DNA from: Squalus acanthias
Taxonomy: Eukaryota
Direction of reading: 5' to 3'
Assembly: GCA_030390025.1 (NCBI GenBank)
Contig: CM059431.1
Location: 108,254,001 to 108,318,000, forward strand
Length of the DNA stretch: 64,000 nt
This document shows positions 1 to 64,000 of the stretch, in pieces. The position numbers and the translations under genes are program-made. Each line of letters opens with the position of its first letter. Position 1 is the first letter of the stretch. Under the pieces are notes generated by a model. It saw only the letters and a program-made list of their open reading frames with translations, had not been told where the DNA came from and ran no database searches.

Positions 1-298
1 CAGCCAGGGCTCCTAATGTGGATTGCTGTCCAATGATCAGGTTTAGAATGTGTGCCTGTGTGAATGTTAAAAAATGAGAAGTCGCACAACACCAGGTTAT
101 AGTCCAACAGATTTGAATGTTGGCTGAGGACAGGAAAAGACTCAGCTGTGAGAGCCTGCCAACACTCAAAATATAGGCTCATACCTGAAGAATGATAAAT
201 TGGACAAGATATCGGGGAGCTCCAGAGAACTGTACCTCAAGTGTACCACTTTCAGGAGTAGAGGAAAGAATGTGGGGAAAATGGTCCTAAAACCCAAG

Positions 299-1194
299 GG
301 GGGAAAAATTAGGTCGCGCCCCATTTGGGGCGCAAATATCATTTGGACGCAAATATTAGCGCCTGCCGCTAATTCATCGGCACTGACTGGAAACTTCACT
401 TTTACCGCCCCGGGAGGTGATTGCAGCGCTAAATCAGGCGCTGCACACCTGTCTTAAGGCGCAAAGGCCAAGGAGTGAGGCGCTACCTCAGAGCGCTGGC
501 GAAGCTCATGTAATGTCAGTCAGCAATGGAACACACACACAATGGCACGGGCCAGTTCTTAAAGGGGATGGTTAATCTTGCTTTCCATCCACATCCTGTT
601 CATTGCAGCCTTGAATCTCGGCCTGGAGAGACTTGCACATCAAATGTGCTGGAAAGAACAATGGAGAGTACCAGGCAAAGAGCTCAGAGTGCAGCTCCCA
701 CAGTCTCTGCTAAATCGATACAAGGAATGGCAAATCAAAATGAACCTGCAAAGTGCTGCTCAGTACCCAAAACTCCTTCACACAACGTTGAATCTCTCCA
801 GAAGTCTCTCCCTCTCTCTCTCAGAATGCGTAGTTCAAAAATGCCACCAACAATAAAAGACAGGAAGAGGCCCCCTTTAAATAGCGCCCCCCCCCCAGCC
901 CCACAGCGATTGATAGCGTTCCAGTCTTCTGGTCGTTGGATGCGCCAGGCGGTAAGGCAGGGGGTGCCACTCAATTTCCGCTCCGGGGCGCCACAAGGGC
1001 GTTGCACCATGGAATGACGTCACAATCTGTGCGCGCAGGTGGTCGCAGCGGTAAAGTTTAGCGCCGCCGCACAATCTCTAGTTAAGTTCCCGAGCGGTGC
1101 AAACATCGCTGCGCCCGGGCGTTAGCGGCTTTGCGTCCCATTAGCGCCCTCTTAAGGCGCTAACGGGAGGCGCAACCAACTGAATTTTTACCCC
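299..1194. mobile_element. Non-autonomous TIR element (PIF/Harbinger-like MITE)
   Basis: Left end GGGGGAAAAATT matches reverse complement of right end (GGGGTAAAAATT); AAG flanks both sides (296-298, 1195-1197); GC-rich palindromic subterminal arms; no transposase ORF. Confidence 0.65.
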
Positions 1195-2459
1195 AAGGTG
1201 TCCAAATAAAGTTAGTCTACGTTGATCGTGGCTTATATTTTTACACATTGAATGATGAGACATGATGGATAATATTCAAAATAATTTACCATAATGTAAA
1301 GACATGATGGCCATTTTGTTCTCAAGGCTGAAAAGCACAGTAATGTCCCCCCCTGCTGCAGTCAGTAACTTTCCTTTGGTAGAAAGCGTCACCCTTATTC
1401 ATTCTCTGTAGGTCTTTACTATGGGATACATTCACCCTTCCTACCCTGTTAGGACATTCCTGTCGTTTTCTGTATTTATTAAACTTTGTCAGTTTATGGG
1501 CTGTTTTATCCCAGACACACTGGTTGTAAAATAACATTTGTAGAGCACATACATTCCTCTTTTCTTTTAATGCATTGCTTCACTCAGTATCAGCTCATCT
1601 CTCTTGAGAGATGTTTGACAAATTAGTGCGTTCCAACATATTATTTTCCTAAATTTATCACCAGTCACTCTCGTTTCCTGATCAAGTAAGTTTTCCAATT
1701 GTTAAGGTATGCAATTTGCATGCTTACATTTTACATTTCATTGGATGCCTTGACTTATCATCCGCATTAAGCAATTATGGAAAAGCATAGAATGCTGCAT
1801 TCTAATGTTTGATTAGTAAGCAGGCACAGTTTTTTTCAGTCCAACTATACTTAAGGGGTGATATTAACCCCACCAATCCCAAAGGCTGAAATTTTAACCG
1901 GAGCAGGCAAGAAGGAAAATGGTGGGGTTTCTTCTTTAAATACTGAAATCTGGCTCTGATGATGTAATCGGAGCCTGACTGCCATTTTAACCTTGGACCA
2001 GGGGAGGTTGCCGAATGTCGCTTTCCCGCAAGGCTAATCTAGCACAGAGTCCGGGCTGGAAGAGGCCGAAAAAGGCAAGTATTTTTTTTTTTTAAACTTT
2101 CCTTGTGGGGCCTGGAAGAGCAGGAGTGATCCAGTGGGCCCCACAAGGAAACTTTAGGCCTCCCCCAGCCCACCCCGATCGGTTTACTGGATGTCTATTT
2201 TATGAAGAAACTGCAGGCTTGTTAAATTGTCTGCTTTTCTTTGTTGCTGGGATTTATTTCACTGATGATTAATGTACAGCTGCTACTGCTAGAAATGATG
2301 CATTGGAAGATTCCAAAAGGTGGTGTCCAAAAAAGAATACAATGAGAGAATAGTCATCCTCTATCATCGAGGAAGCATCAATGGGATGTTCCATTCTCTA
2401 CCTCTTACAGCAGAGGTCCATTTCCCCAATGATGTGTGGTTAGTTTTGAACGCAATAAT

Positions 2460-3658
2460 GGGCCAAAAATTCGTCACTTGCCGGGTGAGTACGCGCTGTG
2501 TACTCACCCGTAAGGCCTCCTGAAGTGTCGGTTTCCTGCATGCACTGCGCATGCGCGGGAAACCGGAACTTCCAGTCTCGTGAAGGGAGCGGTTCAGTGG
2601 TGAACCGCCTGCGTGGTAGAGGCTGCGCGCACGCAGCGAACTTAGATTTTTTTTCAGGTTTCTCCGGGAAGATAAGTATGGAAGAAGTTGCACTTTTAAA
2701 AAGGAGGCGCAGGACCCGTTTTTAACAAGGTAAGTGGTTAATTAATTACAATTTAAAAAAATTTTCAACAGGTTTATCTTTTTTAGATACTTTAAAGAAA
2801 GGTAAGTTTATTTTTAGTACTATTAAAAAGTATTTTAATTTTTTCAAAAATTTAAATTTTTGTTTAAAGTAGTTAATTTATTTAACTTATAGTTATTTTA
2901 AAAATGTGATGGTTTTTAAAAAAAAATTATTTGAAGTTTAGCTGTTGTTTTGGGGCCGATTTCAATTCATAGATTTGACAGTTCCTGTCAAATCTATGAA
3001 TGAAAGATGGTCTGCTGCCATTGGCTCTCCATGGGCAACACGGTGGCATAGTGGTTAGCACTGGTGCCTCACAGCGCCAGAGACCCGGGTTCGAATCTGA
3101 CCTCGGGTGACTGTCTGTGTGGAGTTTGCACATTCTCCCCGTGTCTGCGTGGGTTTCCTCCGGGTGCTCCGGTTTCCTCCCACAGTCCAAAAATGTGTGG
3201 GTTAGGTTGATTTGGCTATGATAAATTGACCCTTAGTGTTAGGGGGGATTAAATATGTGGGGTTATGGGGATAGGATGGGATATGTTAGGGGGAATTAAA
3301 TACGTGGGGTTACGGGGGTCGGGTGGGATATGTGTACTGTGGGGATTAAAGCAGGGACAGGGTACTGGATTTGGATGATCAGCCATGATCGTATTGAATG
3401 GCGGAGCAGGCTCGACGGGCCGAATGGCCTACTCCTGCTCCTAGATTCTATGTTTCTATGTTTCTATGGCCCACGTGATCCCAGGGGATGCATCGCACTA
3501 ACTACGCCCCTGGGATACACAAGCACTGCGCGCCAGCAGCTGCAGGAGGCCCAGGAGCTGAAGTCCCCGTGGGCCCAGAGGTCAACGGCAGGCGCGGTAG
3601 GTAGGTGCGCGCGGGATCCTTGCACCCGCGGGAAGCCAGGGAGCCTAATTTCTGGGCC
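2460..3658. mobile_element. MITE family A copy, interrupted by a V-SINE
   Basis: Homologous in inverted orientation to 6772-7535; termini GGGCCAAAAATT...AATTTCTGGGCC; flanks AAT/AGT. Confidence 0.75.
3033..3467 (+). mobile_element. tRNA-derived V-SINE (HE1-like) with CR1-type tail
   Basis: A box TGGCATAGTGG, B box GGTTCGAATC, V-domain-like GTGTGGAGTTTGCACATTCTCCCCGTGTCTGCGTGGGTTTCCTCCGGGTGCTCCGG, 3' tail shared with CR1 fragments in this window, ending in (TTCTATGT)n. Confidence 0.85.
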
Positions 3659-4938
3659 AGTGTGTTTGACACTGCAACTGACTGACACGAACCCCCCCAG
3701 CCCCACAATCACCTTGTCCGGTCCTGCAACTGGAAAGAATGGAGGATGTGCCAACATTTAAGCTCACTTTGTTTGATAAATGCTTTGAAGCTGATGATAG
3801 ACAGATGCTAAGTGATCAAGAACAAGCAGTTTAGGAGATCCTTACCCACAGATTGCATTCACCAGTCAAAACTTGATAAATGCAGCACTAGCGCTCCAAG
3901 AAACAGTCGGCTTGGATAAGGATTTCTGTTAACTATAGATAAAACCCGACAACTCGCAAATCTTTCTACACCAGTCCATTCAATCTACACCAGTCCATTC
4001 AATCTACCAGTCAGCAATTCAATCTCAAGCAAAGGAACAGAACACTTAGTTTTGCACCAATGAGAATAGACTTCTAACATGTATTTCTGTTTCAAAATAA
4101 AACTTGGCAGTCGATTGATTTTGTTGAGCATATCGACCATTGGAAAAAAAACATGTACGTGGGAAAGATTTCAACTTGGCTCAGACATTTGTCGTTTTAA
4201 TTGTTGTGCTTGGATAGGAATTCTATAAAATAGGAGGGAATAAAAGTGGTTTGGCACCTTAATAATAATGCTTCAATAAAGTTACATGTCTATGTTCAAG
4301 ATGACTGTACCAGACAGACAGGTCAGGCGTGCAATGCTGCTATAAGATTATCGAGGTCTTATTCTCACTATTGTGTCTCCTGTTTGTGATATTGACTGCT
4401 CACATATATATCACTGTCAATCATTCACTTCACTTGATTTCTCACTCTCCCTTGGTTAACACTTTCAATATCAGATCACCATGGCTGGATACGGAGAAAA
4501 CACTGGAACCAAATAAGGTGGAAAAAGTCATCACATTTTGAGAACCTTTTTGGAATTCAGGCATGTTCAAACTTGGAAGAAAAAAAAGTAATTTTAAGGA
4601 GCCAATGTCGCATTTGTCGCAGATTTCAAATGGGAGGATTTTTTAATGCATCCCCCAGGCAATGTGATTTTTGATTATGTCCAGGAAATTTCTTATTCTG
4701 ACCTACAGTTACATCAATAATAAACATGTCACATTATATAATTTGTTTTTCTGCATCTAGTATGATGTTCCCAACCCCGCCACGCCCACCCCCCACCCAC
4801 CCCACCATGTTGTCTGAAGGCAACCTGTATCTATATTATTGGTTGGGTCAATTCAATTGACCCAACTTAGCTCTAATAGGCAAGCAATTAATGGCTCATT
4901 TCCACATACATGAGTTGGTGGAAGGCACTCAGTTTAAT

Positions 4939-5678
4939 TCATAGAATCATAACAGCACAGAAGGAGGCCATTCAGCTCGTGCCAGCTCTCTGCGAGAGCA
5001 CTTCAGCTAGTCCCACGCCCCCACCCTTTCCCCGTAGCCCTGCAAATGTTTTTCCTTCAGGTACTTATCCAACTCCCTTTTGAAAGCCACAATTAAACCT
5101 GCCTCCACCACCCTCTCAGGCAGTGAATTCTAGATCATAACCACTCGCTGCATAAAAAAGTTTTTCCTCATGTCGCCTTTGGTTCTTCTGCCAATCACCT
5201 TAAATCTGTGTCCTCTGGTTCTGGACCCTTCTGCTAATGGGAACAGTTTCTCTCTATTTATTCTGTTTAGACCCCTCATGATTTTGAACACCTCTATCAA
5301 ATCTCCTCTCAACCTTCACTGCTCTAAGGAGAACAACCCCAGCTTCTCCAGTCTATCCATGTAACTGAAGTCTCTCATCCCTGGAACCATTCTTGTAAAT
5401 CTTTTCTGCACCCTCTCCAAGGCCTTCACATCCTTCCTAAAGTGCGGTGCCCAGAATTGGACACAATACTCCAGTAGAGGCCGAACCAGTGTTTTATAAG
5501 GGTTCATCATAACTTCCTTGCTTTTGTACTCTATGCCTCGATTTATGAAACCCAGGATCCTGTATGCTTTTTTAACCGCTTTCTCAACCTGCCCTGCCAC
5601 CTTCAACAATTTGTGCACATATACCCCCAGGTCTCTCTGTTCATGCACCCCCTTTAGAATTGTACCCTTTAGTTTATA
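4939..5678 (-). mobile_element. CR1-clade LINE 3' fragment
   Basis: Minus ORFs encode the CR1 ORF2 C-terminus (RDLGVYVH, LVRPLLEYCVQFWAP, RGDLIEVFKIM) followed by 3' UTR and ATAGAATC-type tail. Confidence 0.9.
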
Positions 5679-5944
5679 AATGGAAGAGGCTGGGCTGACA
5701 ACTGCAGCAGGAGCAGAGTTAAATGGTTTAATCGGGAAGAGGGTGTAGGATGGGAATGGGAAATGCAAAATGGGAAAAGAAGTCACTGCACTCTCATTGG
5801 CACCTGTTCCATGAAATCTTTGAAGGAATTGGAATGTGCCTTCGGGAAATCTCCTTGGAGATAGGCAAGATATACATGTGGTACGTATTAATTTTTAGTT
5901 CTCTCTCACATGCATGCAGTCCTCTGATAAAGAAGCAGCTCATG

Positions 5945-6645
5945 CCAACCTACAGCAACATTTGGATAACATCTAAGCTTAGGCTCACGTGGCTGGTAGC
6001 TGTCACACTCATTAAGTACCGGATAATGATCACCTCCAACAAGAGAAAGCCCAGACATCTCCCCATGGCTTTCAACAGTACCAACATTACGGAGACCCCC
6101 ATCTAGAAGTCATCATTGACCAGAAGCTTAAATAGACCCACCATAGGTGCAATAACAGGGCAGAGATTGGGTACTGTGCAAAAGGTGGTTTTCTTCCTCA
6201 CCCTTCAAAACCTCACCATCAACAAGCCTCAAGTCAGGAGTGTTTTGGAATGCACACCACTCACATGGATGGGTACAGCTGTTTCAACACACAACATCCA
6301 GGACACAGCACTTCATTTGATTGGCCCCATGCTATGCTACTCAATATCTACTCCTCCCACAACGTTGCACTATGGCTGCAGTATGTAGGACGCACTGCAG
6401 CAACTCACCAAGGTTATCTCGGCCATTGACAAGGAAAAGAGCACCAGTGCTGTGGGACCACCACGAACTCCAAGCTGCCTTCCAAGTCACATATCATCCT
6501 GACTTAGACATACATCATTGGATCAATTTCCTGGCATACCCTACCGAACACCATCACCACACAGAATGCAGCAGTTCAAGAGGGATGTCTACCACCACCA
6601 CCTTCTTGCAGCCTTGCCAACATCACGCACATCCCAAGAAACAAA
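5945..6645 (+). mobile_element. Degraded LINE 3' fragment (second CR1/Jockey-group family)
   Basis: Translates to QVRSVLECTPLTWM-like RT C-terminus; homologous to 49086-49680. Confidence 0.6.
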
Positions 6646-6771
6646 GTTTAAAAAAAAATTGTACGCAAAGTAATCCAGTTCTTGGAACCCAGCTTACAGT
6701 ATGATAGACCAGCACTTAAATATGGATCACCAAATCTTTTGAAGTTAAGTGCGGTATTATACAAGGATAAT

Positions 6772-7535
6772 GGGACAGAAATTCAGCTTTCAGGCTTCCT
6801 GCGGGTGCAAGCATGGTGCGCGTACTTGCCCACCGCACCTGCAGTTATGCTTTGGGCCCATGAGGACTTCGGGTCCTGGGCCTCCTCCAGCTGCCGGCGC
6901 GCAGTGCTTGTGTATCCCAGGGGCGCAGTTAGTTCGAAGCGTCCCCTGGGATCACGTGGCCCATGGAGAGCCAATCCTAGCAGGGCATTTTCATTCATAG
7001 ATTTGACAGGAAGACCTGTCAAATCTATGAATAAAGATCGGCCCCAAAACCACACTTAAACTTCAAATAATTTTTTTTTTTTTAAAGTCACATTTTTAAA
7101 ATAATTATAAGTTAAATAAATTAACTACTTTAAACAAAAATGTAAATTTTTGAAAAAATTATTATACTTTTTAACGGTGCTAAAAATAAACTTACCCTTC
7201 TTTAAAGTATCTAAAAAAGATAAACCTGTTGAAAAAATTTTAAAATTGTAATTAATTAACCACTTACCTTGTTAAAAACAGCCTTGCACCTCCTTTTTAA
7301 AAGCGCGGCTTCTTCATACTTACCTTCCCGGAGAAACCTGAAAAAAAACTGAAGTTCGCTGCATGCGCGCAGCCTCTCCCGCGCATGCGGTTCACCTCTG
7401 AACCCCTCCCTTCAGGGGAACGGAAGTTCCGGTTTCCCGCGCATGTGCAGTGCATGCAGGAAACCGTCACTTCAGGTGGCCTTACGGGTGAGTACACAGC
7501 GCGTACTCACCTGGCAACAGCCGAATTTCTGGCCC
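6772..7535. mobile_element. MITE family A copy
   Basis: TIRs GGGACAGAAATTC / GAATTTCTGGCCC; AAT duplicated at 6769-6771 and 7536-7538; AT-rich core and internal palindromes. Confidence 0.8.
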
Positions 7536-8066
7536 AATGTGTCAGTGAAGGTTATGTTAAATAAACTTTTTGATTCCTATAAATGTGTGCTGGAATTCTC
7601 TACCCAACACCATCATCACACGGACTGCAGCAGTTCAAGAGTAATGTCCATCATCACCTTCTCGGGATAAGTAGGATGAGCATGGAGTGTTCCACACTCC
7701 ATCCAAAACAAGGGAAGGGTTATGGTGAACAAAAGAATGGTAAATATTTAATGTGACCCTACATTAAATTTTGATTTGATTTATCTGCTTTTGACTTATT
7801 TCTAGCTCCTTAAAACATTTGAATGGTTTGTATTAATATTCTTGCTTTAGCCGTGATGTTCTACAGTCAGTCAATTTGTGCAAGAGAACTGTCCCACTGA
7901 AGCAAGACGGTTAACATGAAACTCTCTTGGAGGGTTGAATGGATCCTGCACTGCCCTGCTCCTTCTCCTGAAAGAATTCTACAGAAAAACATTTCGGGAG
8001 TTGGCAGATTATACTTACAGAATAGCAGCTGAGAGACTAAAGTAGGTTATTGGAAGGCAGCAATAT

Positions 8067-8776
8067 GGGATGCAGTTTCCATTTTGTGCGCAATTGCGGA
8101 TTTCGGCCAAAATTGCTCCCGTTTTTTTCTCCCGCCGGAGTTTCCGCTCAAACTCATTTGCATATTGCCAAACGCAAAATCAGCCAGGAGCCAGCTCAAT
8201 CGGGCAAGGTTTTAAAATGCAATTTCCTTCATATATTTAAAAGTGGCAACGTGGTGAAGTTTGATTAAAACAGCTGAAAATAGGTTTATCACAAAACATA
8301 AGCATTTTGACTCACAGTGCCAATCCACCATCTCTGAGTAACCCCATTTTAAATCAGTGAAATTCACTTTAAAAGATATATAAAACTATTTTCTAGTTAG
8401 ATTGGGGTACATTAGTCAGTTTCTCAGTAAATTAAAACCAGAATCACATTTAAAAGCTTCTGAAACGTACCGTTTAGTGTCCTTGCGCCCAAAAGAACCA
8501 GCTTCATTATTATAGCCTCCCTGAATGCCTGCAAATGAACGGCATTAGCGGAAACGCACCATGGTGATTAATTCACCCTAGGGGCGTGGCCAGTTTTGTG
8601 GGCAGAGCCTGCTTCTCGCGCGATGTTTGTAAACTAGCGCAAAAAGATCGCGGAAACTTGAGTTGCGCTGAATTCAAACTGCGCTAAAAATTCCGCGATC
8701 TTTTGCACTGGTTATGCCGGTTTCGGCCGAATTGCACAGAAAGAAAACCAGCGCAAGTGAGCAGAAACTCCAGGCC
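8067..8776. mobile_element. MITE (family C)
   Basis: Imperfect TIRs GGGATGCAGTTTC / GAAACTCCAGGCC; TAT duplicated at 8064-8066 and 8777-8779. Confidence 0.6.
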
Positions 8777-10102
8777 TATTGCACATCTCCATTTATTTAG
8801 ACATTAAGACACCAAAGGTAAAGAACATGATATACAGCATGGATCAGTGTGCATAAAACATGAGTGATCAAAGTTGAAAATAGGAAAGCTTCCTACATCC
8901 CGACAAGAGTTGTGACTCAATGACTGGTTCATATGAAAAAATCAGAAAGATTTACGGACTTGATATTAAGAGTAAACAAATTTGGGTGCTACTTTACCAC
9001 TAGATTGGATGCTTTAATACAAATGAGTGTTATTGAAAAACAATGTATGTCACTTTTCTGATATGTCTTTTCCCTTCTCTGTTGCTAGTGTACTACTGTC
9101 ACCATCCATTTTTGAGCACACCATTCAAGTGTCTAGTCTTCATTTCTGAGCCTAAGGCAGTAACTGTAGGACAGAATGCAACTGTTGGGAAGGGAATTAT
9201 GGCCAAACCTAGTCTTGTCTTCACCTAATGTTCACACACATGCACTTTCCAGAAGAGGTCACTGCATAGCGATCAGGAGCAAGAACACTGGCTGATTTTC
9301 CCCCCTCCCCTCCCAAATGCTTGGTAAAACCATTGTCTAATTTAAAACAACAAAGACAAAGTATTTCCAAACTAGTCATTGCATTCCATTTCTGTGGGAG
9401 CTTGCTGTGTGCAAATTGGCTGCCGCATTTCCTACCTTACAACAGCAACTACATTTAAAAAGTACTTTATTGGCTTGAGGTCATGAAAGGCACTTCATAA
9501 ATACAAGTCTATTTTTTTTAAGTTTGTTTGAATACCCTCTTGCATTATTCAACATCCAGTTGCATTGCCAAACATTTTCATCGGAGAAGATTAAAGATGA
9601 TTGCTGTTGCCCCTGGTTGGTTCTTCGAGTCTTCTGCGTTGCCTCTCTAATGATTTAGCTATTCCATCAGTCAAAATAAGCAACAGTAATTGGTATTAGG
9701 TTAGACAGAGGAAGGCATATTCAAACAAATGAATCAGCAAATACACCAGAAATTTCCCCAAACCGCAGATAAAACATGTGAAACAGATATCCTGGTTAAA
9801 AGAAACAGGGTCGAAAAAATGAAGCCAGGGATCGTTTTTGCTGCAAAGCACATTACCATTATTATAATGTCAAGTGAATCATTCCTTTTCAGTTTCATGA
9901 CATCTAGGTAATAAAAACAACAAATCATAAAGCAGTATTCCCTATCTGGAGCTTATTATTTCTCATAATTAAGAAATAAAGATCAGTTACAACTAATGCG
10001 GAATCATAGCGCAAGATGGCTGATAAAGATGTAAACATGGCAAGAAATGGATTGTTACTAAAGATCGCATCGAAGGAATCAGAATCAACTGTGACATGTT
10101 CT

Positions 10103-10474
10103 GTATACAAGATTCTGAAGGGGATTGACAGGGTAGATGCTGAGAGGTTGTTTCCCCTGTCTGGGGTGTCTAGAACTAGGGGGCATAGTCTCAGGATAAG
10201 GGGTTGGCCATTTAAGACCGAGATGAGGAGGAATTTCTTCACTCAGAGGGTTGTGAATCTTTGGAATTCTCTGCCCCAGAGGGCTGTGGATGCTCAGTCG
10301 TTGCGTATATTCAAGGCTGAGAGCAAAAGATTTTTGGACTCATGGGGAAACAAGGGATATGGAGATCAGGCGTTAAAGTGGAGTTGAGGTCGATGATCAG
10401 CCACGATCTTATTGAATGGCGGAGCAGGCTCAAAGGGCTGTATGGTCTACTCATGTTCCTAATTCTTATGTTAT
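10103..10474 (+). mobile_element. CR1 LINE 3' end
   Basis: YKILKGIDRVDAERLFPL...RRNFFTQRVVNLWNSLP plus CR1 3' UTR. Confidence 0.9.
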
Positions 10475-10810
10475 GTCCTACTTCAGAGAAAAAAAACAAA
10501 AATATGCAACTGCACATTGTCCATGGATTCCAGGTGTCAAATTGAAGGTCTTTTGCTTGCCATGTTCATCAAGTAACAGGAGAAATTTCTACGGTGAAAA
10601 AGTTGCTGTTCCGAATTGTGATTTTTGCCCTTCTGTTGTTAAATCAATTCTGCTTATAATGGATGTTCTTTTTAACCAGCAAGGGGATAACGCAGCCAGC
10701 AAACATATGCCAACCGAGTGACTGAAGCACTCCCACTCCCCTGTGTTCCCTCCTACCCACCCACTCAGATTTGCAGTAGTTTCACTTGCATGCACCTTTA
10801 TGTACTTGCA

Positions 10811-11790
10811 AGCCTCGACTATTCAAATGCTCTACTGGCTGGCCTCCCACCTCACACCCTCGGTAAACTTTCAAAACTCTGCTGTCCGTATCCTCACTCG
10901 CACCAAGTCCCATTCACCCATCACCTGCTGTACTCGCTGACCTACATTGGCTCCCGTTCTGGCAACGCCTCAATTTATAAAAATTCTCATCCTTGTTATC
11001 AAATCCCTCCATGGCCTCGCCTCGCTTCTCCCTATCTCTGTAATCTCCTCCAAGCCTACGAGATCTCTGCACTCCTCCAATTCTGGCCTCTTGTGCATCC
11101 CCGATTTAAATCGCTCCACCACTAGTGGCCGTGCCTTCAGCTACCTAAGCCCCAAGCTCCTGAAGTCCCTCTCTAAACCTCTCCACTTCACAACCTCTCT
11201 CTCCTCCTTCAAAACACTCCTTAAAACATACCTCTTTGACCAAGCTTTTAAAGAAAGACTTGCATTTATATAGCGCCTTTCGCGACCACCGGACGTCTCA
11301 AAGCGATTTACAACCAATGAAGTACTTTTGGAGTGTAGTCACTGTTGTAATGTAGGAAACGCGGCAGCCAATTTGCACACAGCAAGTTCCCACAAACAGC
11401 AACGTGATAATGACCAGATAATCTGTTTTTGTTATGTCGGTTGATGCTCTTCTTTAAAATAGTGCCATGGGATCTTTTACATCCACCTGAGAGAGCAGGT
11501 TTAACGTCTCATCCGAAAGACGGCACCTCAGACAGTGCAGCACTCCCTCAGCACTGCACTGGAGTGTCAGCCTAGCTTTATGTACTCAAGTTCCTAGAGT
11601 GGGACTTGAACCCACGATCTTCTGACTCAAAGGCGAGTGTGCTACCAACTGAGCCACAGCTGACATAGTCACCTGTCCTAATATTTCCTCATGTGGCTCA
11701 GTGTCAAATTTTGTTCGATAACACTGCTGTGAAACGCCTTGGGACGTTATACTGTGTTAAAGGCGCTATATAAATGCAAGTTGTTGTTTT
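10811..11790 (+). mobile_element. L2-clade LINE 3' fragment split by a SINE
   Basis: LDYSNALLAGLP, QNSAVRILTRTK, KILILVIKSLHGLA, SLSSFKTLLKTYLF; resumes after 11665 and ends in AAAGGCGCTATATAAATGCAAG tail. Confidence 0.85.
11251..11665 (-). mobile_element. tRNA-derived Deu-domain SINE (SacSINE1/AmnSINE1-like)
   Basis: Minus strand has tRNA head TGGCTCAGTTGGTAGC...GGTTCAAGTCCC, Deu-like core GAGGGAGTGCTGCACTGTC..GAGGTGCCGTCTTTCGGATGAGACGTTAAACC and an L2-like tail. Confidence 0.8.
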
Positions 11791-12855
11791 AGTTGTCAGA
11801 TGGAGCTTCTATGGATTGGAAGTGGTTTGGAATAAAAGCGATTAAAAAAATACACACATTCTTGAAAGTGTTTAAAATAAAATAGACTTTGTTTTCCTCC
11901 AGCAATATCACAGCAACTGCATACAGGCGATCAGAAAGAAAACGGTGCAGCCAAAAAAAGTAGGCTACCAACGCTTCAGTCAGTTAAACTGGTGGCCATT
12001 TTTTGGGAGTCTTTGCTGTCATCAATTATCACGCCCCTGCTGTTTAAAGTGGTGTTAAAACAAGGGCAAGGAGATGTGTTTGTACCTCCATCTTATCTTC
12101 CATCAGTGGTAAATGGGTACTGCACTAATGGCTTAATGTCATGAACAGGAGATATGGATATATAGTTCAACTAAAGTAATCTCTGCTGTTCCACTTTGCT
12201 ATATGTTTAACTTCAGGTGTTAGAATTATCATGAGCAACCCCCTTAAAAATTATAGGAACATAAAAAATTAACATCTTTTTGTTTTCTTTCCATATCCAA
12301 TTAAAAAAGAGAGTGTTCATTCAACAAATGTTGACAGTGCAAAGAGGGGTGATTAGGCGACAGAGTCAAAATGTAGGAGGGGAATGAATTAACATGCACA
12401 ACTAATGCTGAGCAATGATTGCATATCCTCTAATGACAACAGCAGAGTGAAAAGGAGTCTTAAAACTCCTTCGGGGCAGCAACTGATAGTCATCACATCA
12501 GTGCTCAGTGTTTACTGCAAGAAAAGGGTTTAAAGGCCAACGGAAACCATGGCTGATTTGTAAAAGGGGTCACGATAATAAGACTCCCTCTTTAAATCAA
12601 CTAGAAACTAATGAAGGGCTCGTGCAAGACACATGGATGTCGAAGTACGAATCTTTTATTCCTTTCAAAAATGAAAGTTAAATTATCTACTCGCTGTCAT
12701 TCATCCAACCAATTTCTCAAGAGATGTCCTCAATCCTCAGAGCATTTCAAGTGAAAGGCTACTCTCTAGTCCTCTCGCACACCTTCAACTCCCCCACTGA
12801 ACTGCTAATGCAGTGGTTGCAAAGCCTAACTGTCATTATATCTCATTATCACGAG

Positions 12856-13230
12856 AATAGAAGATTAAGGGGTGATCTAATTGAGGTATTCAACAAGATT
12901 AAAAGGAGTTGATAGGGTAGATAGAGAGCCCAGAACAAGGGGGCACAACCATGAAATTAGAGCTAGGCCATTCAGGGGTGTTGTCAGGAAGCTTCAGAAA
13001 AAGGGTAGTGGAAATCTGGAACTCTCTCCCCCACCCCCCAAAAACAAACTGTTGAGGCTGGGGTTCAATTGCAAATTTCAAAACTGAGATTGATCGATTA
13101 TTAGGCAAGGGTATTAAGGGTTACAGACACAAGGCGGGTAGATGCAGTTAAGATACAGATCAGCCATGATCTAATTGAATGGCGGAACAGGCTCGAGGGG
13201 CTGATAGGCCGCCTCCTGTTCCTATGTTCC
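12856..13230 (+). mobile_element. CR1 LINE 3' end (degraded)
   Basis: RRLRGDLIEVF, RTRGHN and CR1 3' UTR GATCAGCCATGATCTAATTGAATGGCGG. Confidence 0.8.
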
Positions 13231-13333
13231 TGCTCACAGCCACTATTTTTCTTTTGGAAACATCGAATGTCCCTTGTAACTTGCAAAATTCTCATACTTT
13301 CTCTTGCATGAAGTTTTGTAAAGTTTCAATATT

Positions 13334-14092
13334 GGCCCGTATTTTCCGATGCCTACGGGTGTGTACGAGCTGTGCACACACCCGTAGGGACATCGGAAAT
13401 GCCGGTTTCAGGCATGCAAAGCGCATGCGCTGAAAACCGGCATTTCCGATCTGTCAAGAATGCTCTTGACAGATCGGACGCCTGCCCTGGAGAAGGGCCT
13501 CTGCGGGCGGATAGTTCCGCTTTCTGGAGAACCTCCGCCTGCTGAAATCCCTTAAAAATTTTACGCCTGGTAAAAGCAGTGTAAGGCCTGCTTTTACCAG
13601 CATAAGAGTTAAAAAAGAGTTAAAAATTTTTTTTTCCACTCATTTATAAATTTAAAAATACTTTTCAAAAAGGTACGTTTATTTTTAGCCCCGTAAAAAA
13701 ACTTTAATTATTTTTTTCAAAAAATTAAATTTTTGTTTAAAATATTTAATTTAATGTCATTTTAACTCATTTTAAAAACGTGATGGTTTTTTAAAAATTT
13801 ATTTCATGTTTGTGTCTTTTTGGGGTGATCTCCATTCATATATTTGACAGGTCTATCTGTCAAAAGTATGAAGGGAGATTCCCTTCTCCTATTGGCTGGC
13901 CTGGCCCACATGATCCCAGGGACGCTTGCGAACCGCCTGCGCCCCTGGGATACGTGGGCCCTGCGCATTTCGACTGTGGAGAGGCCCAGGAGCGGAAGTG
14001 TCGGACCTCGGGAGCCCTCAGGTAAGAGCGTAGATTTTTTTCCAATAGGAGGCATCCGCACGCAGGAAACCTCCTATCGGAAATTACGGGCC
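13334..14092. mobile_element. MITE family A-related copy
   Basis: TIR GGCCCGTATTTTCCGAT vs reverse complement GGCCCGTAATTTCCGAT (16/17); ATT duplicated at 13331-13333 and 14093-14095. Confidence 0.85.
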
Positions 14093-17000
14093 ATTCAATA
14101 TTATAGATGCGTTTAGAATCATTGAACATTTATGATTCAGTGCATTCAGATGTATTTGAACATTATAAATTATGCATTCCCAGTCAATCTAGAATGCTTA
14201 TTTAGTTCAGAAGAATAAACTGTCCTTTGCATCATAAATCATCGTGGAGAGATCAGTCAATTAGATCACTCTGCTGTCAGTCAAGGTAAACCTTTCAATT
14301 CCAGCAGGATTAGCCAGAGACAGACTCTTCTAATGATGGATTCCCTCCTCTGGCAATAAGAGAGCAGTAAATACAGGTCAAAGCTCTGTTGCTAATGAGG
14401 AAAGAGAAAGTTGCCTGTGATGAATAATTCTGCAGTGGATGTCTTTGCATACCACCACAGTACGTTTTCCCCGCTCCTCCAAGTTCCCTTCGATTTCCTC
14501 CCATCCTCTCCTGAAGGCTGTGACTGAATGCATTCACTGCATTGCTGATAATTTCTGCAACCCCACAATTTATAGTTTTAAACTTACAACTGCACTGCCA
14601 CCTTGCTCCATTGTCACTTTCCCTTAGAAGCTAGTCACCCTCAAGCTGCTTCCTCCAAGAAGAAGCAAGCAAACTAATCATGGTGCGCATTGACTTCAGA
14701 TTTATGTTAGCGCATTTATAACATTTCCTGGAGGCGGTTTTCACTGTAGTTTGAGACTACCATATACAGCGGTTTTTCAGTGTTCAGAGTGGCTTTGAAG
14801 TAGATCAGTAACACAAACCTAGATTCCTGGGTAAGGGAATTATCAGTAGATACGCTACGAAATATGCTAAGAAGCAGAATATCAAGGCTATTTAATTGTC
14901 CAGGTAATCAGTTGGTCTACCTATCTGAGCCATACCAATAGCTACTGACATTTGTGTTGTGAAGCTGTCTCTAACTCGATCTATTTCTACTGGAATGGAG
15001 TCCATGTGGTAGATTTTTGGCTTGCGTCCAGGCAACCAGCGCGCACCCAAACCGAGAGGCCCGAGGACCAATGGAAATTTGTCTTTGGACTTAGACAACA
15101 TAGTCGCGGCCTGAGCTGAGCTGGTCTCGCCTCTCCACAGGCAGCTCGTCCGAGCGAAGAAGTCAATGTCAGTCCGATTGGAGGAGGCTACAGGAGTTGG
15201 GGGGGGGGGGGGGGGGGGGGGGGGAGGAAAGAGAACATGGGAACAGAGCGTAAGCCATTCAGCCCCTCGAGCCTGTTCCACCATTCAAATGAGATCATGG
15301 CTGATTTGAGGGGGTGGTCAGGATTGCTGTGAGGTTGGAGGAATACTCCTGCCCCTCCAAGATGGTTTTTTTGTTTTAAAAACAAACTTTTTTTTCGTCA
15401 CTTACCTTGCGTTGCCAGCTGAAAAATGGGGAACTGCTGAAAAAGCCAGAGAGACTTATCCCCAACGAATTTTTGAAACGGGGTCCTTTAACTCTCTTAA
15501 AAATGTAAATTAGTGGCCTGGTGCCTGGATGTCTTCAAAAAAAAAAAAAAAAAATGGCCCCACAAATTTAGCAGTGGGATCAACGCCTGTGCCGATTCAG
15601 CCCAGGCCCTCCTACTGCTAAATTGCTCTGCCCGAAAAACAGCTGACACCATGAATCACTTATTTGAAAATAATAACATTTCCGTATGCTTTTTCGTTCT
15701 CTTCTGTAACTTTGACCATTGATTCAGAGATGACCAGTTTTACAGGTGACTGAACCCTCCCGGTTCCCCATTACCCAGCACATATAGTAAAACTTTCAAA
15801 GGGGGAAAAAAACCTGAAGAGCGAGGCTCTCAGTCCAGGTTTATTCTTCTCCTTGATATCCGAGCAACTGCAAAGGGGTGCCTTCACAATGAATCAAAAT
15901 TTAGATAATTCCTGCCATTTATCCATCTCCTGTTTTCTACTTAACGTGTGTGTGCTTCTCTTTTCCCCTTTGTAATGTTCCTTTTTTTTAAATGCTGTTG
16001 ACACAATGGGTCGAATGGCCTCCTTCTGTGCCATAAACCTCTATGATTCTAATATCTTCCAGTTCTGACAAAGGGTCCATTCCTGAAATGTTAAACCGTC
16101 CGTTCACTCCACAGATGCTGATTGACCTGCTAAGTGTTTCCAGCATTTTCTGTTATTGTTTCCACACTTCCAGCATCTGCAGTTTTTTGGGGGTGGGGGG
16201 GCCAGGGGGACGACTTTTGTTTAGAAGCAGGGAGGTGACTGCCTAAAAGTGCAATGTGTGAACGGAGTTAAGAAAGTCTTTGTTGGAGATTGAATAAATC
16301 GTTTCCTTTGTGCGCCAACAACCCACGACCACCAGAATGGAAGCATCAGCAAGAATAATGACATGCTTTCTCGGCTGATCAGCAACTTATCAGATACAGC
16401 ATCAAGTCTTATTCTGTGAGTTGCCATATCAACATCGCACAGAACAGAACCACATGCATCATCCTGTCCCCAAGTCCACGATAATTATTCTCCGTGTGGA
16501 ACTGATTGATAGATTGTGTATTCAGCTTATGCAATATGTAGAGGTAACTTGAAAAAAGTAATTTACATTTTTTAATTTTCTTTAGAGGACAGCTGCGAAG
16601 ACTGCCCATTCTGTTACCAATCAACATAACACAAACAGATTATCTGGTCATTATCACATTGCTGTTTGTGGGAGCTTGCTGTGCGCAAATTGGCTGCCAC
16701 GTTTCCTACATTACAACAGTGACTACACTCCAAAAGTACTTAATTGGCTGCAAAGCGCTTTGAGAAGTCCGGTGGTGGTGAAAGGCGCTATAGAAATCCA
16801 ATCTTTCTTTTTCTTTCATATGCTAGGAGTGCATGTCAGGAATTTAGGCTCAACCAATTCACAGTCTCCACAACTTTACACTATGGCTCCAATTGCCAAC
16901 AAGCCTCCGGCGCCTTACCCAAGTGCCAGCTCGTCATGCACTGGTGTTGGTGGGCTATTCAACTGTGGGGGGGTGGGGGGGGGGGGGGGGGGGGGGGGGA

Positions 17001-18139
17001 GAATCGCGACCAAGGCCAATCCTGTCCCCATCCATCCTACATACATGCACACTTTCCGACACAGGTCATTAAATAGTGTTTGACTGAGGTGGGGTATTTT
17101 TTTTGTCCTTGTTTCTGTTCCATACAAATCAATTTTCAGTGCAGCGCTACTGTTGAAATGAAGTTGAATGCAAGTGATTTATGCCAGTAGCTGGGAGGTG
17201 GAGGAGAAATAGTTCTGCTGGTGATTTTATTACCAATTTGCCATCATACTGAAGTGTAATAACAGCAGCCTATCCAATAGAAAAATATTCACTTTGTGCA
17301 GCGACAAATTGCTAGGTTTCTTGTTGGCAAGGGAAGTGGTGATGGCGTTAATGAGAAGTTAAATGGCCACCAATCAGATAATAAACAACTTTGTATGGAA
17401 GCACATAGTAATCCTCGCTGTTGTAGCCGTGGCAATGTCGTGGAGTGGCATTAAGTATTGGCACATACCGTGTGGCCTTTTTCTATATAAAAGTAATAAT
17501 ACATAAATCCTCTGCTGATTTTCCATGGCTACATACCATACTCAATTTTCATACCTGCTAGCTATTACTATGCAGGGCTTGCTGTCTAAACGAGAATCAC
17601 AAGAGGTTTCTGCGCAGACTACACAAACAGGCAGGAGAGATAAGAAACCCCTACAGGGAGAAGTCATGCAATTCCACCTTTCTCAATAAGATCTGCCTAG
17701 ATTTTGCCACACCAAGTACTGATCAGAAGATTGATTTTTTTTTAAAAGAGTCAGCCAGCTGATCTGATAATCTTTTTGTTCTGTTATTTCCACCCCCCTC
17801 CCTCCAAATTGTGTTGCATGTATTCTAACTGATTGCACCATGAATGTTATGTTAAATATTTGTATTGGGACTAAAAACTCAACCACAATCTGTGGGCTAT
17901 CTGCCAAGACAGTTGAATCTACCACCTGCTTCTCCTATACAAGTTTACAATCTGCCTGCGGTTCAGACAAAACTTTGCGAACCCATCCTTCAGGATTTTT
18001 TTTTGTTACTGACTCTCCTACTTGCCTTCAAATAAATCAATAAAATTGAGGAGTTATAGAAACATACTGCACAGAAGGAGCATAAACACCGGCATGGACT
18101 GGCTGTGCCAAATGGCCTGTTTCTGTGCCGTATATCCTA

Positions 18140-18585
18140 TGTATTTCGCCCAATCGTGCCTGTGCCGGCTCTGTGAAAAAGCTATCCAATTAGTCCCACT
18201 CCCCTGCTCTTTCCCCATAGCCCTGCATTTTTTTTCTTTTTTTTTTTAAGTTTATATCTAATTTCCTTTTGAAAGTTACTATTGAATGTGCTTCCACCAC
18301 CCATTCAGACAGTGCATGCCAGATCACAACAACTCGGCGAGTAAAAAAAAAAAATTCTCATCTCCCCTCCGACTTTTTTGCCAATTATCTTAAATCGGTG
18401 TTCTCTGCTTACTGACCCTCCTGCCAGTGGAAACAGTTTCTCTCTATCTACTCTGTCAAAACCCCATTTAATCTCAAACACCTCTATTAAATCTCCCGTT
18501 AACCTTCTCTGCTCTAAGGAGAACAATTCCCAGCTTCTCCAGTCTCTCCACATACATGAAGTCCCTCATCCCTGGTACCATTCAT
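18140..18585 (-). mobile_element. CR1 LINE 3' fragment
   Basis: LFSLEQRRLTGDLIEVFEI on minus strand with CR1 3' UTR. Confidence 0.8.
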
Positions 18586-19310
18586 AAATCACCCTATAGT
18601 TTAGTGGATAAAGGCACCACTAGAGCCATATAGACTAGAAAAGGTCCCAGGTACAATCTTCATCTGTGATCGAAGTTTGGGGAAGCATCAAATGTGGTAC
18701 AATGACCACAGCACCACTGGGCTTGGAAGGGAAAAATCAATCAGGATTCTTGTTCCTGATTGTGAGCCAGTGATTACTGCTGGAAAATGTGTGAACGTCA
18801 GAGGAGGATGGCATGGCCTGATGTCCCCATGGCCAGACAACCGGCCAATTCTCATTAACTAGCTTGTGACTACTTGAGCGAAATGCTGGAGGGTGACTGG
18901 TCCAGGTGATATTATGCCCGGCTTTGTGCAGTGGCAGTATCGGTGCCCATGTGGTTTAACCGAGGCATAATTATTGCTGATTGAAACCTTTCCCCAATAT
19001 CTCACTGTAATTACTTGAAATGTAGTCAGTATTTGCAAATTTTTTGATAGTCTCTGCCTTTTTCCATGGATTTTGTCTCTCACTGTTGAAAAGGGGAAGC
19101 TAGATAAACACACGAGGGAGAAAGGAATGGAAGGTTATGCTGATAGGGTGAGATGAAGAGGGATGGGAGGAGGCTCCTGTGGAGCATAAACACCGGCACG
19201 GACCAGTTGGGCCAAATGGCCTGTTTCTGTGCTGTAAATTCTATGTCATTCTATGTAACATGCCTTCATGAGAAAATTGAAGCAATTACGATAAACAAAA
19301 TCGAGACATT

Positions 19311-19453
19311 GGTGGCAATTCTAACCTAACCCAAACGGATGGGATCGGATGCAACAGTGGTCAATGGAGAGCAATATTGAGCGGGGTGTAAAACCGGCAT
19401 GCCACCCGATCCTGTGGGATTACCACCCGGTGAGTTAGGTCAATATTACCCCC
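19311..19453. mobile_element. Short (143 bp) MITE
   Basis: Imperfect TIRs GGTGGCAATTCTAACCTAAC / GTTAGGTCAATATTACCCCC; ATT flanks both ends. Confidence 0.55.
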
Positions 19454-21563
19454 ATTCTTTAGCAAGTTGGCACTTGAGCAGAGAACATCAGTTGATGTTC
19501 ATTAAATTTAATAATAAAACCAATAAAAACCTATAATATCCTAGAGCAAAGAATTCATTTTACCATCGCTGAAATGATTTTTCCACATGTCTAATTCAAC
19601 ACAAAAACAAAACAGAACATGATCCTACTCTTCACTTCAATCAGACATGCCCTTTCCTTTCAATGATTAACCAAGTGCTTTTTTTGATCAACAAAATCTC
19701 CTATTTTAAATGTCCATGCATTTATTAAGAAGGAATGTTTAGCTTCCTGACCATGTTCTCAGCTATGTTTATTGTAGGTTTGGGAATGAATAAAATGTGT
19801 TCTAATGAAGTAATTAAAGCAAACCCAACAGATTCAATTTGAATGTAAAAAAACTCCTTCAGTGTAAATAATTATTAATCCTATATGTCAATCAGATATT
19901 TTCTTTGATGGGAAGACACTTCATGGGTGTTGCAAAAAGGAATGGAATAATAGGTGCCTTGCAATACATTGTTTTTAACGCACATCTCCTCAAGAGAAGA
20001 TTGAAACAAACAGATAGACAATTCCCCTTCCTTCTCTCAATCGATTCTATGCATAATTAGATATTTTAAAATAAACCACTTAAATGGAAACTAAAAACCA
20101 TGCATAAAAGTACCAACGTTGAATGCAACATAAATTGGAGGGTTAGTGCAGATGTAGGGATTTGATGGAAAACTCCTGTCAGTATTTTTACTATTGGACC
20201 GTATAGAAAGTCAGACACTGTAGCACTTTTAGATACACTGCAAGAGCTGCTTTTTAAAAAGTGAGACTTTAAGCTCCTCTGTGGTTAAATGCTGCACATG
20301 AGGTGGTACCAAACAATACAGACTAGAATGTCTTAGGTTTGATCTTTGTTTGGCGCTCAGTTAGCCGGAGGAGCAATAGGATCACTACGGTCAGAGTCAC
20401 CTGTAAACCTGAGAGGTAAAAGATAAACCAAGTCCTTGTTCCTAATTCTTATCTGCCAAGCTCTGCTGGATATTGGATTTTTGAACGAGGGCAGAATTAG
20501 GCATGATTACAAAGCCTCCCACAGTTGACTAGCCTGCCAACACTCACCGTCTAGACTCACAGATGAGGACTAGGCACTGACAAATTACCCGAGGACCATT
20601 AATGTCTGGGTAACCATACCATGCATGATGCAGTGCAGTCAATCGAGGCAAGGAGACAAGTCCTTATTTTCTGTGGGGGTGAGGGTAAGGCTCCCTTCAT
20701 TCAGAGTTTATACTCCCTTCATTGGATTCCTGCACACTTTGCACCAATCCTGACCAAGATAGCACCATGTGACCAACTTACAGATCTCCACCAATGCTGC
20801 GTTGAATCTGATTACTAGACGCATGGAAGAGTGCCCAGACTGAATCTCCTTCAGACTTCCCTTTCACCCTGGGAAAAGTGCCCAGCTCGCAAATCAGTGC
20901 CATCTCATGGAGCACAGAACTGAAGCATGTGGAGCAAGAGGTACAAATATCTGAGCTACATGTGACACAATGCGTTGGGACTCCAACAGCTGCACTACAT
21001 CGGTGTCCTTTTAATTACCAGATCAAATCAAAAAACAATATTTCTACTGAATGTGCTCCTACATATGAAGAGTAAACAGTTTAAAATTGGATTTAAGACA
21101 ATCAAAAGAATGTAGAATGTCTGGATACCATTAAAAATAAGTATCTTGGCATGTATGTGTGTGTGTGTGTATTTTGCTCAGACAATGTGTGTTCATTTTT
21201 ACCACTGACTAATTCATATTCTGTGTTACAAATATTACTGCTTGGACGATATCCAAGAGTCACCACATATGTATCTATTATTGAGAAGAGCCTGTAAAAT
21301 GACTTTTGCAAAGCATTCTACAGGTTAAGCCTGTGGAGATATACCTCTTCAGACTTTCATTGCTATGATTATTTTCTCAAACATATCGCTAAGCCGCTGC
21401 AGGTTACAGACAGGCGCTATACCTATTTTATTCGAAGTAGTTTTGATGCAAGAGGCGAGACACAATTATAAAAGAGACTGGGACCCCTGCCCACAATATA
21501 AGCAACTGGGACCCCTGCCCCTTTAAAGTTACTTCTATAGGTTGAAAGCTGGAGCTTTTATAC

Positions 21564-21985
21564 CTGTGCAGGCATCCGTCATCGGTTCCTTCACAACAGT
21601 CAGTGGTCAGCAACTCCTTCTTCACCTCTTCCAGCGTTGCCTTGCTCTCCCTGGTAAACTCCAACCTGGGCACTTCTTCCAGCGCCTCCACGTAAAAGAC
21701 GGTGCGTTGTTGCGGCTGGCATTCCAAGGTGCCACTTCTGCCGTGGCCCGGGAGCAGGATGCCATTAACGGCGCTGCTCTTCTTCCAAAAGCTCCCCCTC
21801 TCGTAGTTGTGATTCTTCAGCCTGTTCTGGCTGGTGCCCCAGTGCTCGAAGCTGTCCTGCTGCTGCTGTTGCTGCTGGAGGCAGCCCCCGCTGCCGGCTG
21901 AGCCGGACGACGGGTGGTTGAAGAGTTTCCAACGAAGCCGCAGGATGTGCTTGACGTCGAATTCTTTCCTGCCGGAGCCTGACAT
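21564..21985 (-). CDS. KLHL1: Kelch-like protein 1, first coding exon
   Basis: MSGSGRKEFDVKHILRLRWKLFNHPS...GGCLQQ...SFEHWG.SQ.RL...FWKK...RTVFYVEALEE...GCLHR matches the vertebrate KLHL1 N-terminus as I recall it (KLHL4/5 have KQIL..RWRWF instead). Splice donor CAG|GTATAA at 21564/21563; 422 coding nt, phase 2. No downstream exon recognised in 1-21563. Confidence 0.92.
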
Positions 21986-23954
21986 CTTTTTTTAAATTTT
22001 AAAAACCGCTGCCGTCTAAGCAAACTCTTGTGGTGGACTTCGAGGAGGACCCGTGTGTGGCAAGAGGCAGAAACAGAGTTGGCGAAGGTGCGACTCAGTC
22101 TCACAGGACGGTTTGCACAGGCTCCAGTGTGTGCAAGACCGTGACACTTGCTCAGGAGCTCAGACTTGAGCTGCTCCACTCACTCACTCACTCACTAACT
22201 AACTGCTAGAGCCACACTCAAGCAAATGACGAGGTTACCTTGTGAACAACAATCAGCTTTACTACAGGGTGCAACCTGCCAGCACAGTTATAGCAGGTGG
22301 CTTTACACTCTACAGATGTGAAGGGAAGGGAGGAGGGGGATGAGCAGAGTCACCTATAAGCTTCCCTGTACTTCCTCCATCTGTCTCAAGTTCCAGAGGC
22401 AGCAAATAGTCTTGACAGGTACTGAAAACAATCTGCTGATAGATGTACACACCGACTGTGCTGTCATGGATCTCAGAACCAAATTTTCTCTTCCTTCCTT
22501 CCTCCCTCCCCCTCTTGTGAATGACGCAGATGTGTTCTGAAGCCTCCACTGAGTCCAGAGAGGCTTTCTGTCTCTCTTTATTTCCCAGCTTTAATAGTCC
22601 CCCTGTGTTGATTCGTCACCTCACCATTCAAACAGTTGAATGTCAAGTGCAGGAGTACAGCAAGAAACCGATGCAGACAAATAAATAACCCTGCACTGAA
22701 GATGCACCGAGCCTATTAGGCTACTTACTGATTACAAGGGGTTACAGGTTAGTCACAATTAGCAAGAGTGCCATTTGCCAGGCTGATGCACATTGAGCTA
22801 TTAAAGCGAGGTGTTAGGAGTTCAGCTGCTTCTGCCTGTGCAAAGAAAGAATCAGGCAGCAGTCTTTAAATGTCCCTGTCTAACAGTGTTAATGGATCCA
22901 GTCACAGTTAAAACCATGAGAAGGTCTGTTACGGTGCAACAATCCTTTGAATTACCAGCTTATAAGAATAGATTTTTCTGCAGATGGCTGTACGGATCTC
23001 TGTCAGTAAAACACTCCATTTCCTCCTGATCAAAATTCAGTAAAGGGAAATATGACAGATCCTCTGATTCTGCAGCAGCTTACAATTCGCAGCAGATCAT
23101 ATAAAATGCATGAAAGCTGCAGGCATTATAATTATATTCAGTGCAAGAAAAATCAAATGGCTTGCTAACGAGAGTGTGGGGGGGGGAGGGGAAAGAATCA
23201 CCTGTTGGAGGCTCTGTCATAAAGGTCATCTGCTCTCCAAATGCACAGCTCATTTATTTTGCTATTCCCCAGCTATAGTGAAACATCAAAACTGTCAGGA
23301 GCAACCTTAATACGTTAACAAGTAAAAGAGAGCAAGGAAGAAGTTCAGGGCTATGCTGGAATACGACAGCTCCCCATTCTGACAGTCTGGAGTATTAAAA
23401 TAACTCCCAGAGGACCAGGGGGGTCAACACACATTCAAAGGGACTTCCATCACCATTCAGCAAGTCTATTGCTGAGATAATGAATCTATTTATCAGCTTG
23501 CATTATACACAGTGTTAAGTCTCAGACCAACTTATTTTAAAAAGGAGTCAGCATGCGATGCCATTTTACAATTGCTTTTGCACATTTTCAATATTACTTT
23601 CCGTCACAGCTGGGTTTGAAATCACTTGTGTCTGAAAGTTTTTTCAGTTTGATTTGATGATGTAAAATACAATTGCATTTGAGAAAGGAAGAGCGACATT
23701 TGATAGGTGGTTTTCATCCCCGGCTCTTGGAATAGGTATTTTTGCCTTTCCTCTTTTCCAGTATTGTGTGTATGTTTAGCCGCTTTTCTTATTGACTAAA
23801 TACAACTTAAATCAACACTGCTGGGATTCATATCATTTCCAGTCAAGCGTATGCGCTTCTTCCCCGTTCCCTGTTTCCCACATGTATTTTCACCAAGCCA
23901 GCATTTTAAAGAGCAGGATATTAAAAGGAACCATCATGGTTGTTTTAAGTTTTC

Positions 23955-24460
23955 ATTAAGGAAGGATATACTTGCATTGGAGGCAGTTCAGAGACAATTC
24001 ACTAGGTTAATTCCAGAGATGAGGGGGTTGACTTATGAGGAAAAGTTGAGCAGGCTGGACCTATACTCATTGGAATTTAGAAGAATGAGAGGTGATCTTA
24101 TCGAAACATACAAGATACTGAGGGGGCTCGACAAGGTAGATGCAGAGAGGATGTTTCCCCTCGGGGGCAAAGTTTCAGAATAAAGGGTCGCCCTTTTAGA
24201 ACTGAGATGAGGAGGAATTTCTTCTCTCAGAGGGTCGTAAATCTGTGGAATTCTCTGCCCCAGAGAGCCATGGAGGATGGGTCATTGAATATATTTAAGG
24301 TGGAGATAGACAGATTTTTGCAAGATAAGGGAGTGAAGGGTTATGGGGAGCGGGCAGGGAAGTGGCTTTGAGCCCAAGATCAGCCATGATCTTATTGAAT
24401 GGCGGAGCAGGCTCCAGGGGCCTAATGGCCTAGTCCTGCTCCTATTTCTTATGTTCTTAT
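23955..24460 (+). mobile_element. CR1 LINE 3' end
   Basis: LRKDILALEAVQRQFTRLIP...RRMRGDLIETYKIL plus 3' UTR. Confidence 0.9.
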
Positions 24461-26074
24461 TAGGAATTTTAACTGACGAATATTTCATGCAACAAGGAAC
24501 AGTTCTGACCATTAACATGCTTCTGTTTGCTGTCCTGTGCTATCTAAATTTCATCGTCCTTATACAGTGATTTAACAGAACAAGTCAGTCGACACAAGTT
24601 ATCCCTGATCAGACAGAGCGCCTCGTCAGGAATCGGAACCTCTCAATTTGCTCAACAATGTTTAAAGAGAGTAACATTGTAAATAAAAGAGAATCTTTGA
24701 ATGCTGCTCTGATTGAAGTTCTGGCAATGATGACTTCAGGAAAAGAAGGTGCGCGCAGTCAGGGTTTGGCATAGGGTGAACTACAGCAAGCACCTGTCAT
24801 GGATCGACCTTTAATCTGGCTACTGCGGTTTCTTGGGGGCGGTGGGTCATTATTGTTTGCTCCAACAGAAAATGTGTTATTACAGCAAAGCAGGTTCATT
24901 GATGCCGAGGAGAAAATGTAACACAAATAAATTGGAATTGTGAAAGTATTCAGCGTGATGCAAATTGCCTTATAATAGAATGGGTTTTCCAACGTCAAGA
25001 AGTATGAGGAATTAATGCACTAAGCTGAAATGACGGCCAGTTTTGAAGAATTCAGACTGGGTAGCAGGGATGGCACAGGATATCATTTGAAAATTCAGCT
25101 TATGAAGCCTCAAGTCTACACCAACGCTTTGAGAACAGCTATAGCAGATACCTAAAATCGAACGAGATAAATGTATTCTTGTCCATTCCAAGATTATTAT
25201 TAATGTAAAACAACATTGTAGGCTTTGCTAATTTTGCTTTAAAATATTGAGGAAATTGTTTTTGAAGTTGTGATATCAAAGTCTTTGCTCTCCTCATCAG
25301 AAATGAAAATGGAATGAATGACAAGCTGTGTAATTATTAATAGTAAAAGTGTTTTTACATGGGATTTGCCCTAATCTTGTTAAAGTCACATTTTACACCA
25401 AAGCTAAGAATTTATATTGGCATTTCATAGTTTGCCTCTTATCTGTCAGTGCTGCCATTCCCACATTCTACTTAATAAATATTGCAGCTTCCAGCACTGA
25501 GGGAACCATTTTGTTATAACGAGGAGTGGCACGTAACAGGGCAGGTACGGTCTGGTGTTGTTAATGCTCTTCAAATTTGGGAAGTGTTCACTGCAAAAGC
25601 TAATTTCAGTCCTCTTGTTCCACTATACGTTGTCGGATTAAGTGAGAACAGGTGGTAGGGTGATTGGTGGTGCAGCAGCAGCTGTACACTTCACTCGTAC
25701 ACATTTCCTGGCTGGTTTACATATTTATTCAATGTTTGTTTCCAGTTGTTTTATCAGGCATTTTTTAAAAAGCCGCAGATGGCTCCCTGATGGCTCAGCT
25801 GGTTAGAGCAGACTGCAATGGTCCCAGGTTTGATTCCTGGTTTGTGCAGTTAGTTGATCTCAGATAGGGCAGCAGTTGGCAAGCTATAATTGCTCTCAGC
25901 TCTACTGGGTTACGGAGGAGAAAAATCAGCTGAAGGTTTCAATCCTTATTGCAATAGATAGATGCATACGCACATATACACAGAAGCCTACACACACACA
26001 TATATATATATATATAACACACACACACACACACAGGCATATATGTATATGCACACATATATGGATGCATACAC

Positions 26075-26522
26075 AAAAAAAAGACTTGCGTTTATATAGC
26101 GCCTTTCACAACCACCGGACGTCTCAAAGCACTTTACAGCCAATGAAGTACTTTTTGAAGTGGAGTCACTGTTGTAATGTGGGAAATGCGGCAGTCAATT
26201 TGCGCACAGCATGCTCCCACAAACAGCAATGTGATAATGACCAGATATCTGTTTTTGTTATGTTGGTTGAGGGATAAATATTGGCCAGGACACCGGGGAT
26301 AACTCCCCTGCTCTTCTCCAAAATAGTGCCTTGGGACCTTTTACGTCCACCTGAGAGAGAGCAGACGGGGCCTCGGTTTAACGTCTCATCCGAAAGACGG
26401 CACCTCCGACAGTGCAGCGCTCCCTCAGCACTGCACTGGGAGTGTCAGCCTAGTTTGATGTGCTCAAGTCTCTGGAGTGGGACTTAAACCCACAACCTTC
26501 TGACTCAGGTAAGTGTGCTACC
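26075..26522 (-). mobile_element. Deu-domain SINE copy
   Basis: Close homologue of 11251-11665; head truncated next to a CR1 tail. Confidence 0.8.
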
Positions 26523-26539
26523 AAATACACATACATACA

Positions 26540-27308
26540 TACATAGAAACATAGAAAATAGGTACAGGAGTAGACCATTCGGTCCTTCGAGCCTGCACCG
26601 CCATTCAATGCGTTCATGGCTGAACATGCTACCTCAGTACCCCATTCCTGCTTTCTCGCCATACCCCTTGATCCCCTTAGTTGTGAGTGTTATATCTAAC
26701 TCCCTTTTGAATATATTTAGCGAACTGGCCTCAACAACCTTCTGTGGAAGAGAATTCCATAGATTCACCACTCTCTGGGTGAAGAAGTTCCTCCTCAGCT
26801 CAGTCCTAAATGGCTTCCCCTTAATCCTTAGACTGTGACCCCTGGTTCTAGTTTTCCCTACCATTGGGAACATTCTGCCCGCATCTAATTTGTCTAAACC
26901 AGTCAGGATTTTAAATGTCTCTATAAGATCCCCCCTCATTCTTCTGAACTCCAGAGGATACAAGTTCAGTTGACCCAATCTTTCTTGATATGTCAGTCCG
27001 GCCATCCCAGGAATCAATCTAGTGAACCTTCGCTGCACTCCCTCAATAGCAAGAATGTCCTTCCTTAAGTTAGGAGACCAAAACTGCGCACAATACTCCA
27101 GGTGTGGCCTCACCAAGGCCCTGTACAACTGTAGCATCACCTCCCTACTCCTGTACTCAAATCCCCTTGCTATGAAGGCCATCATTCCGTTTGCTTTCTT
27201 GACTGCCTGCTGCACTTGCATTCCCACCTTCAGTGACTGATGTACCATGACGCCCAGGTCTCGTTGCACGTCCCCTTTCCCTAATCTGCCACCATTCAGG
27301 TAATAATA
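26540..27308 (-). mobile_element. CR1 LINE 3' fragment (relatively young)
   Basis: Uninterrupted 211-aa ORF2 C-terminus (26634-27269), 3' UTR and (TTCTATGT)n tail. Confidence 0.92.
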
Positions 27309-29100
27309 TATATGTATTTTGATGAGATTAGACTGTTAATTTCATGTCACGGTTTGGACTATGCCAGATTCACAGCAAAACTAATGAATGGTGCATCAGC
27401 AGTGGGAAACCCAATATTGCAGAAGAAGAATAGTAGCTTATTCTAAAATATGGTCTGTAGTTGACATCAATGAATTGCTATTGATGCCATTTCCAGGCAA
27501 GGTGTTGGCAGAAACAGTTTAAACCATGAGCCGAGGCATTGCCAGATTCATTTTGGGACAGTTTGTGTATTCTCATTTTTCTTGGGGTGCTAGATGTGAC
27601 CCTTTTTGATGAATCGCTGAGTTTCACCACACTAGGAATGGATTTACCTTCAAGACCCAGCTACCTTTCAACAGTGATCGAAGCAATGTCACGTCCTCCT
27701 TGACTCACCTCAATTAGCCAAAATCTATCTGAAGCTTGTTCTCGGAAGAAAGTGTCTGCCAGGCTGAAAGGGTGAAGAGGGTTATGCCTACTTATGGTTG
27801 TATAAAATATTCATAAATGTATTCACAATGTAGAAGACTTGGCCTGAAGAACGATTAACATGGTGCAATTTTCCAGCTGTTTGTAACGCTTCTAATAGCA
27901 ATACAAGCCTGGATATTATTTAGGATATTAGTGTACATTATTTTATTGTACTTTATTTCTTTACTTACAATTTTAACAGAAACATTAACCTATTTAAAGG
28001 GAACAGGTTACAATAGCAGACAAAGAAATGTCAATGAACACATTAAATGTTCACAAGCTAATATCGCAAACAGTAATAAACAGATAGAGTTAATCTTTTT
28101 TTGTGGACGTAGAATAAATAGTGTTATTGATCCGGGCGAGTTGTCATTCTAAGCTATGATTCTTTAAGGTGCCTGGAGCTTTGCAAGAACACAGTCTAAA
28201 ATAGGAAAAATTGCAGAAATAAAATGTGAAAACACACAATGAGCCAGTCAACATTCGAAAGAGAAGTACAGGCTAAAGGTACAGGGAATACCCCCTTCGT
28301 CCAGCTAAAATGTTAAAAGGGTTTTTTTTTTCTTATAGATACTGATTGACCTGCTTAGTGTTTCCAGATGATTTTTTTTTAATATTCAGATGTTTTTCTC
28401 TACTTTCAGAAGCTAGCCACAGATTGGGGAAATTTGCTCATTCATTTTTAAAAGTCTTAGTTTTGCATTTTAATATAATTATGAGTTTAACAAGCAAACT
28501 TCAGGATAAGGATAGTAGATGTGATTTGGACAGGTCTTTGACATTATACCGAGACACTAATGCCCAAATACGAACCATATGATTGACATATATCAAAGAA
28601 GATATTGGAAACAGCTCGTGAATAGCAACAGACTGAAGAGAACTACCCACTCCCATCCTACAATTTATTTTCTGTTTTCAAGTATTCAAACACAGATTGG
28701 GTGTTTGGGGAAAGAAAGGATGGATAAGCTGGTGCTTCCTAGTTACTGCATTTTTTTGTGTGTTCTTCTCTTTCCCCAAGTCTCTACCTCTGCTTCATGG
28801 GTTTCTGTCTCCTCCGCAGATCTGCCCTGTGTGTATGGGTCTCACTGATTTTTCTCTGTTAGTTCCTGCACCTGTTCTCTTGTGCGTTCATTGCTCATCT
28901 ATAAGTCCGTGCCTTTGCTCTGTGGGTCACTTGGTCTGTACTCAGTTTAAAAACACCGTAAACACAAGTGTCACGAAGCTCCCCTGTGCCAACTTGAGGA
29001 ATGTGGAGAAATTGGGATGTGAACTAAACAGAAGCTGTTTGATACGTGCGAGAAGGTCAGCTCTTGGTTCACCACCGCACCCAAGGCATTCTACAACAAC

Positions 29101-29861
29101 GGCCCGGATTTTCCGGGGTCCGTGACCGCGTTCACACAGTGCACGCGGCCGTAAGCGCCCCGCAAGTTCAGGGTTTCCGCAGGCGATGCGCATGTGCGAA
29201 AACCCGGGACTTGTGATGTCAATTTTCATCTTGACCAATCGTACGAATCTGTAGGAAATGGACATCCGCGGGCGGAGAGTTGGGCTATTTGCCCAACTGC
29301 TGCCCAGCGAATGCCCGTGAAACTCTTACGCCTGGTAAAAGCAGGCGTAGGGCCTTCTTTTACCAGCGTAAGAGTTATAAAAAATGTAATTTAATATTTA
29401 TTTAATCACTTAAACTTTAAAAAAAACTTTAAAATTAGTTCAGGTTATTTTGGACCTTTTAAAAATGTTTAAATTTATTTTTCAAAATATTAAATTTTTG
29501 TTTTAAATGTTTAATTACATTGTATTTTAATTAATTTTGACCATGTAATGATTTATTTTTATTTAAGTTGTGTGAAATTTGTGTTTCTTATTTGATTCCT
29601 ATTCATGCTTATGGAGATTCTGTACGTAAATGGAAACCCCATAAGCATAATGGAAATCCCCCTTTCTCATTGGTTGGGCCGGCCCACGTGATCCCAGGGA
29701 CGCTTGCAAACCGCGTACGCCCCTGGGATACGTGGGCCTTTACACCTGCAGGCCCAGGAGCGCGAGTCTTCGCAGGTCCGGGACCATCAAGTAGGTTCGT
29801 ACTTTTATTGCGGTTCGGATGCATTCGCCCATGGGAAGCCTCCGACCGCAAATTCTGGCCC
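29101..29861. mobile_element. MITE family A-related copy
   Basis: Termini GGCCCGGATTTTCCGG / CCGCAAATTCTGGCCC; flanks AAC/AAT; same internal hairpins as 13334-14092. Confidence 0.75.
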
Positions 29862-31342
29862 AATGTTCTTCTACATCCATGATAACATTAGGGCAGGGTA
29901 TGAACTGAGCATCTACAGTGCAGTCTAGTACAATTAGCATGCAGTGATCGTAGCTACAATGCCTCGAGAAAAGCTTGGCTGCATGACTACCTCACCAATA
30001 CGGACTTTAGGCTGCATTTGCTAAATTTGTGTATTGTTACCTGTCTGTTGTGTCTTTTGATGCGTATATGCAACCAACAACCTTTGAAACCAGAAAGGGA
30101 AGTCTAAAGGGAGTGCTTTCTATTCAATATACTTTTCATCCTTATATAAATAATTCATGATGACAAACACGAAATACTGCTGAACTTCTGGTCCAATAGC
30201 AGGGCTGCCAACTTAGGGTTCCTTCACTGCAGTAACATTGCAGATGTGGAGAAGGGTTATGTAGGGGCAGCTCCATTCACTGCAGTGAGTGCTGCCTCCT
30301 ACTGAAGGCAAGTAGCCATGCAGGACCATGGTGGCACCTTCCCAGCAATGGAATCATCACTTCAGCTCTGGAAGAAAGGAGACCCAAAATAGCAGGTCCA
30401 GTGAACAAGAAATAAAGCATTAAGTACTGGTAATATACATATTTGTAGGTTCTTTCCCTGGGCATTCCTTTACCTTTAAGGTTGACAAATATATTTAGTA
30501 CCAGTAAAGCCTTGTTTTATTTGCTCTTAACTGATATAGCCTCATCTCTTTGATGGGACATATTCTGATATCGTGTACGTACACCAAATTGCCTCTTACA
30601 CAGGGGACAGAGAAGGAAACAAAGACATAACTCACACAAATTGAGAAGAGATACAGCGGAGGTCTTTTAAAAATGGGAAGACCAATTAATTGGGTTATTT
30701 AATTTAATTTAAACAGTGATCACAAAACTAGAGGGCTTATGCACTAGGTTAGTAAGCCTCAAACAAGACAAGGGATTAGAAGATTTTTCCTCTCACTGAC
30801 TGGTAGCTATGTGGAATAGACTCTGAACAATTGTAGTTAATCGTATGTTGCTTATACCTCCATTTAATAAATAGCTGGATAAAAAAAAAAATCTGGTTAA
30901 AGACAGGTTTGGAGATTATACGGGTAAGGTTAGACATAATGTAATTAAGTATGGAACATAATACCTCCTCTGCTGGGACCATGGAAATGTCATCTGTGGA
31001 ATTGAACAAGTCAAGGCTGACTATGCAGGTTGAAATGTTAGGCTGACATTCTGGAGTTCAGACGAATATCTTCAGGGAGCAGGGAGAAATTTCACAAGAA
31101 GTTTACCTCTCATTATTCATCTCCCTCAGGACAGTAAATAGGTCAGGCAGTTTCCAAATTACCAGTACTTAAAATGCTTGATATCTTGGAGATCTGCCAT
31201 TTTGAGTTTCTTTTCTTCCAGAAGTGCTGTGGTGATGCCATTGGTGGGAAGGAGCGGACATGGTCCTGCAGTGGATACTCGGCTTCAGGAGGGAGCAGTA
31301 CTCATGGTTGGAAGGAGTTGGGCAGATGATTCAAAAGATATT

Positions 31343-32030
31343 GGCCCATATTTTCTGATCACAGGCCTCCCTTGTGTCTGCGATCTGGAAAAATCTGCGC
31401 CCTTACCTGAGGGCTCCCAGGATGCACACGCTTCCGATCCTGGGCCTCTCCAAACTCCAAGTGCGCAGGGCCCACATATCCCAGAGGCGCATGTAGTGGG
31501 CCATGGGGAGCCAATCAAAGAAGGGAATCTCCTTTCATACACTTGACAGGAAGACCTGTCAAATATATGAATGGCGATCACCACAAAAACATAGTAAAAC
31601 TTTAAATAATTTTTTTTTTTAAATCACATTTTCAAAATGACTTGAAATTACAATAAATTAAGTATTTTGAAAAAAATTTAAGTTTTTTTACAGGGCTAAA
31701 AATAAAATTACCATTTTTAAAAGATAAATCAGTGAAAATTTTTGATTTACTTTTTTTCCACTCTTATCCTGGTAAAAGAAGGCCGTGCTTTTACCAGGCG
31801 TAAGAATTGTAAGGGTTTTCTGCGGGCGGAGGGTCTCCAAAAAGCGGAACTATCCGCCCGCAGAGGCCCTTCTCCCGGGCAGCCGGAGGATCTGTCAAGA
31901 CCATTCTTGACAGATCGGAAATGCGGGTTTTCAGCGCATGCGCAGTGCATGCCTGAAACCGGCATTTCCGACGTCCCTACGGGTGTGTACACAGCGCGTC
32001 CCCACCCGTAGGGATCGGAATATCTGGGCC
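31343..32030. mobile_element. MITE family A-related copy (inverted relative to 13334-14092)
   Basis: TIRs GGCCCATATTTTCTGATC / GATCGGAATATCTGGGCC; ATT duplicated at 31340-31342 and 32031-32033. Confidence 0.85.
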
Positions 32031-34277
32031 ATTTAAAAAAAAAAACACACAATAAGCCAGAAACCTGGCAAAAGCTGAGACAGCTCTGAACAAAGCTGAT
32101 AGCGCCAAAGCGTCGCTGAATATGTGCCTACCACATATATGCACATTGAAACGGCAGTGGCTTATGGATTTATCATACTACAGGTTTACCCAGCATTCCA
32201 TCACTTGCGTAGTGGAATTTTGTGGCAAAAATTGCAAGGATTTTCTCTCATTTCTTACTCAAGAATCGTGGCTACGTATTGGTGCTCTTTGTTGTTCACT
32301 TTGATTCTGCGGAGTTGTCCTACCATTGTCACAAAGGTTCCGGGGTTGATATTAAACTTACCCATCCAGTGGAAACTGGGCAGTGAAATAAAAAGCAGGT
32401 TTCTTATCTTCTCGGCACCCAAATATTTCCAACCGTTTGCGATGTTAACCTGCAGGGTTTTGCAGGCAGATGTGGCCCCCACCTAAAGCAGGCAAGAGCC
32501 TCATACATTTATGCAAATTGGGGTAGTATTACATCATTCGGACCATACTGCAATTTTAACCAGGGCCTGAGCAGGGAAGGTTATCGTGGCTTCCTCACTA
32601 GGCAGAAACAACTGGGTTGAAGGCAGAAGAGGCTTTCTAGTAAGTCCAAAACTTTCTTTTGTGGGGCCAGGAGGAGCAGGTGTGCTCTTCTAGGTCTCAC
32701 AAGGAAAGTTGCGGCCTCCCCCGACCCAGACTCCCCACCCCCACGAGGTCGCCCGATCTTCACCTGCCGGCATCCGCTCTGCGCCCTCTTCAAACCCATT
32801 ACATGTGGAAAATCAACTGGCCAAAGTTTTTCCCACTCCCCCCAAGTTCACAGAATCACTTTTCTTCTGTCTAACTCCAGTAATGTAATAGCAATTGTAA
32901 TGGGTATATTGTACATTATGCACAAGCTTTATTTTCTAGGTGGGACCCCCCCCCCCCAGAAATAGTTTGATTTTTGACATTTTATTTTGCGCATTTTCGG
33001 AGTAGACATTTACATACACATTTTATATTATATACACATTACTTTACTGGTGCAAAGACACACAATACCAAACAAGGTGCCACAGTGTGTTTATCCAGTG
33101 ACTCACCGTCAGGCCAAGGAGGTTATGGGAGCAGGAGACCAGGAACAATGGAACGCCAGCAGAAATAGCAAAGGAATCATCAGTCGAAGAGGTGCTGCTG
33201 ACAAAATGAGAGCAGGAGTGGAAGAGACGGGTAGATAATCTGCAACCAGGAGAAGGAGGAAGGGGGGAAGTGACAGAGCTGTAGCTCGAGAACCAGCAGC
33301 AGTAACAAGAGTTTTGTATTAACTAAAGACTTTATAGTAAAAGCTGATTGCACCTCTCCTGTTCCAGATATTTGCGTCTCTCTGGTTGCTGCTAGATCTC
33401 TTGTTGTAGGCTCCTCTGCTGCCCCTCTCGCTACTGATTCTGCCACTTTTGCAGCAGGAGGGGGAACCATGTTGGGTAGGGAACTACAGAAAGGAAGTGA
33501 TGTCATATGAAAGTGACTTGCAGTTTTGCATTAGGTTCTAACAAGCTATATTGACACTTAGGAATGCCAACAATCACTAAAACAGATTATCTGGTCATTG
33601 CTGCTTATAGGACCTTGCTGTGCGCAAATTGGCTGCCATGCTTCCTACATTATAACAGTGACTGCACTTCAAAAACTACTTAATTGGCTGTAAAGCGGTT
33701 TGGGATGTTCTAAGGCCATGAAAGGCGCTGTATAAATACAAGTTATTTCTTACCCTCCTTCCACAGGTCAAACACTTCTCTCCCTAATACTCCTTTTTCC
33801 ATAGCATCCAACTCCTACTTACTGCAGATTTGCTCCAGACTCCTGCTAGCTATGGGTAGGAATTCCTGATCTTCCAAAACAATCGCAAGATTAGGAATTC
33901 CTAAGTGTCAATGAAGCTTGTTAGAATCTAATACAAGTCATTTTGAAAGGACATCACTTCCTGTCACCATCTGCTTTCTGCAGAGTTTGATCCCTGGCAT
34001 CTGAAGCAACAGTTAGGTTTGCAACTCATAAAATTGACCTGCAGCAGTTCATAGGGGAATGTTTAAATTGTTGCTGATTTTCATTTATAAATAGGGACAC
34101 AGATCCTGACTACTGATATTTAGGAATGCCAACATCACAAACTGATTATCCAGTCATTATCATCTTGCTGTGCACAAATTGGCTGCCACATTTCCTACAT
34201 TACAACAGTGACTGCATTTCAAAAGTACTTCGCTGTAAAGCGCTTTGGGACGTCCTGAGGTTGTGAAAGGCGCTATA

Positions 34278-35610
34278 GATATCAACCATGAGGGATTATG
34301 GAGTGTCCTCCTCAAATTCGGCTGCCCCCAAAAGTTTGTCACCATCCTCCGCCTACTTCACGACGACATGCAAGCCGTTATCCTGACCAACGGATCCACC
34401 ACAGACCCAATTCACGTACCGACCGGGGTCAAGCAAGGCTGTGTCATCGCACCAACGCTCTTTTCAATCTTCCTTGTTGCAATGCTCCATCTCACCCTCA
34501 GTAAGCTCCCCGCTGGAGTGGAGCTAATCTACAGAACAAACGGGAAACTGTTCAACCTCCGTTGCCTCCAGTCCAGATCCAAGGTCGTCCCATCCTCTGT
34601 CATCGAATTACAGTATGCAGACGACGCTTGCATCTGCGCACACTCGGAGGTTGAACTCCAAACCTTCGTCAACACCTTCACCGAAGCGTACGAGAGCATA
34701 GGCCTTATACTAAACATCCAGAAGACAAAGGTCCTCTACCAACCAGCCCCCGCCACACAGTACTGCCCCCCGATTATCAAAATCCACGACAAGGCCTTGG
34801 ACAACGTGGACCACTTTCCATACCTCGGGAGCCTACTGTCAACAAGGGCAGTCGTCGATGATGAAGTCCAACACCGCCTTCAGTGTGCCTGTGCAGCCTT
34901 CGGTCGCCTGAGGAAGAGAGTGTTTGAAGACTAGGACCTCAAATGCGGCACCAAGCTCATGGTCTACAGAGCAGTAGTGATACCCGCCCTGCTGTATGCT
35001 TCAGAGACATGGACCATGTACGGCAGGCACCTCAAAGCACTGGAGAGGTACCACCAACGCTGCCTTCGCAAGATCCTGCAAATCCATTGGCAGGATAGGT
35101 GCACCAACGTCAGTGTTCTCAGTCAGGCCAACATCCCCAGCATCGAAGCTTTGACCACGCTCGATCAGTCCGATGGACGGGCCACATCATCTGCATGCCC
35201 GATACAAGACTCCCAAAACAAGCGCTCTATTCGGAGCTCCAACACGGCAGGAGAGCCCCAGAGGGGCAGAGGAAATGCTTCAAGGACACCCTCAAAGCCT
35301 CCTTGAAAAAGTGCAACATCCCCTCCGACACCTGGGAATCCCTGGCCCAAGACCACTCAAAGTGGAGGAGAAGCATCCGGGAAGGCGTCAAACACCTCGA
35401 GTCTCTTTGGAAGCCAAGCGCAAACAGTGGAAGGAGCGCACGTCAACCCAAGCACCCAATCCACCCGCCCCTTGAACCACTGTCTGCCCCACCTGTGACA
35501 GAGACTGTAGGTCCCGCATTGGACTCACCAGTCACCTGAGAACTCATTTTTAGTGTGGAAGCAATTCATCCTCGGTTCCGAGGGACTGCCTAAGAAAGAG
35601 AAGAAGAATA
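34278..35610 (+). mobile_element. 5'-truncated RTE-clade LINE
   Basis: RT motifs GVKQGCVIAPTLFS, QYADD, FPYLGS, AFGRLRKRVF and RTE-type C-terminus (RLPKQALYSEL); one stop at 34932 and frameshifts; short purine-rich tail; sits inside the tail of a Deu-SINE. Confidence 0.88.
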
Positions 35611-35839
35611 AATGCAAGTCTTTCTTTATGTAAAACACGGGCAATTGGCATTCAACAAAATATGTTTTACTTTCAATTGGAAAAAAGGTTTTGTAAAACA
35701 AAAATAATTGCACATTCAATTCACATCTTAAACAAAACCATAATTTGAAACTTTACATGGTATAAACATGGTTAAGAATTCAGCTTCACTTTGGTTTGGC
35801 AGCAGTGACTAAGGTGACATCAGGGAAAAATAGAAAAAA

Positions 35840-35952
35840 GTCAAAGCTAAAGGCACTATATCTGAATGCGTGAAGGATTTGCAACAAAATAGATGAATTA
35901 ATAGCGGAGATAGAAATTAATAGGTTCAATCTAATAGCCATTACGGAGATGT
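35840..35952 (+). mobile_element. CR1 ORF2 AP-endonuclease fragment, left of provirus
   Basis: Translates LKALYLNA*RICNKIDELIAEIEINRFNLIAITEM and continues as WLQSNHGRELNIPGY right of the provirus. Confidence 0.85.
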
Positions 35953-37660
35953 TGTAAGGGATTCTCTCCTGACCCTGCGTGTCTCGTAGCCTGTGAGATT
36001 CACGCGGCTCTGTGCAGCCTGTATGTCAGTGCGGGTCTAGGCCTGGTCTCCAGCCAGTCTGGGAACACTAGACACCCCTGTGAGTGGTTCGAATCACTCT
36101 CCCTTACGGTTCTAGACACTGGACTTAGATGCGAGAGCAGTAATGGAGATAAAACTCATGTAGACTTGGTTTGAACGGTACGAAATGGAAAATCTTTATT
36201 GCATGATACTTAAAATTATGAAATACATGTCATATGCACAGATTAATGACAGTACAATCTTACAAACAGTTATAATCACTCTTAGGGAAACGAGGAACGA
36301 CCAGCACAACGTAAATAGGGCACACATTACAAATATCCTTAATCTTTAAACCCTCCCCTATCAATAACTATCCTAAAACTAGCTTCGTAGGACCTCGAGA
36401 CTCATGCTCACCACTCGTAATAACTCGGAGAAATCCCGAATAGCTGATCGGATGTTTTTCACCGCAGCACCCACGTGTTGGTCAGGAGATCTCCTGGTCC
36501 CACTTGTTTACTGCTTCTGCTGCTCGGTCAGTCGGCTGGACCGTCCGCTGTAGTGAAGACCTCTGTTGGTTGGATACAGGGTATGGTGGAGCACCGTTGT
36601 CAATATCGCTGATACGATGTGTTTACACAGTCCAGTTATCGTCGATGCAATATGTCTTGTTAAAGAAGAAAACTTCCTGTCGAGAAGACTTGGCTGATCG
36701 ACCTACAGGCGCGGTCGGGATTTACTGACCGTGGCGATGGATAAGGTCTTCTTCTCTTCTCCTCTCATCTCATCTCATCTCATCTCATCTCATCTCATCT
36801 CATCTCATCTCATCCCGGGCCTTCGGTTCCGCTGCCAGCTACCAACATAGGTCTTTGCAACAGTCTTTTACCCAGGAGCAGCCACGATGATAACAGCAAC
36901 AAGCGGCAAGAGTCAAGAACACGAGGCAAGCAGCAAGAGCAAGAGGCCAGAGCAAGAATCAAGAGAGCGAATGGACGGTTTGGGGCCTGCAATTATAGTG
37001 CACAGTTCTTCCGTTTCCCGCCCAACTACAATGTCCATTCTTTTGTTTAAGGTTTGGCGCCCAAATTATAGTGCACAGTTCTTCCGTTTCCCGCCCAACT
37101 ACAATGTCCATTCTTTTGTTTAAGGTTTGGCGCCCAAAATGTCCTGTATGGGTGATCTCTGTCCTTAATGGGTTTCGGGGCTACTCCTGAATGTTTGAGT
37201 ACCTGTTAATATTTCTCCCATTGTTAAATCGGTCGGTGTTCCCCCTGGAGGGGTTTGGGGCTTCCAAGTGTCCTGTATAACTACCTGCTAACGGCTCTCT
37301 CATCGTAGAGCCGTTGGGAGTTTACATACTAATGTCCTTTGGATGGGCCCTTGATGGCTTTCCTTTGTACCTGGGAGACCGATTCCAGTATCGATGTTTA
37401 TACTGTAAACCCATAATGTCCTGTGTATTGTCTTCACTGTGCTGAATCGTTATCGATCTTGCAAGAATGTTTATTGGAACGCCATCTTGTCTGCCTGCTG
37501 AAAAGTCTAGAATGTTCTGTCACGCGGTGCGGCGGCCATTTTACAGGCTGCTTGTGTCCAATTTAAACCTGACAGCATTCCGCTGAAATAAAAGCTGTTT
37601 TGAACGAAACTTGTGTTTTCTCCTTATTAAAATGAAATCGCGATAATTGCGAATTCTACA
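35953..37660 (-). repeat. 3' LTR (1708 bp)
   Basis: Direct repeat of 47042-48739; termini TGTA...TACA; (CATCT)9; 73-bp tandem duplication; minus-strand AATAAA candidates at 36195-36200 and 37470-37475. Confidence 0.97.
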
Positions 37661-37672
37661 GTCCCTCCTGTT
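37661..37672 (-). promoter_or_regulatory. Polypurine tract (short)
   Basis: Minus strand AACAGGAGGGAC directly abuts the TG of the 3' LTR. Confidence 0.7.
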
Positions 37673-38085
37673 GATGCGAATAACTCCGCTTATCGTATCA
37701 AAAATCTCAGTGGTGAGCAATCTTATCTCGATTTCACTCCGAATCCAGTAAATTAATCCCATAAAAATTTTAACTTCACTATGGTCTCTGTGTCGTCCTT
37801 ATTTCCCAAGAAAATCACATTTTATATCACCGTAGGCATCATTTGCCCTTAAACTTACACCACTTGTTTTCCTTCCCGGTGTAACCAGGCCGATACCTCA
37901 CGCATCACCTGTATATTTGTCTTTTATTCAAGGGAAGGAAAAACAAAACCCAAAAACCAAACAATCAACACCATCACCAAAATAAACAAATCCCGACTCT
38001 TAAACATGTCGAGTTTCCAACGTATTTACAATGGGTACAAACTTCCGCGGCGCACGTGGCGAGCGGGAGTGACGCCATTTTCCCA

Positions 38086-40437
38086 TTACACTGCGCTCTC
38101 ATCGTGCACGCGCACGTAACGTTCTCGCCACTCTCCCGTGTTCTCATGCTTGGTGAGGCGTTTGTCTCTTTTACAATGTATGAACAAAAGGTATACTACA
38201 ATAAACACTTGACAGACGACTAAAATGTGGGAGGCTATTCTGACCCATGAGGGCACTTCAATATTCGTGAACAGATTCCACCACGGTGGAACCACTATGT
38301 CCAAAATGTCTGTACCTATCTCGACGGTTTTCTGTTCTAATGTATAGAAATGCTTTTGTGACACCGCGACGGCTTTCAGAAGTTTGGTTAAATGCTCAGG
38401 GAGAGGGGGAATGAGGTACCCAAAATGTGCGACAAATCGCTGCAAGTCGGTAAAATTCTCTTTTACTGTGAGATGAACAGTGGATGGTTCAGGGATTGGG
38501 ATAATTCGCTGTTGTGCTACTTGAACTTCAGCCCTGGGTTTAAAACAGAAACTGCTGTCACTCACCGGACACCGGCTACGGTTTCCATGCTGGTAGTGTT
38601 GCGCTGCAGTGGTAACACAATATGTTCCACCCCCGATGTATGCTACCTGCGGAGGCACATGATCTTGTGCCATTGCCTCCATGGTGCAATTCATGGACTT
38701 GGCGCCAGCCGTTCTGAACCCGCACTGTGGTGTTAAAAAGGCATTCAAGTGCTGGGGGCACAGTATTATGTGTGCTCCCCTGCCACGACAACCAGAGAGA
38801 TCTGTACCTGTCATCGTTTGCTCCCAGCGGATGACGTAAGGTGGAACCGCTGCATAACGAATGTGGGCTCCCCCCTGAATGACACCAATGTTCTCTACCC
38901 GATACACCGGGGCGGGCTTTGCTGTGTTGCCCAAAACCGGCATGCGTAATACTATTCCCATAATAGTATGGTTTGAACGTCCGCAGTCCACGGGGACTGG
39001 GTAAGCTTCTGAAGCTAGCCTGAGCTGGCACGGACTTAATGCGTTCTGAAAAGGGTGGAGCGCCCGCAGGTGTTTGTTACTTATCCAGGACGGAACCAAA
39101 CCTTGTTTTAAATCCTCCAAATTACTGCGGCCCTCGCCCAGTAACCACGCCCCGTAAAGCACGCACACCTCGTTCTGCGCAGCCTGATCGGATGCATTCC
39201 GATCTTCCCTAATCAGGGCATTTACCGTACGCGCATGTTTCTCCAGCTCTGCTATGATTTCCTTTAAGTGTAGTGTCATGGCTTGGTCCTCGTGCAGACC
39301 CGACCCTACCACTTTATTCTCATCTGTAAGAATATCCTTTAACTGTGTTTTTAAACCATTAATCTGGGTCTGCAGCTCCACACTGTCTAGAGCGTTGACC
39401 ACAGATGTCCCTGTATTAAAAGCAGTGAACGCATCGTTCACCAAACCCCTTCTTTGCCTCCCTACTTGGTCCAAAACTTCCTGCGGTGCGGTGTATAAAC
39501 TTGTCTTATCAATTTCTGCAAAATCAAACTCGTAAAATTGCCTGAACATCTTGGTCAACAGGACCTGGTACAACTGTTCCGTCTTTTTGGGGCACCACTC
39601 TGGTAACCGTACCTCAGTGAGATTTAAAATCACCGAGGCCACCGCGTAATGCACTCCCTGAAATAGTATCTGGTCTGTGGGGACCAGTACCAAACCGTTC
39701 CCGGGTCCCTTACTAGTTTTAGGGCACCCTTCTTCCTCAGTTAGAACTACCGGAATCGTGGGCGGGGCTTTGCGTGGGCGCGTGATGAGCTCAGTGGCAT
39801 TTACTGGGATCGGAGAGTATGGGGCTCCGCACCCCCTGGTGCTCGCATCCCACCTCATCCCCTGTCCGTTATCCTGCCACTGGTTAATAAAGAATATGGA
39901 GATGCCTTTGGGGCAAACGTACTTTGACCCCCACATACAAACATAAATCCCCTCATCTGGTTCCCACCATTTGTCCCAACAGACTTTCACTTGTCCGTCT
40001 GTCCCCGTAATTGTCCGATGGGTATTATTACCCAGTCGCTCCCACTCAACCGAAGAGTTCCTCATAGTTTTGCTCAGCTTTCGCAGCCACCACCATCGGC
40101 TCAATGGGACATTCCCACTGCAGGTCAAACAAATCCGTTTGCCGACGGTGACGCTGATCCTGGGTGCGATGATCCGTACTTTGGGGCACATTAAAGAAGT
40201 CTCTTTATAGGCGAACCCCGATGTGCTGGAATACTCCGTTGAGTTCGTTCCCAGCCATCCTGGCCACCTTCCCTTGTGGAAATAGGTGCTGGTCCCTTCT
40301 GCCTTCCGTCTCCCGGTCCCATCCACCGCGATGGGGGCCGTGTCCCCGGAACATCCAAACACCACGACATCCTTGGTGAGGCCCCGATAGGCCAATCCAC
40401 ATCCGATTGCCACGAGCAAAACTAGAAGTCGTTCCAT
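38086..40437 (-). CDS. env: Envelope glycoprotein, 783 aa: signal peptide, Ig-like domain, F-type class I fusion protein, TM anchor
   Basis: Hydrophobic N-terminus, N-glycosylation sequons, furin site RQRR (aa 327-330) then fusion-peptide-like GLVNDAFTAFNTGTSVVNAL, heptad region, Cys-rich ectodomain, TM aa ~734-754, short tail. Confidence 0.9.
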   Translation of the reverse strand: MERLLVLLVAIGCGLAYRGLTKDVVVFGCSGDTAPIAVDGTGRRKAEGTSTYFHKGRWPGWLGTNSTEYSSTSGFAYKETSLMCPKVRIIAPRISVTVGKRICLTCSGNVPLSRWWWLRKLSKTMRNSSVEWERLGNNTHRTITGTDGQVKVCWDKWWEPDEGIYVCMWGSKYVCPKGISIFFINQWQDNGQGMRWDASTRGCGAPYSPIPVNATELITRPRKAPPTIPVVLTEEEGCPKTSKGPGNGLVLVPTDQILFQGVHYAVASVILNLTEVRLPEWCPKKTEQLYQVLLTKMFRQFYEFDFAEIDKTSLYTAPQEVLDQVGRQRRGLVNDAFTAFNTGTSVVNALDSVELQTQINGLKTQLKDILTDENKVVGSGLHEDQAMTLHLKEIIAELEKHARTVNALIREDRNASDQAAQNEVCVLYGAWLLGEGRSNLEDLKQGLVPSWISNKHLRALHPFQNALSPCQLRLASEAYPVPVDCGRSNHTIMGIVLRMPVLGNTAKPAPVYRVENIGVIQGGAHIRYAAVPPYVIRWEQTMTGTDLSGCRGRGAHIILCPQHLNAFLTPQCGFRTAGAKSMNCTMEAMAQDHVPPQVAYIGGGTYCVTTAAQHYQHGNRSRCPVSDSSFCFKPRAEVQVAQQRIIPIPEPSTVHLTVKENFTDLQRFVAHFGYLIPPLPEHLTKLLKAVAVSQKHFYTLEQKTVEIGTDILDIVVPPWWNLFTNIEVPSWVRIASHILVVCQVFIVVYLLFIHCKRDKRLTKHENTGEWRERYVRVHDESAV

Positions 40438-40722
40438 CCTTCCTTGGTTCCTGTGATCAGATAGAATGAGGTAGCCAGCCTCGCAAAAAGTCTCTGGCTT
40501 TTGTGAAGGGTGAGCGGGTCCCCTGACCTCGCCTCACGTAAACTTCAACGTTTGCTAAATAGACTTCCTCTAAACCTAGCCTTAAAACTCCCATCATTAT
40601 GTCGTCATCTGTTAAAAACACTACAAACTTAACCTTATTAAAACTACTTAAAACTTTAAACTAAAACTTAAAACCTTAAACTAATAACTTTACAATGCCG
40701 CCCGTTCTCAGGGCGGCCCCCT

Positions 40723-43700
40723 TTAAATCCTGAGAAGGCTGCTGCGAGCTCTTCCCGACGGTGGGAGGGCACTGACCCTTCCCTCTGATCTGCCGCAGCC
40801 TGTTGCTGCGCTGACCCTTTCCTCTGATCTGCCGCAGCCTGTTACTGCTTCGATGTGGCCTGTCTCTACCCGGGTTATCTTAACCTGAAACTTACGCCCT
40901 GGGGCAGCCTGGGGACCTGACCACATCTTCCTGGGCTGGGGTACTCTGCTTGACCTACGGGGAATTGCTATGGGCGGGGGCTCCGTGACGGACGGACCGG
41001 GTCCCGAGACCTTCAACGGGATGACCTGGGGCTCCATCACAGGCGCCAGCCCCGCCTCCGCTGACTCCGCCTCCCTAACCTCGGGGCTGACAGTTCGGGG
41101 CCCCGCCCTGCTCGGCCCAGCAGGCGGCCCTTCACTCGCGAACTCTGCCTCCCCTGAGGACTGGACGTTCAAAGCGGGCGGCCACACCTCTGGGAACCAC
41201 ATAGCGGCTGGCCCGGCCTCCTCTAGCTCCTTCCTCCTGCTGTCGGGACCTGCAGCTTGTGTGTCCACTCCGTATGGATCTCTACCTAGCGGCCCCAATC
41301 CTTCCAGACCGTTCCTCTGAAACCACCCGTCATCATCACTCTGCTCATCTGCACTATCCTCATCTGACCAGGGTACCCTGGGGTCCTCGTCATCTAACCC
41401 CCAACTCCAGAAAAACGCTGCATGATCGTCCGGGATGTCCCTTCCCCTGATGCAAGCTGCTACGCCTGCCTGTGTGCCTTGTGGTCCTACCTGGGGCTGT
41501 GTTTTCCCATTGGCGGGATTTACCCCTGTAGTTTTCCCTTGCGCACCCGGCTGGTACAGTTTACATTGGTTTATGTGGAACCACTTAGTGCGCCGAGGTA
41601 CTTTTACGGCGTAAACCATGGGACTTGCCTTGTCTACAATGTTGTAGGGTCCCATGTACAGTGGTTCCAGACTCCCTACTCTGGCGTAGTTTCTGACCAT
41701 GACCTGGTCTCCTACTTCCCACTCCCGCGTTTTGCGGGGTTCCAGCAACAAGCGATTGCCCTGGTGCTGCCTTCCCATGTTCCCAGCCGCCTGCTCATAA
41801 ACTTGCTTCAGGCGCTCCAAGAGAGTTTGGGCGAACTTGTCCCTGCTGATCTCTTGAAGCTGACCCTCAGTGAGCACCGGGGCTAGCACATGGGTGGGGG
41901 TTCGCATGAGCCTGCCGGTCATTACCTCGTGCGGGGAGTACCCCGTACTTTTTGACTGACTGGCCCGGACCCCCATGAGGACTAAAGGCAGAACTTCCGC
42001 CCATTTTTGGGGCGAGTTCCTAGTCTCTTTCCTCAATTTCTCCTTCAGGGTCCGGTTCATACGTTCAACAATCCCGGATGACTGGGGATTGTGTGCTACG
42101 TGCCACTTCCCTTCAATGCCCAAAAGCATGAGGGTGTTCTGCATCACCTGGCCGGTGAAATGACTCCCTTGGTCTGACTCCACAAAACGGGGGAGTCCCC
42201 ACCGCGAGAACACTTCCCGGACCAAGATTTTTGCTGTACCCAGTGCCGTAGCTGTTCGACAAGGGAAGGCTTCCACCCACTTGGAAAACACATCCACCAG
42301 GACGAGGCAGTACTTATAACCTCCCTGGGTGGTGGGCAGGGGTCCTATATAGTCGATCTGTATCGACTGCCATGGTCCCTCTACCCTTCTTACGTGTCCC
42401 ATGGGCACCTTCCTTTTCTGGGGGTCTGGGTTATTTGCAGCGCACACAAGACAGTTTGCACAGAACTCGCGGACTTGTTCCCTGAGCCCTGGCCACCATC
42501 CCGCTTGCTCTACCCGTTGCCAGGTAACCTCGGGCCCGGGGTGCCCTGCCCCTGGTCCCTCGTGAGCCAACTGGAGGAATTCCCTCCTGTGCTGCTGCGG
42601 CACAACCCACTGCTCCTCGCGGAACAGCATGCCTTCCTTAACTGAGAGGGTTGCCGTACTGTACGGACCTTCTACCTGCCTCCCCTCAGCAATCGTTTTT
42701 AGGACTGCTTTTAGGGCGGGATCCTGGGCTTGGACGGTCTTAAGGTCTAGGGGCAATGCTACCCTGGTGTTCCCGGTATTCCCGTCCCCACCTCGGACCG
42801 CTGCTATGGGTCCGGTTCTATAGGGGTTCCAGAAAGTACCGTCGCGGGCACCCTCCCTGGCTAGCGCATCCGCCTGCCGGTTGCCCTCCCCACGGGGCTC
42901 TGTGGAGGAGTGAGCTTTCACCTTATGGATGAAAATCTCCCCTTCCTCCCCTACTGCTGCTGCTAAGATCTTTTCCAGCAAGGGCTTTACCGTTAAAGGT
43001 CGCCCGTCCGCGGAGGTGTATCCACGGCGGGACCAAATGGCCAGGTATTCCGTACACGAATTGCAGGTGAACATACTGTCCGAGCAAATCGTGTATGGGG
43101 TTGGGAAAATGTCTGGGTGGGTTACCACGTACACCACGGCAGACAGCTCAGCCTGCTGCGCGCTCATGGTGCTAGGGAGCTTGATCGCCAGGGCAAGGTC
43201 TGCCGCAGGGTCATAAACTCCACACCCTGTGAGTCGCTCGCCAGCAGATACTGTGCTAGACCCATCAACATAAATCTCGCGCCCAGTGGGATGTATCCCG
43301 GCCCGTAAACCTATGTTGACGTCCCACACCCCCTCCACCGAACACCGGTGGGCTGTACCGGGGTATACCAAATTGGCCGCAAGCCTGGGCTCGCAAAGAC
43401 CTTTTACTCTGATGTCCAACTGGGAGAGAAGAAGGGTCCAACGCGCAATGCGTGCGCTGCTTACGGTCCCGTCTTTAATCCTCCCATCCAGAAGCATCTT
43501 AGTTGGTGTGTGATGTGTGAGGAGAGTGATGGGAGAGAGCCCTGTGAAGATCGCTGATCTTTTCACAGCCCAATGCGTGGCTAAAAGGTGCCTTTCGCAA
43601 TTGGAAAAACTTCTCTCCACATCCGTTAATACCCTGGATGAATAGACAACCGGCCTCAGCTTGCCGTGACGCTCTTGGAGCAGCACGGCGCTTAAGCTGT

Positions 43701-45225
43701 CTCCGCTGGCAGCTACCTCCAGGAAAAACTCCTCCCCCCCATCTATGGCCCCTAAGGCTGGCGCGGTCTGCAGATCCCTTTTTAACTTCTCGAAGGCTGC
43801 TTGGCAGCCCTCGTCCCAAAGCCACTCTACTCCCTTATGGAGGAGTCGGAGGAGCGGCGCCGCTGTGGCCGCATAATCCTCGATAAAATCCCTGCAGTAA
43901 CCGGTCAGTCCCAAGAAGGACCTCACACCCCTTACGTTGTTGGGAATCGGTAATTCTTGCACCGACTCCCTCCTTGCTTTGTCTATGGCTCTTTCCCCAG
44001 CGCGTAGGGTCAGTCCCAGGAATTTTACTTCCTGCTGACCGATACGTGCTTTCTTTGGGTTTACTTTAAAACCCTTTCTCGCTAACAGCTCCAATAACTC
44101 GTCCAGCAGTGGTCCGTGCTCCTCCCTTGAGTCCGTAAATAGGAGCAAATCATCCACATACTGTACTATCTGATTGGGCTGACTAAACTCCTTTAAACTT
44201 CCTGCCATACACTGGTGAAAAATACTGGGGCTATTGTGGAAACCTTGTGGCAAGCAGTTCCACGTGTACTGTTGCCCTTTAAACGTAAAAGCAAACTTGT
44301 ACTGGTCCTCTCGCCGCAGCGGGATGGACCAAAAACCGTTCGAGATATCCAGCACCGTGAACGTGGTCGCGGACGCTGGGATGCTCCCTATTAGGTCAGC
44401 AACTGCTGCTACTGTGGGCGCGCAGGCGGGGATGTTACTGTTAAGGACTCTGTAGTCCACCGTGGCTCTCCACGAATTATCCGGCTTCCTAACCGGCCAT
44501 AATGGGGAGTTCACGTGTGTGGCTATCGGCCTCAACACGCCCTGCTGCACCAAGGAAGACATTGCTGCCTCCATATCGGGTTCTGCTTCTTTGGGGAAGT
44601 TATACTGCTTTTGGGGTCGGGTCATGGGGTCCCCATCTACGCTGACCTCAAACCCGACCACCCTCCCACAATCGTGCTTGTGGGTTGCAAACGCGTGCAT
44701 ATTATCTGTCACGTACGTTTGCATGTCCGTTGGGACATCTGCGACCATAAGCCTGAGGTCGTAGCCTCCGGATGGCTGTACGGTACACAGGACCCCTGTT
44801 TCTTCCTCCCCTTGAATTACCATTACCTCGCCTTTTTCACCTTTAGCCCCCCAGAGACAGTGATTTCTGAGGTCCACGAGGATCCCGTGTCCCGCTAGCA
44901 GATCGGACCCGAGAATACCTCTTCCACCCCCCTTTTGCCATGCCATCAGTATACACTTCCACTTAAGGCGAAGTGTCCCTAAACGAATGGATAGCGGGAG
45001 GGAAAACGTGCCAGCCTGTTCTTTCCCTGTGAACCCTGCTAGCGTGAATGGGACCTTGGTAGATAGCGGCGAGTCAAAAGGGTCATCTGTATGGATTATG
45101 GTGCAAGAAGCTCCCGTATCCAACAAATAACTGCCCTTTTGTTTCTCTACCTCCATCTCCACCACAGGTCGCCTCCACGCATCATAGCTGAGCGGACACA
45201 GGTAGACGGGCTGTGCTGGTTCTAG
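40723..45225 (-). CDS. pol: Pol polyprotein: protease, RT, tether, RNase H, integrase, C-terminal extension
   Basis: LLDTGAS (DTG at 45112-45120), LPQGFHNSP, YVDD (44149-44160), RNase H YVDGS/AELSA/SDS/KAH/NRQAD, integrase HHCC, D-D-E (QIDYIG, SDQG, VERMN) and GPY motif. Open and in frame from the codon after the gag stop. Confidence 0.96.
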   Translation of the reverse strand, partial: LEPAQPVYLCPLSYDAWRRPVVEMEVEKQKGSYLLDTGASCTIIHTDDPFDSPLSTKVPFTLAGFTGKEQAGTFSLPLSIRLGTLRLKWKCILMAWQKGGGRGILGSDLLAGHGILVDLRNHCLWGAKGEKGEVMVIQGEEETGVLCTVQPSGGYDLRLMVADVPTDMQTYVTDNMHAFATHKHDCGRVVGFEVSVDGDPMTRPQKQYNFPKEAEPDMEAAMSSLVQQGVLRPIATHVNSPLWPVRKPDNSWRATVDYRVLNSNIPACAPTVAAVADLIGSIPASATTFTVLDISNGFWSIPLRREDQYKFAFTFKGQQYTWNCLPQGFHNSPSIFHQCMAGSLKEFSQPNQIVQYVDDLLLFTDSREEHGPLLDELLELLARKGFKVNPKKARIGQQEVKFLGLTLRAGERAIDKARRESVQELPIPNNVRGVRSFLGLTGYCRDFIEDYAATAAPLLRLLHKGVEWLWDEGCQAAFEKLKRDLQTAPALGAIDGGEEFFLEVAASGDSLSAVLLQERHGKLRPVVYSSRVLTDVERSFSNCERHLLATHWAVKRSAIFTGLSPITLLTHHTPTKMLLDGRIKDGTVSSARIARWTLLLSQLDIRVKGLCEPRLAANLVYPGTAHRCSVEGVWDVNIGLRAGIHPTGREIYVDGSSTVSAGERLTGCGVYDPAADLALAIKLPSTMSAQQAELSAVVYVVTHPDIFPTPYTICSDSMFTCNSCTEYLAIWSRRGYTSADGRPLTVKPLLEKILAAAVGEEGEIFIHKVKAHSSTEPRGEGNRQADALAREGARDGTFWNPYRTGPIAAVRGGDGNTGNTRVALPLDLKTVQAQDPALKAVLKTIAEGRQVEGPYSTATLSVKEGMLFREEQWVVPQQHRREFLQLAHEGPGAGHPGPEVTWQRVEQAGWWPGLREQVREFCANCLVCAANNPDPQKRKVPMGHVRRVEGPWQSIQIDYIGPLPTTQGGYKYCLVLVDVFSKWVEAFPCRTATALGTAKILVREVFSRWGLPRFVESDQGSHFTGQVMQNTLMLLGIEGKWHVAHNPQSSGIVERMNRTLKEKLRKETRNSPQKWAEVLPLVLMGVRASQSKSTGYSPHEVMTGRLMRTPTHVLAPVLTEGQLQEISRDKFAQTLLERLKQVYEQAAGNMGRQHQGNRLLLEPRKTREWEVGDQVMVRNYARVGSLEPLYMGPYNIVDKASPMVYAVKVPRRTKWFHINQCKLYQPGAQGKTTGVNPANGKTQPQVGPQGTQAGVAACIRGRDIPDDHAAFFWSWGLDDEDPRVPWSDEDSADEQSDDDGWFQRNGLEGLGPLGRDPYGVDTQAAGPDSRRKELEEAGPAAMWFPEVWPPALNVQSSGEAEFASEGPPAGPSRAGPRTVSPEVREAESAEAGLAPVMEPQVIPLKVSGPGPSVTEPPPIAIPRRSSRVPQPRKMWSGPQAAPGRKFQVKITRVETGHIEAVTGCGRSEERVSAATGCGRSEGRVSALPPSGRARSSLLRI

Positions 45226-47037
45226 TCATGGGGCACTATTAGACGGTCCTGCGGCACCTACGGGGCCGGTTGCGACCGCCACCTGTCCACGCGCATTCAA
45301 AACCATCTTGCGCATGACTCCTAACACTGCCTCGAGGTCTTCGGGAGAGGTGGGTGCCTTTGCTTCCTTAGCCGGGACAGGCGCCTGGGTTCGGACCGCG
45401 GGATTTTTATCCTTGGAATCCTTCCAAGGGTTCCTGCAGTGCTTGCGCCAGTGCCCTGTCTTCCCACACCCGTAACAGGCATTACTTGCCTGTGGGGCGC
45501 GATTACCCTCCTGATGCCACTCTCTTTGAGTCGGGGCTGCGGGTCGTACCTCATGTACTCTTCCCTTAAAGGGACGGGTTGCCATACCCCTTATGTTACG
45601 GTAACCTAACGTGAGTCGATTCAAGACCGACTCTTCCGTAAGGTTGAGGTCATTGGGATCGAACCAGGCTTTTGCCTGCTCTCTAACGGCTGGTAAACTG
45701 TTGGCTATTATGCACCTAAGCCAATGAATTAAAGCGGCGCCTTCCACATCTTCGCGCTCGGGCGCACCTAGACAGCTGCGCTCATATACTGGCCACAGCC
45801 TGTCGGCAAAAACCTTCGGGGGTTCTCCCTCCATCTGCACTGTCTGTCCCACTCTAGCAAACGGACCTCCGTCGTTCGCTCCCACTACTTCTAGGACCTC
45901 ATTTTTCAATTCCTCATAACTTTTATTACCCCTCTTGCTATCGCCTGAGAGACACTGAAGGACCGAGCTATCTAAAGAGAACAGCAGCATTTTTGCTGTC
46001 TCCCCATCATCGCAGCCGTTGATGGCTGCGGCTTGCTCAACTTCCCTGAAATGTACGGAAGGGTCGTCTATCTCGGTCAGCTTCCTTACGTGGTTTATCA
46101 TGGCCCTCAGCTGATGTGAACTGTGAAGCAACACCAGCTGTCCGAGGAGATCCCCCGGTTCTTCCCCACCGTTTCTGCTTGGGCCCCTTTTAATCCCCGT
46201 TACTGGATACAACGATCCCTTTTCTACCTCTTTTTCAACGGGCTCTTTTGTTTCTTCCGTTGCTTCCTCCCTAACCCAGGTTTCTGAATAGCTGGGTGGC
46301 GCGGAGGGCGCACTGGCTACTACTTCTTCTGCTTTACTTGGTGGGGAATTTCTAAATCTCTCATTTACTAGCGGCTGGCGTGCCGACGGATTAATAAGGC
46401 ACACCATGCCGTTCGCATTATTCACGGCCTTTTTGAGGCTCTCTATCTCCTTTTCGCAGGCGCTATGGTCGGCTCCCTGAAACTTATCCTCAAGGGCCAA
46501 CTTATACGCCGACCTAACCCCCATTAAGCTCTCTTCTTGAGTTCTTATCTGGGCAGCTTGACGGTTACATCTTTCCTTCATCCTACTCTCGTTTAATTTT
46601 GCTTCAGTGATCTGGCACTCGAGATACTCTACCCTTGTTTTAAGGTAACTGGAGACTTCCTGGCTTTCCTGGCGTAACTCATGTAAACTCTTAATGAGCG
46701 CCTCCCCTCCAGAAACCTTCTCCTCCATTTCCTCCTCTAGATGCTTGATTCGAGCGGTTAGCGCTGTATTGGTCTGGTTTGAAATCTGAACCTGCCTTTT
46801 GTAGCACATAAGCCAGACTGCTTTCTCAACTGCCTTTTTATGCTCCTTACTATCCGTCCACCTTTCAGCTGCCTCTAGTGGGCTCTTATCCGCTAACAAT
46901 TCGCTTATCCACTTTTTCGTTAGATTAACCTTCCCAAACACGTAATCCGCTATCTTTTCCTGCATAACATTTCGTACAGTCATTCCAAAATCTAACACAC
47001 TACCCTCTCGCTGCCAGTGTCCTGCCGCGGGCGCCAT
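45226..47037 (-). CDS. gag: Gag polyprotein, 603 aa
   Basis: Position between PBS and protease; coiled-coil-like N-terminal half, PSAPPSY late-domain motif, single CCHC knuckle CYGCGKTGHWRKHC (45436-45477). Confidence 0.92.
   Translation of the reverse strand: MAPAAGHWQREGSVLDFGMTVRNVMQEKIADYVFGKVNLTKKWISELLADKSPLEAAERWTDSKEHKKAVEKAVWLMCYKRQVQISNQTNTALTARIKHLEEEMEEKVSGGEALIKSLHELRQESQEVSSYLKTRVEYLECQITEAKLNESRMKERCNRQAAQIRTQEESLMGVRSAYKLALEDKFQGADHSACEKEIESLKKAVNNANGMVCLINPSARQPLVNERFRNSPPSKAEEVVASAPSAPPSYSETWVREEATEETKEPVEKEVEKGSLYPVTGIKRGPSRNGGEEPGDLLGQLVLLHSSHQLRAMINHVRKLTEIDDPSVHFREVEQAAAINGCDDGETAKMLLFSLDSSVLQCLSGDSKRGNKSYEELKNEVLEVVGANDGGPFARVGQTVQMEGEPPKVFADRLWPVYERSCLGAPEREDVEGAALIHWLRCIIANSLPAVREQAKAWFDPNDLNLTEESVLNRLTLGYRNIRGMATRPFKGRVHEVRPAAPTQREWHQEGNRAPQASNACYGCGKTGHWRKHCRNPWKDSKDKNPAVRTQAPVPAKEAKAPTSPEDLEAVLGVMRKMVLNARGQVAVATGPVGAAGPSNSAP
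47019..47036 (-). promoter_or_regulatory. Primer-binding-site-like motif (tRNA-Lys-like)
   Basis: TGGCGCCCGCGGCAGGAC 5 nt after the 5' LTR; first 9 nt identical to the tRNA-Lys(UUU) PBS TGGCGCCCGAACAGGGAC, 13/18 overall. Confidence 0.65.
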
Positions 47038-47041
47038 TTTC

Positions 47042-48739
47042 TGTAAGGGATTCTCTCCTGACCCTGCGTGTCTCGTAGCCTGTGAGATTCACGCGGCTCT
47101 GTGCAGCCTGTATGTCAGTGCGGGTCTAGGCCTGGTCTCCAGCCAGTCTGGGAACACTAGACACCCCTGTGAGTGGTTCGAATCACTCTCCCTTACGGTT
47201 CTAGACACTGGACTTAGATGCGAGAGCAGTAATGGAGATAAAACTCATGTAGACTTGGTTTGAACGGTACGAAATGGAAAATCTTTATTGCATGATACTT
47301 AAAATTATGAAATACATGTCATATGCACAGATTAATGACAGTACAATCTTACAAACAGTTATAATCACTCTTAGGGAAACGAGGAACGACCAGCACAACG
47401 TAAATAGGGCACACATTACAAATATCCTTAATCTTTAAACCCTCCCCTATCAATAACTATCCTAAAACTAGCTTCGTAGGACCTCGAGACTCATGCTCAC
47501 CACTCGTAATAACTCGGAGAAATCCCGAATAGCTGATCGGATGTTTTTCACCGCAGCACCCACGTGTTGGTCAGGAGATCTCCTGGTCCCACTTGTTTAC
47601 TGCTTCTGCTGCTCGGTCAGTCGGCTGGACCGTCCGCTGTAGTGAAGACCTCTGTTGGTTGGATACAGGGTATGGTGGAGCACCGTTGTCAATATCGCTG
47701 ATACGATGTGTTTACACAGTCCAGTTATCGTCGATGCAATATGTCTTGTTAAAGAAGAAAACTTCCTGTCGAGAAGACTTGGCTGATCGACCTACAGGCG
47801 CGGTCGGGATTTACTGACCGTGGCGATGGATAAGGTCTTCTTCTCTTCTCCTCTCATCTCATCTCATCTCATCTCATCTCATCTCATCTCATCCCGGGCC
47901 TTCGGTTCCGCTGCCAGCTACCAACATAGGTCTTTGCAACAGTCTTTTACCCAGGAGCAGCCACGATGATAACAGCAACAAGCGGCAAGAGTCAAGAACA
48001 CGAGGCAAGCAGCAAGAGCAAGAGGCCAGAGCAAGAATCAAGAGAGCGAATGGACGGTTTGGGGCCTGCAATTATAGTGCACAGTTCTTCCGTTTCCCGC
48101 CCAACTACAATGTCCATTCTTTTGTTTAAGGTTTGGCGCCCAAATTATACTGCACAGTTCTTCCGTTTCCCGCCCAACTACAATGTCCATTCTTTTGTTT
48201 AAGGTTTGGCGCCCAAAATGTCCTGTATGGGTGATCTCTGTCCTTAATGGGTTTCGGGGCTACTCCTGAATGTTTGAGTACCTGTTAATATTTCTCCCAT
48301 TGTTAAATCGGTCGGTGTTCCCCCTGGAGGGGTTTGGGGCTTCCAAGTGTCCTGTATAACTACCTGCTAACGGCTCTCTCATCGTAGAGCCGTTGGGAGT
48401 TTACATACTAATGTCCTTTGGATGGGCCCTTGATGGCTTTCCTTTGTACCTGGGAGACCGATTCCAGTATCGATGTTTATACTGTAAACCCATAATGTCC
48501 TGTGTATTGTCTTCACTGTGCTGAATCGTTATCGATCTTGCAAGAATGTTTATTGGAACGCCATCTTGTCTGCCTGCTGAAAAGTCTAGAATGTTCTGTC
48601 ACGCGGTGCGGCGGCCATTTTACAGGCTGCTTGTGTCCAATTTAAACCTGACAGCATTCCGCTGAAATAAAAGCTGTTTTGAACGAAACTTGTGTTTTCT
48701 CCTTATTAAAATGAAATCGCGATAATTGCGAATTCTACA
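47042..48739 (-). repeat. 5' LTR (1698 bp)
   Basis: By eye differs from the 3' LTR only by two fewer CATCT units and one substitution (C48150 vs G37071). Confidence 0.97.
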
Positions 48740-49085
48740 ATGTGGTTGCAAAGTAACCATGGTAGGGAACTAAATATTCCAGGATACTTAACTTTTAGAA
48801 GAGATAGGCAAAATGGAAAAGGAGGGGGGCTAGTCCTGATAATAAAGGATGGGATAAAGACAGTAGAGAGAAAGAATCTTAGCTCCAAAAATCAAGAAGT
48901 AGAATCAGTTTTGGGGGAGCTAAGAAACAGCAAGGGGCAGAATACATTGGTGGGAGTTGGTTATAGGCCCCCAAACAGTAGTTGTAATGTAGGGCAGAGT
49001 ATAAATCAGGAAATTAGAGGCGCATGTAACAAAGGAAATCATGGGGGACTTTAATCTACATATAGACTGGGCAAACCAAATTTGC
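48740..49085 (+). mobile_element. CR1 ORF2 AP-endonuclease fragment, right of provirus
   Basis: WLQ...LNIPGYLTFRRDRQNGKGGG...VGVGYRPPNS...GDFN motifs. Confidence 0.88.
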
Positions 49086-49680
49086 ACATAAATACTGTGG
49101 CAACAAGAGCAGGTCAGGGGCTAGGTATTCTGCAGCGAGTGTCTCACCTCCTGACTCCCCAAAACCTTTCCACCATCTACAAGGTACAAGTAAGGAGTGT
49201 GATGGAATACTCTCCACTTGCCTGGATGAGTGCAGCTCCAACAACACTAAAGAAGCTCAACACCATCCAGGACAAAGCAGCCCGCATGATTGGCACCCCA
49301 TCGACCACCTTAAATATTCCCTCCACCACCGGCACACCGTGGCTGCAGTGTGTACCATCTACAAAATGCACTGCAGCAACTCCCCAAGGCTCCTTCGGCA
49401 GCACCTCCCAAACCCGCGACCTCTACCACCTAGAAGGACAAGGGCAGCAGGCGCATGGGAACACCACCACCTGCAAGTTTCCCTCCAAGTCACACACCAT
49501 CCTGACATAGAAGTATATCGCCGATCCTTCATCGTAACTGGGTCAAAATCCTGGAACTCCCTCCCTAACAGCACTATGGGAGTACTTTCACCACACGGAC
49601 TGCAGCGGTTCAAGAAGGCGGCTCACCACCACCTTCTCAAGGGCAACTAGGGATTGGCAATAAATGCCCACATCCCGTAA
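49086..49680 (+). mobile_element. LINE 3' fragment (second CR1/Jockey-group family)
   Basis: HINTVATRAGQGLGILQRVSHLL...QVRSVMEYSPLAW...IQDKAARMIG; KSWNSLP; 3' UTR. Confidence 0.8.
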
Positions 49681-50189
49681 ACAAATAAAACAAAAAGATA
49701 GCCCTATTCTTAGACTGACAGATTTTTGTTAGGCAAAGGTATTGAGGCTTACGGAACCAAGGCGGGTAGATGGAGATAGGAGACATATCAGACATGATCT
49801 AAGTGAATGGCGGAATAGGCTCAAGGGGCTGAATGACCTGTTCCTGGTTCTATGTTCCCAACCATTGATCCAGTTTTTTTCTCCACCCACCAATGTTTCT
49901 TCTCCTTTAAATAATGTAGGTATATGGACTGCCATGTAATGAGAGCATCGTGGCTGTTTCAGGGATAATGGTCAGTGAAGTGCACAGTGACATTTCTGTG
50001 ATCAGGTACAACCTAAACAATGATTGATTACAAACCCTTTCTATTGCGGCTGATAGGAAGCGTCCTGATGTCCACAAGGGTACCGTGTGCGATGCTTTGC
50101 AGTCAAGGGGATCCTGCCACCCAGCGAGAGCGCCTTTCCACAGGAAAAGCAATGAAGGAGTTCCCTCCTGCATTTGTCACTTACTTGAT

Positions 50190-51941
50190 ACGTGGCAGAG
50201 AAATTAAACAAATACTTTGTGTCTGTCTTCACGGAAGAAGATGCAAAAAACCTCCCGGAAATAATGGAGAACCAAAGGTCTAGCGAGAATGAGTAACTGA
50301 AAGAAAATAGTATTAGTAAAAAATGAGTACTGGAGAAATTAATGGGACTGAAAGCCAATAAATTCCCTGGACCCGATGGCCTAAATCCTAGCGTTTTGAA
50401 AGAGTTGGCTATAGAGATAGTGGATGCAATGGTTGTCATCTTCCAAAATTCCATAGATTCTAGAACAACTTCCGCGGATTGGAAGGTAGCAAATGTAACC
50501 CCACTATTTAAGAAAGGAGGGAGAGAGAAAATGGGGAACTACAGACCAGTTAGCCTGAAATCATTAGTAGGTGAAATGCTAGAATCTATTATTAAGGACG
50601 TGGTAACAGGGCACTTAGAAAATAATAGGATTGGGCAGAATCAACATGGATTTATGAAAGGGAAATCATGTTTGGCGAATCCGTTAAGATTTTTTTGAGG
50701 TTGTAACTAGCAGAATAGATAAGGGGGAACCAGTGGATGTGGTGTATTTGAATTTTCAGAAGGCATTCGATAAGGTGCCACACAAGAGGTTATTAAACAA
50801 AATTAGGGCTCATGGGATTGGGGGTAATATACTAGCATGGATTGAGGATTGGTTAACGGACAGAAAACAGAGAGTAGGAATAAACGGGTCATTTTCGGGT
50901 TGGCAGGCTGTAACTAATGGAGTACCGCATGCATCAATGCATGGGCCTCAGCTATTCACCATCTACATCAATGATTTGGATGAGGGGACCAAATGTAATA
51001 TATCCAAGTTTGCTGATGATACAAAGCTAGGTGGGAATGTAAGTTGTGAAGAGGATGCAAAGAGGCTTCAAGGGGATATTAACAGACTAAGTGAGTGGGC
51101 AAGAACATGGCAAATGGAGTATAATGTGGAGAAATGTGAAGTTATCCACTTTGATGGGAAAAATAGAAAAGCAGAGTATTTTTTAAATTGAGAGAGATTG
51201 GGAAATGTTGGTGTTCAGAGCGACCTGGGTGTCCTTGTACACAAACCAGTGAAAGTTAACATGCAGGTACAGCAAGCAATTAGGAAAGCAAATGGTATGT
51301 TAGCCTTTATTACAAGAGGATTTGAGTATAATAGTAAAGACGTCTTACTGCAATTATATAGGGCCCTGGTGAGACCACACCTGGAGTATTGTGTACAGTT
51401 TTGGTCTCCTAACTTAAGGAAGGATATACTTGCCATAGAGGGAGTGCAACAAAGGTTCACCAGACTGCTTCCTGGGATGGGGGGATTGTCCTATGAGGAG
51501 AGATTGAGTAGACTAGGCCTATATTCTCTGGAGTTTAGAAGAATGAGAGGTGATTTCATTTTAACATACAAAATTCTTCCAGGGCTTGATAGGGTAGATG
51601 CAGGGAGGATATTTCCCCTGGCTGGAGAGTCTAGAACCAGGGGGCACAGTCTCAGTCCCAAATAGCTGACCCCTTATTCTGAGATGAGGAGACATTTCTT
51701 CACTCAGAGGGTGGTGAATCTTTGGAATTCTCTATCCCAGAGGGCCGTGGTTGCTCAGTCGTTGAGTATATTCAAGACAGAGATCGATAGATTTTTGGAT
51801 ATTAAGGGAATCAAGGGATATGGGGATAGTGCAGGAAAGTGGAGATGAGGTAAAAGTTCAGCCATGATCTTATTGAATGGCGGAGCAGGCTTGAGAGGCC
51901 GAATGGCCTCCTCCTGCTCCTATTTCTTATGTTCTTATGTT
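50190..51941 (+). mobile_element. CR1 LINE ORF2 RT region and 3' UTR (pseudogenised)
   Basis: PGPDG, NYRPVSL, FQKAFDKVPH, KFADD, LVRPHLEYC across frameshifted ORFs. Confidence 0.93.
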
Positions 51942-52084
51942 AGCTTGGTAACTCCCTCCGGAAAACATTACTCCTCTTCTATGCTAAGACTAGGGTTTAC
52001 AAAACCCAGAGGACCTGAAGTGGAGTGGTTAGGAGAAAGAGGTTGTCACAAACTGTTACTGGTGGTCACAATTCCTCATTCAAC

Positions 52085-52397
52085 TGTTTCCAGTGGCAGG
52101 AGGGTCAGTAACTAGAGGACACAGATCTAAGGTAATAGGCAAAAGAACTGGAGGTGACATGAGAAAAAACATTTTCACTCAGTGAGTTATGATGATCTGC
52201 AATGCACTGCCTGAAAGGGTGGTGGAAGCAGGTTCAATAATAACTTTCAAAAGGGAACTGGATAAATACTTGAAGGGGAAAAATTTGCAGGCCTATGGGA
52301 AAAGAGCAGGGGAGTGGGACTGACTGGATTGCTCTTTCAAAGAGCCGACACAGACACAATGGGCCAAATGGCCTCCTTCTGTGCAGTATGATTCTGT
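52085..52397 (+). mobile_element. CR1 LINE 3' end
   Basis: Homologous to reverse complement of 4939-5250. Confidence 0.75.
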
Positions 52398-55271
52398 CTT
52401 AACTCACAGAATGAGCAGGGCAAGTCGAGTTTCAGGATGTTGTGGTCTCGCAGTAATATGGCCACCACCATTGTTACATCATCACACCACTTTCACTGTC
52501 TCCACTAGGTTCCCCCCTACCCTGCTGTCTATCACATACTCCTCTTCCTGTACCTGTCTATGTGATGTGACTATCCCAGGATTAAACTGTCTAGATATTC
52601 CGCCTCCCCTTATGTTTCAGAGTGTCTCTAACTCGTACCCCAGCTCAATGACTCTGAGCCAGACATATGACTCTTAAAGACATAGACATTTCCCATTGGT
52701 GTGGTCATCTGGGACAGTCTCACGCTCCACAAATTCCCACATTCTACAATCCCGACACACTGCCTTTGCTGCCATTATCCATTTTATATATTTATTTTTC
52801 AGTATTTATTTATCTTATTTCTGGTGCTATCTGATTCACCTTTAATACTAAATTATGAATAATAGGAGGATTTAATTTAATTTCTTGTCTTTACTTCTAT
52901 TGCCCAGTTTAGTTTATTTAGCCTATTACATTTATTGGTGACATCCCTTTATTTATTTAAGTATTTATGGTTGATAGCTTATTTGCCCTTGCCTCCCATT
53001 TATTAATTCCTCTTTCTTCTAAGTTAATTATCCCTTAAATCTACTACATAGTTAAATATTAAAGTGTGAATAAATAATCGCACACTTAGCTTTCATTCCT
53101 CAAGCTCAGTTGCTCTTGCCTTTGTACCAGCTACAATGCCTCTTTTTCTAACTCATCCTACCATTTGTTTCAGTGTTGTCGCCACTTCACTGACCCCACG
53201 TTGCTTTAAATCCTGTCTCCAGGCCTTCCCACGATGCTCTGTGTTGTTAGTAGGTTGTGTTTTTTTTGATTGGGGAAAACAAAGGTGGCTGCCTTACCTG
53301 CTAGCACTTCTAATACGTGGTGACAAGATATGGAAATTCCTGGCCTGTGATTCGCCAAATCTCACCGTATCCAAATGAGCAAATCCCAGTGTTCGGGAAA
53401 TATCCAAGCATTCATCCAGTCTGAATTGCATCTATTGTTATCTTTCCGTTTCACCTCAGACGATCGACCAATTTCACAATGATCCAGATCAAAAAAATTT
53501 TGGCTAACATTTTATAAAATGATAGGCTCATTTAAGGGGAAGCCATATAAGTACATGGGGGAGAAAGGAATAGAAGGGTGTGCTGATAGTGTGAGATGAA
53601 GTGAGGTTCGTGTGAAGCATAAACACTAGCATGGACCTATAGGGCTGAATGGTTGTTTCTGTGCTGTAAATACTATGTAATACTTTGTAAAATGCCTTAT
53701 TGCAGTCTAATTGCTGTTGTCCTGGAGTATCAGTTGAAAGGCACTCTTTGAAAATTTGTTCTCTGAATGTATTTATTATTTTGCCATTGCTTACCGCAAA
53801 TGTATCCTTGTGTTCTGCTGAGATAGTTTTTCAATGTGTGGATGAACATTATTTCCTTGGAATTAATAGCGGAACAAATGTGAATTATATGCAATGGCAA
53901 ACATTCATTGTAACAGTGCCTATTTTAAGTGGTTTATCTGATGTTTTCATATACATTATTTCATTCAATGTATTCTATGGGGAGGGAGCAGAGGAGGGGG
54001 ATTAATTAGAGAGCTCTTTCACAGAACCGGCACAGGCACGATGGGCCGAATGGCCTCCTGCCGTGCTGTATGATCCTATGATTCTTTTAGTGTTTTATTG
54101 CCTTCAGTTAATTCAGAAGTAACCTAGAGAGATGAAAGCTGTGACCACCAGCAATTTAGTTCAGGTACATATTTAGTAATTTCACTTCAACGCAACTTTG
54201 AAAACAAAATTCTCCCGCCTGTGAAAACCAGCGTGCCCTGTTTTGTATTTGATTGGAAGTGCAGATCAAGTGGAAAATACTTTCTAGTGAAATATATAAC
54301 CGAAGAAGTCAACCTGGTTTGGATTTTGGAGTTACTGTACTGACTTCAGTTCATTGAGCTTGAGCCAGGATTAGAATCACTGATATTGCTGAGCTCAAGT
54401 TGAGAGTAGAAGCAAAAACTAGATGAGCTCCAAGTTTGTTGGGTGCAATATCTATTTGAAAGCGTAGGGACACTCAAACGGTGGGAGCAGGTCATTTGAC
54501 CTCGTAGAAAATTACATTGAATTTACAGCACAGAAACAGGCCATTCGGCCCAACTGGTCTATGCTGGTGTTTATGCTCCACACGAGCCTTCTTCCACCCT
54601 ACTTCATCTCCTTCTATTCCTTTCTCCCTCATGTAATTATCTAGTCCCCCCTTAAAGGCAACTATGCTATTCGCCTCAATCATTCGTTTAGTACATTACC
54701 TCATGCATGGCAGCCGTCAGCAGTATTTTGAAGATCCCTAATGTTTTTGTCTGTACCACCTGCCTGGCAGATGAACCCAAACACTGAGTAAAAATGTTCT
54801 TCCTAATATCTGTTTCAAATTGACCTTCCACTAATTTAGATTTATGTCCTCTGTATTAATCTCTTGGCTTACTTAAAAGTAACATTTTGCATTATGTCAT
54901 CTATGCCATTTGATATTTATAAATCTCTATGAGGACCGCTTTATCGCATTCTTTCTACACAGTAGAGCTTGGATTTTTCGAACCTTTCTCTTTACACTAG
55001 GGATCAGTTTTTTAGTCTGCTTAAGGAATGGAGCAATCTATCACTTCTCAAGAAATATGAACCAAACCAATTAAAGCTTGCTTAAAACATAGTACAAATG
55101 AACTTATCTTTCAGCTCTGTATTCTTGCTAACCCATTATTCAATTCTTGATTATTTTTTGAAAATCTCCCTTTTAATAAATTTTCTCTTCAGGTTTTTAT
55201 TAATAGCATAGCCTTGATGCCAGGCAGCTGACCTGCTCCCAAGCATCTGTCACTACTGCTCTGTGACTGGG

Positions 55272-55562
55272 CACAACCTCCGCCAGCCCTACATCCCTCT
55301 GAGATCTCTGCGCTCCTCTAATTCTGGCCTCTTGTGCATCCCCGATTTCCATCGCTGCACCATTGCCAGCCGTGCCTTCAGCTGCCTGGGCCCGAAGCTC
55401 TGGAATTCCCTCCCTAAACCTCTCCGCCTCCCTACCTCTCTGTTCTCCTTTAAGACGCTTTTTAAAGCCTATCTCTTTGACCAAGCGTTTGGTCACCTGT
55501 CCTAATATCTCCTCATATAGTTCGGTGTCAAATTTTGTTTGATAATCGCTCCTGTGAAGCAC
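55272..55562 (+). mobile_element. L2-clade LINE 3' fragment
   Basis: RSLRSSNSGLLCIP...RAFSCLGPKLWNSLP...FKTLFKAYLF; homologous to 11040-11250. Confidence 0.8.
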
Positions 55563-56885
55563 GTTGTTCTATTTCTTTTACATGAATATATTAGACATAA
55601 AATCATTGGTGCAAATGGTGCAATGTATGAATAGAGAATGAATGTAACATTTAGTACTTAAAGAATTAATGCACTGGAATGTTGAGTGATGCATGCATTG
55701 TCATATATTGATAGCTTGAGCCCAATATCCACGGATCATTTAAAATAATTTGTTGATTTTTGTCTCTCCGGGAATATTCTCATCTACTCTGGTAAATTTT
55801 TTGTGCCATACATCTTCACATTTTTGCCAAGACTCAGGGCTGTGTTCAGTGATAGCACTATGTTAATTTGATAAATTAAGAGAAATATTTCTGGCATAAT
55901 ATTACTCATTTGAGAGCAAAATTGAAGAAAATTATATTGAGTCAGACGCAATGACAAGCTGAGGTGCACAGGCTCAAAATTAAACAGCGCAACAATCATT
56001 TTGCACATATTTCACTTTGTATCTGAGCCAAACACAGTTTTCTGATTTAACAAAAAATGAGCTTGATCCTGAATGTTTCAAAGATGTTTGAATCCCTGTG
56101 GATGCAGCTAGTGGGAGGGCAGTTGACTGAACCTACATAAATCCACATTAAATGTCAAGTTCTGATTTTATTATGGCTCTGGCGGACTTTGCACTGTGTC
56201 TCACGTTAAATGGGGCCTGCCTTTTTGATTCTACTGTAACAAAAAAAAAATGATATAAAATATGAGCTATCAAAAACATAGTTGAATTTTCCATTTCCCG
56301 TAGAAATTCCCAAAGGTTTCTTCTCTTTAATTTTTTTTTCTCCATTATTTGTACTGAGTTCCAGGGGGCTGCTGACTAAAAATGCAGCAACAGAATTATG
56401 TCTTACATAATCTCAATCTTTCCTTTCAATGCTATATTCATTATATGTTATAAACTGCCGTTGAGATTAAAGATGTTGGCTTATTTTGCATTGATGATGA
56501 ATTTGCATGACTGTTCTTGTATCCCTGGAGCAATTCTGCAATCAAGGATTATACTTGCACAGCATAATCCCCTTAATATGAACAACATTTCAAGAATAAG
56601 CACACACATATATCTGATTGCATATTTACATGAATATGGTAAGCCTATAACACATGTATAACAAAGTTAGGAATATATTGTGTTACTTTAGCTCTGTGAA
56701 CTGTATAAATATATACATTGCTAGCCACTGCGGCATATGGAGGATATGTGATGAAGAGCCATAGGATATGTTTCTATCGCATGTGTGGGCTGATCTGATC
56801 ACTCACAAGGAACAGAGCTGTAAATTGCCCTCATCATTAAGAGAAGATAAGTTATATCCAGTGTTGTTCATGTGTTCTGTTTGTA

Positions 56886-57270
56886 GTGCCAGCTTGGCTC
56901 AGTTGGTAGCACTCTCGCTTCTGAGTCAGAAGGTTGTGGGTTAAAGCCCCGCTCCAGAACTTGAGCACATAACCTAGGCTGACACTGGTGTACTGACGGA
57001 GAGTTGCACTGTTGGCGGTGAGATTTTTAACCGAGCCTCCATTTTTGCCGGTTCAGGTTGACATTCAAAGTTTGGCCAGTGCTCCCAGCGTCCTGACCAA
57101 CACCATAAAAAACAGAACACCTGGTCCTTCGTATCATTGCTGTTTGTGGGATCTGACTGATATGCCGCCAATTGTTTGTTGCATTTGCCTACATAATAAT
57201 AGTGACCACATTTCAAAGAGTAATTAATTGAATGTGAAATACTTTGGGACGTCCTAAGCACATGATAAAG
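56886..57270 (+). mobile_element. Deu-domain SINE copy (degraded)
   Basis: tRNA head TGGCTCAGTTGGTAGC and body homologous to 11251-11665. Confidence 0.7.
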
Positions 57271-57492
57271 CGATTCATTCATACCACAGCTCGGCAAAGT
57301 AATTAAGCGTTCAATGATAAAAGTAAACTCCTTGGGGGGAGATTTCTGCTGTTCTGGATTTATAGTGGAATCGTAAATGACTATCAAAAAATGCATTTCT
57401 GAATTCACTATAAATACTATTTACTACAAATAGCGAAGAGCAGAAATGTTCTTCCTTGGACCACTGCAGATGAATTATCTCCATTGAGAGCT

Positions 57493-58321
57493 GGGCGGAT
57501 TCTTACCTGGAAGGCAAAGTTCGAGGCGGAACTGCTGGTTTTTGGGTTCCAGTCCCTCCCCCAGCGACGTCTGACGAGCTGACGCTATTTTCCCCTGATT
57601 GGCCTTGTTAAGCCCGCCCTGCGGGCTTGCCGGCCAATTAAGGGAAAGCCGGTGTCAGATGACGTCAGTTGATGACGCTTCATCTGCCGGTTTTCTTAAA
57701 GGCATATGCACCACACTTGTTTGACAGATGATTTGACAGTGTTTGACAGCATTGAGGTGCTGTCAAACACTGACAATCACTGTCCAAAGGTGAGCCCTTT
57801 CACCCAGGCTCTCCAATTACTCTCTCCTTAGGATAAAACAGATGGCAGCTGCAGCTGAGATTGCAGAAGCCATCAGTCACTTCTCCCGATGAGATGAGCC
57901 TACACAAACACTTCACAGCTTGTCACCTGCAGAAACATCTAACCACATTAAAAATTACTTTCATAACTTTTCCTTACCCCTGATACTCACCAGTGTCCCA
58001 TTGAATCCTTTAAACCACTTCTGCAGCTGTCATCTATACACAAAAATTACAGTAGACCCACAGCATGCCTCACTTACCCTGGCGGAGTTCCCTGATGTCG
58101 GGAAGCCCACAGCAGCATTCAGAAAATTTAAAAAGCCTCTTAACTGCCTGTTAACTATCTGTTAACAGGAGGTTAAGTGGCTGTAATCCTCTTCCCGCCT
58201 CTAGGAGTCAGGACCCTGTGCAAATCGGGGACCCGACTCCCAGGAAGATTGGTTGGAAGCGGGATTTTCCCAGCAGTCCTGCCTCCAGACCCGCCTCCTC
58301 AGGGTTGGTAAAATCCAGCCC
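57493..58321. mobile_element. MITE family B copy
   Basis: Homologous along its length to 59251-60119; right TIR GGTAAAATCCAGCCC, left TIR degenerate. Confidence 0.75.
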
Positions 58322-58483
58322 ATTTGTCTCTGAGACTTGATAGCTGGTTAAGCAATAATCTTCAAGTCCATGTCACAGTTTTATCAATCATTTGCAGTGC
58401 TGAACATCTGATTGGCTTAAAAAACACATTTCAGCTGTGAACCACTTTCAGCCAATCAGATGCGACTTTGAACAACATATTAT

Positions 58484-59240
58484 GGGCTGGATTTCGCTGT
58501 TAAGATAACAGTGAGGCTAACGGCGCTCACTGTTATGTACGCACAAATCGGACAGCAACTTCCAGCGAGCGCACAGGCGCAATTAAGCGCGGAGATCTGG
58601 GAGTTGCTGTCCAAGATGTGCCACTCCCTCTCGCCATCTGGCTCCCCATTTAAAATGTATTGAACAGTGTGAATTTCCTGTACTATTGTTGTAGCTATGG
58701 ACTAAACTTGCCACAAAAGGCTAAGTTAAGTCATTCCAGTCTAATTACCCTTTTAACATCATGGTAAGTCTTAATTACTGTCAAACAACCTCCCTGGCAC
58801 TGAAAATTAAGTTTTACAAGTATGGAGTCTCATTCCTTCAGCTTTTAGTTATTGTTGGAGATTTAAAGCAAAATGTAAATCTTTGTGTTTACTTTTTCTT
58901 TCTGTATCTTTTATCTCTCTCTCTCTTAATCCAATCTTTCTTTCCCTCTCTTTATTTCAGTTTCTGTACCTGATTTGACGTTGAATTAAATATTGTAACT
59001 AACACTTCCTGATTCAGACTCTGCGCTGCTCATTAACGATTCTTCAATCTGATTGGTTGAAGAGATACACAGTTGCTTGCTCTGTTCACACAGGTCCCAG
59101 ATGCCCTGTAGAGGGCCCCGCGCTGTTTGGACGTCCCGCTGACAGCAACTTGCTGTGCAAAACCCCATGGAAAGTCTGTGGGCAAGTGCAAGTCTAACGA
59201 TCGGCGGGTGATGTTCGTTCTCTGCTTACACCAAGATTTA
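58484..59240. mobile_element. MITE-like element with GGGCTGGATTT terminus
   Basis: Left terminus GGGCTGGATTTCGC resembles the other TIRs; GC-rich arms around an AT-rich core; right end unclear. Confidence 0.45.
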
Positions 59241-59250
59241 TAGAGTTATA

Positions 59251-60119
59251 GGGCTGGATTTTGCCAGTTGAGATGAGTTGGGGGCGGGACTGCTGCCTTC
59301 CGGGTTCTAGTCCCACCCCAGTGACATCCGATGCACAGACAATATTTTCCCCTGATTGGCCTTGTTTAGCCCGCTCTGCGGGCTTGCCAGCCAATTAAGT
59401 GAAAGCCGGTGTCAGATGACGTCAGTTGATGATGCTTCATCTGCCGGTTTTCTTAAAGGGACATGAAGCATTTATTTTTGACAGATGAATTGACAGTGTT
59501 TGACAGCACTGAGGTGCTGTCAAACACTGACAATCACTGTACAAAGGTGAGCCCTTGTACCCAGGCTCTCCAATGATTCTCTCCTTAGGATAAAACAGAT
59601 GGCAGCTGCAGATGAGGGTACACAAGCGATCTGTCACTTCTCTTAATGAGGTGAGGTCACACAAACACCTTGAAGCTTGTCACCTACAGAAAAATCTAAA
59701 CACATTAAAAATGACTTTCCCAACATTTCCTTACCTCTAATACTCACCAGTGTCCCATTGCATCCTTCACACCACTTCTGCAGCTGCCATCTATACACAA
59801 ACATTACTACAGACCCACATCACGCCTCATTTACCCAGGCGGGGTTCCCCGACGTCAGGAAGCCCACAGCAGAAGTCTCAAAATGGGAAAAAGCATCTTA
59901 ACTGCCTGTTAACTACCTGTTAACAGACAGTTAAGTGGCTGTAATCCTCTTCCCGCCGCTAGGAGTCGGGACCCTGTGCAAATTTGGGACCCGACTCCCG
60001 GAAAGATTGGTTGGAGGCAGGTTGGAAGCGGGTTCAGGACCCGCTCCCATTCTTTTTGATTTTCCCAGCAGTCCCGCCGCCTCCAGACACGCCTCCTCAG
60101 GGCTGGTAAAATCCAGCCC
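59251..60119. mobile_element. MITE family B copy
   Basis: TIRs GGGCTGGATTTTGCCAG / CTGGTAAAATCCAGCCC; ATA duplicated at 59248-59250 and 60120-60122; inserted in a CR1 tail. Confidence 0.85.
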
Positions 60120-60529
60120 ATAGAGTCATAACAGCACAGAAGGTGGCCATTCGGCCCATCGAGTCCGTGCCGGCTCTCTGTAGAGCAATCCAGTCAGTCT
60201 CATTCCCTCGCTTTATCCCCGAGGCCCATCCTGTCTTCCAGACTGGATGTTGGGACTTGAAAGCATTAAAAAAAAAATTAAATGTGGAATAAATTAGAAA
60301 TTTGGAGTAGGGTATATTAGTTAGAAATAAAGAGAAAAGCTAAAGGTTAAATGTTACATGAAAGAATGAGGAATGAGAACATGGGAAAAAAAGAGAGTAA
60401 GCAAAAATAATTTTTATTTCAAATTTAGAATTGATTCTATGTATTTATTTTGGTTGTTTAAGACTAATATTATTCTAATAAAACAACTCCAAAGAGCCAA
60501 GTAATGTTATTAATGCAAAATTAAACATT

Positions 60530-62710
60530 TTGGGGGAGGACTTTACACCATATGACAGCTTGGTGTATGAGTACAGTCCCTTGAGTGTGTTGATGGTGAA
60601 ATACTGTTGACTCTCTTTGTCAACATTCAGCAGAGCGTATGCGGCGACAGGTCAAGCTTGGAGAAAACCTTTGACCCAGAGAGTGCTGCATACAAATCTT
60701 GCGATGTAGGTAGCGGGTACTGCTCATCGTCAACTGCTTGGTTGATTGTAACTTTGTAGTCACCGCACAAGCGTACAGTTTTGTCTGCTTTGGGCACTAC
60801 CACAATCAGGGTAGCCCATTCACTTATATCAATTTTTACTAGCACTTTGTTCGCTCTCAGCTTCGCTAGCTCTTCCTCCATCTGACTTTACAACACATAG
60901 GGGACCGGCCTTGCCTTACATTAGACAGGCTTCGTGTTGGACTTGATGCGGATATGTGCGTCATACCCAATGATACCCTCATAACTGTCTGAGAACATGC
61001 TTTCGAACTTGTTCAGCATTGTGTCGAGTCACTTCTTTGAAGCATCTACACTGAAGATGTTTTTCCAGTCTAGTTTTAACTTTCTCAACCAGTCTTTGCC
61101 CATGAGGGTTGGCCTGTTGTTGTAGCTCGCTACAATAATAGGCAGCTTTACTGACTGGCCATTGTGTTGAACTGTACATTCCATTTGTCCACATGTCTCT
61201 AGGATTACTTTGGAGTAGGTTTTTAACTCTACGGTACTCTTTGTAAGTGGTATTTGATTAAACTTACTCTCATATGTGTCCTTACTCGTGATAGAGCAGT
61301 CCTCCGCCGTGTTGATACACATATCAATATATGGCTCGTTGACCAAAAGTTTTGTATGGAAGTCTTTCTCACGACTGCTTGTGTTGCCACTAGTGGCCTA
61401 GATACTGCCGATGCAGGTGTGTTCACTTCAATATTGTGAACTCCTCCTTTTGTTGTTGCTGCTTTGTATTGCCACTAGAATGGTTCTTACTTCCTACTTT
61501 AGAACTAGCTCTGCAAGCTGTTGAAATATGGCCTTGCTTCTGGCAGTGAAAACACTTTACATTTCTGTATTGGCAGGACTGTGGTCAGTGAGTTCCATTG
61601 CAGCGATAACAATTCACTGAACTACTCTCACCGACATGCTTTTGACTTGGTCTCACAACTTTAGGTTTGCTGGTGGCTTTGTGACTGTAGACCTCAGCTG
61701 CACTAGTCACTTGAGTTGGACAGAGCTCCCAAACATTCTTAGACGCCATCTCCATAGATAGGGCAATTTTGCATGCTATGTCAAACGTTAGGTTCGGAGT
61801 GTTCAGTAACTTGGACTGTGTACGCTCATCCACCAGTCCACACAAAAATTTATCTCGCAATGCACGATCCAAAAATGTGCTGAAGTTACAATGCAAAGAC
61901 AGGTTTTTAAGAGCTACAATGCACTCACTGATGGTTTCACTTTGTTTTTGGTTTCTGGTACCAAACTTCTAGCTCTCCGCTCTTTCTAAAGGCTTTGGGC
62001 CGAAATGGTCCTCAAGTTTCTCGACAATGTCTTCAAATGACGCATCCTTCGCTTCCCCTGGTACAAGTAGGTTTGTCAACGTTCCGTAGACATCTGGCCC
62101 GATCTCCGTTCGAAAAATTGCTTTCTTCCATTCACAAATTACTTTATTTTGAGCTTTAGCGTTCTCATCTGCACCTTCGGTCTCAATAATGTTATTGGCC
62201 TTAAAAAACATCTCCATTCACTCAACGTAAGAACTGAATGGTTCGCGAGCTCGGTCTTACAGGCCGAGGCTTCTGATGAATCCCGTAGGTGCGGCCATGA
62301 ATGTCTCGATCCTGTCGAACAGTGACTCAGTACGCTACCTGTGTACTTGTGAGAATCAATGCTGCTGTTGCCATGTATACATACACATGAAGGTGAAGCA
62401 CAGACAATTCTGCATGAGCATTAACAGTAAAACAGCACAAAAGTTCAGTTTAGGTGTCACAAATTCACCTTAAACATTTCTACTCGAAGGTTGAAAACTG
62501 TGTCCTTCCAGGATCCCTAAAAATGGCTTTGGGATCCCATCCTCATTGCCAAAAATGTAATATATGTGGGTAGAACAAATGAAGGATATGTAATAGAGCC
62601 ACCTGGTGGACTACTGATGTATATAATAATAAAGCCATGGGCAGTACAGTTCTTACCGGAAGCCATGTTGGGCTGTTGTGTATATATATGCTGTATCTCA
62701 AGATATCACA
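60530..62710 (-). mobile_element. Decayed, 3'-truncated Ty3/Gypsy (Mag-like) LTR retrotransposon
   Basis: 155-bp LTR 62556-62710 (TGTAATAT...ATATCACA), PBS TGGCAATGAGGATGGGAT at 62534-62551 (tRNA-Ser(GCU) complement with two CpG-type changes), gag (MEMFFKAN, LRDKFLCGL, two knuckles), degenerate protease, RT start (VVVPKADKTVRLCGDYK, FSKLDLS); many stops and frameshifts. Confidence 0.88.
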
Positions 62711-62839
62711 GGACAGAGACAGGATGAATTGCTAGTCCATGTGCTTGCTTTACTAGGCCAGAGAGAACTGAGCATGCTCCTACTAAACCATGTGACAAAC
62801 CATGTGATAATGCATTGCAAGATTGACTACATTTGGAAG

Positions 62840-63125
62840 GGAACATAATCTGAAAATTAGAACTGGGTCATTCAGGAGCAATATTGGGAAGCACCTTTTG
62901 CACACGAAGGGTAGTAAAAATGTGGAATTCTCTCCCCCAAAAGATTGTGGATGCTAGGACAATTGGAGCTTTCAAGTCTGAGATCGATAGATTTTTGTTA
63001 GGTAAGGGTATCAAGGGATTTGGAGCAAAGGCGGGTAAATGGAATTGACGTGCAGATCAGCAATGATCTAATTGAATGTTGGAGCAGGCTTAAGGGGCCA
63101 AATGGCCTCCTCCTGTTCCTATGTA
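62840..63125 (+). mobile_element. CR1 LINE 3' end (degraded)
   Basis: Homologous to 12950-13230. Confidence 0.7.
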
Positions 63126-64000
63126 AACCTGTGTACAGCATGTTTAGTGTGTTGTAGTATAGCATGATTCTCAAATCTCATCTGTCCATCTTTTTTTGTC
63201 AGCCAGGTGTCTGGTCTCCATACCAGAAAATACATGCTCTCTCCCAGTGGGAACACACCTCATTTACCTCATGTCCAGAAAAGTTAGGTACAATGCTATA
63301 AGAGGTAAAAAGATGCCTGGATTTTCCTCTTTTGATCTTATTAGTGGTTATTGACCGGTTTTAGACAGAATTAAATGGAATGCAATTATTAGCAACCAAT
63401 TTTTATAGGTCAGCTCATTCTCCTAACTTCATCTGTGGGTTTAACAGACCTAATGAACAGACCAGTGGTGGAAGAGGAAAATTGTTTGTAAATCAATTTT
63501 AACGGGAACGGACAATTAAAGGGGAGTGTTACAATAGAGAACATAGTTTTTGAAAGCCTTTGGAGAGCTTCAGAATATTTTTTCAATCCATTATTGACCT
63601 TTGCCAAAACTGAAGGGCAGATGATTGAAATAGACAGAGAAAAATGAAAGGGAAGGAGACCTAAAGTGCAATTAAATTGTCAAACTGATGGAACAGAACA
63701 CACACTGGGACATGGGACTAACAAACAGGAGAAAATACCTTACAAAGAAGCACAAAGTGCACAATTGCAGTTACTTACAGATACAGTACACAGCTGTACT
63801 TCAGGGTTCCAGTATCAGTAAGACTCTGCAACTAAGTGATAAAGCAGCCCAGTAACGAACCCTTTGCTTGATGGCTCCTGAAAGTGGCAATAGGGCTGCA
63901 TGAGATCGTTTTGAGGAGGGTGATCCTCTGTGCCACTCCGTTGCACCATAGGTCGGCATTGCAGCATCTCTTGCAAGGGGGGTGCAACCAAGGTTCAGGG

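What the first reader, a model, noticed from the sequence alone, without database searches (positions are those of the whole stretch)
39883..40182. Immunoglobulin-like domain fused in front of the fusion protein in Env
Seen: Env aa ~86-185 has the Ig-superfamily signature ISVTVGKRICLTC (B-strand Cys106), Trp cluster at 115-117 (C strand) and DEGIYVC (D-x-G-x-Y-x-C, F-strand Cys167). The Cys-Cys spacing is 61 aa, and a Pro/Thr-rich linker (aa ~203-245) separates it from the F-like module. Known: paramyxovirus F proteins generally rely on a separate attachment protein, and I know of no retroviral Env with a canonical V/I-set Ig domain. Inference: a captured host Ig domain serving as built-in receptor-binding or immune-decoy module, giving a one-chain attachment-plus-fusion envelope.
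Basis: partly seen in the sequence, partly recalled or inferred. Interest (0 to 1): 0.9.

Follow-up and report, generated by a model that had tools for sequence, protein, structure and literature searches.

The report
Ig-like head on retroviral fusion protein
A very young, very abundant endogenous retrovirus of a cartilaginous fish has an envelope protein built like a paramyxovirus fusion protein, with what is most likely an immunoglobulin-type domain in front of it that probably serves as its own receptor-binding part.

Summary
Env (window 38086-40437, minus strand, 783 aa) has ISVTVGKRICLTC (C106), WWW115-117 and DEGIYVC (C167), then a Pro-rich linker.

The fusion core is paramyxovirus-F-like. 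Foldseek's best match is hPIV3 F at E 2.9e-11.

Six lines of evidence, each weak to moderate, call aa 86-185 an Ig V/I-type domain:
- Pfam Ig_3, E 0.027
- profile against PDB: CRTAM IgV on top
- ESM look-alikes
- hhalign against 20 host Ig exons: P 8.5e-4, 0 of 100 shuffles as good
- Foldseek on a poor model
- conserved Cys, Trp and D-x-G-x-Y-x-C

Both AlphaFold models had low confidence here, so the fold is probable (about 85%) but not shown.

The "captured host domain" idea is not supported as a recent event:
- no donor was found
- there is no composition break
- diverged Env lineages from sharks and an unnamed record also carry an Ig-like module at this position (two frog Envs show only a non-significant signal)
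- one shark lineage has a different Cys-rich module, and a coelacanth Env has none

I read it as a variable, built-in attachment module. That function is inferred.

The papers I searched do not describe it; one UniProt automatic name flags a relative as Ig-like. The element is lokiretrovirus-like, with at least 150 copies identical over the 246 Env residues searched.

The parts
35953..48739 (-). Complete provirus: LTR-gag-pol-env-LTR
   Evidence: The LTR pair was found by blastn: 1708 aligned columns at 99.36% identity, 10 of them gap positions. The LTRs begin with TG and end with CA.
47042..48739 (-). 5' LTR (about 1.7 kb)
35953..37660 (-). 3' LTR
48740..48743 (-). Target-site duplication ACAT, upstream copy
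   Evidence: Read directly from the sequence.
35949..35952 (-). Target-site duplication ACAT, downstream copy
   Evidence: Read directly from the sequence.
47019..47036 (-). Primer-binding-site-like TGGCGCCCG..., 5 nt after the 5' LTR. It overlaps the first ATG of the gag ORF, so Gag probably starts at a later Met.
   Evidence: Sequence. Calling it a PBS rests on the TGG start and its position, and on recalled knowledge.
45226..47037 (-). gag ORF, 603 aa from the first ATG, with one CCHC knuckle
   Evidence: The zf-CCHC match is weak (E 0.31); the CxxCxxxxHxxxxC pattern is visible in the translation.
40723..45156 (-). pol ORF, 1477 aa. Domains in order: protease, RT, degenerate RNase H (tether), RNase H, integrase, long C-terminal tail.
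   Evidence: Pfam matches: RVT_1 9.5e-36, RT_RNaseH_2 6.2e-21, RNase_H 2e-19, Integrase_H2C2 1.6e-17, rve 5.5e-15.
38086..40437 (-). env ORF, 783 aa plus stop
40390..40437 (-). Signal peptide, about aa 1-16
   Evidence: Hydrophobic N-terminus MERLLVLLVAIGCGLA. The model shows a helix at aa 2-14. The cleavage site is inferred.
40183..40389 (-). N-terminal sub-region, aa 17-85. It contains C29, C84 and the invariant motif N65-S66. Its fold is unknown.
   Evidence: Conserved in 6-7 relatives. It gives no Ig signal (P 0.62).
39883..40182 (-). Ig-like (V/I-type) domain, aa 86-185: B-strand C106, C-strand W117, D161-x-G-x-Y-x-C167. It also holds extra Cys at 103, 153 and 175, and N-glycosylation sequons at 127 and 137.
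39727..39882 (-). Linker, aa 186-237, Pro-rich in its second half. It contains C203 and a sequon at N213.
   Evidence: pLDDT is below 50 in both models.
39448..39726 (-). F2-equivalent part, aa 238-330. It starts at the family-wide 'CP...G-L' anchor (C238) and ends at the furin-type site RQRR (aa 327-330, window 39448-39459).
   Evidence: The anchor was found in all 9 Env relatives examined. pLDDT is 84-94 for aa 241-300. The site is placed.
38089..39447 (-). F1/TM-equivalent part, aa 331-783. It comprises the fusion peptide GLVNDAF..., a long heptad helix, the beta-rich head domains, a membrane-proximal helix, the transmembrane segment (about aa 734-756, window 38170-38238) and the tail.
   Evidence: AlphaFold secondary structure, Foldseek matches to paramyxovirus and pneumovirus F, hydropathy.
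37661..37672 (-). Polypurine-tract-like AACAGGAGGGAC, directly before the 3' LTR
   Evidence: Sequence. The function is inferred from position.

Best explanation
Env of this provirus is a class I fusion protein with a paramyxovirus/pneumovirus-F-type core. About 220 extra residues sit between its signal peptide and the start of the F2-equivalent part. The centre of that extension (aa 86-185) is most likely an immunoglobulin-superfamily domain of V/I type. A Pro-rich linker ties it to the core.

After furin cleavage at RQRR330 the domain would stay on the N-terminal, surface-exposed subunit. A retrovirus has no separate attachment protein. I therefore infer that this module is the Env's own receptor-binding part, and perhaps also the trigger or clamp for fusion. 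It would play the role that HN/H/G play for paramyxovirus F and that the RBD plus proline-rich region play in gammaretroviral SU.

The module is an old and variable feature of this Env family, not a recent capture. It is Ig-like in several diverged lineages, Cys-rich in one, and absent in one.

Shown: the motifs, the F-like core, the family distribution and the statistical Ig signal. Inferred: the fold, the cleavage, surface exposure and receptor binding.
For: **F-like core**
- In the whole-Env AlphaFold model, aa 241-300 and aa 421-480 have block-mean pLDDT of 79-94, and most of aa 491-650 has 83-94.
- Foldseek against PDB gave 236 matches at E <= 0.001. All 37 rows shown are paramyxovirus or pneumovirus F proteins. 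The best is hPIV3 F (1ztm) at E 2.9e-11.

**Ig-like domain**
- Pfam: Ig_3 is the only family hit on the 100-aa segment (E 0.027). It is found in 3 of 7 group-A members, best E 0.0067.
- phmmer against PDB: the top hits are JAM-A and two antibody VL chains, at E about 1.
- Profile against PDB: the top two of 4 hits are the CRTAM IgV domain (E 0.067 and 0.12), aligned over about 90 residues in the canonical register.
- ESM Atlas: 9 of the ten best named clusters are Ig families, with scores 0.88-0.90.
- hhalign against 20 host Ig exons: P 8.5e-4, with 0 of 100 shuffles as good.
- Foldseek on the low-confidence N-terminal model: all 48 rows shown are entries of antibodies or nanobodies, or the Ig-superfamily receptors CTLA-4 and CD8alpha, and the targets have the length of a single V domain (E 0.011-0.05).
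- The landmark Cys, Trp, Gly and Tyr are conserved.

**Family-wide and variable**
- The 5 full-length Env relatives (P0013, P0014, P0020, P0036, P0048) and the 398-aa fragment P0024 align only from query aa 221-237 onward. Each has 149-188 residues of its own before the conserved CP anchor.
- Their modules against the host Ig alignment: group B (shark) scores 21.1, with 0 of 60 shuffles as good. Group D (P0036) scores 30.0 at P 4.9e-5, with 0 of 60.
- UniRef names P0014 'Ig-like domain-containing protein'.
- Group E (P0013, P0024, P0032) gives no Ig signal. The coelacanth protein P0049 has only 21 residues before the anchor.

**Constraint**
- The Ig segment is as conserved as its flanks: 71, 72, 64, 54 and 48% against the five relatives that cover most of it.
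- In the window's own genome, all 150 matches listed are 100% identical over Env aa 1-246. Of these, 121 keep an open frame of at least 815 codons.
Against: - No match passes a curated or conventional threshold. Pfam Ig_3 scores 13.9-17 bits against a cut-off of 30. The PDB profile E is 0.067. The hhalign probability is only 23.7%. Foldseek gave no hit at E <= 0.001 on the N-terminal model.
- Both AlphaFold models have low confidence here. The N-terminal model has mean pLDDT 33.9. In the whole-Env model the module has block-mean pLDDT of 42-71, and aa 112-126 is drawn as helix where the C strand should be. The beta-sandwich and the C106-C167 contact are therefore not shown.
- The lines of evidence are not independent. 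Most rest on the same few sequence landmarks, and Foldseek's 3Di+AA score also uses residues.
- Profile-profile comparison does not link the Ig-like modules of the different Env groups to one another; it finds only the linker and anchor. Common descent of these modules is not shown.
- The frog group is not significant: it scores 14.7, and 6 of 60 shuffles do as well.
- Nothing here tests receptor binding. No receptor, no expression data and no selection analysis were obtained.
Confidence: 0.6

Rival explanations
1. The module is an Ig-like domain, but its job is immune evasion or shielding. It might be a decoy that mimics a host Ig-superfamily molecule, or a glycan-bearing cap over the fusion core. 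Receptor binding would then lie elsewhere in the F-like head, as pneumovirus F can attach by itself.
For: - Two N-glycosylation sequons lie inside the domain (N127, N137) and two in the flanks (N65, N213).
- The coelacanth relative has no module at all, so the core can evidently exist without it.
- From recall, not from a call: viral Ig-like domains of large DNA viruses often act in immune modulation.
Against: - The module is covalently part of the fusion protein's outer subunit, at the position where class I fusion proteins carry receptor-binding domains (general knowledge).
- Its type changes between lineages while the core is kept. This is the pattern expected of host-range determinants.
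- No data bear on immunity.
Confidence: 0.12
2. It is not an Ig fold. The Cys...Trp...D-x-G-x-Y-x-C pattern lies in some other beta-rich, Trp- and Cys-rich domain, and the weak matches arise because Ig profiles are permissive.
For: - All scores are below threshold.
- The AlphaFold models have low confidence and one puts a helix at aa 112-126.
- The domain is unusual for Ig: 5 Cys and 8 Trp in 100 residues.
- ESM scores of 0.9 occur for 4-10 in 100 shuffled proteins, by the tool's own note.
Against: - Only Ig families and Ig V domains come up, in four different libraries (Pfam, PDB sequences, ESM Atlas, PDB structures). Each time they cover the whole domain in the same register.
- 0 of 100 column shuffles reach the hhalign score, and the flanking segments give none.
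- Independent Env lineages give the same signal at the same position.
Confidence: 0.13
3. This is the first reader's version: this element, or its immediate ancestors, recently captured a host Ig-superfamily exon, creating a new kind of Env.
For: - The best sequence matches are host-type adhesion and immune V domains (CRTAM, JAM-A, antibody VL).
- The domain has the size of one Ig exon.
Against: - No host donor appears among the 49 hits of the exhaustive search.
- There is no composition break.
- The same domain is present at 48-72% identity in skate, sawshark, whale-shark and metagenome env fragments.
- Ig-like modules also occur in Env lineages only 18-28% identical in the core.
Confidence: 0.05

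Closest known systems
Lokiretrovirus (lokiortervirus) Env and genome plan (Wang & Han 2020, PMC7947760; 2022, PMC9040795). I read passages found by term search, not the whole papers.
   Same: - LTR-gag-pol-env element whose pol has a degenerate RNase H plus a second RNase H.
- Env has a signal peptide, a furin-type site, a fusion peptide, a coiled coil and a TM, and is related to paramyxovirus/pneumovirus F rather than to retroviral Env.
- The closest full-length Pol relatives are in frogs, coelacanth and ray-finned fishes, host groups the paper names.
   Different: - The Env model in that paper lists only sp, fp, cc and tm. 'Immunoglobulin', 'Ig-like', 'receptor' and 'N-terminal' occur 0 times in its main text.
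- 'Cartilaginous', 'shark' and 'Chondrichthyes' also occur 0 times.
- The paper's Env matched PF00523 at E 2.2e-7; this one gives no PF00523 hit at E <= 1.
- I compared no reference lokiretrovirus sequence and did not read the paper's supplements.
Paramyxovirus and pneumovirus fusion (F) glycoproteins, e.g. hPIV3 F (PDB 1ztm), RSV F, Nipah/Langya F
   Same: - The fold of the core (Foldseek E down to 2.9e-11).
- The order of parts: F2, basic cleavage site, fusion peptide, long heptad helix, beta-rich head, membrane-proximal helix, TM.
   Different: - From recall: in these viruses F2 starts right after the signal peptide and attachment is done by a separate HN/H/G protein.
- Here about 220 residues, including the Ig-like domain and a Pro-rich linker, precede the F2 equivalent.
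- Sequence identity is 9-14%, and the Pfam family model does not match.
Gammaretroviral SU: N-terminal receptor-binding domain, then proline-rich region, then C-terminal domain (recalled, no call)
   Same: The architecture is analogous. A variable N-terminal beta-sandwich module is joined by a Pro-rich linker to the part that controls the fusion subunit, and variation in the module goes with receptor use.
   Different: - The fusion machinery is unrelated (gamma-type TM against an F-type core).
- The resemblance is functional analogy only, and nothing about it was tested here.
Cellular Ig-superfamily V/I-set domains, such as CRTAM IgV (PDB 4h5s, 3rbg), JAM-A (1f97) and antibody VL
   Same: - B-strand Cys, C-strand Trp, and D-x-G-x-Y-x-C on the F strand.
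- A Cys-Cys spacing of 61.
- Best sequence and profile matches run over about 80-90 residues.
   Different: - Scores are far below family thresholds.
- There are three extra Cys (103, 153, 175) and a Trp-rich surface (WWW115-117, W154, WW157-158).
- No identifiable parent gene was found.

Membership tests
Immunoglobulin superfamily domain (Pfam clan Ig; V/I-set type) | Two conserved Cys on the B and F strands, about 55-75 residues apart | tested here: met
   C106 and C167 are 61 residues apart. C106 is kept in 6 of 7 relatives and C167 in 5 of 5.
Immunoglobulin superfamily domain (Pfam clan Ig; V/I-set type) | Invariant Trp on the C strand, about 11-15 residues after the first Cys | tested here: met
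   W117 is 11 residues after C106 and is kept in 7 of 7 relatives. It aligns with the Ig Trp.
Immunoglobulin superfamily domain (Pfam clan Ig; V/I-set type) | D-x-G-x-Y-x-C motif leading into the F strand | tested here: met
   D161-E-G-I-Y-V-C167. G163 and Y165 are kept in 5 of 5; position 161 is D in 4 and E in 1.
Immunoglobulin superfamily domain (Pfam clan Ig; V/I-set type) | Score above the curated threshold of an Ig family model | tested here: not met
   Ig_3 scores 11.6-17 bits against a cut-off of 30. E is 0.027 for the domain alone, and the best among relatives is 0.0067.
Immunoglobulin superfamily domain (Pfam clan Ig; V/I-set type) | Two-sheet beta-sandwich with the two Cys side by side in a confident model or structure | tested here: inconclusive
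   - pLDDT is 33.9 for the N-terminal model and 42-71 for this region of the whole-Env model.
- The strand order is compatible with Ig.
- Foldseek on the poor model lists only V-type domains, at E 0.011-0.05.
Paramyxovirus/pneumovirus-type F (class I fusion protein) | Fold of the ectodomain core | tested here: met
   Foldseek gave 236 matches at E <= 0.001, and all 37 rows shown are F proteins. Most of the core has pLDDT of 79-94.
Paramyxovirus/pneumovirus-type F (class I fusion protein) | Basic cleavage site followed by a hydrophobic fusion peptide and a long heptad helix, then a membrane-proximal helix and a TM | tested here: met
   RQRR327-330 followed by GLVNDAFTAF...; helices at aa 332-376, 383-444 and 679-711; TM at about aa 734-756. 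Cleavage itself was not tested.
Paramyxovirus/pneumovirus-type F (class I fusion protein) | Match to Pfam PF00523 (Fusion_gly) | tested here: not met
   No PF00523 hit at E <= 1, either for this Env or for the 12 relatives scanned.
Lokiretroviruses | LTR-gag-pol-env with a degenerate (tether) RNase H plus a second RNase H | tested here: met
   LTRs and TSD; RT_RNaseH_2/RT_RNaseH plus RNase_H in pol.
Lokiretroviruses | Env related to Mononegavirales F, not to retroviral Env | tested here: met
   Met by structure, but not by the Pfam model the paper used.
Lokiretroviruses | RT falls in the lokiretrovirus clade in a phylogeny | not tested
   - No reference lokiretrovirus or retrovirus RT sequences were at hand.
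- Indirect evidence only: full-length Pol relatives at 38-44% identity occur in frogs and coelacanth and at 28-34% in teleosts, while Ty3/gypsy hits cover about 43% of the query.

The most novel reading that the evidence does not exclude
F-type retroviral Envs are self-sufficient attach-and-fuse machines whose host range is set by a swappable N-terminal cassette: Ig-like, Cys-rich or none.

The Ig-like cassette would descend from a host adhesion-type V domain (CRTAM/JAM/nectin-like) and bind that molecule's natural partner on the cell surface.

The family seen here would be a lokiretrovirus-like virus that is still spreading, or was until very recently, in cartilaginous fishes. The published lokiretrovirus survey does not name that host group.
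Probability: 0.2. Interest if true: 0.8.

Novelty: new variant of a known kind. Interest (0 to 1): 0.6.

Why it matters
Lokiretrovirus-type elements carry a paramyxovirus-like fusion protein, and paramyxoviruses need a second protein to attach and to trigger fusion. How an F-type Env works alone on a retroviral particle has not been addressed in the papers I could search.

A variable N-terminal module, Ig-like in several lineages, gives a concrete and testable candidate for the missing attachment function. It also gives a handle for finding the receptor. And it parallels the domain-plus-proline-linker design of gammaretroviral SU.

The element itself is of interest. It has at least 150 copies identical over Env aa 1-246. 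Its two LTRs differ by 11 of 1708 aligned positions, 10 of them gap positions. The host belongs to a group not named in the lokiretrovirus survey. Together these point to very recent activity.

Tried and rejected
1. **AlphaFold of Env aa 1-260** with 9 sequences gave mean pLDDT 33.9, unusable as a fold test. The whole-Env model has pLDDT of 42-71 in the module.
2. **Profile of alignment A1 against PDB** returned only zinc-finger proteins. One row (P0005) is a chimeric gene model with a zinc-finger part. I repeated the search with the trimmed alignment A3.
3. **hhalign between the N-modules of Env groups A-E** found only the linker and anchor region (best P 0.013-0.37). Homology among the modules is not shown. 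A global alignment of group A against group E was unconvincing.
4. **ESM Atlas on the group-E module** gave no usable hit.
5. **IMG/VR viral contigs** held no relative of the Env. The alignment query had been rejected as too diverged.
6. **Sequencing runs.** No RNA holder is listed. The one RNA-seq raw-read run laid 0 reads, which is no test. Contigs of three other runs cover the element, but whether they are RNA or DNA is unknown. No leader-to-env joint was seen. Nothing follows about expression.
7. **Earlier notes of this scan** held nothing on this genome or on similar sequence.
8. **Composition.** There is no GC or GC3 break at the Ig segment.
9. **Complex prediction** was not used, because I make no specific binding claim.
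Full report
**What is at the site**

The finding lies in the env gene of a complete provirus on the minus strand, window 35953-48739.
- The two LTRs are about 1.7 kb long. They differ at 11 of 1708 aligned positions, 10 of which are gap positions.
- The LTRs begin with TG and end with CA. A 4-bp duplication, ACAT, flanks the provirus.
- Between the LTRs lie gag (603 aa from the first ATG), pol (1477 aa) and env (783 aa).
- Pfam finds these domains in pol: protease, RT, a degenerate RNase H, a second RNase H, and integrase with an H2C2 zinc domain.

**The observation**

Translation of 39883-40182 gives Env aa 86-185. One search places the motifs and features:
- ISVTVGKRICLTC at aa 94-106
- WWW at aa 115-117
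- DEGIYVC at aa 161-167, so C106 and C167 are 61 residues apart
- 9 Pro and 5 Thr in aa 203-245
- RQRR at aa 327-330, followed by GLVNDAF
- one strongly hydrophobic stretch, at aa 730-757

**The fusion module**

Pfam does not match the paramyxovirus family model PF00523. The structure does match.
- An AlphaFold model of the whole Env was built from 39 aligned sequences. Its mean pLDDT is 63.5.
- Block-mean pLDDT is 84-94 for aa 241-300, 79-90 for aa 421-480, and 83-94 for most of aa 491-650.
- The model has a long helix after the cleavage site and a beta-rich head.
- Foldseek against PDB gave 236 matches at E <= 0.001. All 37 rows shown are paramyxovirus or pneumovirus F proteins. The best are hPIV3 F (1ztm, E 2.9e-11), post-fusion RSV F, Langya F and NDV F.

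The "F-like module" is therefore confirmed at the level of fold.

**Is aa 86-185 an Ig domain?**

No single test is conclusive, but every test points the same way.
- **Pfam.** Ig_3 is the only family found on the 100-aa segment, at E 0.027 and 15.4 bits against a cut-off of 30. It is found in 3 of 7 relatives, best E 0.0067.
- **phmmer against PDB sequences.** JAM-A and two antibody VL chains come first, at E about 1.
- **Profile of seven trimmed relatives (A3) against PDB.** There are 4 hits. The first two are the CRTAM IgV domain (E 0.067 and 0.12), aligned over about 90 residues with Cys, Trp and DEG-Y-C in register.
- **ESM Atlas feature search on aa 80-195.** The nearest named clusters are Ig families (ig, V-set, I-set, Ig_3), scoring 0.88-0.90. 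Nine of the ten best share the clan. The tool notes that shuffled proteins reach a score of 0.9 in 4-10 of 100 cases.
- **My own control.** I picked 20 of the 150 best Ig_3 exons of the same genome, spreading them across contigs. I aligned them and compared the group-A profile (aa 84-190) with hhalign.
  - Score 22.9, P 8.5e-4, probability 23.7%, 71 columns in the canonical register.
  - 0 of 100 column-shuffled versions reach this score (mean 10.8, sd 2.3, max 19.3). The reversed alignment scores 9.2.
  - The flanks aa 17-88 and aa 180-245 give P 0.62 and 0.29.
- **Foldseek with the N-terminal model.**
  - No match reaches E <= 0.001.
  - All 48 rows shown are entries of antibodies or nanobodies, or the Ig-superfamily receptors CTLA-4 and CD8alpha.
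  - The targets have the length of a single V domain.
  - E is 0.011-0.05 and the TM-score by target is 0.36-0.49.
- **Conservation of landmarks**. W117 is kept in 7 of 7 relatives. C106 is kept in 6 of 7; the exception is a degraded fragment. C167, G163 and Y165 are kept in 5 of 5.

Against this:
- All scores are below the usual thresholds, and most tests lean on the same landmarks.
- Both AlphaFold models have low confidence here. The N-terminal model, from 9 sequences, has mean pLDDT 33.9. In the whole-Env model the module has pLDDT of 42-71.
- The whole-Env model draws aa 112-126 as helix.

I put the Ig fold at about 85%.

**Relatives and the origin of the domain**

*Close relatives.* The word-indexed search found three, all in gene models from a skate and a sawshark. 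Two of them are chimeric with cellular genes.

*Exhaustive search.* A phmmer search of 1.84 billion representatives found 49 proteins.
- Sources name sharks (Mustelus, Chiloscyllium, Heterodontus, Scyliorhinus, Pristiophorus, Rhincodon), a skate (Rhinoraja), frogs (Pelodytes, Mantella, Xenopus) and the coelacanth.
- All 8 hits whose best stretch lies in the N-terminal module (P0003, P0005, P0007, P0011, P0017, P0018, P0027, P0041) begin in the leader or first sub-region (query aa 1-55). They are env fragments, not host Ig genes. No donor gene was found.

*Full-length relatives.* The 5 full-length relatives (P0013, P0014, P0020, P0036, P0048) and the 398-aa fragment P0024 align only from query aa 221-237 onward. 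A conserved "CP...G-L" anchor marks the start of the core in all 9 Envs examined. Before it lie 237 residues here, 149-227 in seven relatives, and only 21 (a signal peptide) in the coelacanth protein.

*The relatives' own modules against the host Ig alignment:*

| Group | Members | hhalign score | P | Shuffles as good |
|---|---|---|---|---|
| B | P0014 plus 34 copies from this genome | 21.1 | 0.0045 | 0 of 60 |
| D | P0036 | 30.0 | 4.9e-5 | 0 of 60 |
| C | two frog proteins | 14.7 | 0.05 | 6 of 60 (not significant) |
| E | P0013, P0024, P0032 (Cys-rich) | 10.1 | 0.37 | not run |

- UniRef's automatic name for P0014 is "Ig-like domain-containing protein".
- Pfam gives V-set at E 0.045 for P0036.
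- hhalign between the groups' modules detects no Ig-region similarity. Common descent of the modules is plausible but not shown.

*Tree of the cores.* The query groups with group E at 100/100 support. Groups B, C, D and the coelacanth protein fall on the other side. The tree is unrooted in effect, and two branches are long.

*Composition.* GC and GC3 of the Ig segment (0.493 and 0.590) are like the rest of env.

Taken together, the module is an old and variable part of this Env family. A recent capture by this element is unlikely.

**The element and its family**

- In the window's own 3.7-Gb assembly, the first look gave 6151 candidates. All 150 matches scored are 100% identical over Env aa 1-246. 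Of these, 121 have an open frame of at least 815 codons. The count is a lower bound.
- The same genome also holds older, mostly broken copies of group-B Env lineages, 34-80% identical to P0014.
- Pol (aa 200-1100) has full-length relatives at 38-44% identity in frogs and the coelacanth, and at 28-34% in teleosts. All carry the double RNase H. Ty3/gypsy elements match only about 43% of the query.
- This fits the published lokiretroviruses: the genome plan, the F-related Env, and the host groups named there (lampreys, ray-finned and lobe-finned fishes, amphibians, reptiles).
- I did not place the RT in a tree, so I call the element lokiretrovirus-like.
- The main text of neither lokiretrovirus paper contains "cartilaginous", "shark" or "immunoglobulin"; "Chondrichthyes", "receptor" and "N-terminal" are also absent from the 2020 paper, the only one checked for them.
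- Five further literature searches and passages of three other papers gave nothing on an Ig-like domain in such an Env.
- Supplements were not read.

**How it most likely works (inference)**

1. After signal-peptide removal and furin cleavage at RQRR330, the N-terminal subunit (aa 17-330) would carry three parts: the first sub-region, the Ig-like domain and the linker. It would stay attached to the membrane-anchored subunit through the F2-like part.
2. A retroviral particle has no HN/H/G-type partner. The exposed, lineage-variable module is therefore the best candidate for receptor binding, and possibly for holding or releasing the metastable core.
3. This would be analogous to the receptor-binding domain plus proline-rich region of gammaretroviral SU (recalled, not tested).

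Alternatives:
- an immune decoy or shield (about 0.12)
- a non-Ig fold (about 0.13)
- a recent host capture (about 0.05)

**Verdict**

This is a new variant of a known kind: an F-type (lokiretrovirus-like) Env with a built-in, probably Ig-fold N-terminal module. The module is shared by diverged relatives and is not described in the papers I could search.

Expression could not be assessed. No RNA holder is listed. The one RNA raw-read run laid 0 reads. The nature of the other runs is unknown.

Noticed in passing
window 35953-48739, and the own genome: The family is extremely young and abundant. All 150 matches listed are 100% identical over Env aa 1-246, out of 6151 first-look candidates. The LTRs of this copy differ at 11 of 1708 aligned positions, 10 of them gap positions. 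Some copies lie about 10.97-11.01 kb apart on one contig (three on contig C3520, two each on C841 and C3). That spacing suggests tandem LTR-internal-LTR arrays.
   Followed up: partly
window 47019-47037: The first ATG of the gag ORF overlaps a primer-binding-site-like TGGCGCCCG... that starts 5 nt after the 5' LTR. The real Gag start is probably the next in-frame Met (aa 19 of the ORF).
   Followed up: partly
window 40723-41700 (Pol aa about 1150-1477): Pol runs about 275 residues beyond the integrase SH3-like domain (Pfam ends at about aa 1201). The tail is acidic, then Pro/Gly/Ser-rich, and has no family match. Its role is unknown.
   Followed up: no
window 46450-46850 (Gag aa about 63-190): The N-terminal part of Gag gives several weak matches, all below threshold, to coiled-coil-type families (TEX13, Spc29, Rab11-FIP3; E 0.25-0.86). 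The lokiretrovirus paper reports an SMC-like gene in some members. Whether this region is related was not tested.
   Followed up: no
window 34368-35539, plus strand: ORFs with a reverse-transcriptase YADD motif (QYADDACICAHS) lie just outside the 3' LTR. This looks like a fragment of a non-LTR retrotransposon, unrelated to the provirus.
   Followed up: no
own genome, e.g. L034:1189-3543: The same genome holds a second, older Env lineage (group B). It is mostly broken by stops. At least one env frame of 784 aa is open; its N-module reads ...VPEGNGVRVQLHCS...GWYRKV...LNWPSFWPRHEGEY.... So at least two F-type Env lineages with different Ig-like modules coexist in one host.
   Followed up: partly
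P0004, P0005, P0018, P0041 (public gene models): Several public gene models are chimeras in which env fragments are joined to cellular genes (Niban-like, zinc-finger) or to gag or pol pieces of the same kind of element. One of them polluted a profile search.
   Followed up: yes
window 37661-48739, laid on runs X1, X5 and X9: Fourteen public runs from 8 studies, labelled with seven coded organisms, hold part of a 901-base stretch of env (window 39600-40500). In the three contig runs laid (coded organisms A, B, C), contigs cover every part of the stretch laid (provirus without its 3' LTR), and about a third of the laid contigs are at least 99% alike. In X1 the env end and the LTR have several-fold higher contig depth than pol. 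Whether this reflects RNA or copy number cannot be told.
   Followed up: partly
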